Source: Paramecium tetraurelia
Lineage: Eukaryota
Assembly (NCBI GenBank): GCA_000165425.1
Contig: CT867985.1
Coordinates: forward strand, 248,001 to 312,000
Direction of reading: 5' to 3'
Length of the DNA: 64,000 nucleotides
Positions 1-64,000 of this stretch are shown here, piece by piece; positions within the stretch are counted from its first letter, which is position 1; every line of letters begins with the position of its first letter. Made by a program: the position numbers and the translations under genes. The notes beneath the pieces are model-generated. The model searched no databases. It saw nothing but the letters and a program-made list of their open reading frames with translations, and was not told the DNA's origin.

Positions 1-48
1 AAAGCGGATAAGAAATCAACTTATAAGGTATGTATTAACGAATATTGA
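1..48 (+). CDS. Possible 3' end of a gene entering the window (..KADKKSTYKVCINEY*)
   Basis: Frame 1 is open to TGA at 46-48 and is followed by an AT-rich spacer. Too short to identify. Confidence 0.3.
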   Translation, partial: KADKKSTYKVCINEY

Positions 49-99
49 TAATGTATATAAATATCAATCATAATATCTAAATAGAAAGTTTTAGATATT

Positions 100-519
100 T
101 CATTTATCGCAAGTCTTTTTGAGCTTATTCAATAAATGCTCTTTCATTGTTTTAACAGTATGAGATAATTAATCCAGAAAGAATTATATGGATTGACATT
201 ACTCTACTCTCTTTAAAATGGCAATGAATTCATTTTTGCTCAGAAGTCCACTTTTTTATGATTTCCTTTTACGAATTTTCCTAATTGCTTTACAGATAAC
301 AATTTCAGATTCTTTAGTGCCATAATAGTCGTGGTTGGAGAAGTTATAATCGAACAAACTTCCATTATTTGACAAGTTTTCAATAATAGATGGTTCAGGA
401 CTATGCAATCCAAACAATGATAGGCGCATATTTTGGTCCGATTATAGTAGACTAGGGTGATCTTCTTTAGTATCGATTTCTTATTCGCACTAAGAGAAGA
501 TAAAATCGTTGATCTCCAT
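100..519 (-). CDS. Hypothetical protein, 139 aa
   Basis: Intronless code-6 ORF MEINDFIFSQCEQEIDTKED...LNKLKKTCDK*, 420 nt. Confidence 0.7.
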
Positions 520-619
520 TTAGAATTATAATATATGTATCGAATATGATGAGCAATGTTATTTTAATCAAAAAACGTTATATACGTCCGCAAAAATTTA
601 ATAACTTTAATTCTCTGAT

Positions 620-1479
620 TCATTTTATTCATCTATCCAACCAGTCGTGAAAAGGATCTTATTTATCAATTTTCCATAGTTTTCATTATTTACATTTTTT
701 ATTAATACTTACTTCAAACCATACAATTCAAATAACTATAGAACATCCTTATTTTTGAGAGTATTAAATAAAAATGATATCATCTTCAGGTTGGCCTATA
801 GCTTATAAATGATACTTTTACATAAGTGATTTTCTCACATAATAATTTTATCAAATTATTATTATCCACTCTCTCTTAACAAAATTCTTCAAGCTGTTCA
901 ATTAAATTTGGATATTGCAAAATTAGCGATTCTATAAATTATAAAATACTGTATTCCTGATGTCTAACGAAAGCTCTGAGTAGCACAACGAAGGGCTAAG
1001 CATTATATTAGTACAATTACTTATGGCTCAATTATATTTGAATAATTTTATAATAAAAATATTATCTCTGCAAGCAAAGGTAAATATTCTGCATTTTCTT
1101 GTTGAGGATTCAAAAGCTGTTCTGTACAGAAGTTAAACACTTTATACATTTAATTCTAATAGGTATTATTTTTCTATATGTAAAATTTCATTGATTTTAA
1201 AATTTTGTAGGTCAATATTTGTCTTTTGCTTCCTCTGCCAATTTAAAACACTGCAAAGTAATCTGCACTTTCTTCAGAGATCTAATTGTGCTCTGAACAT
1301 GAGTCATTTTTCATATTATTAGCTTCCTATAGTTTCTCTATCTAATCACAGACAGCTTTTATTTTCATTGCTCTTTTGTATTTAAACCTTTTCTCCAACA
1401 TATCCCTTCTTAGTTTGCTCCTAAACATTTCTCTTTTTAGAGTAAGAATAGAAGAATTAGTGATCTAAGTGTTGTCCAT
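620..1479 (-). CDS. Hypothetical protein with a basic, IBB-like N-terminus
   Basis: Begins MDNTQITNSSILTLKREMFRSKLRRDMLEKRFKYKR. The 3' end is approximate and an intron is likely. Confidence 0.5.
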
Positions 1480-1675
1480 ATTAATTTATATTTATAATTA
1501 TTAATATTCTCCAAATGAATAATTTAAGGCAAGTATTATTAATTATTTTACTAATACTTCCATGGCTGTAAATTAATATTTATTTCCACTCTCTAAAGAT
1601 TGATATTTCAAACACTAAAAATGATTCTAACTTCTAGGATATATTATAATATTTAGATAAATAACTAAATAAAGT

Positions 1676-2131
1676 TCAAACTCTGGAGCCTTTTTAGTGG
1701 ACTTAGGTTATGAGTTATTGTTTCACCTGTCCGAGAAAATCCTCCATACTGTCTATCATTTATTTTATCTATTGAAATTGTTGGATTTATTGAGCTGGAT
1801 TGCTTTGTTTGACTTAAGAAAAGAAGTCCCTTGCAGCATTTAAGATTGGATTGGAAGTGGTTTTTGGTTATTTTCTATACTTTTTAGTTTTTTTGTCTAT
1901 TTTTTTGGTGATCTTGAGGATTTTTTCGACAGAGTCTAATGGATTATTGAGTTCTTATTCTTCATCTATTGTGTCAGATTAAAACGGTAATGATTGTACT
2001 GAAAAATCCTCTTGGATGTATTTCATTCTAGGAGAAGGGCGCCCCAGCAAAATAGGAGATAGCAACATTATCTGATTCGAATCCTCGTTCCAAGTATTGA
2101 GATCTTGTTCATCTGAGAATGTGTTCTCCAT
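1676..2131 (-). CDS. Hypothetical protein, 151 aa
   Basis: Code-6 ORF MENTFSDEQDLNTWNEDSNQIMLLSPILLGRPSP...QKGSRV*. Confidence 0.65.
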
Positions 2132-2446
2132 TTATAAAAAATAATTATTAAATATCTTATCATTCAACTTAGAATATAAACATCCGAATTCCTGTTAAGA
2201 ATCGTCATAATTGAAAAATAAATCCATTTAATAAAAGCATTTTCATTAATTGTCTTAAATTTTACTTTAAAATTAAATATAGTTTATATTGAAAAAGGCG
2301 TGGCTCAATATTAGTTTATAATATGTTGTTATTTATAATTACAAAATTATTTATTAATTTTTTTTTTTAAAATAAAAAAAGATCAAAATTAAAGAGTCAT
2401 GTGATATAAAATGTGTTCTAAGAGCGGGTTATTTTATTTAAAATTT

Positions 2447-2980
2447 ATGTCTTCTGCTTGTTAAGATAGTTCGACTAGAGGCATTTTCTAGAAGTAATTA
2501 TTCTACTCAATTCTCGCTTAGGGCAAAAAGCAACAACAATTATGAGTAAGTAAATGAGGAGAAGAAGAAAACAGAGATTTGCAAGAACTTTCTTTTCAAG
2601 GGGTCCTGCAAATATCAGGAGAATGTACAGATAATTAAAATTAGTGTTCATTCGCCCATGGAGACAACGAATTAAGAGATAGAGTACCTGCGAATGAGAA
2701 CTTCAAAACAAAGCCATGCAAGAACTATCATAAGTTTGGAACTTGCTCCTATGGATTAAGGTGTTAATACTTGCACTCGGAAATAAAGGACAAGATTAAA
2801 TGGTGGGGCTACTTACAGAAATAGTTTAAAAAGAATATGGTTCCATTTACTTTTCCATGGGAAAAGCAAGACAAGACATCATAGATCTAAAGAATAGACA
2901 TTCTGAGATTTTAAAGAGTATTTAAAGATTATCAAGAGGTAGAATAATAACTATCATATTTTAAAAACCTTTGTGTATGA
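2447..2980 (+). CDS. Tandem CCCH zinc-finger protein (TTP/ZFP36-like RNA-binding)
   Basis: Contains KTEICKNFLFKGSCKYQEN/CSFAHG and FKTKPCKNYHKFGTCSYGLRCQYLH. Two small GT-AG introns (28 and 20 nt) restore the frame. Confidence 0.9.
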
Positions 2981-3038
2981 GGAATTTATGTTTTAATAAT
3001 AATAATAATAAGCTATAAATATATGAACAATTTAGGAC

Positions 3039-3471
3039 TCACTTGATCTTCTTAAATTCAGCATTATTCTTTAAGATTGCCTGATAGAAGGTGTCCTATA
3101 ATTTGAAGGCTTTTTCTCTTAAATCTTCCATGCATTTCTTTAAGCACATGTTTTGTTTGAGGTTATCCTATTGGTAGGAGTCTTTGCATTTTTATTAGCA
3201 TCCTTGATCTTCAATTTCAATCTTGTTGAATGACTATTGCAATTGGACTGAGTTCGATTACATTCTCTCATCAATGGCAGCAAAACATTTATAATACAAA
3301 TCAGGCTATTATGAATTTTATTTGAAACAATTGATTTTCTCATCCAAAGTTTATTTCTATTGTGAAACAGAATAGTACTTAATAAAGGTTGTAATGAGGA
3401 CTGTATTTATTTCGTAGATCTGTAGTTAAATTCTTGTACATCATCCTAATCTCTGTTTATTAATCGTCCAT
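3039..3471 (-). CDS. FAM136A/DUF842-like Cx3C protein
   Basis: After one 22-nt intron: ..KINCF..YKCF..GCQQKCKD..MCLKKCMED... Cys spacing and size (about 136 aa) resemble FAM136A. Confidence 0.6.
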
Positions 3472-3504
3472 AATTAAATAATTTTATTTATTAAAAACAA
3501 TATG

Positions 3505-4750
3505 TCATTTATTTTTAATTGGATCTGCATTAGATGCTTTGTCATCTGGCTTCTCTGGGTCTGCTTCGTAAGCCCAAAATTGAAGAAGAGATTTGTCTAG
3601 ATAAGCCTTGATTAGAACACTCAAGGTGCATCCTGGAACTAAAAACAACAATGCTGGTTAAGGATGGCCTGATAAAATCATAACAGCCAAAGTAGTCACA
3701 ATTCCTATAGCATAACCTACAAAACACCACAAGAAATAAGTGATTTTGATTTCAGAAATCTTCTTTACTTTTTCAATCTATCTATCCACATCATATTTAA
3801 GACACATGCCAACAAAGATTCCAGGCACAACAATATCACCCAAACCTAAAATACTGTATTTTGTAAATGGATTTCCTTCATCATTCAAAGCAGTAAATGG
3901 GAATTATAATTTGATAGGAGCATCAATGGACTTTGCAACTGTAACCATCACATCAGTTCCATAAACCCAGAAAATATCATAGAAAAAGAGTCCCCAAAGC
4001 ATCAGGTAAACAATCTTAATAATAATTACATTATATATCTATACCTTGAAATTTGGAATCACTGTAAAATTTGCAACTCCTGAAACTGTGAAGGCAATGC
4101 CAAATAGATTGTTGCAAATCCAATTTTTAGATCCTAAATACACACCCAAGGGAAGCATTGAAACAAGGAATGATATGAAATTCAACTTAGTTAATTGGAT
4201 ATCAATTTCCTTGCTTGTAAATATCAAATTTAAATTGAATTTCTTTTCTACTACTATTTTAGTAGAGTAATCAATTGGGAATAATCTTTCGATTGCATCT
4301 TCTATGATTCCCATCAAACATAAGACCTTGAAATTTAATTGAATTTCATTACTCCTACTGCTGAGAAAAACAAAGTTATGCCAGTCTTGAGAAATGCTTC
4401 ATCTAAATATTTCAACAATAGATAGAGTCCAAATAAATAGGCAGATAAATAGAGTGGAAATTGTAGAGCATCCTTTTATGTCATTTTATCTTCTTATTAT
4501 TTCTCCTCCTTCTCCAACTTGTTGTTTTCTATTTTTAATTTAAATATGTACCTTTGTTATATTTTATTTTGGATGTTGCCATAGCTCCTATATAGAGACA
4601 AGCCAAAGATTGAACGACTAATTAAACACCCGCTGGAACCTCTGTAATTAGTGGCAACACGTGGATAAACAATAAACTTGCCAAAGACAAGTACACATAT
4701 TGTGGTCTTAAGAAATGGGTTACAGGTTTGAACTCTTCGGTAGGAGCCAT
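3505..4750 (-). CDS. SPP: Signal peptide peptidase (GxGD aspartyl protease, A22B)
   Basis: Contains the YDIFWV and LGLGDIVVPG motifs plus multiple TM segments, with small introns. Confidence 0.93.
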
Positions 4751-4782
4751 TTTTTTACACGTATTAAAAATAATTTTATTAT

Positions 4783-5424
4783 ATGCTTACAAAATAATTC
4801 CAATTATTGAGAAGTGTTGCATTCTTTTCAAGAGTTAAAGTAGGATTGAATAGTGAAATTTATGTTAGAAAATCACATAAATACTTACACTCTATCTATG
4901 AGAAAGAATCACCAATCGAAAATGCATAATAAATTGTTAAGGACTTTAATTTGACCTTGGGATAAAGGTATTAACATGGATTTGAACCTGAAGAAATGAA
5001 AGATGCATCACCCTTAGTTCAAAAAGCTTTTGGACTTAATAATGCGACTGATGGTTAAATTGTTGCTTATCGAATTTAATAAGCAATTAAAAAATATCAA
5101 AAATGGCCATTAGACACAGCAAGTGCATTAGTCAAGGCTGCAGTTTTGAATGAGAGAGTTATCTCATTAATGAATCATATGGAAAAAAACAGATAGGACA
5201 AATATTGTGCTTTGACACTTACAAAATTATTAGCAGCTAGAAGAACGGCCATGTATTATTTGAGAACTCATGACTATTAAGGATTTCTTTGGTTAGTTGC
5301 TGATTATGGTTTGAAAGATCTCAAATATCATAATCATAATTACTTAAGACACAGACATGTAGCTGCTACCAAAACCAAAAGATATACAAGAAAAGACACA
5401 AACAGAACAAGATGGGCATTATGA
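4783..5424 (+). CDS. Mitochondrial ribosomal protein uS15-like
   Basis: Intronless, 213 aa, with a presequence-like N-terminus. DTASALVKAAVLNERVISLMNHMEKNRQDK...LLAARRTAMYYLR matches the S15 core. Confidence 0.8.
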
Positions 5425-5822
5425 TATATATATATATTAGTATATTATGCAATCAAATAACAATAAAATAGTTGTGATATATTGATATTGTCTCTTTTTT
5501 TTAATTAATTCTAATTCCTTCAATCTGTTTATTTTCTATTTTAATTTTATCCATTTAGCATTCTTTTCGGAAACCTTAATAAATTGTTTTAAATAAATAG
5601 AAATCTTTTTAATTTTTGAAGATTATGTTATAAGATGATTTCCATTTATTTCATTAAAAGTGAAAATATGTCATGATTTAACATTTTTAGAGAATTGTTT
5701 AAGTAGATAAGTCTTAAATAACTTAGAATTGGAGAGTATTAAGTGATAGAGGACTTAGTGGTATTGGATAGACATGTAATATAAATTATAATTTTCTTAA
5801 CTTATTTTATTATATTATCACA

Positions 5823-7635
<1,813 letters not shown>

Positions 7636-7708
7636 ATTCATATATTAAATAATTTAATTTTGAAATTAAAAATTTTAATAAAAATATAAAATGCATTAAT
7701 TTTATGAT

Positions 7709-9172
7709 TCAATTTAGTATCAAGATAGAGTTGTTAACTCTGTTGATATTAGAAATCTCTCCTTCTTTATATCAATCTCCAAGCAAAACTCAGAACAATC
7801 CAACTAATCAATCTTTGTTGTTCTAGAGGCAACCTAATAGAAAAATAAAGCATATATTCCAATTCCACATAACCAAATCAAATAATAATTATAATTTTCT
7901 AATAGGTATTAAATCAGCCCTTCAAAAATGAATTAGAATGTTATACCAGTTGCTAAATATATGCATATTCATACATAACAAGGCAATGAATGTTGCTGAT
8001 ATTGAACTTTTAGTGTTTTTGTAGATATAAGAGTATGCCAATGTGATATTAATCAAATTTAACAACCAAACACTTATTAGTGATATTTTCAATAGCAAAT
8101 CTCTATATGGAAATAGTAAACCTTCCTCATTTGCAAGTAAGCAAATTATGAAAACTCCTGAGATTACTAAAAATATCGCAATTTTACTTACTAATTTCAT
8201 ATATTGAAAACACAACAATTAGTCTTATTTCTAATACATTAGCCTTAATCATTTTTGTCATATAATAAGGGAGTGCACAAGCTATAGGAAATGCTAAGAT
8301 TTCAAGAAATTGAATTTATTTTTCAGTAAATGAAGTCTTTTTCATATGTAGATGAGCTAAATTGATAGGCATCTGTCCAATTCGAAAAAAAAAGAAAAAA
8401 AGAAATAGGATAATCAAATAACGATTAGAAAAAGCGTTAAATGCTGCCTTATATGTCTCCATAACCTAATATGGATTATTAAAAATACATCTTAATTATT
8501 CGTATTTTCTTTGTAGATGATGAAACAACAAGCTACTGCCAGTCCTATTGATAGGTATGATAAATCTTGGAATGCAACTTAAAATTATAGCAATAATATC
8601 CATACTTTATAATGTAATGTATGGAATTTCCTGAGGACTAGTGTAGATATAAGTGTTACAGAAATCAAGAGAGTTAAACATTTAAAAGATGTAAGCTCCA
8701 ATAAAACCACCAATGATAATTCCTAAAAATTAAGCTACTGCCCCATATCCTCTATCTTCTCTATCTAAACTTTCAACAAGCCATGCTGCTATGATTAAAT
8801 CAATAAGCGATTAAACACAAAAAATCCAAAATAAATTCCAAAACAACGTTGACTAATCCAAAGTTTAAAAGTTTGAAATATATAGCAATACTCTAACTTA
8901 TTATTTTTATGAACATACCCTAGAAAAGCATATAAAATTGTTAATTAACTTCTTCTTCTACCAAACTTCTCTAAGCTTATTGAATCTATCAAAGGTGCAA
9001 GTATATATCTAAATAGATAAGGTAAGAGAATCAAAAATGAAAATTTATAAGTGTTTATTTCAGCACCTTTCTCTTTGAGCTCGGATGGCACACTTTATAA
9101 ACTCAATCCTAACAAGATTCCTTCATGACAATAAAGTATTGAAAGGGGCACTAAATTATTGATGAAAACCAT
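7709..9172 (-). CDS. MFS transporter, acetyl-CoA transporter AT-1/AmpG-like
   Basis: LYCHEGILLGL..SVP and LPYLFRYILAPLIDSISLEKFGRRRS resemble the AT-1 motif APxVDS..FGRRKS. Many TM segments. Confidence 0.7.
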
Positions 9173-9197
9173 TATGTAATAATTTAAATAAAAATAC

Positions 9198-10182
9198 TCA
9201 TGTATAATATGGATCTTGAGCAGATTTTTTACGAAGAAAGAAATCGCGTGAATAGTCTTTTGGGTTTTTTATCTTACTCTAAAAGAATTGATGATCGTCA
9301 GAATTCTAAAACATTAGGATATTATTTATTACTTTAGATAGAGATTTTCTTCTTTTAAAGAAATCATATTGGAAATCTTCTTCTTCAGTGTTACTACTTA
9401 GTTCTGAAGAGGAATGAGTTGCTTATAAATCAAATTGAGGTCTAGGTTATGATTTCAAATCCTTACAATTATAATTTTTATAATTACTTTTTGACATTTG
9501 CATTTTCCTTAGATCATCTCCAAAGATTTCTTTAGAGCCAACAATGAATTTTCATTATCTATCTTCTATTTTACTAAAAGCTCTTCCAACCATTCATTTT
9601 TTTAAATCAATTATGAGACTTCACTTTAGAATTCCTTCTACATTAGTTTAACTTTATTTTTCAATTCGTGTTCTCTTTATTTATAACGATTCAACTCATT
9701 GGCCAATAATCTGTTTGATAGATTGAGTTCCTTGATTTTTTGATCTTGCTGAGTATTCTTTTTTACTCCAGGTCTGAAATGAAGTTCTGATTGTCTGTGA
9801 TATTCTATTGCATTTTCCACAAATTTTAAGAAATCAGATTCAGTTGATTTGGTTTCTCTTTAAACTGATTCTCTCATAAAATCACTATCACTTTTAGAAT
9901 TGTTCAACTTAAAAAACTAATCAAATAATTTTTCTCCTTCCAATTCTTCCAAATCTGTTATTGGAGTACCTTGTCTATAAGTATTCTACAAAGAAGATTT
10001 TGCTCTTTAGTGTTTTTATGTATCTGAAGGATTATGTTAAAACATAAGATTATCTTAACGTAATCCAAATGACTATTAATCATTTGGAGTCCTCATTTAT
10101 CTGAGTTCTCTAGAATTGATTAACTGTAATATATACTTGCATAGTTGATAGTTTGCTTTCCTGACAGTTAACTAAGTGACAT
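9198..10182 (-). CDS. Hypothetical low-complexity/coiled-coil protein
   Basis: Long code-6 open stretches starting MSLSQLSGKQTINY. Exon structure is not fully resolved. Confidence 0.5.
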
Positions 10183-10200
10183 TTTAATTAAAAAATAATA

Positions 10201-11583
10201 ATGAATAAATCCCAAATACAATATTGCACTCGTCAACATAAAGCTGGTCAAGAGAGGATTATCTCAATTTGCATGAATAAACATTGTCAGATTAGATTAG
10301 CATGTAGCTATTGTTATTAGGATTATCATTTAAATCATGTTCAAGATCTGATACCAATAAAAGAATTCGAAGCAGTAGCTTTGAATACTTATAATGAATA
10401 GAAGCATTTTGAATTTATTAGTTTAATAGATGAAAAAGCAAAGATTTTGTAGAGTTTGAAAAACAAATTGCATGAGTATGTTTCTCAATTGGAAGCAGAA
10501 TTCAATTTGGATTGTGACAATTTAATATAGAGTTTTGTTTATATTTAGAATACACTACTTAAACTGTGTCACTGCCATTAACATTCTATCAAAGAGGAAG
10601 AATTATTGACTGTCATTAATAGATATAGTAATGTTGAATATAATTCAATTAAGCAATCTATCATGTCACAATTGAATAGACCAATAGAATGCATTATGAA
10701 ATTGCATGATATTGTGAGTAAAGAGTGCAAAATGATTTAGAGAAAGAAATTTATAAATTCTTATATTTAGGAGAAGGAATTATAAAACTTTTATTAAGAA
10801 AATGTATTGGATTATAAAATGGCACCCAAGAAACACTCCTTGATAAGAGGAACCATGTTTACATAGGAATTTATGGAGTTGGAAGGCAAAAACAAACATT
10901 ATTATGGTGAGATTCATAAAGGAGTGCCTTATGGTCAAGGGATACTCATTCAAATAGATGATCAAAAGATAGAAGAAGGAATTTGGATTGATGGAAATTT
11001 ATCATGGGGATAAAGATCAATTTAATTAAAAGGTGTGCCCTCTATAGTGTGTGGTGAAATGATTGATGGAGTTATTAATGGCTTAGGCAAAATGATATGC
11101 AAAGATGGTGATTCGTAATTAAAATTAAGTTATATCTAATAGTTATACGGGAGAATGGATTAATGGATAGAAGCATGGAATGGGAATATATAAGTATGCA
11201 AATGGTGACATGTATAAAGGAGAATTTAAATTCGATTTGAAGGATGGATAGGGTACATATAAAGCTCATAATGGGGATATTTACATTGGTTAATTTGAGA
11301 AAGGGATTAAAAATGGGGATGGGAAGTACATTTCTAAAAAAGAGGATACTTATATTGGGAAATTTAAGGATGACAAAATAGATGGAGAGGGTACATATAA
11401 ATATCATGACGGGAAGATGTATGATGAAATATAATTTTGGTTAGTCAATAAGGAATGCATAAGAATGGTCATCCAACTGGAGTGCATATGATATATAAAA
11501 ATGACTTACATCATCCAATTTAATAGATTACGTATGATGATGATGGAAAAGTGATTGAAACAATAAATTTATAAAAATAATGA
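10201..11583 (+). CDS. MORN-repeat protein with N-terminal Cys/His zinc-binding region
   Basis: N-terminus CTRQH..ICMNKHC..ACSYCYQDYH, followed by repeats such as [28 protein letters not shown]. Confidence 0.88.
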
Positions 11584-12260
11584 AATTTCTGATACTAGCA
11601 ATCTCTCTCTTCATAGTCAATAGTAGTAGGTTGACTGCAGATATTTATGTGGAGTCCCTTTGCCCTTATTGCATGATGTTTATTAAAGATTCACTTTATA
11701 CGGCAATTACAACTCCAGACATCGAATAAATGGTTCACATAAGATTAATTCCTTACGGAAATACTAAAAGAAAAATTGTCGCTGGAAAATGGGTGTTCAC
11801 TTGCCAACATGGCGAAACTGAATGCTATGGGGATTTGATTGAATTATGTGCACAAGATAGTATAGTCAAAGCATTGGGAGCTGCAGCAGCAGAAATTCCT
11901 AAGGCTGGAGTTGTCCATTGCATGGAAGACTTTATTTAGAAGCCTTATACAAATAACTCATTTGTTTAAGCAGCATACCATTGCCAATAATATTATCCAT
12001 ATGATGCAAATGAGGTCATCAATTGTGCTAGTGTATTAATTTAATGATATCCCTAGAATTCAAATGGAGAATTGTTACATTTAGTTGCTGCTGATGAAAC
12101 TGATAATCTTATTCCCAAACATCTGGGAGTTCCTTGGGCAGTGGCTAATAAGAAATATACTGAAGAATCTGGCGATGAAATCATCAATAATTTGCTTAGA
12201 TGGGCATGTCAAAATTATGATGGAGAAAAAATTGCAGCATGTTATACTTAACAGGAATGA
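11580..12260 (+). CDS. GILT (gamma-interferon-inducible lysosomal thiol reductase) family
   Basis: Signal peptide MKFLILAISLFIV, YVESLCPYC (CxxC), LIPYGN and FTCQHGETEC. Confidence 0.92.
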
Positions 12261-12465
12261 TTTATTCAAGTTATAGAATTACATAAACTAAACTGTTTTT
12301 AGTATTTCAGAATCTCCAAATACTTAAATTGAATTTCTAAACTCTCATCTATAAAACCGATGTTGTACTACAAATATTGGACTTTATTATAAAATAATTA
12401 TAGTTTAAATGAGAGGGAGCTTAGAGTATATGTCAATATTCAATGATTATATTATTATATAAATA

Positions 12466-12789
12466 TCAGCCATTTCGTATTGTATTCAGTTCGGCCTTGA
12501 GGGACAGAGATAACAATTGAGAAATTGCAGCTTCTAAGACAAGTTCTAAATATAAACATACTTTTACCTCCTTCTGAATCAGCAAGACTTGATGATTAAT
12601 GCAATCCATATACATTATTTAATCTTAAGGCAGCCAATGTTGAGCACAATCTAAACTAGCTATTTACTGATTAATTAACTCTAAAAATTATGCTATTGTA
12701 TTTTACAATCTAATGGCAATCTTAATTTGTTGAGTTTGCACCGTTGAATAACTAACAAATTATTTTGCTAAAGCAAAGAATCCCCGCAT
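12466..12789 (-). CDS. Small hypothetical protein (93 aa), possibly mitochondrial
   Basis: MRGFFALAKQFVSYST... Removing two GT-AG introns (20 and 22 nt) gives exactly 94 codons ending in TGA. Confidence 0.55.
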
Positions 12790-13155
12790 GTTAAATTTAA
12801 TTATTTAAATAAATTTAATGTTAAAAACTAAACATAGGAATAATTATTATACATATAGCATATCCATATCTCAATTTTTCATCGTTTCACAAGTACTTTA
12901 GAGACTCTTTTGTGATTTCTATTAATTTTGTATCATTTTATTCTGATTTAGCTAACAGATATCCAACAAAGAATTCTACTGAAAATATTTAAATGGAAAA
13001 TACTCAATATGCTTTAATAAATATTACTCTATTAATAAATGGAATATTTTATTGTAGTCTATCAATTACTATTGTAATTCTATTTTAGGTATTTCAATCA
13101 GAATTCTACCTATATTTATATATAATCAGATAAATATATTATATTAATAAAAAAT

Positions 13156-13740
13156 ATGATACATTTGCCTACAATAGATTTGATTTCTTTACCAAAACCT
13201 AATGAAAATGAAAAAAATGAACACTCTCTTGATTTTAGAAAGTTTAAACTCAATAAGATTACCAAAATGAATCATTCACTTTAAATTAAGTTAAATATAG
13301 TTAATAAAGAATCAAACGCCAAAAATTAAGTGGCTTTTGGATCTTCCTAAGAAAGGAGAAGGCCCTCAGGAAAAAAGTTTCCTCCATTATAATATAATTT
13401 AAATTTTAAGTCTGTTGATAGACATCAAGCATCTCCAAAACTCAGAACAATAAGGAGTACAAGAATAAAATCCGAAGTCTCATAATAATTTTGTGAACGA
13501 TTTCCTTATTCCATTCTTAAAACCGAAACCATAGAATAAACTATTTAACCAACAAAATTAAATTGTCTATAAAAATTGATAAAGAAAGTGAAAACTCCTA
13601 TGATTGAATTGAAATCTAATATCATACTCAAATAGGATGAATTCATACCAATGAGTTCAAAAGAACTTAAATAAAGCTTAGTATCTCTTATGTAAAGAAT
13701 TTAAATATTTTAGGCAGAAGTATGGTATAAGATAGAATGA
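13156..13740 (+). CDS. Hypothetical basic protein, 194 aa
   Basis: Intronless code-6 ORF MIHLPTIDLISLPKP...FIPMSSKELKQSL...WYKIE*. Confidence 0.7.
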
Positions 13741-14230
13741 GATTAGAAAATGAATCATATTGTTAATTTTTATTTAAACTGATTTTATGCATAATATTAT
13801 ATTCCACTCAAACATGTGGATAAAATCTCATGTGTTTTATTAAAAATTGAAATCTGCACAATATCAACTTAATAATTATTAATTTTATAACATTTACTTC
13901 ATTAGTTATTAGGCTAGTCAATATTTGTATACAGTACTTATCTAAATTTAGAGACTGAATGCATTATTCAAATAATCTAAACACTTTTTGAGGAGGGTTA
14001 TAAATAATATCTTATAAGTTTTTATAAATTCCTAAATATAAATATTATTTATAAAGTAGTATTATAATTATTATGAAAATGCTTATACAGCTTGATTTAA
14101 ATCATTTTCTTAAGAAACTATTTTTAGGTATTTTTAAATTAGTGCATTGATTTTATTTGCATCTTAAGATCCCAAGGAACTTATTTAAACTTTTATCTTT
14201 TTATTAAAATTTTAAAGGTTTTTGATTCAA

Positions 14231-14765
14231 ATGAACTCTAGAGAAAATGATCTTGAAACACCATGTCATATTACTTTTAAAAGATTCTATATAAAAAAAG
14301 TCACTATAAACAGAAGACCACAGCTTCTTCAATAGACAATCAAGGAGAGACCAAAAATAGCATTTGGGTGCAACATCAAATGTGCCCTCAAGGATCGTTC
14401 AGAACAACCGAGCCTATTTTATGATAAAAAGTACACTTGCATTGATAAACATCATGGAGTGCCATTAATATAGAGTGCAAGAAATAGTAGGACCAAGAGT
14501 GAGTATGACGGAAACGAAAAAAATAAAAAGACTTATAAATTCGATGAGTTTTAAAATTCAAAGAGTTTGTCCCTATCATTCTAACCATAAAAATATGGTT
14601 AAAAAAAGAAAGTACCAATCCATTCGGACCCACTTAATTATTTGAATAAATTTCTCCCTATGACTTCCAGGTAGCTGAAGGAGAGCTTCATTATGTTATT
14701 GTAAGAATTAAATTTAAGCAAGGAAAAAACACTAATCGGGCCATATAAATTTGGAATAAAAATGA
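14231..14765 (+). CDS. Hypothetical basic protein, probable distant paralog of the upstream gene
   Basis: MNSRENDLETPCH..KIAFG..FLPMTSRQLKESF. The 3' end assumes one 22-nt intron. Confidence 0.6.
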
Positions 14766-14912
14766 AAATTTTCTTTACATAGCATTTTAATAATATCCTT
14801 AAATATAAAGAATTTTTTAATAATTGTTCATAAATTTAATTTTTAAATGATAGATTACATAATGCTAATATAAATGAATGGTATTTGATAGTAGATATAT
14901 TTCAATTTCATA

Positions 14913-15830
14913 TCATTTTCTCCTTAGTGATTTCTTAGAGTCTTCTGTTTTCTTGGGTTAAGAGTTCTACTTTTTCTTCTAGATTTTTCATTTTAACTTG
15001 GTCTAAATCAATGATTTGAGTCATATATTTGATCTAAGATTGCAATTCAAGCTAAAGTTTGTGATCCTTTTAACTGATAAATATAATTTATACTTAAATT
15101 TTGGATTTTCAGTGCTTTTAGTAAGCAATTGTTGTTGCATTGTAGAGTTTTCACTTTATAAATATTCAATTGTACTTTTTAATTATTAGTTCTCTAAGTA
15201 TAATTTCTTGCCTTTCTTTTGTAGATCAGTAATCCTTTTTTCTTCTCTTGTAATAAAAATGATTATTACTGAAATTATTTAACTTTATTTTATAATAGAT
15301 AGCATTTGGTTTTGTACTTGTCTAGTTCAATCTAATCATATTGTTCTTTGTTCTATAATAAAACCTGATTTTCATTTTGTAAACGAACAATTTGTTTTTC
15401 AAGTTCTTAGATTTAAGTTTGATATTAGATCTCAGACAATTGGGATTTCTGAATATATGTATTCAATAGATTTTACATTAAATAGCTTTTCGTTTTCCAT
15501 GTGTCTTTATATGATTTCGCTAAGTTTGTTGTTTTCATTGATCTAATGGGAGTTCATCTTTTCTAATTGTGTAATTCTCTGTTTGAGAAAGGCTATTTCA
15601 TCCTTTTTAATGGTAGAAGTGGTGTTTAAAGTATTTTCTTTTTCTCTTGTGGTTTGATGTTATTGAGTGACATTCTTTCTGCATTGCATGAAATAATTCT
15701 GAACCTCTCCAGATGAGTTAAATTATTTGGAGATATTCCCTCCCATCATTGATTATGAGGCAGATCTCTATTAGGAAATGGGATTGGCTTGGAATACAAC
15801 AGGTCTTAGTTTCTCATAAATAGAAGTCAT
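14913..15830 (-). CDS. Coiled-coil hypothetical protein
   Basis: MTSIYEKLRPVVFQANP..EIAFLKQRITQLEKMN, rich in Q/E/K heptads. Confidence 0.65.
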
Positions 15831-15875
15831 ATAAAATTTAACGTATTTATTTATAATAATTAATTAAATTACGCT

Positions 15876-16530
15876 TCAATCAATTTTGATATATTTCGCA
15901 TTCATTACTGCAGGCAGCAATTCTTTATTAACTATAAAATCAGGATCTCGATGTAAGTACAATAGTTGTGTGTCCATAATCACTGGAAAAACATGCTCCA
16001 TTTTCTGTATGCTTTTCTAGTAAGCATCCTTTGGTCTTGAAATAGTAGCTATGTCAACTTCTTTTGAAGTGCAGAACCCGTAAATACTAGGGTGTTAAAT
16101 CAATACTTTCCTTCCACAAGGCAACAAATCAATTGATCTAATCGATAGGGAATTAGAATATACATCAGGAGTCTTTGATACTGACTGGTTACAGATCTCA
16201 TCGAACGAACAGTAATGCCTAAGAGACCCAAATAGAAGAGAATTCCCAGATATCCTCTATCTTGGTAATTGTATATCTTTTTAGCACTATAATAGGTGAG
16301 AAACCCTCCTAAGGCAGAGATCAAAATATAGTAATTTCTGAATCTGTTGAAAATCTAACTCTAATAAAGAGAGGATCTACCCTAAAATTATTGATTATCT
16401 ATAATACATTTTAGAAATTTAGGGGATTTTTTGGATGGTACAACAATTCAGCATCAGACCAAACATCTTTGGATTGTTAAGAGCAATTGTAGACGATTTT
16501 AGAGATGTTCCTTAAAGTTTTAGAGAACAT
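15876..16530 (-). CDS. Mitochondrial two-TM protein, TMEM70/186/223-like
   Basis: Presequence-like N-terminus, two TM helices, then RSIDLLPCGRKVLINT. Two introns. Confidence 0.6.
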
Positions 16531-16647
16531 TAATTAAGATTATTTCTTCCTTAAATTAAAATTTATATATTAATTTATGATAAAACTTAATCCTTTTATA
16601 TAATACTTTTTGTTTTGATGAGATTAATTAAATTATATATATAAATT

Positions 16648-17960
16648 ATGTCGAGTCTTAAGTCTTCAATTACAGTAGGAATATTTTAGTCTTTAAGTTT
16701 TTGTGGTCTAAGATAAAAAATTTTAAAAAATATCGCCTTTTAACCACCTAAGGTGAGTTATTCTCTGAAACCCAGATTGGAGGATTAGATGACAAAGAGC
16801 ACTTAAACAAATTCTTCTTCCTTATAAGTTATTGAATCAGAACACTAGAAACGATAGAAATCTAAATCCTATGATGATGAAAACATTCACCAATCGGGTT
16901 TATTGGATCTGGCAGAGGAAATCATGCAGTTTACAAGTGAAACTTCAAGTCCAATCAGATAAAAGTAAAGATAATAATAAGGGATAGAGTTTCTGAACCA
17001 GCATATGACTTTTATTTGATTGATGGATAGGGTTAGGAAATTCCAATTCCAAAATAAGAAAATTTGGAATTGACTGGATATTTCTTAAAAGGAAGAAAGG
17101 CACATCGAATAGCATCCCTATACTTGAAGTACTAATTTCCCGCAAGTGATTACGTGATGTTGTTCAGTCATCGGAATGCCAGCGATTTGGGTTACATGAT
17201 TGATACATTAATTGGTAACATTTATAATTTATTGTTCAAAGATCTTTGTAGCAATTTAAGAATAAATATATTTGCCTATGAATATTCAGGCTATGGACTT
17301 TCATAAGGGAAGTGTACGGATCTCAACATCATCAATAACATCTAAGTAGCATACGAATTCTTGGTTTCGTAACTGAACTTTGATCCGACCAAAATAATTG
17401 TTTATGGATACAGTATTGGATCAGGACCCAGTGTTATGTTGGTATCTGACATCGAATTCCCAGTGGGGGGTCTGGTAGTTCATTCAGGGTTGAGTTCAGG
17501 ATTGAGAGTGCTCAATAGCAAAATAAAATAGACTCCCTTTTATGATATCTTCCCGAATGTGGACAGAATTAAGGATGTGACATGTCCTGTATTTATAATG
17601 CATGGGAAGGAGGATGAGATTATTGATTTGCATCATGCTACTTTGTTGTCTAACAATTGTCAAAGGTTGTATGAATATTGGGAGGTTGAAAACATTGGAC
17701 ATTAGGGAATCGACACAAATGATGAGCATCGCAAAAACTATTTCTATAAGTTAAGAGATTTCATTAAATGTATATTTTGAATTTATATTATCAGTAATAC
17801 AACAGGAGAATTAAACAATCAAAGAATTGAAATAGAGAAATACTGCTAGTCCCAAATAATTTGGTTAACATAATCATTATTATGATAATAAAATACGAGA
17901 GTTTCATTTGAGTTGCAGGAAGGTGGAAGATTCAGAATAGTTTCCTAAAAAATTTCGTTG
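16648..17960 (+). CDS. ABHD17-like alpha/beta hydrolase (depalmitoylase family)
   Basis: Motifs IAFQPP, FSHRNASDLG, YEYSGYG, GYSIG and FPNVDRIKDVTCPVFIMHGKEDEII. Confidence 0.9.
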
Positions 17961-18059
17961 ATTTTTTTGTTATAATCAAAGTTTTGAATTAAATTTAATT
18001 TATTTTGTTTATGAATGAATTAAATATTATCCTTAAATTAATTAACATATATGATTAGT

Positions 18060-19388
18060 TCAATATTTATGATGACTTGAATCTCTGGTTTTATTGGGTA
18101 CTTTTGAAAACATGATGGGATTAGTATGTTGATTAAAATAATTTTATTATTTGAATCTATTTTGGTTTATTAACTTGATTTAATTAGTGTCATAGCCATC
18201 CACCGATATGTTCATTTTATTAGTTGAAACTGACCTCTCAATAAAGGCTGATCTCTGCGTTTGCAGGACCTATTGAAATCTCTATTACACATTGGTAGTC
18301 TTTTGTTTTGGAGAAATCGATATAATTCTATTGTCTAAAATCATATTATTCTTACCATCAAAAGTTGAGGATCTCTCCTTGTTATTGAAACTGTTGAGAT
18401 CAATCAATTTGATTGGAATAGGGTGATCTTTAAATATTATTTTGGACTTGATTCTTTAACCAACGCTTTGCAATTGTTGATTTAACCAGCACATCACCTT
18501 ATCAACCAAAGCAAAGTCTCTGGTTTCATTATGATCCTGATTGGTGTAATAGATTTACTTGATTCCTTGATAATTATTAAATAGTTTTTCAGTTTATTCA
18601 TGCGAGACTACTGAATCGATTATGGAAGTGATAAAAAATGCAGGTATTTTTATTAGCTTTAGATTATTTAAACTATAAAAACATTATTAAAATATGATTA
18701 CCAATTGATCTCATTCAATGTAAATCCGCATTGATTTTTGATTTCATCTGACACATAGGAGGATAGAGAGTTCAAAATGAAATTTGGAATTTTGGTCCTT
18801 TTGGAAGCCATCTAGACTACAATCTCAAATAGGATAATTTGAATACATCTTACAAACAAATAAAGGGACTGTCAAGAACCAAGCATTTTACAAATACATT
18901 TTGAAATTACTGCATATACAACAAAGCAACTACAGAACCCATCGATCTTCCCCATAATACTATTGCTTTGGCATATTGACTAATGTGTGTGATGACAGTC
19001 TGCAAATCATAAATCTCTCTATAACCATATGTGACTTGGTCTCCATCAGATATGCCACTGCCAGTAAAATCAAAAGTAAGAAACATATAGTTTTAATTCA
19101 AGATCTCGTTCACATATCTCAAGGCTTCCAATCTACACCCATTGGCTGAATGTAAATAAATGATGCAAACATCACTTTAAACATTACCTTAAAATAGAGA
19201 TACTTTTATTCTCTGCTGACAATGATTCACCAAATCGAAATCATTTCTAGTGTATGTTTAATCTTAAATAGGTCCTAAAGGTTTGATTGCTAATTATAAA
19301 TACCTAAATCATATTGTTGGTACTCCGCTCTAAGTGGCCGGATGATTTATGAACAAATTTAGTTAATTCCATTTTGAAAATATTTCAT
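18060..19388 (-). CDS. Alpha/beta hydrolase (YqkD/Hydrolase_4-like)
   Basis: Motifs IIRPLRAEY..DLGP, CIIYLHSANGCRLEA, FDFTGSGISDG and WGRSMG. Confidence 0.88.
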
Positions 19389-19986
19389 TAATATTATTAT
19401 ACTGTTAGATAACGATATCAAAACAACTCTAATTCTGGATGGCAATTGATCACTCCAAAATGGTATTTGCAAGGATTCTTTATTGAAACACACACAAGAA
19501 CTCTACTTTACTAATATAAGATATCTCGTAAAGAATTAGAATCACAATCTAAATAACCTTAATTACTGCCATTCCTGTTAAAAAGGTTATTAACTAAACT
19601 ACTTTTGACATTAAAAATAAATACTCCAGAAATATCTCACTAAGATAGTCTACATAATTTCTTGTTTAGCATTTCAAGATGGAGTTTAAAGAACAAAACT
19701 CCATTTATAAGAAAAAAGAAGAATGGTGAATATTTGAATGATCGATCTTGACTAATAGTTTACCATTGATACCATCTTCTATGAATAATCTTCTTTATTC
19801 TTCTGAGTTATATTTAAGCTTTCATTCTAAGATCTTTTAACTAAATCGTTATTATGAATGGACATCAATACTTATTTCATTTGTATTTCTGGCTCTTACA
19901 CTTCTTAACTATTGAGTAACCCAAATTCTAAATCTTGATAATATATTTGTTATATACATTTATTTGAAAAATAAATATCGACATCG

Positions 19987-22631
<2,645 letters not shown>

Positions 22632-22697
22632 TTTTCGAATTATCTTTTAAATAGTAAATTATAAACTTCAATTCATAAGTTAGTTAATAATATAATA

Positions 22698-23765
22698 TCA
22701 ATTGTTCCATTTAAGTAGTTTTCCATCAACCCATTCTCCTTCCTTTAGAATTCTGTTAGTTCCTTTGTATTACCCTTTTCCATGTTGTTTACCGTCTTTC
22801 CAATAACCTTTGTATACTCTTCCATCTGGCCAATAGAATTCTCCATATCCTTCCTTCTTATCATTCACATAGCCACCAACATAACGTCTATATATATTAC
22901 TTGATAGATTTACCTTCCATCTGACCAACTAAAGACTCCTTGACCATCCATTTAGTTATCCTTCCAATCTCCTTCGTATTCTCTATTATCTGCCCAAATG
23001 TAATGTCCTTTACCATGAATATTGTTATTAATGAATTCTCCAACGTATGAACTACCATCTGGCCAACTAAATCTTCCTTGTCCATGTTTCATACCATTAG
23101 TATAAGTTCCTTCAAACATAGAACCATCAGCCCACTTTTCTAATCCATTGCCGTGTTATTAGTCTTCATACCATTCCCCTTTATAAAAAGCTCCGTCTTT
23201 GTGACTGTAGACTCCAAAACCATGGGCTTTGTCATTTAACCATTTGCCTTCATAGAGATCTCCATCTGAATGAATCAGTCTTCCTTCTCCATTAGCTTTG
23301 TCTTGTAACCAATATCCTTCATAAATTGAACCATCAGCCCAAAATTGTTTTCCTCTCCCATGTCTGAATCCGTTCTTCCATTATCCATAGTAAAAGACAC
23401 TTGGTTCTATTTCAACTGGCCCATAGAAAGGTAGTGATTTAAATTCAAACGGTTCATTTTGATCGTAATTAAATGGTTATAACTAATCAATTAAGGGCTT
23501 GGTAAAAGCATTAGTAAAGTCTGGAATTGAATCCAATTTCTTTAAGTCTTGTCTACAATTATTACATCAATAACAACCTAATATGCTATTAGACTATGAA
23601 ACTAGCATTCTGAGATTTAACAGCACTCTGAGCTAACTTACTTTTCTAGGCCTGTTATTGTACATTTTCTTGATCTTCAAAGTTTGGCTTGTTCTTGAAG
23701 GGTCTCATTTATTCCCCTGCATGTTCATAAATAGATGGATCGTCACATGTAGCACAATTCCCCAT
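22698..23765 (-). CDS. MORN-repeat protein with N-terminal MGNC acylation motif
   Basis: MGNCATCDD, then repeats such as [28 protein letters not shown]. Confidence 0.92.
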
Positions 23766-23806
23766 AGAAATTAAAAATAACAGCAAAAATTTATTAATTA
23801 AATAAT

Positions 23807-24129
23807 ATGAGTACCGAAATAGATATATATAAGTAGGTCCAATTGTTGGTCTTCCATTTACATATTTCTACTTCGGCACTTTATTGGGTAATTCGTCATT
23901 CAAAAATAGATTGATGCCAGGAAATATCATCCATTTTTGAACAGGATTATTCATATAAGAACTTAATGAATTTATCAACAAAAATCAAGTAAGAAGTTCT
24001 ATATACTAATTCTTTAGGCTCTATCGATTCTGGAGGGCTTATCTGTAGTAGCTTTACTGCCCACAATCCTCAAATGGAAGTTGAAAGAATAGAATAAGAA
24101 GAGATTAACTTAGTATAAAAATTGAATGA
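23807..24129 (+). pseudogene. Truncated TMEM41/DedA (SNARE-associated/VTT) C-terminal relic
   Basis: Reads SPIVGLPFTYFYFGTLLG..LMPGNIIHF*TGLFIQEL..LSVVALLPTILKWK. In-frame TGA at 23938-23940, N-terminal half missing, and splicing the 22-nt intron shifts the frame. Confidence 0.65.
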
Positions 24130-24165
24130 TTAATTGTATAATATGAACAATTTAATCTATTATTT

Positions 24166-25018
24166 TCATCTTAAAGTTTAAATAAATGAGCTCACAATTT
24201 GTATAAATTCCTAAGGCTTTTCAGAATGGACCCAATGACCGCAATCCTAAATGAAATGTGCCTCCTTAAAATTAGGGAAAACCATTTTCATCTGATTAAC
24301 CGTCTAATTATTAACATATTGAGATCTATCTCCACAGATTACACAATGAGGACCTTTCCAATTAGCTGTTATGTCTGTTAAAATATTAGTTTAAAAATCA
24401 TTTAGTATCCCTTATAAATTAACCCTCCATTTAAAATCATATTAAATATCCTCTAATTAGTATATACGCTATATAATTACTTCTCATTATCGGTTGTTAT
24501 GATTATAAATTTGTCATTAATAATTAAGCAATTGATTTATTTTGAGAGGCTTCAAAAACTTTTTCCATTAATTGATTATAGGTGATTTGATTTAAGTTTA
24601 TTTAGATTAGCTTTTTCAGTAATTCATGGACATATGTTGATTGAACAGCTTTTGGCAATATATCGACGATAATTACTCCTTTCACTTTTTCTTAGACTTC
24701 TTTTTCATATTATTGTAGATATTTAAAAATAACTCTGCCACCCAAAGAATGTCCTAACAATACAACATCATTAATTCCTTTTATATAATCTGATAGATCT
24801 CCTGCCATTTCCCCTAAAGTCATAGACTGAGTATGTGGAGATTCCCCATGATTTCTCAGATCCAATAAATGTGTTGAATTGAGTTGACTAGTCCATAAAG
24901 GAGATTAAGAAACTGTCTTAAAATTGTTTTTAGATCCCATCAACCCATGTAGTATTACCAAATTCAAGTTAGAATTATGATAAAATTTCTAAATAGATGA
25001 TTATACTATAGAGGTCAT
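24166..25018 (-). CDS. ABHD11/YbfF-like esterase
   Basis: Motifs VILHGLMGSKNNF, LDLRNHGESPH, GHSLGG and GHWVHSEKP. Confidence 0.92.
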
Positions 25019-25084
25019 TATTTATCAATAATAAATTATAATATTAAGCAATTCTAATTCGCAATTTATTTGTAATATTTAACT

Positions 25085-28000
25085 ATGAGTCAGCTTAATT
25101 AGTAGAGTGTGATTATTTTGCTATTACTTTAAGCTTGACAAAAGTATTAAAAAAATTAATCAATCAATCTTATATAGTTTGAATAGACTGGGTTTCTGAT
25201 TATTTAGTATTAATTATGTTGGTGAATTCAAATATTCTTTAAGTTTTAAGATAATTTAATTTTATTAGTAAATTTATCTTGACTAATTGTTTCTTTTTGG
25301 TTTAATTGATTCATAAATAAATAATAATGTTAAATTAAACATTAAATGATGCTTAAATAGTGGCTGGTATTGACAATTAATAGCAGAAGGTAATTTACAT
25401 TTCTCTATTGTCTTAGAATCATTGTGTATATAATTGTGAAGTCTATCCGAATGGTGAAAAGCCACTATTATTAATGTGCACATAATATTTGGCTGTAGAT
25501 GATAAATTAAAATGGAATGTGTTTTTAAGTTATGTGCGCACTTTAGGTATCTAGGATTAACATCGATTAGGGCTGAAAGTGGACCGACAGTTCTATGCCA
25601 ATTTGCGAAAGATTTATGAACAGATATTCACTCATTGCTAAGAAGAAGATCTCATATTATTGGAGTCCTAGTTTGGTAAGCCTGCAGAAGGCTATCAAGA
25701 TAATCAATTATAAGAAATTTTCTTCATGTTTTCAAAATGTTCGCCTTTTAACAATGATGCTAGAACGGGAAGGTTTCTCAAGATTGGTGCTTAATTGGAG
25801 CCAGAAAATCTAGATGATAGGTCCACCGTTGTTGCTGTTCAATTATTCAGAAAGTTTTTTCTCTAATATGCTGATTATAACTTTAAAGTAAAGAACAATT
25901 TAAATTTCAGCAACCAAACCCATTTCACATAATTAAAAATAGCAACGCTATACATTATGATACTACAGTTGTTAGGGAGAAGATAGTTAATATATTGATA
26001 AAGAATGAAGACTTTTTAAATTACATTGAAAAACACACCTCACTTTTTTAGAGTCAATCCTTTTTTGATCAACAAAAGAAGTCAGATCTTTAGAAGGAGA
26101 TTTTGATGAAATTTCTGATTGAAAACACTGATTTACATCACTTCATAATTATGGTATATGATTTATTGAACAAAGTAACTGAAGGAGAATTCAATTCAAC
26201 TCTTATTCTAAAACATATATCCTTGTAAATTCTAGATCCCTTTATACATCCCCTTGCTTTGTCGATTTGTGACTTTTATGAATAAATTTTGGAAGAAGAA
26301 TATGAAGGTACAGAGGATGTCAAGTAAATGAAAGAGAAATATCTGCCGAAAATTACATTTCTCAATATGGATGGATATGATTCAGAATTCAATTACAAAT
26401 TGTTGGATAATTACTCAGATTCATGCCAATACATATCAGTTTTGGATGAAATGTTGGATAGTGACGATAAATCTTAAATGTTTGATTTGGTGACCAAGGA
26501 CAGAAATTGCTTTATGTAGGCCAAAAACTCTTATATCATTCCAATTAGATAGAGTCATAAATAAAAAAGATTAAATGATATGCATTTTAGACACATCTTA
26601 GATCTACTTGTTTATCCTTTGATCAAATCTTTCTAGCCTTAGGTTATTATTTTTAGTTACTCATTTGCATATTTTAATCAAGAATCTGATATCCAATTAT
26701 CTTCCAAATTATTTACAGAAATTACTACTCATTTGTCATTGATCAGTAATTACAAAGTCATTTTTCTACCTAGAATTTTATCATCTGGAGTATAAATTCA
26801 AGATCACAGATTTGAAATTGAACTCCTAAAAACTGACCATAAGAATATCCTATACTATTTGAATATTTATTTAACACACGCTTAGTAAAGTTTTAAGTTT
26901 TTACATCCATCTATTTAATAGAATTGTGAATTATCGCATTATGCAAATTATGCAATGAAAATAGTTAAGAGCAATAGTTTTTATGAAAAGAAAAAGTAAG
27001 GCAATATTACACATTATGTTTTAAATAAAGAAAAGGAAAGATATATGTTTGAAATATTGTCAGGCTTTCTTGAATCCTGTAGAAGTATCATATATTTGGT
27101 TATCTTTAGAATCCTACCTATAAGAAGTTAAGGATAAGGATAAGCGTATGTAAGATCCTAATCTGTAGTGTTAGGATCTATTACAATATAAGTTATCCTA
27201 TGCCAACCTGTTAGATAAACTGTATCAATTCCATCAGAAGCATCTATTCAGCAATTTATTTAAATCAACTTAATAACAAATCCATACTTATAAATTGTTG
27301 TCTAAATAGCATTAAAAAACATAAAGAAGAGAAGATTCCTAATTTGTTTCCTTTTTAGCATAAGATTTAAAAGATTACATTTATGTAATAGAGAATTTGG
27401 TTAACGGTATTATATCCTATTTATAATAGATGAACCTCAATTATTGTAAATATATCTAAGAAGATTATAATCTCCAGTTTATATACACAATAGACTTACA
27501 TAGTACTTTGTGAATTATAAATTGAAAACTATACTTTTTATTAACGTGTTATCATTCATTGATATTCGAGACATTGGAATTGTAAGATGTTTTTAAAAGC
27601 TAATAGATTCAAATAGGATTCATACTAAGTATGTTTGGTGAATTATGAATAATATCTAAACACTGTTCAGAAAACCAATTAAATTTGGGCAGAAATACAA
27701 GTCATCCATGAAACCACTGAGCCCCCTGTATTCTTTAGATCTCTGTGTTTTGATAAATTAAAGAATAACATATATTGTATATATGGCAAAGAGGCCAAGA
27801 ATAATACCCTATGTGATTCGATAGACACATACAATTTTGAAAAAGTATCTAATTCCTTCAATATTAGCAAACATATAAAACCATATATAGAGACAAAAAT
27901 ACAAAAAAGGAGAGTGACACTTATTTTGCCAGAGCATACGCTTCCTCGGCTGTATTCTCATTTGGCCAATAATAAAAGACTTGTTCTGAAGTGTGGACCT

Positions 28001-29719
28001 TTGGAGGATCATTTCTGTACGTATATCAAATAAAGTTAGAGGACATTATAATCAAGAATTCCAGAACATGGGATTTTGCAATTTAGTTGAAAGATTGTTC
28101 ATAAGTGAAGGGTCGTACCGATCTGAAAAAATCAATAAGGAATTAATAGTTCCATTATCTATGAGACCTATGTATGGATCCTTGATGCTAAGTGTGTAGT
28201 AAAATATTTTATTGAGATTCATAGAGACAACGATGAATCTGCTATCTTGATTATCGGTGGATCATAAAATGAACTACTTGTAAATATGGAATAATAAGAA
28301 TACATTGGATACAAATTTTAATAGATTGATAATCAATATTATGTGAGTGCCATCACTAATCGAGGGTAAAAGATAAATCCCATAAGTTTTTATTCGCAAA
28401 ACTAAAACATCTATTCAGTTCAAGATAAGATCTATATTTTGAATGATGCCACTCAAATATTAGGAAAATCCTATAGGTGGAATAATGAAACCAACGAATT
28501 AGAAGAAACTGATCCCTTTTCTCCTTATGGTATATTAAGCATAACTACTCTCAAAATTTCAAACAATTTATCTTCATAGGAGATATTTTAGAAAAAGAAA
28601 ATCTCTATTATCAGTATTGATGCCAAGAATGTCATCTTGAATGGCCCTTAAGTTGAATAGCCATTCGCTCAAATGCATAAGGCTATGAAATTCTTATATA
28701 AAGAATAAGATAATGTGAACTATTAAGCAAGAATTATATTTTAAGACAATAATAATAATGAGATAGTTGGTTTAATTAAAAATTTCTAATTAACCAGATA
28801 CATATATTTATATGTAAATATCAAATAAGATGAAAATGTACAATAAGGCTACCTAAAGCCATGTTCAATTTGTGTTAGCTATTCAAACAAAAGTCTTTAC
28901 TTGCTTACCACAAATATTGAAAATGGATTTGTCTATTTTACTATTTATAGTTATCAAATAAATCAATTGATTTAAGATATCAATTTGTCATTAAATAAAA
29001 ACAACACCAAATTAGTATTGAATGTGTATACCATTTTTGCTAAAGTTGTAATGCATCTACCAAATAATGTGGAAAAGATCTTCAAACAATTAACATGTGA
29101 CAATGAAAATCTATATTTGATAGGGGGATACATGGGACTTATTTATTAGTAAAATGACCTTGATTTGATATTACTTCAAGGATAGCAAACATATAAATAT
29201 CATAAACATATTGAAAATGGCAACAATAATAATTTCAAAATTCCCTTTGACAATCCTGAATAAAATTCCACATTCGGATAAAGCAATAAGTATATGTATG
29301 AATTTCCATATATTATTTGGACTGCTAAAGACCAAATTCTAATCATAGAAAAGGAATTTAAACAGAAGTTCTTTAGCGAAGTAATTGATCGAGTCCATCA
29401 TGATTTTAAAATTTGGATAACTAAATTTGAAATTTAAATGAACGAATCTTGGGAACAAGGAATTTTAGTTCTTCCATCCTTCTTACTTACTAAAGCATAT
29501 GTAGAGATGACATCCTAAGTTATCACTGATAAATTGAAAGAATAAATTTAACATAGAAAATTGGATTTGTTTCTATAAAATACAAATACTGAAGTAATTG
29601 TTATTATTAACTTAGTTTGAAACAATTGTGAAAATAGTCGATTACATCTCAATTGATTAACGAATAATATTGACATGTGCAGTACAAGTGTTAAATTTTA
29701 TCTAAATGCTGAGCTTTGA
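25085..29719 (+). CDS. Large (about 1,400-1,500 aa) protein with a degenerate HDAC-like domain and Kelch-like repeats
   Basis: Long code-6 exons. HDAC-fold-like segments at about 26130-26775 and Kelch-like RAYASSAV..VWTFGG and LIIGG at about 27720-28480. The 5' exons are uncertain. Confidence 0.65.
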
Positions 29720-30863
29720 ATTTTCACTCGAAAATTAAGAGGAGTATTTATTATAATACAAATACAATGGAACCCATTAATAACATTAACATGCTCGCAG
29801 ATACTCAGTTCCAATATTTATCCCCAAAGTTACACTCCTGGTGACAACTCAAAAATAAGCTGTTATCGAAGGGTATCAAATTTATGATCCTGTGAATGAA
29901 CATTAAACCATCAGATAATAAAACTAAAGCTAAATCATTGTAAAAATGAAAGAATAAATCAAAGTTTATAATCTAATCCCCTAAACCTGAAAATATCGAT
30001 TACAGATTTATTTATTTCAAACTTTATTCATTTCTTTATATTATCTTAATAATACTAATTCCTCAGAATCTAAGAAAGTTATTAAGGGAACCCTTTCCCA
30101 GAATCACAAATGATAATATATGAAATGTTATATTTGTCGAACTGTACTAAAAAATATTCGTGTTTGCCAATACTAACAACCGTAATTTAATATAAAATGA
30201 GTATTTCAAAAATTAGACCAAATTAAAGAGAGACCACTTAGAAAATGAAATTTTGCTACTCATAGATTTTACAATTTTATGGAAATGATCACATGTTAAG
30301 AAAGTTCAATCATAAAACACTTATTGTTATTATTGCAAAATTTACCTACTAACCACATTTTCTCTTAATGTGTATAAATTAAGCAAATTATTATTAGTTT
30401 ATTGATAGTAATAATAGTATACATATCGTTTAAGTAAATTTGCCAATCTTCTTTGATCGAATATACTTGTAAAATACAATTAATAATATATTATAGATTG
30501 TATAAATTATTTATTAAGACTGGCAAGCCTTAATTGAGAAAAAGTACTTTTATGCAAACCTTAAAGCATAATACATATTTATAAAATGAAATTTACTCCA
30601 ATCACATACTGATATTTAGGCAATTTTTATCCTTATTAATTATATAGGATTGATATAAAAATAAATATATTTTTTATTTCTTTTATAATTTCTTGATTTA
30701 TATATGAACGAATAAACTTAGGTTATATGTCTAAGTTTGCTTCAGTATGAAATCAAGTTTAGCCTTTTTACTTATAACATCTTAAATTTTTTATATAACT
30801 TATTTAAGAATTCAGATTTATCGTAAAATTCTGAAAAGTTTCTTGAATATTTGATCTGGCGTA

Positions 30864-31732
30864 ATGTTTGAATAAGTGAGCAATTCTCGGTTAGATGATA
30901 TTAATTATGAAATGAAATATTACAATAATAAATTTCTAGATGTTAAATTATCAGGGAAATTTATGGGTTCGAAAAAATTATGTATTAGGCAATAGGGTAA
31001 ATCATACTTGATATAATTTAATAAGACCTAATATCCTTTGTTTTTGGGGACAGTAGCTGGGACGCTTTTGCTTTACTTATATTGTGATTTTGTTTTACTC
31101 CAAAAATATTGTGAGATCCCAAATTTAAGTAAAGTAATTGTAACATTTCAGATACTATCAATTTATTCAATGTTCAAGGTCAATATGACAGGTAAAGTAA
31201 CACCTTTTAGATTTTAGAACCAGGAGTTCAAATGCAAACGATTTAAGATGATAAATATTTTGATGGCAAATTGTGTGAAAAATGCAAAGCCATTAAAATT
31301 GATCGTTGTTATCATTGCAAATTTTGTGATCATTGTGTAAACGATTTTGAAGCGCATTGTTTTTTGATGGCAACTTGCATAGGCAGGAGAAATATAAAAT
31401 ATTTGTTAGGGCTAGTCACATTTACAGGGATAGCGTTATACTTATTATTACTTATTTTGATTTATAAATGTAGAAGTCACTCTAATAATTATAGTATTTG
31501 TATCGGATTGTAAGAAAGAGCTAACCTTTATTATTCTAAATATTGTGAGTCTGGTTTTGACATTGGTTCACTTGAATCCGTTTATATATACGACTTGGAG
31601 AAATGCATCATAAGTAATGAAAATCTTAAGTTTATAGAATTGGACAAAAAAAGAAATGAATAGAACCAAATTCAATGGATCACTTTCATATATTTATAAT
31701 AATTACAAATAATTCTTTACTCGATTTTATGA
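30864..31732 (+). CDS. Divergent DHHC palmitoyltransferase-family protein (EAHC variant)
   Basis: Two TM segments and EPG, then CEKCKAIKIDRCYHCKFCDHCVNDFEAHCFLMATCIGRRNIKY, then two more TM segments. Three introns. Confidence 0.8.
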
Positions 31733-31940
31733 TAGTTAATTATATGCAAGTTTTATGTAATATTGAATCATTATTATGTGTAAATACCATTGTTAAATAC
31801 ATTGTTAATTTATGCTTCAATTAAAAAGGAGTTCTAATATTTCATGTTTTATTGAATAAAAATATTTTGAATTTGTTATAATTTCTTTAAGTCTTAAATT
31901 CTGATCGCGCAATTTTAATTTAAGAAATAATAAATATAAA

Positions 31941-33984
31941 ATGAAAATTAATAATAATATTCCAAATTATCTAAAATTACCACATATTGGACATTAATGG
32001 AAATTCTTGAAAAACATAGAACTAAGTACATTTACTAATAGCAGTATGGAATAATCATGCAAAAATAATAATAGCAGTTTGATGACTCATAGTAATGTGG
32101 GTCCTAATCGAACTTAATATGAAGAAACTCCATAAAATAAGAAAAAAAGATTGATAAAAAGTTAATCTATAGATGTCGATTAATAATTGTATTAAATTGA
32201 TTCAGTAAGAGAATCGAATTGTGATTAAGTGAAAAAGATAGCAGAGAATCTAATTAAATAATACGATAACGTGAAAGTCTCTGAAAAATAGAAGAGTGCT
32301 TTAATGCTCAAAAAACAATTGACTCTTAATAACTAAATAGTGTAAAAACCACATCTTGATAAATGTTAATCATTATATCAATTGTAAAATGAAAAAAAAT
32401 AGAACGCTAAGTAACCTGAAACCAGTGAAATCAATTCATTTACTCAATTTTTTCAAATAGTTTAAAATCAAGAATAAAGCAAAGTTAAGAAAAGAAAATG
32501 TTAAATCAACTTTTTCAAGAAGAGTTAATCTATGGATACTATAGATGTAGTAGAACACCAGAAAAAGATCACAAAATTACTTTTACAATAAAAAATTAGA
32601 ATTAAACCTAAGTTCTCTTCAACGATTAACATCTAGGATCTCCTTTAGTAAAATTGAAATAAATTAAATGAATTAAAATTATTATCAAATATGTTAATCT
32701 CGAAGACAGATAATGATGATCAATAAGAAGGTGTAGTTGATCCAAAATTACCAGTTTGTCCAAATTGTGGTTCCGCAAAAGAGGGCATTTTAGAATAAGG
32801 ACCATCTCCTGCATCATTCATAATTTCTCTGATATGCCTTTACTATTGTGGAATTTGGTCCGTGTTGCTTATTCCATTAGTATTTTAATCAACTAAAGTA
32901 ATAATTTTAGATCTACATATAGGTAATAATAAAAAGGTGTTAGTATTGTAATTAAGAATTAGAAAAAAGGAATTATTTTCAATTACCAAATATAAATGAT
33001 TAAGTTATGCAATTTAAATTTGGTAATTGTATGATAGTGGCTTCTAGGAAATATGCATTGATTCTATTGGGCATAATATTTTTGTTATTCTTTTATTTTT
33101 AATAATAAATAGAAAAAGAGCCTATAAAAATTGAGATTGATTATCCTACTGATAAATCCTGGATGGATTTCTTATAACTTTGTGGGAAATTTTAGTTTGT
33201 TGAGAATGGACTTAAGGCAAGACATCAATTTGAAACTAACTTTAAAGGTAAAATTGTTGCTTGGAATGGGTATGGCTTTATTTTATATTTTAGGATTTAT
33301 GTCAAAACTAAATCTAATAATGATATGAATTATTCATACAGTCATTGGGTTTATATTAAAATGGATCCAACAGAATCAACAGATGACATACCAGATGTTG
33401 TATTAGGTGTAAATTCATAATAATATTCAATTGAAAAATTTAACCTTTTAGAGCAAGGATAATCAATCAATTTTAATGCAAAATTTATATCATTAGGATC
33501 TGAATATAATTTTCACATTTTAGAGCTAAAATAATTAGAAATTAATACTTCAGAGAGTTTAGTGGATATAAAATAGATAAAAAAATTTACTTTGATTATG
33601 GATTAATCATAATAGCTTAAACAAACCAAACTGCAGGATTCATTAAAGCGTATGATTCATATGTATTAACCAAGGAGAAATGATAGTCAATCTGATAATT
33701 AAAATAATGTTTTTAGGATGGGATTAAGTGCTGAGGAAATCTAAAAAATTGAAGAAGATATTGAAGAATTATAAAAATAATTGGAATTAGAGGACCAATA
33801 AGAAAATGAATAAGTTGTTGATTAAAGCTCACAAATTAAGAATGATTAACTTGAAGATAAAGTATAAAAAGAAGAAAAAGATAGGGATATGACTTAAAAA
33901 CTTGAAAATAATTAGGATAAATAAGTTGAGAAGGAAGAGTCTACAAAAGATAGTTCAATTGAGAGCAATTTAGATTAATAATGA
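31941..33984 (+). CDS. Membrane protein with LITAF-like Zn domain and wolframin-like C-terminal domain
   Basis: CPNC-hydrophobic-RCQYC, a TM segment, then WMDFLQLCG..FKGKIVAWNG..DVVLGV..LEQGQSINFNA..FHILEL, and an acidic tail. Confidence 0.7.
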
Positions 33985-34036
33985 GAATGAGAAAAATATA
34001 AAATTTGAGAATAATTGTTATTTAATTAATTAATAA

Positions 34037-34243
34037 ATGGAATTTCTCAGCGATCTTGATTTTTTACCAGGAAGCATTAATCCAAAGTTGAAGGGTTTAA
34101 TATATCTCATCACAATAATACATGCATTGGCTGTGCTTATATGGATTGTATTATTGTGTAGAGCATAAGGAAGAAAGACAAATTCTTTTCAAAGTTATGT
34201 GGAATAAGTGATGGGTGAGGAAACCAAAATTAAGCATCATTGA
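34037..34243 (+). CDS. Small single-TM protein, 68 aa
   Basis: MEFLSDLDFLPGSINPKLKGLIYLITIIHALAVLIWIVLLCRAQGRK..HH*. Confidence 0.7.
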
Positions 34244-34300
34244 GTAATTGTAATTTATTTACAACAACATTATAATAACAACACATATATTAATTATCAA

Positions 34301-36253
34301 TCATTTTATTTTATATGCGGTTTTTCGTGGGTTTTATATGTTGTGATTATATTTTAATATTTTGAATCATTTAAAATTTGGACATCGTTTACTTCAAATT
34401 AACATAAGAATAATTACAATTACATGAGTCATTCTATAAATCTGATTCAATGAGGCTATCAAATAGATTTCTTAGATCCTAATCTAAATGAATTAGAATT
34501 CTTTGGTCCAACTATTCTTAATTATTCAGTTTCTTTATTTTCTTATAAGCCTTGTAAGCCTCTTGAACCTTCATTTCATGTGTTAGTTCTTCTTTCAGAA
34601 GATATGAAAACTCTATTTGTCGTTCTTGGTTCTACAATAGTTTATCGTTTGAATTAAGTATTAAAGAATCCGAAACACAGGGTTTTGGAAAATAATTAAA
34701 CAATTTCAACTAGTTTTCAGTGAATAAAACCATCTTTAACTTATCTATTTCAAATAATTTGTGCAATATAAACTATATATATCTAACTAATTACTGTTAT
34801 GTCCAATTTCTATAGTATTTTTCTTTGACTGTATTCAAATTGCTTTCTTTGCTTCTTTTAACTACCAAAAATGAAACCACATAAATCAGATAGGTTCAAT
34901 TTTAGTAAAGTTTTTCTCTCCCTTAAGAATTATGCAATTTAAGTAGTATCTGATATTTTTTCTATTTACAACTTTTAAGTAGTAAAAGATTTCTTAATTG
35001 TTGATTTAGACTGAGGAGGACTAAGTAAATTACTTCTATTCTAGGATATGGAACAATCATCGAGAATTGCATTTGTTTTGTATGAGAATGTGAAAAACTT
35101 ATTAATCAAACTTAATTCCATAAACCCTTAGATAAATGGCATAATGAGAATTGAGATTATAAAATACATAGCTTGCCAAAGACCTCCTATTGTACCTATT
35201 ATATCTTGAATCTTGGGATATGATCTATTATAAAAGGTTTATCTAAATAACAATGAACTACAACCTAGGATCTAATTGATAAACATATTCTATCAGCTTA
35301 TTTGTATCAACTGCATCTGACGACTCCTTTTCTAGGTAATTCTAGTAACTATTTCGTTCTTAAAGATCCTCGATGAATAAACCAACATCTGTTTGAACAT
35401 ATACAGTCTTATGGTATGCAATTATAGTCTTTTAGGTTTTCTAGGCAAATATGGCCGAACCTTGACGAATAGATGGAACAAAGAATTCTTCAGGTTTCTT
35501 CAAATCTAACAGTTAATCTTGCACATAATAAACTAGTAATCCTCCTGGAAAATTTGCTTGGATGTAGTCTTTTGGGTAACAGGTATTATTTTCACTTTTG
35601 TTTTAACACACAAGCAAATTGAATTTAAGATATCTAAACTCATTAGAGGCAGCTGATCCTTGAATAGACTATAGAATATGGATTAACATATTACAAAAGG
35701 ATTTGCTATCCATTCATCCTGATTTATGCAATAAATATTACTTTTATTAAATTGTTAAAAATAAGCTTTTTAAAATTATGCCTCAAAATTACTATCTTCA
35801 CAATTATTCATACTATAATTAAAACATTCTTAAGTTATTTTTCTGGTTTCAGTATCTCTCTTCCTATAACATTAGGTAAACTACAAACTAAATAGGGTAT
35901 CAAGCCCATAAATGTTGTCCAGGTTGAATTTATTTACGCTTATTACAAAAGTAAAATTGTTTGGCATAAGTATAAAATTCTTAGAAAATACAAATTATAA
36001 TTACTGGAGTTTCTTATTCTTATTGATCAGAGGAGACTACCGAGGGATTTGTTTTTTGAATAACATCCACAATATTGTTAATTGCTAATATTAAAGAAAG
36101 TGTAATTAAAATCAGGGACATAATTATTCCAAGGGGAGTAAAGAATTTATCATTTTTATTAATTCTTAGTTATACTTCTTATGCAAAGAGATCTAAATTT
36201 TACAAAAGGGAGCAGATCTTTTTACTGTAATTATTTCTTTCAACTTTTTACAT
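34301..36253 (-). CDS. Two-TM protein with a large Cys-containing loop (ciliate family, ENaC/DEG-like topology)
   Basis: LDLFAQEVQL..FTPLG + TM1, then a loop with several Cys, then NRSYPKIQDIIGTIGGLWQAMYF + TM2 and a cytosolic tail. Confidence 0.75.
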
Positions 36254-36434
36254 TAATTTAAATTCAAGAAATCATAGTTTAATGATAATTTAATCACAAA
36301 ATATTCTTTAAGTTATTTCACATACTATTTTCGTATCACATAATTATAATCGCTAAAGCTAATAGATAATGATTTTATTATAGAATTACCGATTATTCAT
36401 TTATTATTAATTAATTTATAATTCCTTTAAGTTA

Positions 36435-37360
36435 ATGCTTGATTATCTCTACCTCGTAATAGAATTATATGGTCTTAGAACCGTGCTTTATTTTGTATTT
36501 TTGTTACTAGGAGAAATATATAAATGCTTGTAACCATTTCCAAATCTTAAGAAAAAATATGGGTAGGATTGTTGGGCAGTAGTTACAGGGGCAACAGATG
36601 GAATTGGAAAAGCTTATTGTTAAGAATTAGCGAAATAAAATGTTAATGTTTGTATGATTATCAGAAATAAAGAAAAAGGAGATAAATTAGTTTAGGAATT
36701 AAGTGCTAAATCTACGTCTAAGTTTAGAATTGTTATAGCTGATTTCTTACAATGTGCAGAAGTAGATTTCTTTGATAAAATTTATGAGTAAATCAAGGAT
36801 CTCGATATAGGAATACTTATAAATAATGTTGGAGTTTCAATGGTATATTCTTAATTCCTATTCATAAGAAAAACCCTTTTGAGAGACAACAAGAATCTGA
36901 CATTCGATAAATGCTTACAATAAATATATTCCCTGTGGTTTTCCTGACAAAAAAAGTTCTGCCAATTATGAAACAAAGAAAAAGTAGATCTGCTATCATC
37001 AATCTATCATCTGTTGCAGGTAGATTGCCATTGCCTTATCATTAAACCTATTCTGCAACAAAAGCTTTTGATGATCATTTTTCATAATCTTTAGCGATAG
37101 AAGTTGAGGGAATAGATATATTGTCACATCGACCATTTTTTGTTACTACTCCTTTGACAAATTATGAAAAGGAGGCTGGAGCAATTACACCAGAATAATG
37201 TGCTCGAGGAGGATTATAAAGATTGGGTTTGGAAGTAACAAGCCATGGATATTGGTATCACAGGGTCATGGGAGTTTTATTAACTTATATCATACCTTAA
37301 TCTATTAGAACAAAGTAATTGAAGTAAGTTTTGATTAAAAGAGCAAAAAAGAATCAATGA
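36435..37360 (+). CDS. Short-chain dehydrogenase, very-long-chain 3-oxoacyl-CoA reductase (KAR/17bHSD12-like), copy 1
   Basis: N-terminal TM anchor, WAVVTGATDGIGKAY, LINNVG and YSATK. Confidence 0.92.
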
Positions 37361-37426
37361 TCCTAAGGTTTTGTGTTAAAATTTAAGGAAATTTTACAAA
37401 ATAAATACAACATTATTTATTTAATT

Positions 37427-38363
37427 ATGTTCTTTTTTATCATTGGATCAGCCACAATAGCTTTTATTGTATTCAGAATTTTAGAAGAAATCTATAAGTG
37501 CTTACAACCCTTTCCAAATATATAAGCTAAGTATGGCAAAGACTGTTGGGCAGTTGTAACAGGGGCATCTGATGGGATTGGAAAAGGCTATTGCCAAGTT
37601 TTGGCTTAATAAAATGTGAACATTTGCATGCTTGTCAGAAATGAGGAGAAGGCTAAAAAGTTGATTGAGGAGTTAAGTAAGGGATCAACCTCAAAGTTTA
37701 AGATAGTTGTGGTTGATTTTAACAACTCTTTGGAGGAAGGATTTTTTGATAGAGTATACAAATAGATTGAAAATTTGGATATAGGATTGCTAATAAATAA
37801 TGTTGGAGTATCACATGTTTAAATATAATATTAATATTGTAGACAAGACCATTAGAGAAATACAATGACAATGAACTAAGAGAAATGATTACAGTTAATT
37901 GTTTCCCCATTGTATTTTTGACAAAGAAGATAATTCCTAAAATGCTTTAGAGAACAAAATCTGCAATAATTAATTTATCATCATTCGCTGGAAGAGTCCC
38001 TCTGCCTTATCATTAAACATATGCTGCAACCAAAGCATTTGATGATTTCTTTTCAAGATCAATAGCACTTGAATATACAAATATTGATATTATGGCACAT
38101 AGACCAATGTATGTAACAACAGCAATGACAAATTTCAAGAAAGGACAAGGAGCTATATCACCAATTTAGTCTGCCAAAGGAGCATTGTAATTAAATTATA
38201 TGTAGTATAATAGACAACGATTGGGATTAGAATATTCTACTCATGGACACATTCTACATAGAATTCAGGGATTTTTCGGTGCTGTTGTTGTACCATCATT
38301 CTTAAGAAATAAATTAGTGAAAAAAGAATTGAAAAAATTAGTAAGAAAATATTTGTGAAATGA
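37427..38363 (+). CDS. KAR/17bHSD12-like SDR, tandem copy 2
   Basis: Motifs WAVVTGASDGIGKGY, LINNVG and YAATK. Confidence 0.92.
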
Positions 38364-38454
38364 ATAATATATATATTAAAATTAATATTTATGTGTTTAT
38401 AAGTGAAATAAATAATTAGGTTTTTGAGGAATAATAAATTAATTAATATTATTA

Positions 38455-40864
38455 ATGGATTAGGACTAGAATCTATTGACTTTAGTGGTTTAAATAATAT
38501 ATACAAATAATGAGAGACATCTAAACTGTGCGTTTTTAGATCAAGATCGAAGAATGATTGAAGTGTGTGAATTTCAAGACAATGAACATTTTAGTGTGTT
38601 TGAGTGTCTGGTTCTTTAAGTAAATCCAAGTAATGATAAATTTAATACTTTCAGATGGATAGGATGCTAAATTAACAGTGTTGATATAAATGCCCGAGTT
38701 AGAGAGTGAGAATAGAAAAGTGCGGGATATTTTAGAATAGTGTGAATTTGAAGTAATTGAAAAAAACAAAAAAGATTTTTCAGAAATTAATCTTTCCAAT
38801 CTAAACAAGGTCTTGAAGAAGAATTTTAACACATGCAGAGTTGAAGAGTAGATTTGCACTCAATGTATTCAATGTTTATTAGAACATACTCGTCTTTACA
38901 AAGATGACACAAATACTTAAAAATTTAATATAGGATTACTTAACTTACATAAATTTATGAGGTTAGACTTGGCAGCCATCAATGCCTTAATGATATTCCC
39001 AAAGCAAGGCATAAAATAATTTGACAGTGGAAACAATGCTAGCACTTTAGTTGATTATTTGGATAGATGTATTACTCAAATGGGAAAAAGATGTTTAAGA
39101 AGATGGATCAAAATGCCATTATAATCAATACAAGAAATCAATTAAAGATTGAATATAGTCGAGTACTTGTATTAGAACTCTTCCTTCAGATAATTTTTAA
39201 ATGAAGACTTTTTAAAAAGAATACCTGATTTAGACAAGTTATATGCCAAATTCTATAAGGTGGCAAGTGATAAGAGGAATAATGCTAATCTTAGTGATTG
39301 TGTTAAAGTTTACTAATTAATCCAAAAAATCAAAGACATAATCAAAAGAGTCAATCAAGAAATGTATTAGAGTCAAAATTCCATACTTTAAGAGATATTT
39401 CTTAAACCTTTTGAAGAAAACTTAAGTGATTTCGAGAAATTGGAAGAAATGATTGAGAAATCCATTGATTTAAGCAAAGCTTACACTGGTGAATTTATTG
39501 TAAATCCTAGATTTTCTGAGAAATTAATGTAACTTAGTAAAAACATTACATAATGTATGAATGACATTGAAAATGTAAGGCTAGACACTGAAACAGAATT
39601 AGGAATCACTGTTACTCTAATTGAGTCTGGAACATATACCTATATTTTTGAAGCTAAAAAACAAAGTGCTGATGAAGCTTTTAGAAAAAATCCTAAAAAA
39701 TATAAGACTATTTCTGTGAAGAATAGAGCTCTAACCTTTACAGTAGAGAAGCTACAGTCAACTGTTGCTGATTATGTTCATTTTAGAGATCTTTATTAAG
39801 AAGTTCAATAGGAAAAAGTATAAGAAATTTTGAAAATTGTTTGTTCTTACTATCCCGTTATGGAATAAGCATCAAGACTGATATCAGAAATAGATGTCTT
39901 ATCAGCATTTGCATCAGTAGCTAGAAATGCTCCAAGAGCATTTGTCAGACCAATATTTACCGAGAAAAAGGAGATTTTATTAAAAGAATCTAGACATCCA
40001 TTGTTAGAAGCAATAGATTCTACCTGTATTGTAAATGATCTTGAAATGGATAGAAAATCATCAAGATTGCATATAATAACAGGACCCAATATGGGTGGAA
40101 AATCTACTTACATTAGGTAAATTGCCATTTGTGTGTTGCTGGCACATATTGGTTGTTTTGTGCCTTGCACTACTGCAGTTGTACCTGTAATAGATGCCAT
40201 AATCACAAGAGTAGGAGCAAGTGATGTTTAGACCAAAGGTATTAGTACTTTTATGAGTGAAATGCTTGAAGCAAGTTGTATGTTGAAAACTGCAAAACCT
40301 GATTCCTTAATAATAATTGATGAATTAGGAAGAGGAACATCCACTTCTGAAGGATTTGGAATTGCTTGGGCCATTGCTGAACATATAGCAAAATAAATAT
40401 AATCTTATTGTTTATTTGCAACTCACTTTCATGAAATGACACTTATGGAACATGAAATTACTGGAGTAAAAAATTATTATGTAAGTTGTGTCACAGAAGA
40501 TGATAAAATTACCATGGAATATAGGGTTAGATATGGAGCTGTAGATAGGAGTTATGGATTATTGGTTGCTCAAATGTTAAAGTTTCCAAAGGAGGTTATT
40601 GACGATGCTAAATAAAAGGCAATAGAATTGGAAACATTCGAACATAATCTAGAATCAAATTTTATTGATGAAGAAGTCCCGATCTTTAATAATATTGATG
40701 ATGAACTTCAATACAAGGTTAGAAATAGTACACTTCAAGCAAAAGAGAGAGTGATCAAGGAGGCAGAAAAGTGGAAAAATGAGTTAACAAATGAAAAGAA
40801 TCCTTAAAAAAGAAAAGAAATAATTGAAAAAAGGAAACAAATCATACTAAAATTATTAAAATGA
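38455..40864 (+). CDS. MSH2: DNA mismatch repair protein MSH2 (about 794 aa, no domain I)
   Basis: [55 protein letters not shown] and FATHFHE. One 25-nt intron. Confidence 0.95.
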
Positions 40865-40971
40865 GATTAAATTCAGTTTTTCATATTCATAATTTATAAA
40901 TTTATTTATTATCGATAAACAATAAATAATAATGTTATGCAAATAATGAAATAAAATATAATATTGATATT

Positions 40972-42999
40972 TCATCTGGTCAATTGTTAGCTGTTAAGAC
41001 ATAGCTTTATTAATTTGTTTAAAGGAATTTGTATTGATATTCTTCGATGCATTTTTGGTTCTCAGTGTATTCAATGGTTTTTCCTAGATATTAATATTAT
41101 TGAATACCATTATAATCCATTTCATCAAAAAGAATCACTTTAGCACCAGCTGGGACTTGAATTGACTTGATTTTGCTTGGATATTTAGCTAATTGGAAGT
41201 TAGGTAAGTCTTCACACATGTTAAATGATTTTCCTATGTAATTTATAGAAAATAATAATTACCTGTATAATTGCATTCTGTATAAAGAGTGGCACAAGCA
41301 TCTGGTTTTTCATAATAGAGTTTAAATCCTTTAAGTGCAAATGAAGCATTGTCATTGTTTTTTCCAATAGTGGTTGATATAAGTAAATCCAAAGTGGGTG
41401 TTTCATGTCCAATAACAAAATCAACAATAGCATAATTTTCAAATCCATCTCCTCCACAAATATCAGCAAGTCCAGGATCTCCAAATCCAAATGTTCTTTA
41501 CCAAACATTTAATCCATCAACTTTTAACAAAATAATCTTCTCCATTCCAATTATCAATCTTCCATGCTTCAAATGCAATTCTAATTCTTTTATGAGCAGG
41601 TAAATTGAATTTTCTAGTGATTTTAGCATCTTTTCCAGTCTTATCAAAACCACCAAAGAATTTGAATTCTCCACATTGTGTTGTAAAATCTGGTCCATTT
41701 TTACCATCAGCAACTTTCCAATCTGCATTAGCTGTCCAACCTGCTCCTTAGAATTCTGAAGTGAATTCAACCCAATCTCCTTTCAATACACAACCAGATC
41801 CATTTCCATCTTCTGGGTCCAATAATACGTAAGGAGAAACACAAGCTGTACAATCTTCAACACTTGGTCCAGTACATGTTGCACAATTGCTTGAACATTA
41901 TGCAACATACAATTGGAATTATCTAATACCCCATGATGCTTATTTGGATGACTTCTTGATTGTGGATGTCCATTTAACAAGAGCAGCACCATAATTATGT
42001 GGAGTTTCAAAGTTAACATTAATAATCTTTTCTGTTCCATCAACACCTCCTGGACTGATCTTATCGCAAATGAAGAATTCCTTATCCTCTACTTAAGCAA
42101 CATTTTATTTCCATTTTTCTTGATTATCAATAGACAAAACTGCATTATCATTATCCCAATTATCAATCTTCCAAAATTATGCTATCACCTTAATTCTATA
42201 ATGTGGAACAAGTTTATCAAAGATTTTTTAGATTGATACATTATTACCAAAATTGCCAGGACCACCAATAATTGGAATTCCTACACAAGTGCTTGATTTA
42301 ATGACAGTTGAAGATCCTTTTGCAGTCCATCCATCAGCATCTATATTCTTTATCCAACTTGATGATACTGGCACCCACATTTAACAAACAATAGCATCTG
42401 GTCCAAGACATGTACCACATTCAGCTGGACATGGCAAATAGGATAATTTCAATTTTCTAATACCCCAAGACATCTAAAGATTTGTAATTATTATACTTTA
42501 TCTGCAGTCTTATCAGCGGAAGATGCAAATGCAATAAATAATGCTGCATGATTATGAGTTATTGTTTAATCAACTGAGAATGAATTCACATTGCCCCCTG
42601 CTGGAGTTGCGCATCTCTTTGTTCCATCACTTCCAGTCCACATAGTTTCCCAAAGGTAATTATCCAAATAAAAAAATTATCTTTGAGTGTCCCATGCATC
42701 AAATCTAAAATTAATGAATTGTTATACTTCCAGACTTCAACTTATACTTTAATCTAAAAATGTGGAGGCAATTAAAATTGTCTGGTCACTATGGCTCCTT
42801 TACCAAATGCCTTAGGTCCTCCAAATACAGCTGCATCTGAACAAGTAAAGAAATTATCAGTTTAAGCTTTTGAAATTTATCCTTGTATTGTCCATCCATC
42901 TAATTAACCTACGTCTGCATTAGAAAATGCAGAGTAAAATTCAACGAATTCTTGCGATGTTGCAAGCATCACAAAAATTGCAATCACGATGAATCTCAT
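40972..42999 (-). CDS. Secreted/surface protein with repeated PPH..IDxWD domains, furin-like Cys linkers and a C-terminal beta/gamma-crystallin domain (PCM-like)
   Basis: Signal peptide MRFIVIAIFVMLATS, Cys linkers CPAECGTCLGP and CSSNCATCTGP, and C-terminal LYTECNYTG..IKSIQVPAG..LFDEMDYNG. Confidence 0.8.
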
Positions 43000-43042
43000 T
43001 TATATAAAATAATATTCAAAAACGCATAATTTTTTAATTTAT

Positions 43043-45735
43043 TCATACACCATAAACATTCATCATTTTCATCCTAAATCCATTTGGCAAGTCATCACTA
43101 CTAAACATACTATCAAATTTCTGTTAGCCAAATGACTATTACAATTCTTATAATATATTAATAAAAAGAGGCTTAATTGAAGGAAACTCTGTTGAAGCTA
43201 CGATACAATAAACAAAATATTTGATATCGTTTATTACTCTTCCTGGATACATTTTCACTATATTGATCAAGATCCTAATTTTAATGACAGTCTTACCTAA
43301 AAGATTCCTCCTTGTATTCATCTAACGATTAACTCTTTATTTAGCTAAGAATCAAGCAAACTCTCTTAAAGAAATTAGGAATGAATTCTTCAATTGACTA
43401 AATATGTGACCCAGCAATCCTGCATATTGCAATACATAAATTTTAAGCGATGGATTTTGGGAATTTTGGTTCATTTATTATTTTTATTAGTTTCTCCATT
43501 ACTGCATTAAAAATCACTGTAATTTAAGAAGGATCTTTTATAGCTAATTCTCCCAATGCCCATGCAGCATTATTCGAAGTAGCCAAAAATAGTTTAGAAG
43601 GATCAATACTGATTGACTAAGCATAGATGTATTCATTTCTAAATATTATATATTTTCTTACAATATAATAGCAATATTGACATTCTTAAAAATTGCATAG
43701 CAATCCTTTATTAAATCACCTATTAGAGATAGTGCATATTGCTTAACATCAGTTTCTGAATCTTACAATGCAAGATCAACAATTTACAAAAACGATTAAT
43801 CACATAACTCTAAGAATCTTTCTTTTGTGATGTTGATAATCTTTATACACAAATCAAAGGATCTTTTTAGAATTTCCTTTTATTAATATAAATATCTTGT
43901 CTTCCCATTCTTTATTGATTAAACATAACCATTCATTGATTATATAGTTGCTTGATAAATGATTGGAATATAGTTTATAGCTCTCTATCCAAATTTTTCA
44001 ACTGCTTCTGCCAAACATTCTATCAATATGCGATTTATTAATACCATAAAGAGGACATATGTTATAGTCATTCAAGTCAACTAAATTACTGATCAATTTA
44101 GTCATTATTAAATCTATTAATTCTTAATTCTCAATAGTTTCACATTCAGCCAATATTGTGGTTATTGATTAATAAATGTATAATAATACTCCTCCTTTTT
44201 AAGACAAGGCTTTCAAGTACACTTAGAACAAATCTAATAAGTAGGGTTGTAATATAAAGAATGCATCTTTTGACAAGGAATTCAATGCAGAACAGGCAGA
44301 TTCCTTTACTATTCTATGGGATATAATTAAGTATATTTATACATTGACTAATTTTCGATAGAGATCAATAATAATTTTAGATAGGATTAAATAAACTAAG
44401 TCTCGTTGATGGCTACTGTTTTAATCCACTCATTATATTATGAGAATGTCCATAATGTAGAAGCATATATATATTCATTTTGTTGGTTCTTTTCATTAAA
44501 CAAAGCCATTAAAATATTGGGTACAAGATTGCCATGATTTTCCATTATTTTCTCTGCAAATACTCCTAGACATAAAACAGCAATTTCTTGTTGTTTCCAA
44601 TCTTATTATTATTGCAATTGATCAATAATTTATAAGACAATTGGAACAACAATTTTATCATAAAATTCAATTAATTTTTTGAGCAACAAATTCGACACTG
44701 ATCTCAATGAATATTCACCTAAAGTCTTCTCTTCTTCCTATTCTTCATCTTCAGCCTTACCACTTTAACTGTAAACATTGGAGAATGTGGGTTGTATGGC
44801 TATTTAATCAGCTCTAGTGATTGCTAGATTTAGTATTACAGGTTATAATATTTTTTGTAAATAGGGCTCAAGTAAATGAGTTTATTCATAATCTTCTGCA
44901 TCATCAATTGTTAGAAAATCAGTTAAACACAATTCTACAAATCTTACAACTTCCTTGTCTTAATCCTACAATGATTAAACACATGCCATTATAACTAAAT
45001 TCATCTATTTTATTTTATCTCGTTTAGTCTCTATTAGAGCTTGAATACCCTAAAAGCACTTCAATCTTATTTATTATTCTGGAGATTATGTTCCAGTAAT
45101 CAAAATTTTAATGTAACAATCAATGTATTGACTTAATGAGGGAGGCATAAAGAAAATATTATAGTTTAAAAAATTTAATGAATTTACAACCACCTATGTG
45201 TTCTAATGTTCAACTAAGGTAATGAATTTCAAAAGTAATTGATCGATTAATTGCAATCCTGAATCTGTTCCATAATAATTTATGTTTTCAGAATTGAATT
45301 TGAGATCCTCAATTATTTTTGATAAACAATCAGTTGCAATGACTGGATCAGTGTCTATCAATTTAACTAAATATTCCATCATTAGATTGCTATCTATGAT
45401 TAGTATGATGTTTGCTTACTTTTAATTCCATTTCTAACTACAACCTCTGGGACAATAATAATAAAGGCTTGTCTCATAATTTGAACACTCAAATCAACTT
45501 GCACTAACATTTGCTATAATTATTCAGGCAATGCGACGCAATTTTTGATGGCACTTTTTAATATCACAGCAGCCCTATATCTAATTTCTGGTTCATAATT
45601 TCCAATTATCACAGAACATAAATGAATTAAAAATTAAATGTCTTAACTCAACTCCTAAGCTCTTCTATATACTTATTTTTAAATCTAATTGTCTGGTTAG
45701 GCTGACCATTATATTAATTCAATTATTTAATCCAT
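43043..45735 (-). CDS. Transportin-1/importin beta-2-like HEAT karyopherin
   Basis: IRYRAAVILKS, acidic loop followed by EYSLRSVS, DWKQQEIAVLCLG, SNNAAWALGEL and a C-terminal YGV*. Confidence 0.85.
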
Positions 45736-45755
45736 AATTAAATATATATTAATTA

Positions 45756-46210
45756 TCAATATTTGTATTTGGTTGAATAATCCTTTGGAGCAACAACTAA
45801 ACCCTTGCCTTTTCTAGCACCTCGATAAATGATTTCCACGATATCTATGAATTCCTGCTTATCATTCATAGCCCAATTTATTTTATTGTTATTCCCTGTT
45901 CCCAAATCAATCATCATGTGTTTGTTTCTGTAAAAAAACATCACCGTCACTGGATCATATAGTTCATACATCGTATTGAAATCAGGCACTTTAGTGATAT
46001 CAACTAAATAAACAGCTGCAAACTTTTTTATTTTTTCAGCAGATTTATAGAGGATTTCATCCATTTGCATACATTAGGGATCCCTAAATTGGTATTAATA
46101 CCTGATTACCAATCATGTCCAAAACGAATGATAACTAGTTTCTCTTCTTCATCCAAGATTGCCTGATCAACTTGCCAACCGTTATTTAAATGAGGTAGAA
46201 GGTAAGACAT
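45756..46210 (-). CDS. DIM1: U5 snRNP thioredoxin-like protein Dim1/TXNL4A
   Basis: MSYLLPHLNNGWQVDQAI..RFGHDW/DP.CMQMDE..GTGNNNKINW..KDYSTKYKY. One intron. Confidence 0.97.
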
Positions 46211-46246
46211 TTTTAAATTGTTAGTTATAAATTATTAAAAATTAGG

Positions 46247-48316
46247 TCATTTTTTATTTACTTTTTTTTCTCTCTATTCTTAATTTTTCATAAAAGCCAC
46301 CAAAATTTGTTACTCTCTTTATTTCTTCTCAGCTTCAATCTTCCTAATGGCATTTAATCCATCATTTTCCTTCCTTATTGTGCTAGGAGAACTTTGTTCA
46401 ATTGAGGTATTTAAGACAGCCTTTGTTGATTATTTTATTGCTTTAATTTGTTAAGCTTTATATGATTAACTATAGGACTGAATCTCTAATGACGGTCTGG
46501 CTGCAATCAAGTTTTTTTGTTTGGATAATAATAATGGAGTTTGATTATTAGATTGATTGGTATTAATGGCAGGAGATTAATTAGTTTATGTCGCTGTCTG
46601 TAAATTTTAGGTTTTTTATTGATTAATCAATTATTTAAATAATTTCTACTAATTGGGAACTGATTGTGAATGATCTTATATGGTATTGATATTATTTTGA
46701 TTGTGTTTTGGCGGTTTCTCATCAGCTTAATTTTATTATTCTTATTATTTATTGCTATTTTACTGTTTCTTTTATTGAACTTTTAACAATGATTCCTCCT
46801 TCTTTATTTTCTCTGCACTAGTTATTAAATATTCCTGCAAATAATAGTCATCTTCCTTATCTGATAAGTCTTAAGCAAGTAATAACTCTTTTGGATCAAA
46901 CTCTTTAGATACATTCCCTAAATCTTCCCATTTAATAAGATTGTTGGGTTTCTCCTTTTGCTTTTGTAAATTTTTAACTGAGTTTTTGGGTTTCTCTTAT
47001 AGTGAAATATTATTAGGATTTGTGACAGGAGGTTCGTATTTATAACTTTCAGCTCTTGGTTTAGGTTTTGCTGGTAGAACCAATCTGCGAGAACACAGCT
47101 TTTCTTAAGTCAGGACTTCACTTTGATCTTTGCTGTTGAATGGTTTTCCTACCACAACCATCTTTTTCCGATATATCTTGGGATCATTAATTCCTAGATA
47201 ATCATAGAATGCTCTCAAAGAGTTGTCTACTGGGAATATGATATCGGCGATCTTTATTAAAGCCAACAAGAATTCTTAATAAGTTAATTCTTATATATTT
47301 GAACACTTTTTAAAGATCTCCACTAAGATTAACTTTGTAACAACAAAATTTTCTTTCTCTTTATGTTTGTATTTGATTTTATTGATTGGCTTATTTGCAC
47401 CCTATCCAGTATGTTGATAGACAAAATCATTGTTTATTTCCAAATCTATTAATTCGAAATCTTTACAAAAATACATAAATTTTTACAATGTCATAACTTA
47501 CTGAATCTAATGAAGTTGATCAAAGGTATTTTATTTATTTGAAGTTTGAGCTTATCTTGAATAAAATTTATAAATTTCCTTTGTATTTGCCTCTACTATT
47601 TTTTCATAACTTCTTTCATTGTCTTACTATGATAATTGCTAAGGTTTGATCATTGGCTTATTTAATTAATAAGGATCATCTGTTGAAAGTTAAGGTGATC
47701 TTGTTTTGGGTGATTTAATAACTTATTTGAATTTATCCATAACCTCCTAAGTTCTTAGCATTTTATCATTACTTTAAATTTCTTCTTCATTCTATTTGAT
47801 TTCTGTGATTTCAGTTGATACTTATTTTAGGATGATATTTGATTAATTTTCCTCTCTTGCAATTCGGGTAGGTTTATTACTTTGATCGTCAGATTTCTTA
47901 CTTTAATTATTCTCTGGTAGATCTTAAAATACTTAGTCTTCAGGATTTTCCAGCATTTTGGATTGATCTTATTGAAATGTTTGCTCTATCTCCTCATTGC
48001 CTTAATCTTATGTATTAGATTAATCAGCCTAATTCTCTCTTTGGTTAAATGAATCTTGATCATTCTGACTCTAGCTCAATTCATCATATTCATCTTGTTT
48101 TTCTTAATCATTGCTTTAAAGTAAAGGTTCATTTTTATTTGAAGCCGAACTTTTTCTTTTAAGTTACAAACCATTTACTGCCTGAGATTAAACTGTTTAA
48201 TCACTTCTTTTTTATGAATGAAAACTTTCAGGATATAACGCAGATCCATTAGAATTTTGATGGTTATGATTTTATTAAGATCCTTGGGAATCTTGAACCT
48301 CAGATTAGTTATCCAT
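46247..48316 (-). CDS. Hypothetical Q/E-rich protein with a central EF-hand-like helical domain
   Basis: MDNQSEVQDSQ.., and in the middle MTLQKFMYFCKDF..EIFKKCS..LTYQEFLLALIKIA. Confidence 0.65.
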
Positions 48317-48496
48317 ATTAATTTATTAATAATAATTTGGAATATTTATTACATAATTTCAAAGCTTTTTAATCTATTTTGTTGTTTGGTTTTGTATATT
48401 CTAATCTTCCAACAACTTTTGAATTAATTAATCTATTGGATCCAACACTATTGACTATCTGAATTTTAATTTGTGTAATTAATTTTATTATCAATC

Positions 48497-49298
48497 ATGT
48501 AAAAAATATTAAGAACCTTAAATCCTTTGTATAGATTCTCAACAAAAAAGGCCTAGAGAATTTAAAATAAAATCCAGGACGTCAAGGATCAAGAGTCGAC
48601 TTCAACCTTAGAGAGTGTGGCTGAATAGAACACATTTACTGATGAATAAATGGTCAAGATTATTGAAGATAGAAGGCAATTTATTAAGGAATTGACCCAA
48701 GAGACTAAAGCCCCTAGAGAGGTTAAATATATTACAATTGCTACTTTGAGTCCTTTACTTTTATTATCATCAGCCACATTATATTCGTGTATAAATCCAG
48801 CCTATGCAATCTATACAGGATAATTAATGCATGCAACAATAAAATATGCATCGATCAATGTGGCATTTTAAGTATAAATCCATTTAGATTTCTTAATAGT
48901 CTGGGATTCATTGGGGATTCGCAATGTCTCAACATGAAACCTAGTTGGATTGGCTCAACAGTTCCTCTGAGGCTCGAACCACCTTCTTTTTGGCCTCCAT
49001 TCCTATAATAGGAGCCATTCTAATATCTTAATATTTTTTATATGGGAATAATGATAACATTTAATCCATTTCAGCTATCATTGGAACTGCTATCTTGAAC
49101 CTAAGTATATTCAATTAATAATTATTAGTGGTAACTGGTTTGGACATTAGAGCAAGAAGTTATACACCTGGGTGGTTTTTGAAAAATAAATTGTTTTATT
49201 CCTTTGGATTTAATGTAGCATTGATACCATTAATATACTGTGTGTTTCTTTATGGAGACAATTTCAAAAATAAGGAAAGTATTTATAGAGTATAATGA
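48497..49298 (+). CDS. TMEM69/DUF3429-like mitochondrial membrane protein
   Basis: Presequence-like MQKILRTLNPLYRFS, YASINVAF/SGIHWG, and several TM segments. Confidence 0.75.
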
Positions 49299-49340
49299 TT
49301 TTTAATATAATATAACAGATTATTTTAAAATGTATGTCAG

Positions 49341-49653
49341 TCATTATTGCTTATTAATTGCGTCGAATAACAATTATATAGATTAGGCTAGTTGAGAGTT
49401 GGGATTTTGCTCATTTATTTGTTGTATGGCTTTTAACTTCTTGAAATATTCGTTTCTCTCTCTCATCAATAATATATATTGTTTCTTTAACTCGCTCTCG
49501 TCTCTATCCACGCACTATCAATTAAATAGTCGAGAATACTTCTTTCAAACTTTATAATTTGCCCAGTTTTCTTAAAACAGCCATTGAATTTTCGTCGTTC
49601 TATTCTTATAGTTCCTAAATGTATTATGGAATTAATTTCCACTTTTAACTCAT
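49341..49653 (-). CDS. 95-aa protein resembling the EB1 C-terminal (EBH) domain
   Basis: One 25-nt intron gives 96 codons including LMRERNEYFKKLKAIQQINEQNPNSQLAQSIQLLFDA. Confidence 0.6.
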
Positions 49654-49744
49654 TAATTTATTAAATAAATGTTTCACAGACAAATAAAACGACCCCAATC
49701 AGTATGTATAAATTAATATAATTCATGAATCTAGGCAATCAAAT

Positions 49745-51781
49745 ATGAACCCTAGGGATATAAATAAAAGTCAACAAATGAATGTTAAATTTTAATGCCA
49801 AGTGCTATACAGTATTTTTCGGATTTAGATTCATTGCATCATGTTACTAACAATTTTCTAAGACCATAATCAGCTGTTTCACTATATTAGAATAAAAAGA
49901 TTAGCAGCTCTACTATGGTGGATAATAAATAAGTTAGTGACACAAGATTAACTGATCCACGATAAACACCAAGATACATAAAAAAGGATAAAGAAGAATT
50001 GTATTAAGACTTGTTACAATTATAATAAAAATATAATTAATGTAATGAGGAAAATACTAAATTAAAAACTTAAATTTCATCTTTGGAAAAACAAGTTATT
50101 CATTTAACAGATTTAGTTAGAAATGTTGAAATGTTTTGTAATAAGAAAACTAGTCATTTCAATGTATTTTAGTTAAAAAAACAAATCCAAGATCTCAAAA
50201 CTGTCCTTAAAACAAAAGAATCAGAATTAGAATCATTAAAATAAAATGTTAAGACTACTAAAATTGATGAAATCAGAATTGAATTATAAGAATCACATGT
50301 CGAATGTTTAAGATTAAGAACTATGCTTGATCAACAATTAAGACAATAAGTGTTGTTTAATTACAACGATCATACCTTGATAGAAGAGAAATTGTACATC
50401 CAAAGTCAGATGATGAATTAATTAAAAACAGAAAATGACTAAATGACAGGATTGCTTAAAATCCAAGAGGAAGAAACCTATTATTACAAAAATTTGTTAG
50501 CTGAAACCTTAAAAACAGTAAGGAGGTACGAGGAAACTATTGAAGACTTACATAAGAATCTAAAAGGTAAAAACTAATTTATGGATAAATTGGCTTAAAA
50601 AATAGAAGCCTTGAAAAATACTAATAATGGGCTGGCTGATAAAGTAGTAAAAGTGGAAGATTTAAAAGAAGAGATAAGAATTTTAAAATGCACAATAGAT
50701 GATTAAAATAAGCAAATTAAAAGTGTTTTATCTGATAATGAGTATCTCAAAGGGATGGTCCATGAATTAAAAATTAAGAATAATGAGAAATCAGAAATTT
50801 AAGCTAAAGAGAAAAAAGTATTACAAGATTAGATTGCTAAAATATCAAATCAATATGATCTTTTAGATGATAAATACAAAAATTTGTTATTAATTTAGGT
50901 TTAAGCTAAAAATAAGGAGACTGCTTAATCGTCATTGATTCACAAGAAAGAACAAACTGTAGGTTTAACTCTAAAAAATAACAATGATAGCTTTTAATAA
51001 CAATAGATTTATGTTCCAAAAAAATTAAGAGCCATCAAAATGAATGATGTTTTACACATTGGAGAAGAATTAAATTACAGATTTAGAATTAAGAAAATAA
51101 TATTAATTGATGTTATAGAGTAATTCTTATTTGATGATGACAACAAAAAAGAGAAAAAAGTTAGTATTAAGCAACTACAAAAGAGATTTGAAAAAGAACC
51201 ATTCATGTTATTTGAATAAGATAAAGCATTAATGTTTGCTCGCTTCTTAATAGAAGATAATTCCTAAGAATTTGTTGAATTTAATATTGAGCTAACAGAA
51301 ACCTTAGAGAGAGTTAAGAGCATTTTTACTAAGATAATTGGTAATTATAGGATATTTAATCCTGATGAGGAAATGAAGCATAAAGAGGATATTACTAAAC
51401 TTATTATCAAATACAAGAATTCTCTAAAGTAGCATTTTGATTCTCTTCAAAGCAATAATGGTGAATTAAGCAAAAGATAGATCTTAGAAACATTTATTTT
51501 TATGGACATTGATATTAATAATCACCAGCTTGAATACTTTTTTTTAAAGCTATTTGTTTTTTCAAATAAAATTGATAGGTTTCCATATTAAAAGATTTTT
51601 GAAATATTCTAATAGACTTAAACCGCATCAAGTATGTTTAAACAATTCATTTATAGCTCCTCATCTACAAAGAAAGGAAACTCAAAGAAAAAAAGCAACA
51701 ACTGAATCTAATAAACAACCTGTTTATGTAACCAAGAGCCTATTCAAACCAGTCGAAGCTACTAATCTATAATAAGTTTGA
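49745..51781 (+). CDS. Long coiled-coil protein with C-terminal EF-hand-like region
   Basis: Extended heptad-rich code-6 ORF. The start codon is approximate. Confidence 0.7.
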
Positions 51782-51828
51782 TTTATTGTTTTAATAACAA
51801 AATTAATTATTTTAAATATACATTCACT

Positions 51829-52474
51829 ATGTTATTCAGTCATCACTGCCTAGAATGTGGTACAGATTGTAATAATTAAGGACGCTATTTTGAGCGACCC
51901 ATGGGTGTGTATATTGAATGCAATATATTTATGTGAAAATTGTGCAATGATTTTATCAACCGAAGCTGGAGTTACGAATATTAAAAAATACTCTTAGCTA
52001 AGTGCAGAGGAAAGAGACAAATTGATGAAAGGAGGAAATGAAAAATTTAAGTTAAATGTTAATGATGTTAATGACAAATTTCACTCCCATAAAGCACTAC
52101 AATATCGATTTGAAGTATTTATTGAACTATAATAGCTAGCTTTGGGTTTGAGTGAATATGATTCAGACGTCAGCACCAACTATGCCAGTCCAAACAAATC
52201 ATTTATTTATTACCCTGAGCAAAAAAAAAGATTGAGCAAAGCCCTGGAATTAGGGGGCTCTCAATAAGACATAGAATGGATACAAATTCAATATTAAATA
52301 TTATCGAGGGATTTAAAGAATAAAATTGATAAGAACCATTATTTGACTAGATTGGAAGAGATAGGAAAAAAAATGGTTGAAAAATAATAGTAGAAATAAG
52401 TTTAAAAAAAATAAACATACAATTAAAACGATGTTTTTTCATCATTTTCAGCCCTAATGAAAAAATAGACTTGA
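51829..52474 (+). CDS. Divergent ArfGAP-like zinc-finger protein (possibly frameshifted)
   Basis: CLEC..PWVCILNAIYLCENC..MKGGNEKF. The first intron as read does not join the frames cleanly. Confidence 0.5.
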
Positions 52475-52733
52475 AATATCATTTAAATATAATAAGCTTT
52501 AATTGTTTTCCCAATATCACTCACAGAATACAATCTATGATTACAATTTAATGTTCTTTAATTTACAATTTATACTTAATTGATTATTTATTATCTAATA
52601 AATACCTGCATATTATTATTTACTTCATAGTGAGTTAAAGCAAAAGGAATGTACTCTTTCAAAGAATTAATAAAAATTATTTTAACCTCTGTATAATTTT
52701 GTTATTTAAATAAATTAATTATTATAAATCGTT

Positions 52734-55563
52734 ATGAAGAAAATAAATCAATAGATGTAAATCATTGCAGGTCGCAATAGCCTGCAAGAATCTCCTTAAC
52801 GATTGGAAAAGAAATCCTTAAAAAACCCTGCTAAAACAGTTAAAACTGAAAGACCTTAATAAAAAGGGAAGACTAAATTATACGATTATTTTAAGAAAGA
52901 AAGAAACTCATTAGCTTAGGTTGTTAATAACATTCGGGCTAAGTTAAAGGGAAGTAAAAGCATTGATAATATGTTCCTTTAAACCTAAAAAAGTGAAAGG
53001 ATTAAAACATCATAATAAAATGTACATCATTTCAATAGTCTAAAATAGCTTATTGAATAGAGAGTAAGAACAGATGATGGGAATAGCTCTAAACGTTTAA
53101 ATTTAAAAACAAAAAATTTATCATTAGCTACTGTCTCAATTGATGTATGAATTAACAAATAAAAGTTATAGAAAAAAGAATAATAAAAATAACCTTCAAC
53201 TACTAAGTAATCTTACAATCAATCTCCTTCTAATCAGTCAAAACCAATCTTAAATAAGTCTAAATCAAAAGACCAATATTTGTTTGATTTGGTATATTTT
53301 ATTATTAAAGTTTATAGCTAAAAAATGCTCAAATGATATCAAATCAATACTAATAATATTTTAATTTGAAGTAAAATAAGTAATCTATATAATCAGACAC
53401 ATCAACAAATCATAGACAATCAATTGAAGATATGTTGATAAGTTAAAAATCTACTAAAGGATCTCCTCAACCTTACAATTCAAAATTATCAAAACAAACA
53501 GAGGGAGACTCTAAATCCCTTAATTAGGGATATTCAAAAACTGAATCGACTCCTATCATTAAGTAATAGTCGAAAATCAAAACAGATGACTCATTATAAT
53601 ACGACCCTAAAAAGAAATTATAAATAGTTCTATTCTACAAATAAACAAAGTAATTTTACATTCTATAATATTAGATATTACTATTTGTACGATTATGTGG
53701 ACTAAAGGACGGATAATTTATATAACTTTCTTCTGGAATAGATTGCAAGTATTGAAGTGACATCAGCAAAGGTAGAAGGAGGAGGAACTGGCTCTACTGA
53801 AGATTAATACATTTAAGATGGTATATTTAAGTTTAATTTAGAATTGAATAAGATTTGCCAATTCATAACAGTTAATAAAAATATTCCATTTGATTATTAC
53901 CTTTCGTTGCCAGATTTGCCTTTAAATATATTTTAGGGTATAACACTCTAATTGTAACCTTTGTATTCTCAATTGTAAGAGACCCACAGAGTTGGATTAA
54001 AAGATTTTAATCTCATAAAATGTATAGGAGTAGGAGGTTTTTCAAGGGTTTATTTGGTCAAAAAAAAAGACAATGGCTAATTTTATGCATTGAAATTAAT
54101 TGACAAGAAGTTCATTTTTGATAATGCGAAAGAAGTAATTGTATAAAATGAGAGAGACATTATGGTAAGAATGGAAAATTAGTACATCATAAAATTACAT
54201 TATGCCTTCGAAACTAGATTTTATATTGCATTTGTTTTAGAGTATTCTGCTGGTGGAGAGTTATTTTACCACTTGAGAAAATTGAAACGCTTAAATGAAC
54301 AAGAAGCATAATATTATTTTGTAGAAGTATGCATAGGAATGGCCTATCTACATTCATAGAATATTGTATACAGAGATATTAAACCTGAAAATATTTTGTT
54401 GGATTTGTATGGTCATATGATGTTAAGTGATTTTGGATTGTCCAAACCAAATATGGAAGACGGAGAATTAGCCTACTCTTTCTGTGGGTCACCTGAATAT
54501 ATGGCTCCTGAAATGTTAATGAAATCAGGACATAGTTATTTAGTAGATTGTTATTGCCTTGGAGCTCTGCTTTATGAACTTGTTTTCGGATTACCTCCCT
54601 TTTATTCTCATGACACTTAAGAAATTTATAATGCAATATTGACAGAGAATGTTTAATTTCCAGATTATGTGTAAATTTCTGATGAATTGAAAGACCTGAT
54701 AATTAAATTACTTTAAAAGGATCCAGATAAAAGATTGGGAAAAAAAGGTGGTATTACAGAAATCTTAACTCATGTTTGGTTTCATAATGTTGACTTTGAA
54801 GGAATAGTAAATTAAACTCTGCCTCCTCCTTATAAGCCAGAACCTTAAAGGTACAATTTCGATGAAGAAGAATTTAATAAAGGAGATGCAGAATTTAGAA
54901 AATAGTATGGATAAAATCTTTAATATGAATTTTAAGTATTTACAAGTCTATTAAATTTGTTAGAATGTAGATAAAGCAAATTATGAATTGGAAAACTTTT
55001 ATTATGCAAGATCCTAATAAGAATTCAAAAATAGAACAAAATTAGTTAATACGAGTAAATTAGTTTCATAAATTGTTTAATAAGAACCAATCTCTCCAAA
55101 TAAATAAATGATATCAAAAGTAAAAGTAAATGTTTAAAATTAATCGTAAAGCATTCCCCTTCAGAAAGTAAAAGCAATGTGAGACCAAACATTAAGAGTG
55201 AAGCCCATGAGTATTTCAAAAAGCACAATCTCTTCACAAGATCTTCATAGATACTTAAATAATCTTTAAAGTAGGGTCACACTTATTCTAAAACCTTATA
55301 ATAGCCTTCAATGTCAATTCAAGATTTAAAAGTACTAGAATTCTATAATTTAGAAATTAAAATAATTGTTTGATCAGTCTAAATAATTGTTAAGTTCTGA
55401 TAGAGTGACTACTATTCCTGACTAGAATAATAAACATGCCATAGAGAGAGTGAAAACAGAATAAATTGGCAATTTACCTTCTCCTAAAACCACAACCCAT
55501 AGTGCTGCAAATAAATTAGCTAAGTTTTCTAAGTTATTTGGATCAGAAAAGAGAAAAAAATGA
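52734..55563 (+). CDS. AGC-family Ser/Thr kinase (SGK/Akt/S6K-like) with long low-complexity flanks
   Basis: [38 protein letters not shown] and the AGC tail PPYKP..NFD. Confidence 0.92.
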
Positions 55564-55675
55564 TAATGTATATATAGTTTCAAAGCTACACAATACTTAT
55601 AGGTTTTAGTATAGAGTTTAATTAAATATATATTAATGTACCAATTTTGTGCGATATAATGTATTAATAATGCAA

Positions 55676-56320
55676 TCATTTCTTCTTTTATTCGACTTTC
55701 TTAATATAAAATTCTAATTCCTTTCCTTCCAAAATGTATCCATCAGCTCTTCCTGATTATCCTGGTCTTGATGTAATTCTTACCAATAATCTTTAATTTG
55801 TAAATTATTCTTAAACCAATGCATCAATGGCATTGTCTTTTGCTCTTTATTCTAACTTCTTAATAAGACTTCTTGATTTCTTAGTTGCTTCAGGTTGTCC
55901 TTCCTAATTTAATATTTTATTAATTACTTTCTTGTCCTTCTTCTTTGATCCCAATTCTACATTATATTTCTTTGCATACCATTATCTAAATGGGGTAGCA
56001 TCTACTTAAACAATCACACCTCTAGTAAGTGTCTTTGTTCTGACCAATTCATTATTTGATGGATGATAAACAACTTCTACAATTTTAGCTTTTTTAGCAA
56101 TGCCTTGGCTTCCCCAAGAGAAATTGCCTTCAGATAAACGAAGGGCTCTGAATTTGAAATTTCCTCCTCTGACTCTTATTCTTCTTACTCTTTTTTCTCC
56201 TGATACCAATTTAGTCATTGCTGCTTATCTTCCTTTTTCGAAGGCTCTCTTTTTCTTATGGATGGGCATACGACCTCCTGTGAGTCTTCTTTTATGTCTA
56301 CTGTCTCTTGAAATTCCCAT
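55676..56320 (-). CDS. RPS8: 40S ribosomal protein eS8
   Basis: [48 protein letters not shown]. Confidence 0.98.
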
Positions 56321-56599
56321 GAAATGCTTTCTTAAATAAAAAAAGATTTTATTTAATTTTAAAATGTGCTTATATATTTAATCAAATGTGTTTTTTTATT
56401 TTCCATAAATCAATATGTTTTTTTAATAAATAGAAGTGATAATGAAAATATTCTTACAAATATAAAATATGAGCAAATGAAAAAAATCAAATTTATTTAT
56501 TTTTTGGACTGAAATTGAATCTATATATAACGCAAAGTATATTACTTCTTATCATCCTAAAATTACAAGGAGTATTTTCTTAAAGTTTAAGGTTTCCTA

Positions 56600-57002
56600 T
56601 ATTCAAAGCTCAAATCATCTGTTTAAAATACAGTATTTACTTTCTTTTTTTGAAATGGTTTATCAACTGGTCGTTATTAGATTATAAATTCCTTGAGGTC
56701 TTAACTTTATTAACTTAGTAATTGTAAATAAGGATATTCGATAACGCTTCTTTGAGGAATATTCTTAGGACTTTTAGAAAGACATTATTGATTGCTATCA
56801 GAATGTGGAAGACTGGGCAATCTTAACTTTGGAAGATGTTCACCCTATTAGGACTAAAAGGACTTATGTTCTAGAAATAAAATATGTTTCTGTTCTTAAT
56901 TTATTTTACAACTAAATATCTATTTCGAATTTTAAAGTCTTTGAATTCTATTTCTCTTTTTGGTTCTACAACATTTTTTTTTATTTGATAATACAATGAC
57001 AT
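56600..57002 (-). CDS. Hypothetical basic protein
   Basis: MSLYYQIKKNVVEPKREIEFKDF..LPSLPHS. The 3' end is unresolved. Confidence 0.35.
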
Positions 57003-58756
57003 AAAAACTAATCCCACCATAATATTATCTCTTATAAAACAATACAATAGGATATTTGAAAGCATCTTAATTTAAAGAGTAATTCTCAATTATTAAATTA
57101 ATTGAAGCAATAATGAATATCATGAGATCATTTATCTTAACATATTCAATCCAAGATTTCGTAAAATTATATCTTCAATAACAAGAGTAATTTGCCTTTT
57201 GATTTTGACATTAGATTGAAAGAATATTTATTATAAATACAATAGTTTCTCTATTAGATCCTAAAGTTGATTGCTGTTTATTGTTTATTAAGGATAAACT
57301 TTAGGCTTTTCGAAGTCTTATTGTAAATCTAGTTGCGTTGATTTTTAGTCTCAAGTTTTAGAGATTTAGCCTGTTAAGATTTTCATTCTTTTTTTTTGAG
57401 AAATCTAGTTCAATTGATTATTAATTTCAGATTGCATAATAATTGACATAATTTATGAATCATAAGCATAATAGTAAAGGTAATTTAAGATCTTCTTATG
57501 ATATTTTTTTGTGGGGCCAAAATCATAAGTTTTTTCTTTATAGATTCTCTTCCATTTTTACCATAATTATTTAATTTTTTAATTCCAATTTTAGAAAGCA
57601 TAAGTTATATGATTAAGTTCTGTGTATGTTCACTCAGAATATTAATATGAAAATCATTTTCATATAAATTTCTGACAATTTGTTTACAATAATAATGATG
57701 TCTATATAATTAGCTAATCTGAAATTGTAAGATCTAGAGGGAGCTGATGATGTCTGATGAAGTAAAGAAAAGAGATAAGATTTAAGCAAAAGTTCGAAAG
57801 TCGAAGTAATTAAATACATAATATATACAAAATAATTATAGTTAATTTACAAATGCAGACTTTGTAATCCATAATCTAACAAAGAGTTTTGCAATAAATA
57901 AACAAGCAAAAAACAGAACCATTGGAATCCCTCTATATTACTTATGTAATATGAATTATTAAGTTTAGTCTTCAGCCACCAAGATTAAGTTGGCTTTAGA
58001 GGATGCAGCTTAAGTTAGAAAAGTCATGCAAGTAATTCCTATTTTAAGTAGGGCATTCAAAGTGTTCATCTGCAGAAATAGCAATCGGAAGCATTGATTT
58101 CAAACAGCAAAGAGCCTGTTCTGAATGTTGATAACAATAATGCTGCGAATTAACTTAAGAATGAGGAACATAAATAGAGTCCTTAGAAAGGAAGATTCTT
58201 AGTAAGAAATGAATATGGCAACAAAATGCAATCTGAGAATAAAATTAGCCATTCATCAGTTGCTCCCAATAAATACCATAAAAATTAGTCATCCTTTGGG
58301 GAGGGAGGGAAAAAGATTAGAGCCGAGGATATCTGGAAAAGGAGAAAGGATTATGATCAGAAAGTCAGGCAATTCCATTTACCAAAAATAAAAGAATATA
58401 ATAGATTTCAAAACAATAGTTTATAAAAATAACAATCTGGATAGTAAACAGCAGAAATTCAATTCTCAGATGTCTTCAAAGATGATCTTGACGATGATTT
58501 GTTGTAGGAATATAATGAGAAGTAATTTAAATAAGATTAAATTAGATATTATAAAAAATAACTCTTTCTTTGGAACAAAAAATAGAAATAATTTGATATG
58601 GCTAACGATGATTTATTTGATTGATTTATTATTTATTTTAAATAATGACATCAATTAAGGGATTGTAATAAAAATAATAATAAAATCTATTCGTTAGCCT
58701 TGTGTTTTAACTTAATTGTAATATGAAAATTATATAAAATAATTTATTATATTAAT

Positions 58757-59146
58757 ATGTCATAAGTGAAAAAAAGCCTCTTAAAAGTAGAGAAACTATA
58801 ATTCGATATCTACATTAATAAATAGTTAATTTAAGTGGATTACGATGATCAAACTACTGTAGGGGAAGTTCTTGATTTGATTATAAGGAAACAAAACATT
58901 TCGAATTCAGATGTTTCTTTGTATTTGGCAAAAAAAAGTGGTGAACCCAAACTGTCATTTCCTGCCTTAGAGAGAAATAGAAAACTAATCAGAACTAATG
59001 AAAAACGATTTGTTGTTGTGGTGAAGTAGGTGGAACCAGAAATAAAGAACGAATTCCATGAAAAAGATATAAAGATAATTGAAGGGAGACAAAAAAAATA
59101 AAGTATTTTCAAACAACTTTTTGGAATATCAATGACTTGTAAATGA
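58757..59146 (+). CDS. Stand-alone ubiquitin-fold protein, Sin1 CRIM-domain-like (129 aa)
   Basis: Intronless. Contains TTVGEVLDLII..SLYLAKKSGEPKLSFPALERNRKL..RFVVV. Confidence 0.65.
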
Positions 59147-60440
59147 TTTACATCATTTCACATACTATATTTAATTAGCTTTTTAATAAAATATCTTTAA
59201 TTATTATTATAGAGATTATAATTATAAGTTATATTCATATCTTTTACATTATAAAATATTGTAAATATAATAAACATAATTAAACACACATCTATTTAGA
59301 CGTACTGTTAGAATTAGTGATATTGTAAGCTAAATAATTAGTAAGGTAATATCTAAATTCAATGACAAAAGCGAAAACAATATAGGAATTATCCAAAATC
59401 AACTGCTTTTACATTAATAGGTAAACTATGATTATGAAAATAATTAACCTATTTCATAAGTGCATTATTATGAATTATACTTGTGAGCAAACTTTTTTTG
59501 GGTGTGTCTCTAGAGAAGTTCATAAAATAAGTAAGAATAGTGATAGTAGTTGAATTGATTTGTAGATTAAAACAATAAATATAAAGAGAGAGTAATGTGT
59601 GAAGTTAAAATTATAGAGTAATTAGTAAAATAATATAATTAATTTTAGGCTAATTTTGTAAGATTGTTTGATACCTTTGAATTTGCAGAATACTTGTATT
59701 TTGATTTTGAGTAGAACCATGGATTTAATTATTTGATAATCTACTATGGATGTGATGTTTTTGTTAAATTACTTGAGAAGATACTCTCTCAAAAATATGA
59801 TAGATTTTAGGTATTTATATAAGAAATGAGAATAATGTGGAGGCAAAATAACGAATAGGTATTAAGTGGAGAATGAGAACGAAGTATTAACTAATCGAGA
59901 ACTTTAAATTTGAATATATATACATTTCTTAAAACTAGTATAATTATTGGTAAGGAATTTATCTGAAATTAAATCTCATAATGAATAACTATATTCAGCA
60001 TCAAATAGAGTTATACCAATAATTAATCTATAAATTAAAATAAGAAGATTATTAATTTATGGATTAATATCTAAATTAATGAATTAAATATTCTCTATTA
60101 GGATAGTTATATTTATACCCACTTATTTTATTAAAAGGATACTATTTCTTTCATTTATTCATAATAAAGTAGACTAATATTAAGTATTATTTGAAAGCTA
60201 ATAAATATTTGAATTACTTCGAGTCTATAGCCATTATATTTAAAAAGTACTAAGTCTATGTAATTATTTTTTTATTCTAAATAATAACTTGGATAGTATT
60301 TCATCATTTACTTATTTAATTAAGATGATTAATAAATAAATGTTAAAACAATATTGATAAAGATATCGATTTTAAGGCATTCAAAACAATAATGGAATGA
60401 TTCAATAGAATATATAAATATATTAATTACAATTTTGTAA

Positions 60441-61166
60441 TCAAACGATGGAAGCTTATAGATTCCATGTCCTTTATTTTTTTTTTTAATTACTTTCGTA
60501 GTCTAAGGTTATGGATGTTAAATATACTTGTTATATACTTTTTGACCTGCACAACAAAATAGATAATGACTCCTAAGAAGATTGTTTCAATGATAGCTTA
60601 AACCATCATTAAAGTTCCTTAATACAGTTATCCGCAAATGATTTCTTGCTTCTGGTCTTCAGTAATTTCTGTAGGAATTGGTGTCTATTAAGTAGTAGCT
60701 GTTGAATTTTCCTGGAGCAATCGAGTCTTAGATAAAATATTGTATTGCTAAGCATATCCTTGCATGAGTGCCCAAACCAAAAAGTATGTAATTAAGCGAA
60801 TAGCTAGGACGGTTGATGTCAAACAGAGGTACTTTCCAATTTCTGAGGAGGACCTTGAATTGATGCCAAGAAATCCGTAGGTTGAACTTGCAATCCAGAA
60901 AATGTTTCCTCCAACTATAACTAAACACAGTATTGCATATGTGTAACAAGTGGTTCGATAATGGATGAAATAGTATAGGAATCTGATGCACTAATATATA
61001 AATGCACACTAACGATAATGGAAAGTTAACTTACAATTATGAATATATTCGAACTTTGCAAAAACCTAATTTTATCCTCGATAGCCTCATTGAATTCTTC
61101 ACAGTCAGGAGGCAACAGAGAGTCACCTTGTCGTCTTGTAATGATGAAGGGTTTATTGATTTCCAT
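60441..61166 (-). CDS. Multi-pass membrane hypothetical protein
   Basis: MEINKPFIITRRQGDSLLPP, then hydrophobic segments YAILCLVIVGGNIFWI, LITYFLVWAL and IIETIFLGVIIYFVV. Confidence 0.6.
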
Positions 61167-61204
61167 CTCTGGATTTGAATCTAAAAGTTAATATTTATAT
61201 TAAT

Positions 61205-61831
61205 ATGAATCAATTAAGAAATCAGAGAGGCACAGACACAGATGAGGTGTACATTGATCCAGAGAGAGGGATAGCTATTAATGCTCGTTAGATGACCACT
61301 GAATAGCATTTCAAATATTACAAATCCTCATTCAGCACTATGAGACCTGATTTGACTGAATTTGAGTATGAGGCATTTGCCAAGAGATTGAGAGTGGGTA
61401 CTTGAGAATTTTATTATAAAGGTGAGTCATTCTTGAATCACATGAGAGTATTTCTTAATCATGAATCAGGTAGGATCACAAATCTTTATCCTGTAAGTGC
61501 TAGAATGGAAAAAGCTCTGGTATATGATGCATTACTATAATCAAGAACTATTAATAATAATACTTCCATTTGCGTCCTCCTTTTATTTTGGGTCACAGAT
61601 CAAATGCAAATAGAAATTGGGCTGATGCATCAAAGGTGGTGAATTATGTTGAGAAACAATTGCTAAAGATAACAAAATATGGTAACAATATTGAACCCAT
61701 GGGTCTTAGGCTTGGATTATCCTAATTATTATGCACCTGCGACAACACAAGAGTTGAAGTAGAGAGAGGACGAGATTTACGAGAGATTCGTCAGAGAAAT
61801 GAGAAAACCTCCCGTCGTTGCAGCCTAATGA
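61205..61831 (+). CDS. Uncharacterised protein, three introns
   Basis: MNQLRNQRGTDTDEVYIDPERG..FAKRLRV/GESFLNHMRVF..LDYPNYYAP..KPPVVAAQ*. Relatively GC-rich exons. Confidence 0.75.
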
Positions 61832-62050
61832 AATATATACAAATAAACAATATTTTATTATTTGAATCTTTGTACAAATAAACATGCGCTTATGTCTTGG
61901 TGTGTCAATATAGGCATACTCTCAATTCCTATTGATTTTATTCAATTTATCTTTGCCAATATATTTAAACAAAAAAGATTTAGTTTTATTGAGATTAATT
62001 TATAAAATGTCTGAAACTATAATATTTTATTATCTTATAAGCCATTAATT

Positions 62051-62504
62051 ATGAATAGGACTAACAAAAAAATAGTGTTTGAGGATGACATCTCTAGTAC
62101 ACAAAGTTCTGAGGGGGAAGACTACATCCCTAAAAGAATAATTTCTAAATCTAATACTCGAAGGATTCACAAGATTCCCATTGAGCTACAACAATAACTC
62201 TTTCGACAAGTGTTTCAAGAAGGGAAATAGATTAAAGAGGTATTCTTTTACATATTACTATCAGGTTGCCAAAGCTCTAAATCTCAATTACTCTAGTGCT
62301 AAATCTCTAATTCATTATTATAAAAATAATAAACGGTCTGCTCCTTCTGCAGTCTTAGAAGTTTTAAGCGGAAAAAAAGTGTTGGTGTGTCGAGTTTCAC
62401 AAAAAATTGATAAAAAATACAATAATCTAAAAATAGAAGTCAGACAAAATAATCAAATTCTTCACTCCTACAACTACTACGAACCTTTAACAACTATTAA
62501 ATGA
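62051..62504 (+). CDS. Small helix-turn-helix (homeodomain-like) DNA-binding protein
   Basis: KIPIELQQQLFRQVFQEGKQIKE/VAKALNLNYSSAKSLIHYY. One intron. Confidence 0.75.
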
Positions 62505-62718
62505 ATTATAAATGAACATTATTTCATTTATTTACGTTAGATCTTTTTTCCTCAATCTCAATTAGAATGTTAATTTAATAATTTTATACGTTAAATTAAC
62601 ATCAAAATATTGAATTTAAATTATCAATTGAATTGAGTTTTCTAGGTCCTTCAAACATGATGTCCATCAATTAAATTCAAGATAATCAATCAAAATGCTC
62701 TATAATTTTTATTTATAA

Positions 62719-64000
62719 TCATTAAATTAGTATATTTTAACCACCGTACCTCTTTGGAATTGTTTCCTCATCCAAATCTCTTAATAATGCAGTCTTAATC
62801 TCATTGAAATCTTGGCCTATAAAATTTATCTAACCATAAATATCATATAACCTTCTCAACTGTTCTGGATGGTAAAAAGGGCTTTAACATAGCATAAAAA
62901 GATCGAGTCAAGAAGTTTGTATTTAATACATATATTCTAAATTATCTTTCAGGGTAATAATTGAAAATTTCTATAAACGCATTCTTAAGTACGCTGAAAG
63001 AGAAGTTAGCTGGAGTCAGTTTATAACAGTCAATAATCACTATAAATTGATCTACATATCCTCTCATCCTTGATTTATTAATATAAAAATACGATCTAAT
63101 GCCTTCTTCCATCAAACTCTAATGATATTCCAAATACCCCTATTCGGAGAATCCCTATTCTGATTCAAACTTTTCTGGATGTGAATTCATTCCATTAGTT
63201 ACTAAAATCGGATGGCCCCATCTTGAAAACCCCAATTAAGTATGCACATTTTCATTAGCATAAATTTAGTAGTCACTAGTCTTTCTAGAATTGATTTTGT
63301 TCTCCTTTCTCCATTACTTTATAAAATAGTGAATAAAATGTATACCAAGCATTTCAATATCATCTTCTCAGTATCTTTGACTTTATAATTTCTTGCAATC
63401 AAATACCTTATCATAGTCTAGTCATTCAAATATAGATGTCCAATTCTCTCTTTTAATTCAGCCAATGCCTTTAATTATTCTTCATCCTAGTGTGTGATTC
63501 TCTTATGCATATTTTCATATATGGCTGCTGGTTGATTTGGCTGTAGCTGATTATCTACATATCCTAATCTATCCTAAGGTGGAAAATGAATATTTTCTCC
63601 CTTTGAAAATTCATTTTCTAAATTATCCTAATTTGAATGGTCAGTTCCAACAACAATTCTCGATTGGGTTATTGGTATAGATTCATTGTTAATCTACATT
63701 AAGAGTAAATCCAATTCGGTCGAAATTATAGATAGGTTAATTATTTATTCTTTCATCAATTTTCTTATGACTTTCTCATTTTCATCCTTCTTCACTACAT
63801 ACATGTATTGCGTAAAGCATTTAGAATCCTCCTCAACTACGTGTATAATTTCCAAAACTTTAAACATAGATATCAAGTTTTTCTATTATTGTTTATCATT
63901 AGTTATAACCATTGGAAACTTTCCTTGAGAAATTGATTCTCTCGTTAAGAAAAATGAGTTATTTCTCTGAAAATCAAACTATATATATTTGGATTCTAAA
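62719..64000 (-). CDS. CRAL-TRIO/Sec14 lipid-binding protein (5' partial)
   Basis: MIRYLIARNYKVKDTEKM, GFSRWGHPIL, FYHPEQL and C-terminal IPKRYGG. The reading frame runs off the window end. Confidence 0.85.

Follow-up and report, generated by a model that had tools for sequence, protein, structure and literature searches.

A gene of Paramecium tetraurelia, at 25327-29990 on the + strand of the 64,000-nt stretch of DNA analysed here (the window), appears to encode a protein built around a dead deacetylase. In the reading we favour, and consider likely, aa ~189-561 form a degenerate class-II-like histone deacetylase (HDAC) fold, non-zinc-binding and non-hydrolysing, with a probable Kelch-type propeller downstream. 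The domain is predicted to be unable to bind the catalytic zinc or to hydrolyse acetyl groups, and it is therefore called a pseudo-deacetylase.

The gene has 11 exons and 10 introns of 22-35 nt, with GTA..TAG/CAG boundaries. Its product is 1470 aa long; this is the size of what an earlier, sequence-only reading of this DNA called a very large protein. The spliced code-6 translation matches P. tetraurelia protein P0001 (1470 aa) with 0 mismatches. In P. tetraurelia d4-2 this protein is named 'hypothetical protein', and it has no precomputed Pfam domain.

Exon 4 (25911-27084, aa 171-561) holds the peptides on which the HDAC comparison was originally based. All five quoted stretches are present, in the order given, in the code-6 translation of 26130-28480. 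Going by structural alignment, the full span of the HDAC-fold domain is 25965-27084 (+; aa ~189-561), including a low-confidence insertion at aa ~461-525. Its well-predicted alpha/beta core lies at 26127-26774 (+; aa 243-458), nearly the same as the 26130-26775 segment that had been singled out for structure prediction. Each of the proteins P0001-P0004 has one HDAC-like region only. Behind the domain comes a linker at 27110-27581 (+; aa 562-711), which crosses the intron at 27407-27429 and has no family match. The protein ends in a C-terminal region without an assigned fold or a family match (29336-29990, +; aa ~1261-1470; crossing the intron at 29594-29615).

The fold was predicted with AF2 from 29 sequences. 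The model of the HDAC-like domain has a pLDDT of 70.6 and a pTM of 0.76; across the core, model residues 85-300, pLDDT is mostly 72-97. The best Foldseek matches are HDAC4 and HDAC7, both class IIa, at E 2-6e-8. Alignments to HDAC structures cover model residues 10-403, and the match to HDAC10 falls on its catalytic domain (chain residues 44-324). TM-scores are modest, at 0.34-0.40, since confidence is low in roughly a quarter of the model. The domain is predicted to have the three-layer alpha/beta deacetylase fold (HDAC/arginase-type), and class II enzymes may be its closest fold neighbours, as the sequence-only reading had proposed.

The window protein itself scores weakly against sequence families. 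Its top Pfam match in the HDAC-like segment is PF00850 (Hist_deacetyl) at 14.3 bits, E 0.027, where the curated cut-off is 27.9 bits; together with its three orthologues it spans 12.5-14.3 bits (E 0.027-0.091), all below that cut-off. The distant homologue P0009 passes it, with 35 bits and E 1.2e-8, and P0010 ends up just under it at 27.2 bits. When the window exon was searched against 1.84 billion proteins, P0009 came up at E 3.8e-15 and P0010 at E 6.2e-15. Despite the weak score of the window protein, these distant relatives seem to form a sequence bridge from it to Hist_deacetyl.

The distant relatives form a family that, grouped at 50% identity, makes up at least 42 clusters, with homologues aligning to query residues ~86-304. 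Members come from Paramecium and from AT-rich environmental contigs. On one environmental contig, the family gene is an uninterrupted ORF under standard stop codons. Word-based searches returned four orthologues from the Paramecium aurelia group and no others, and a search with alignment A1 among proteins of 2570-5000 aa found no homologue. Cluster look-ups gave no protein names for 20 homologues, and a Pfam search of the ORFs neighbouring one homologue locus (L001) matched no family. Among four Paramecium species, 89.4% of columns are invariant in the HDAC-like core, the highest value of the protein, and 98% in aa 401-450.

The second half of the proposal, that Kelch-like blades follow, is weakly supported and needs a correction. 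They are not directly behind the HDAC-like core, but begin about 250 residues past it. The beta-rich region in question lies at 27617-29335 (+; aa ~712-1260) and crosses the introns at 27845-27867, 28017-28039 and 28199-28224. Pfam matches here are all below threshold: Kelch_1 reaches 12.5-16.4 bits (cut-off 20.1), and Kelch_4 13.9-14.1 bits at aa 756-792 (cut-off 21.6). Sub-threshold Kelch matches recur at the equivalent relative place in P0009, P0010 and P0067. The region contains the Gly-Gly doublets FGGS, IGGS and IGGY. A language-model look-up in the ESM Atlas places it with Kelch/RAG2 clusters at 0.91. The AF2 model is all-beta but of low confidence (mean pLDDT 40.3, pTM 0.39); searched with Foldseek, this low-confidence model mostly gives Kelch or RAG2 propellers in its top rows, at E 2.6e-5 and TMq <=0.23. 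The profile matches and the models lend weak support to a probable Kelch-type beta-propeller downstream of the dead HDAC domain.

Whether both domains end up in one product depends on an intron with two candidate acceptors, at 27582-27616 (+). Removal of 35 nt (27582-27616) preserves the annotated frame. Removal of 25 nt (27582-27606) leads to a TGA 14 codons on, so that the product would stop near aa 725 and lack the Kelch part. The sequence-only reading had placed both domains in one gene, and they do share one annotated protein. They also share one spliced contig of 3132 nt that covers 26323-29593, but that contig, the only one running across both domains, takes the 25-nt form, which would stop translation before the Kelch part. 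The contig (record 3, run X3, depth 11.3) has its other introns as annotated. A separate gene for the Kelch part is rejected, given that the frame continues through short introns and that one contig runs across both parts.

An alternative we regard as unlikely is that the main product is a truncated protein of ~725 aa that runs from the N-terminal region through the dead HDAC domain and ends with the linker. In that case the acceptor at 27604-27606 would be the usual one, and the Kelch part rare or absent. Besides the contig and its early TGA, the annotated 35-nt intron speaks for this: it is the longest of the ten, with the remaining introns at 22-27 nt. In addition, the homologues P0007, P0012, P0014, P0015 and P0017 (743-894 aa) carry the HDAC-like domain near their C-terminus, leaving no room for a propeller behind it.

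Conservation argues the other way. In the annotated frame, 79.3% of columns are invariant in the Kelch-like region and 87.1% in the C-terminal region across the four Paramecium species. The window protein is also collinear with P0010 in three regions, with the C-terminal region showing weak collinear similarity (E 0.007). Five introns further downstream are spliced out in the very contig that takes the short form, and there is no ATG in the Kelch frame before aa ~877 from which a separate Kelch protein could start. The 25-nt form itself comes from one contig in one run, whose RNA status is a guess. Raw RNA reads cover 18/30, 24/30 and 27/30 bins of the gene in three runs, with the first mate nearly always on the - strand; near 27582 their depth is 0.37-0.64x, too thin for junction counts.

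Returning to the favoured pseudo-deacetylase, the catalytic positions were located through low-scoring, non-significant alignments and reading by eye, not by superposition. The RPPGHHA loop is represented in the window protein by KHISLQIL (26211-26234, +). When HMMER aligns zebrafish HDAC6 with the family profile, without significance, the His dyad falls on Q and I. The columns of this loop are not conserved among 29 family sequences, and contain no conserved His. DWDVH corresponds to NMDGY (26364-26378, +) in the HMMER alignment of P0009 to HDA15; here the first zinc Asp is retained, and the zinc His has become Tyr. Over the 29 sequences these columns hold Asp in 13/29, His in 1/29 and Tyr or Phe in 22/29.

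SAGFDA corresponds to SYSFAY (26655-26672, +) in HMMER alignments, which changes the second zinc Asp to Ala; 0/29 family sequences have Asp in that column. Finally, LEGGY has LPRIL (26766-26780, +) in its place, without the glycines or the catalytic Tyr; a Pro is conserved there instead (28/29). This last mapping was read off the strand after KV aligned to HDAC6, at which strand the alignment itself ends. Family and HMMER alignments confirm, at the level of sequence, what had been claimed from the letters: both in the window protein and family-wide, the His dyad and the catalytic Tyr appear lost, as do the zinc His and the second of the zinc Asp residues, and of the motifs the first zinc Asp alone is retained.

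A second alternative, which we also doubt, is that a ligand pocket persists in the domain, which would read acetyl-lysine or an acetylated polyamine and leave it unhydrolysed, much as class IIa HDACs bind substrate with hardly any turnover. In HDACs, the active site is built from the strands and loops on which this family has its most conserved columns: an invariant G167, P299 (28/29) and the SHSF motif. The retained first zinc Asp in Paramecium would fit as well, and class IIa HDACs are themselves called pseudodeacetylases in PMC12747566. Conserved residues in core strands may, however, be purely structural. Moreover, the zinc His, second zinc Asp, dyad and Gly-Gly-Tyr loop are all lost here, while class IIa HDACs have kept their zinc site and dyad.

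It is far less plausible that the HDAC likeness is not homology at all, and that AlphaFold and the search tools have simply placed a generic three-layer alpha/beta fold beside the HDACs. Identity in the structural alignments is just 6-16%, and the window protein has no significant direct sequence match to any HDAC. Searching PDB sequences with the exon using phmmer gave 0 matches at E<=10. A profile of alignment A1 found HtpG as its best PDB match (E 0.2), with HDAC6 at E 0.83; for alignment A2, HDAC6 was the best HDAC at E 0.097, and there were no Kelch matches. For aa 230-480, the ESM Atlas offered nothing usable among its named clusters. Nevertheless, the resemblance exceeds chance: PF00850 is the top match of the segment, it is matched at E<0.01 by 7/25 homologues scanned (P0009 alone being above the cut-off) while no other family recurs, and the AF2 model takes an HDAC fold.

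That the domain is still an enzyme, using another set of residues such as the Asp at the first zinc position in Paramecium and the SHSF His found in 20/29 family members, is highly improbable, as that His is Tyr in Paramecium, so that no candidate metal set is conserved family-wide, and the general acid/base residues are missing.

For the dead HDAC domain with its probable propeller, we infer a non-catalytic adaptor or binding scaffold. Partner proteins would dock on the surface of the dead domain, and the propeller would add another platform for binding. In one version, by analogy with the domain pairs of HDAC10, HDAC6 and Clr3, the dead domain might pair in trans with an active class II HDAC domain.

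A more ambitious version goes further, and we consider it unlikely. Here the protein would found a so far unnamed family, that of stand-alone pseudo-deacetylases with a Kelch propeller. Its dead domain would bind in trans to an active deacetylase of class II, in imitation of the HDAC6 and HDAC10 domain pairs, the propeller would select the target, and the choice between the 25- and 35-nt acceptors would toggle a propeller-less and a full-length form.

A literature search over titles and abstract openings found no paper on a ciliate protein that fuses Kelch repeats to a dead HDAC domain. To our knowledge, the only HDAC-derived pseudoenzymes on record are the second domain of HDAC10 and, in a looser sense, the class IIa HDACs. 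The HDAC fold would be put to a new use if a dead domain of this type were conserved on its own, combined with another kind of binding module. If the reading with docking in trans and target selection were true, it would also be an HDAC-targeting adaptor of an undescribed kind. Histone and tubulin acetylation are prominent in ciliates, and the protein would offer a handle on how deacetylases are targeted and regulated there. In any case, a family publicly listed as 'hypothetical', without a Pfam domain, gains a domain assignment.

Among known systems, the Trypanosoma brucei arginase-like protein (PDB 4rhi) is a far weaker match. It is a metal-free, single-domain protein from the arginase branch. 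The yeast subunits Hda2 and Hda3 had been suggested as a conceptual parallel, and this is not apt: they are non-catalytic subunits, with a different fold. The fungal class II proteins Clr3 and Hda1 are active enzymes, unlike the Paramecium domain, and as far as we know the additional domain they carry is no Kelch propeller.

Class IIa enzymes (HDAC4/5/7/9) include HDAC4 and HDAC7, the best Foldseek matches of the Paramecium domain. They retain the zinc site and the His dyad, and their main change is from catalytic Tyr to His. In the Paramecium domain, by comparison, all catalytic positions examined are lost, bar one Asp. PMC12747566 and PMC4498904 describe class IIa HDACs as acting largely as scaffolds, with very low activity.

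The comparison with the dead domain of HDAC10, also made in the sequence-only reading, is apt, going by PMC5454378. There, the non-catalytic domain of HDAC10 shares its chain with an active deacetylase domain, which it follows and against which it packs. The same source describes pairing between the two domains of HDAC6, between two Clr3 domains, and between the non-catalytic and catalytic domains of HDAC10. The Paramecium protein differs from the HDAC10 PsiDAC in having no active HDAC domain in its chain; it has a Kelch-like region instead.

The window is AT-rich (GC 24-32%), and its open frames are readable under the ciliate code only. The gene studied here lies at 25327-29990 on the + strand and has 11 exons and 10 short introns. 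These introns measure 22-35 nt, and have the form GTA..TAG in nine cases and GTA..CAG in one. The spliced translation matches P0001, a protein of P. tetraurelia d4-2, with 0 mismatches across 1470 residues. Public sources label it a 'hypothetical protein'. No precomputed Pfam domain is present on it or on its three Paramecium orthologues (P. pentaurelia, P. octaurelia and P. sonneborni; 89-91% identity).

Upstream, 21947-25024 contains genes of ordinary kinds: one for a protein kinase fragment (21947-22327, +), one for a protein with MORN repeats (22865-23566, -; 149 bits) and one for an alpha/beta hydrolase (24437-25024, -). At 31115-31732 (+) a palmitoyltransferase of the DHHC type is encoded (58.5 bits to Pfam DHHC), whose translation reads CVNDFEAHC at the expected DHHC motif site. 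This may be a further case of an enzyme-like protein whose catalytic motif has changed.

The sequence-only reading proposed a catalytically dead class II HDAC-like domain, followed by Kelch-like blades. The five peptide stretches it quoted for the former are all found, in the order stated, in exon 4 (25911-27084, +; aa 171-561). The main search query of 403 aa was taken from 25875-27084. Because this starts 36 nt upstream of exon 4, the 12 leading residues are spurious; they sit within the low-confidence head of the AlphaFold2 model.

Direct sequence comparison gives only a hint of HDAC likeness. The top Pfam match of the window protein is Hist_deacetyl (PF00850), with residues 388-450 aligned to profile positions 204-268, at E 0.027 and 14.3 bits, below the cut-off of 27.9. 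A phmmer search of all PDB sequences gave no match to the query. An exhaustive HMMER search through 1.84 billion representatives of protein clusters found 42 proteins with E<=1e-3, 11 of them with E<=1e-10. Most of the 42 share 23-35% identity across query residues ~86-304. All those of at least 300 aa, 25 in number, were scanned with Pfam: seven match PF00850 at E<0.01, 17 have no match and one has a weak unrelated match, and no other Pfam family recurs among them. The homologue P0009 (1375 aa) reaches 35 bits (E 1.2e-8), which exceeds the curated cut-off, and P0010 (1429 aa) reaches 27.2 bits. Significant matches thus lead from the window protein to its homologues and from these to PF00850, which chains it to the HDAC family. 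When a full-length subfamily profile is compared with PDB sequences, 14 of 17 weak matches are HDACs or deacetylases, all at one place, with a non-significant best E of 0.097. A broader family profile finds HDAC6 at E 0.83, also non-significant.

The proposed HDAC fold is supported by structure prediction. The AlphaFold2 model, built on a 29-sequence family alignment, has a mean pLDDT of 70.6 and a pTM of 0.76. Its alpha/beta core at model residues ~85-300 is confident, and residues 303-367 form an insertion of low confidence. A Foldseek search of the PDB gave 386 matches with E<=1e-3. Among the matches listed, the top rows are all class II HDACs or HDAC-like amidohydrolases (Hda1 complex, HDAC4, HDAC7, HDAC6, Clr3, HDAH; best E 2.2e-8, TMq 0.34-0.40). 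The VIA structure search, which is independent of Foldseek and covers 48,161 representative chains, ranks Clr3 first (17.6; 241 residues aligned, rmsd 4.0) and HDAC6 second (16.8). HDAC10 is fourth (16.3), HDA15 fifth (16.2), and bacterial deacylases take ranks 6-8 (15.6-16.1). Class I enzymes, including HDAC8, HDAC3 and HDAC2, are at 13.4-14.7, arginases and ureohydrolases at 7.4-9.5, and unrelated alpha/beta folds at 8.3 or below. For a computational result, this model-based assignment is solid.

The catalytic and zinc motifs were mapped by HMMER alignments of P0009 with Arabidopsis HDA15, and of the family profile with both zebrafish HDAC6 domains. Each alignment is non-significant alone, yet they are mutually consistent. 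RPPGHHA is replaced by KHISLQI (26211-26234, +), DWDVH by NMDGY (26364-26378, +) and SAGFDA by SYSFAY (26655-26672, +). LEGGY becomes LPRIL (26766-26780, +) in our own reading of the next strand. This agrees with the motif losses seen earlier from the sequence, as do the columns of the family alignment. The first zinc Asp is Asp in 13/29 sequences, the zinc His is His in 1/29 (Tyr or Phe in 22/29), and the second zinc Asp is Asp in 0/29. The His dyad columns lack conservation, and the EGGY position holds Pro in 28/29. This means that the entire family lacks the catalytic apparatus. It has conserved motifs of its own: LPKITFINFDGYDS, vQiISI, iPL, SHSFxF and SNYK..fP. Across the four Paramecium species no other part of the protein is as well conserved as the HDAC-like domain: 89.4% of its columns are invariant (98% in aa 401-450), against 77.4% in the N-terminus and 79.3% in the Kelch-like part. 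The domain is not decaying.

A Kelch-type propeller is likely, not demonstrated. Kelch_1 and Kelch_4 match aa 756-792 below threshold in all four orthologues, and P0009, P0010 and a third homologue, P0067, have sub-threshold Kelch matches at an equivalent relative place. The sequence contains the Gly-Gly doublets FGGS, IGGS and IGGY. A language-model look-up of aa 700-1250 has Kelch or RAG2 propellers as its nearest clusters (0.91). AlphaFold2, with only seven sequences for aa 710-1300, gives an all-beta but unreliable model (pLDDT 40.3, pTM 0.39), whose Foldseek matches are mostly the propellers of KEAP1, KLHL and RAG2 (E 2.6e-5 at best, TM-scores <=0.23). The evidence for blades is therefore weak but consistent, although they do not follow directly: the Kelch-like part starts ~250 residues beyond the HDAC-like core.

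The reading frame is continuous through all ten introns. Three oligo-dT RNA runs give few raw reads (53, 67 and 114), but these span the full gene length. In nearly all of them the first mate is on the - strand, the orientation that standard stranded libraries give for an mRNA from the + strand. At 25861 the reads of two runs have A (3/3 and 1/2) where the window has C, probably a strain difference. A 3132 nt contig from sequencing run X3 covers 26323-29593 with six introns spliced out, so that a single spliced molecule carries both the HDAC-like and the Kelch-like part. That X3 is RNA is a guess, for which the removed introns argue. At 27582 this contig, the only transcript-like one there, lacks 25 nt (acceptor TAG, 27604-27606), whereas the annotated, conserved frame requires removal of 35 nt (acceptor 27614-27616), the longest of the ten introns. 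The two candidate 3' splice sites are 10 nt apart. In the computed 25-nt form a TGA follows 14 codons on, which would end the protein at ~725 aa, before the Kelch part; this isoform may be alternative or unproductive. One gene rather than two is thus supported by the spliced contig, but in that contig the frame breaks before the Kelch part.

The homologues come from metagenome or run assemblies, plus one NCBI WGS record. P0010 agrees with the Paramecium protein in its whole architecture: BLASTP matches between the two are collinear across the HDAC-like, Kelch-like and C-terminal regions. It is encoded by a single intron-less ORF of 4287 nt and 1429 codons (2800-7089, +) on contig L001 (GC 25%), where neither of the two ORFs next to it matches a Pfam family. 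This ORF has no in-frame TAA, TAG or TGA. It is uninterrupted under standard stop codons, so the family extends beyond organisms that read TAA/TAG as Gln (ciliate code 6). In P0007, P0012, P0014, P0015 and P0017 (743-894 aa) the HDAC-like domain is preceded by a long N-terminal region and lies close to the C-terminus; either their architecture is unlike that of the Paramecium protein, or these are truncated gene calls. Other homologues (~300-350 aa) are scarcely more than the HDAC-like domain. Both shorter groups may be gene-calling fragments.

What the analysis establishes is a predicted HDAC fold that is strongly conserved and has lost its catalytic apparatus, together with a probable second binding domain on one transcript. 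By analogy, the protein would be a non-catalytic adaptor, in which the dead HDAC-like domain may attach itself to a partner, an active class II HDAC or another protein, while the propeller may bind a target. A literature search of titles and abstract starts found no paper that describes, in ciliates, Kelch repeats fused to a dead HDAC domain.

The closest precedent for such an adaptor is the PsiDAC domain of HDAC10. It is described as non-catalytic, without active-site loops and packed against the active domain, in an arrangement like that of the two HDAC6 domains and of the Clr3 homodimer (PMC5454378). In class IIa HDACs, the rim of a nearly inactive site is reported to bind the SMRT corepressor (PMC4498904). 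Pseudo-deacetylases as such are already known; what is new is a predicted HDAC fold that is free-standing and fully dead, is set among other domains than before and represents an unnamed family.

Follow-up and report, generated by a model that had tools for sequence, protein, structure and literature searches.

The LITAF domain (PF10601), as present in LITAF/SIMPLE and CDIP1, consists of a hydrophobic stretch of ~27 residues with a CxxC pair on either side. The accessible part of PMC5142333 describes the domain in human LITAF as C-terminal, located behind a proline-rich region, with both halves of the domain cytosolic and a hydrophobic part that does not cross the membrane. Wolframin (WFS1), the protein of human Wolfram syndrome, is an animal protein that binds cargo of secretory granules through its luminal C-terminal segment. 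It is described in the accessible part of a 2020 domain analysis (PMC7016017) as uniquely metazoan. In that same part of the text, the origin of the C-terminal domains of wolframin is called unclear, its cysteine-rich region is said to resist unification with known domains, protein-protein contacts are proposed for its OB fold, and the term LITAF has no occurrences. The AlphaFold human-proteome paper reported 3F1Z as the PDB chain nearest to the wolframin OB fold, recorded a long disulfide-rich L12 loop, and placed the module in the same register as that proposed here. The structure 3F1Z is that of KPN03535 from Klebsiella pneumoniae, a solved OB-fold lipoprotein labelled as a putative nucleic-acid-binding lipoprotein.

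The locus described here combines elements of both systems. The window, the whole 64,000-nucleotide stretch of Paramecium tetraurelia contig CT867985.1 that was analysed and to which all positions refer, has a G+C content of ~28%, and open frames appear only when TAA and TAG are read as glutamine; the ciliate code (NCBI table 6) was the code used for translation of the + strand. The gene extends over positions 32691-33984 of that strand as three exons, from the ATG at 32691 to the TGA at 33982-33984, and its spliced product of 414 residues is identical to a database protein from P. tetraurelia (P0004, 414 aa) named just 'LITAF domain-containing protein', with the LITAF domain alone marked in the database entry of the gene. 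Exon 1 (32691..32897, codons 1-69) codes for a short N-terminus, the first CxxC knuckle and the hydrophobic LITAF anchor. Exon 2 (32923..33269, codons 70-185, the last being split), delimited by translation and homologue comparison, codes for the second knuckle, a juxtamembrane motif, a transmembrane (TM) helix, a helical cap and the start of OB strand 1. Exon 3 (33294..33984) supplies the remaining OB fold, a conserved helix, an acidic Gln/Glu/Lys-rich tail and the TGA.

Both introns are very short and of the form GTA...TAG. Intron 1 (32898..32922, 25 nt) is frame-shifting, and its removal joins the frame containing CPNC to the frame containing RCQYC, the second hydrophobic stretch and the C-terminal strings, whereas intron 2 (33270..33293, 24 nt) is in frame and contains no stop. 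An assembled transcript contig of 1408 nt from run X4, which maps to 32600-34037, shows two precise gaps, one of 25 letters at 32898 and the other of 24 letters at 33269. The 8 residues encoded by intron 2 were found in none of nine database homologues from the P. aurelia species complex, and P0002, which corresponds to exons 2-3 with intron 2 retained, is 100% identical to P0004 across the aligned residues. Stranded poly-A RNA reads from three runs (X19-X21) span about 32690-34030. The identity with P0004, the gaps in the X4 contig at the introns and the poly-A read coverage together establish a genuine, expressed gene whose splicing follows the model. The strings cited in the sequence-only reading, namely CPNC, RCQYC, WMDFLQLCG, FETNFKGKIVAWNG, DVVLGV, LEQGQSINFNAKF and FHILELK, were all recovered from the table 6 translation of the + strand, and belong to one gene after both introns are spliced out; the interval that it had assigned to them, 32750-33545, does enclose the LITAF and OB parts, but leaves the start of the gene and the tail outside. 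A tblastn search within the window detected no second copy of either the LITAF or the C-terminal domain.

The LITAF-like zinc-ribbon domain occupies residues 18-85 (32742..32970, + strand), and is split by intron 1. It aligned with PF10601 over profile positions 3-69 of 70 at an E value of 5.1e-11 and 43 bits, far beyond chance with respect to a cut-off of 23.8 bits and in full support of the LITAF pattern initially suspected, and exon 1 by itself scored above the same cut-off (E 2.4e-6). As is typical of the family, two Cys pairs, the knuckles CPNC (C23-P-N-C26, 32757-32768) and CQYC (C75-Q-Y-C78, 32938-32949), flank a hydrophobic anchor comprising residues 40-66 (32808-32888), with Kyte-Doolittle windows covering 40-72; all three elements lie on the + strand. 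The resemblance to LITAF/SIMPLE and CDIP1 extends to the ~27-residue spacing, although the Paramecium domain differs from these proteins in having an Arg immediately before the second knuckle. It is also N-terminal, preceded by only ~17 residues, in contrast to the C-terminal location of the human domain given in the available section of PMC5142333, and, unlike that of human LITAF, is followed by a genuine TM helix and then by an extensive part of the protein that is predicted to be non-cytosolic. Zinc binding, and a monotopic mode of insertion that would leave both halves of the domain in the cytosol, are assumed from human LITAF.

Hydropathy analysis indicated only two hydrophobic segments in the whole protein. 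The second gave Kyte-Doolittle windows above 1.6 over residues 105-133, within which the TM helix was assigned to residues 114-128 (ALILLGIIFLLFFYF; 33055..33099, + strand), in agreement with the earlier proposal of a single TM helix after the LITAF domain. Directly N-terminal of this helix is a conserved motif, QF+FGNC.(I/V)V.SRKY, which is invariant (as F.FGNC..V.SRKY) in nine Paramecium proteins, and a similar motif is visible in proteins from Plasmodium, Vitrella and Perkinsus. Lys and Arg residues on the N-terminal side of the segment, and Glu and Asp on the C-terminal side, follow the positive-inside rule. If the topology of human LITAF is valid here, residues 105-133 would constitute the sole membrane-spanning helix and the chain downstream of it would face the lumen or the outside; by that analogy, we infer that the OB module lies in the lumen of an organelle or outside the cell.

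The C-terminal module, proposed as being of wolframin type on the basis of profile matches and an AlphaFold2 model, comprises residues 149-268 (33160..33543, + strand, with intron 2 inside). The model generated with the 104 sequences of a family alignment (A3) returned a pLDDT of 92.5 and a pTM of 0.82; one generated from nine Paramecium sequences alone, with a pLDDT of 46.7, was discarded except for its strand order. As modelled, the 120 residues of the module form a three-helix cap, which starts from a W..F...CG motif, and then an OB barrel of layout b1-b2-b3-helix-b4-b5. In domain numbering (to which 128 must be added to obtain protein numbering), the cap corresponds to helices 21-28, 30-35 and 37-47. 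Downstream of it are three strands (51-64, 74-80, 92-96), a short helix (103-107), two further strands (114-123, 131-140) and finally a long helix (161-180). The long helix, equivalent to protein residues 289-308 (33604..33663, + strand), is situated after the OB fold in a block with pLDDT values of 63-84, and is conserved between the Paramecium copies. The order of the predicted elements is that of an OB fold, a canonical five-stranded barrel in which a helix separates strand 3 from strand 4.

Foldseek comparison of the model with the PDB yielded 21 matches at E<=0.001, including OB domains of lysyl-tRNA synthetases, CST, RPA and MCM, and 3F1Z. The best structural matches overall were anticodon-binding and ssDNA-binding OB domains of AsnRS, LysRS, RPA, CST and MCM, at identities of 5-17%, and among the best was also the Klebsiella lipoprotein 3F1Z, with a TM(target) score of 0.57-0.58 and 14-17% identity to the Paramecium module, scores of this type being able to establish fold rather than family. 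The model and the structural matches thus uphold the suggestion, made initially from the letters of the sequence, that the C-terminal region is an OB fold.

With the C-terminal module of wolframin (PF20053, WC-rich, plus PF19913, WCOB) the Paramecium module shares the W-x2-(F/Y)-x3-C-G motif, at the start of a predicted helical cap, the OB barrel and a location directly after a TM helix, and 3F1Z, the solved structure closest to it, is also the PDB chain reported for the wolframin OB fold. However, the L12 loop, which connects strands 1 and 2, has just 9 residues and no Cys, compared with the long disulfide-rich loop of wolframin, and the module as a whole contains a single Cys in place of the conserved Cys set of wolframin; given these two features, it looks like a wolframin module without the loop. 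It would correspond to the first 43 positions of the WC-rich model and the barrel of the WCOB model, with the short L12 loop replacing the disulfide-rich one. Hydropathy and a Pfam scan indicated that the multi-pass TM core, Sel1 repeats and EF-hand of wolframin are absent. The partner domain on the presumed cytosolic side is LITAF, and the host is an alveolate, in contrast to the uniquely metazoan distribution stated for wolframin in the accessible part of PMC7016017.

The extent of the family was established by means of several alignments. Alignment A1 consisted of 10 Paramecium sequences, and alignment A2 of the domain stretches of nine Paramecium proteins. A profile prepared from A2, when searched against 1.84 billion representative proteins, detected 138 relatives at E<=0.001, 40 of them at E<=1e-10; many of these relatives are fragments from metagenomes. 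One of the 138, a 912-residue repeat protein (P0141), was an apparent false positive and was kept out of the alignments. Alignment A3 contained 104 rows, among them 103 relatives with a near-complete domain, fragments together with P0141 and P0110 being excluded; alignment A4 held the 12 proteins of the WCOB-positive group. For the bacterial subgroup, whole proteins were aligned.

PF10601 was matched by 36 of 137 relatives at E<=0.01 (35 above the cut-off, P0129 below), and these LITAF-fused proteins are not confined to Paramecium. Ciliate forms came from five Paramecium species, of which P. sonneborni has an additional second type of 305 residues, and from Tetrahymena malaccensis and Protocruzia adherens. 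Myzozoan forms, of apicomplexan, chromerid and perkinsid origin, came from Plasmodium falciparum (770 aa), P. vinckei, P. ovale, Cryptosporidium canis, a Gregarina species, Vitrella brassicaformis and Perkinsus olseni, those from P. vinckei and P. ovale being named 'conserved Plasmodium protein, unknown function'. The survey of alveolate homologues called for at the outset accordingly revealed the same LITAF-fused layout in ciliates and myzozoans; the ciliate setting originally envisaged is correct in that ciliates carry the architecture, but too narrow in that myzozoans carry it also and bacteria have the domain in unfused form. An unfused protein from a Phycisphaerae metagenome-assembled genome (P0101) has a zinc ribbon and hydrophobic stretches ahead of two tandem copies of the module, and another relative (P0020) contains two copies together with a GYF domain, CxxC pairs and hydrophobic stretches. 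Residues conserved in at least 90% of the rows of A3 (domain numbering) were W21, C28, N36, F44, W55, G57, M80, P82, D91, F117 and G125. The loop that follows strand 2, M-x-P-(S/T)-(E/D)-S, is a candidate functional site.

The relationship of this family to wolframin was assessed throughout with the Pfam wolframin models standing in for wolframin itself. A Pfam scan at E<=0.01 was conducted on 137 of the 138 relatives, Paramecium's own cluster (P0005) being left out. WCOB was matched by 15 of the 137, three of them above the cut-off of 23.4 bits (P0098, 28.1; P0038, 25.1; P0096, 24.7), and these three were themselves retrieved by the A2 profile with E values of 2.4e-6, 3.7e-12 and 1.8e-6, respectively. 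WC-rich was matched by three, one of which, P0101, exceeded the cut-off of 24 with 31.4 bits and an E value of 2.4e-7. When the threshold was relaxed to E<=1, the 104 members of A3 gave 46 matches to LITAF, 25 to WCOB and 15 to WC-rich. The matches to WC-rich always involved model positions 1 to 43-60 (of 106), and fell on the W..(F/Y)...CG cap helices plus strand 1, while those to WCOB involved positions ~6 to 55-88 (of 121), and fell on strands 2-5, a register that was traced via P0096, the hhalign alignment and the AlphaFold2 model. Direct comparison of A2 with A4 using hhalign gave a probability of 99.4% and an E value of 9.7e-22 over 121 columns.

The Paramecium protein carries the W..F...CG motif (W149, C156, G157), with no WC-rich match of its own. 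None of the 10 members of A1 matched WCOB or WC-rich at E<=10, nor did P0002 or P0003, and the isolated Paramecium domain had no WCOB match at E<=1. Among the 36 LITAF-fused relatives, four matched WCOB (best E 0.0039) and three WC-rich (best E 0.061) at E<=0.3, none of them above the cut-off, and the stronger matches to the wolframin models were located in unfused, partly bacterial proteins. As the Paramecium protein has no direct wolframin-model match, its link with wolframin is a transitive one. The likeness to wolframin perceived in the sequence-only reading was therefore substantiated at the level of the family, where matches fall in the proposed register and relatives exceed both the WCOB and the WC-rich cut-offs, but not in the Paramecium protein itself. 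By way of these intermediates and the Pfam models, profile comparison marks the cap-plus-OB family as remotely homologous to the luminal module at the C-terminus of animal wolframin, and the architecture and this kinship, taken together, can be advanced with considerable confidence.

When the protein and the A2 and A3 profiles were searched against PDB sequences, no wolframin chain was returned, the matches obtained being at chance level only: a dynein light chain (E 1.2), KKT14 (E 0.34) and, over the LITAF part, a TM protein of Tetrahymena (E 0.039). Word-seeded searches for longer relatives at E<=1 gave no matches from either A4 (700-2000 aa, 6984 candidates) or A5 (379-2000 aa, 7998 candidates), a result that says nothing about wolframin, because the same searches also missed known family members of more than 379 residues. 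In a language-model atlas, the nearest clusters were of ciliate hypothetical proteins (0.89), tRNA_anti-like (0.84) and DUF4839 (0.82), and no wolframin cluster was among those listed, all these scores being below the tool's level of 0.9 and hence below its reliable range.

The last two of those clusters lend themselves to a different interpretation, in which the module would be an ordinary OB fold of the type present in bacterial secreted proteins and lipoproteins (PF12869, tRNA_anti-like; PF16127, DUF4839), and its matches to WCOB would reflect no more than a general likeness within the OB clan. The only Pfam match of the isolated Paramecium domain was to DUF4839, at an E value of 0.1 and 13.1 bits with respect to a cut-off of 25, and the best structural matches included 3F1Z, which we take to be a member of PF12869. 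The Paramecium protein had no match to PF12869, and few relatives matched the families compared alongside 3F1Z: at E<=0.01, four of 137 matched PF12869 and two PF16127, with a single match to PF01336 (tRNA_anti-codon), and none of these was above its cut-off, against the 15 recorded for WCOB. At E<=1 the corresponding counts within A3 were four for tRNA_anti-like and nine for DUF4839, as opposed to 25 for WCOB. The WC-rich model is built on a region of wolframin upstream of the barrel, and was matched in register by 15 of the 104 members, with the best match at the 31.4 bits already cited. An explanation confined to the OB clan is consequently considered unlikely. It is in any case compatible with kinship to wolframin, since the published nearest PDB chain of the wolframin OB fold is 3F1Z.

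Our preferred interpretation is that this expressed, spliced Paramecium gene codes for a membrane protein with two anchors. In the LITAF zinc ribbon, as extrapolated from human LITAF, the two Cys knuckles would clamp the hydrophobic stretch in the cytosolic leaflet, so that the N-terminus is held at an endomembrane on its cytosolic face; the TM helix would then carry the remaining chain, consisting of cap and OB barrel, helix and acidic tail, across the membrane, where the OB module would bind a luminal protein ligand, by analogy with wolframin. Because the luminal segment of wolframin binds cargo, and protein-protein contacts have been proposed for its OB fold, the best guess at function is an endomembrane receptor that binds protein on the luminal side. 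To this explanation as a whole, that is, a two-anchor protein with an OB module remotely akin to wolframin and most likely engaged in luminal ligand binding, we assign a probability of about 0.72, the architecture, fold and family kinship having been demonstrated by the comparisons above, and the topology, location and ligand being what we infer from analogy. Considered separately, the ligand-binding role of the module is a tentative suggestion with the odds somewhat against it. Less likely again is the more specific possibility that the module represents a non-animal relative of the cargo-binding domain of wolframin, one already present in bacteria and alveolates before animals arose, which, in its union with LITAF in alveolates, might act as a luminal receptor for trichocyst, mucocyst, rhoptry or micronemal cargo, these organelles being grouped for this purpose as dense-core, lysosome-related secretory organelles.

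The sequence-only reading hinted at an ER or alveolar component concerned with either a Ca2+ store or quality control. On the calcium-store reading, the acidic tail, together with the conserved acidic loop M-D-P-T-E-S-T-D-D, would provide luminal binding sites for Ca2+. The available part of PMC7016017 connects wolframin with ER calcium homeostasis, M80, P82 and D91 of the loop are nearly invariant across the family, and the last 139 residues, which include the variable Gln-, Glu-, Lys- and Asp-rich tail (33667..33981, + strand; delimited by alignment and composition), have a net charge of -12. However, the Pfam scans gave no match to a calcium-binding motif or family, conservation of the tail is poor already between Paramecium copies, and the same part of PMC7016017, in proposing protein-protein contacts, assigns the OB fold of wolframin no calcium-binding role. 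A calcium-store function is considered very improbable. The idea of a cytosolic or nuclear OB fold that would bind nucleic acid, with residues 105-133 not spanning a membrane, takes its appeal from the anticodon- and ssDNA-binding OB domains that head the structural matches, but hardly merits further consideration in view of their identities of just 5-17%, the TM-helix length and flanking charges of residues 105-133, a hydrophobic stretch conserved in the alveolate proteins inspected, and the occurrence of the domain after hydrophobic stretches in both of the bacterial relatives inspected (P0101 and P0020).

A search of the full-text literature for LITAF together with wolframin returned only gene-list papers, judged from their listing to be unrelated, and the architecture was not described among the matches listed for the LITAF domain with Plasmodium falciparum or for LITAF with Toxoplasma gondii; some members of the family may already be marked in InterPro. 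The protein is thus viewed as an undescribed union of known domain types that extends the wolframin module beyond animals. The wolframin module thereby gains relatives outside the animals, and the family presents a minimal form of it without the cysteine loop, in which the start of the Pfam 'cysteine-rich domain' and the OB barrel are seen as one fold. Proteins so far filed as 'conserved Plasmodium protein, unknown function' acquire a first structural annotation. If the module were indeed to act as a cargo receptor, a disease-relevant domain would be open to genetics in Paramecium, Tetrahymena and Plasmodium.

In all three raw runs of stranded poly-A RNA, zero depth was recorded in exon bins (32906-33007 and 33467-33517) of the LITAF-OB gene, which encodes a LITAF anchor, a transmembrane helix and a wolframin-type cap-plus-OB module, despite the coverage of both by the assembled transcript contig (X4); this may be an effect of short-read placement on AT-rich sequence. 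Just past the 3' end of the gene begins a small plus-strand ORF (34037-34240) coding for 68 amino acids with one hydrophobic helix, for which no family was matched in Pfam, and over which RNA depth was higher (11-65) than over the LITAF-OB gene itself (about 1-18).

Also on the plus strand, an ORF with a DHHC palmitoyltransferase domain was located at 31232-31729 (PF01529, E = 6.2e-16), the translation of which reads CVNDFEAHC at the expected position of the DHHC tetrapeptide, a sequence that may represent either a variant active site or a short intron left in the translation. A tandem pair of plus-strand short-chain dehydrogenase genes (36282-37357 and 37427-38355; PF00106 in each) was likewise detected, and because each was seen as two overlapping ORFs, the presence of one short intron in each gene is suggested.

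Outside the window, two relatives of the cap-plus-OB module recovered by profile search, P0101 from a Phycisphaerae MAG and P0020, each carry the module twice in tandem, preceded by a putatively cytosolic zinc ribbon and hydrophobic stretches, with P0020 additionally containing a GYF domain alongside the zinc ribbon. This layout parallels the order of zinc ribbon, transmembrane helix and OB module in the alveolate proteins.
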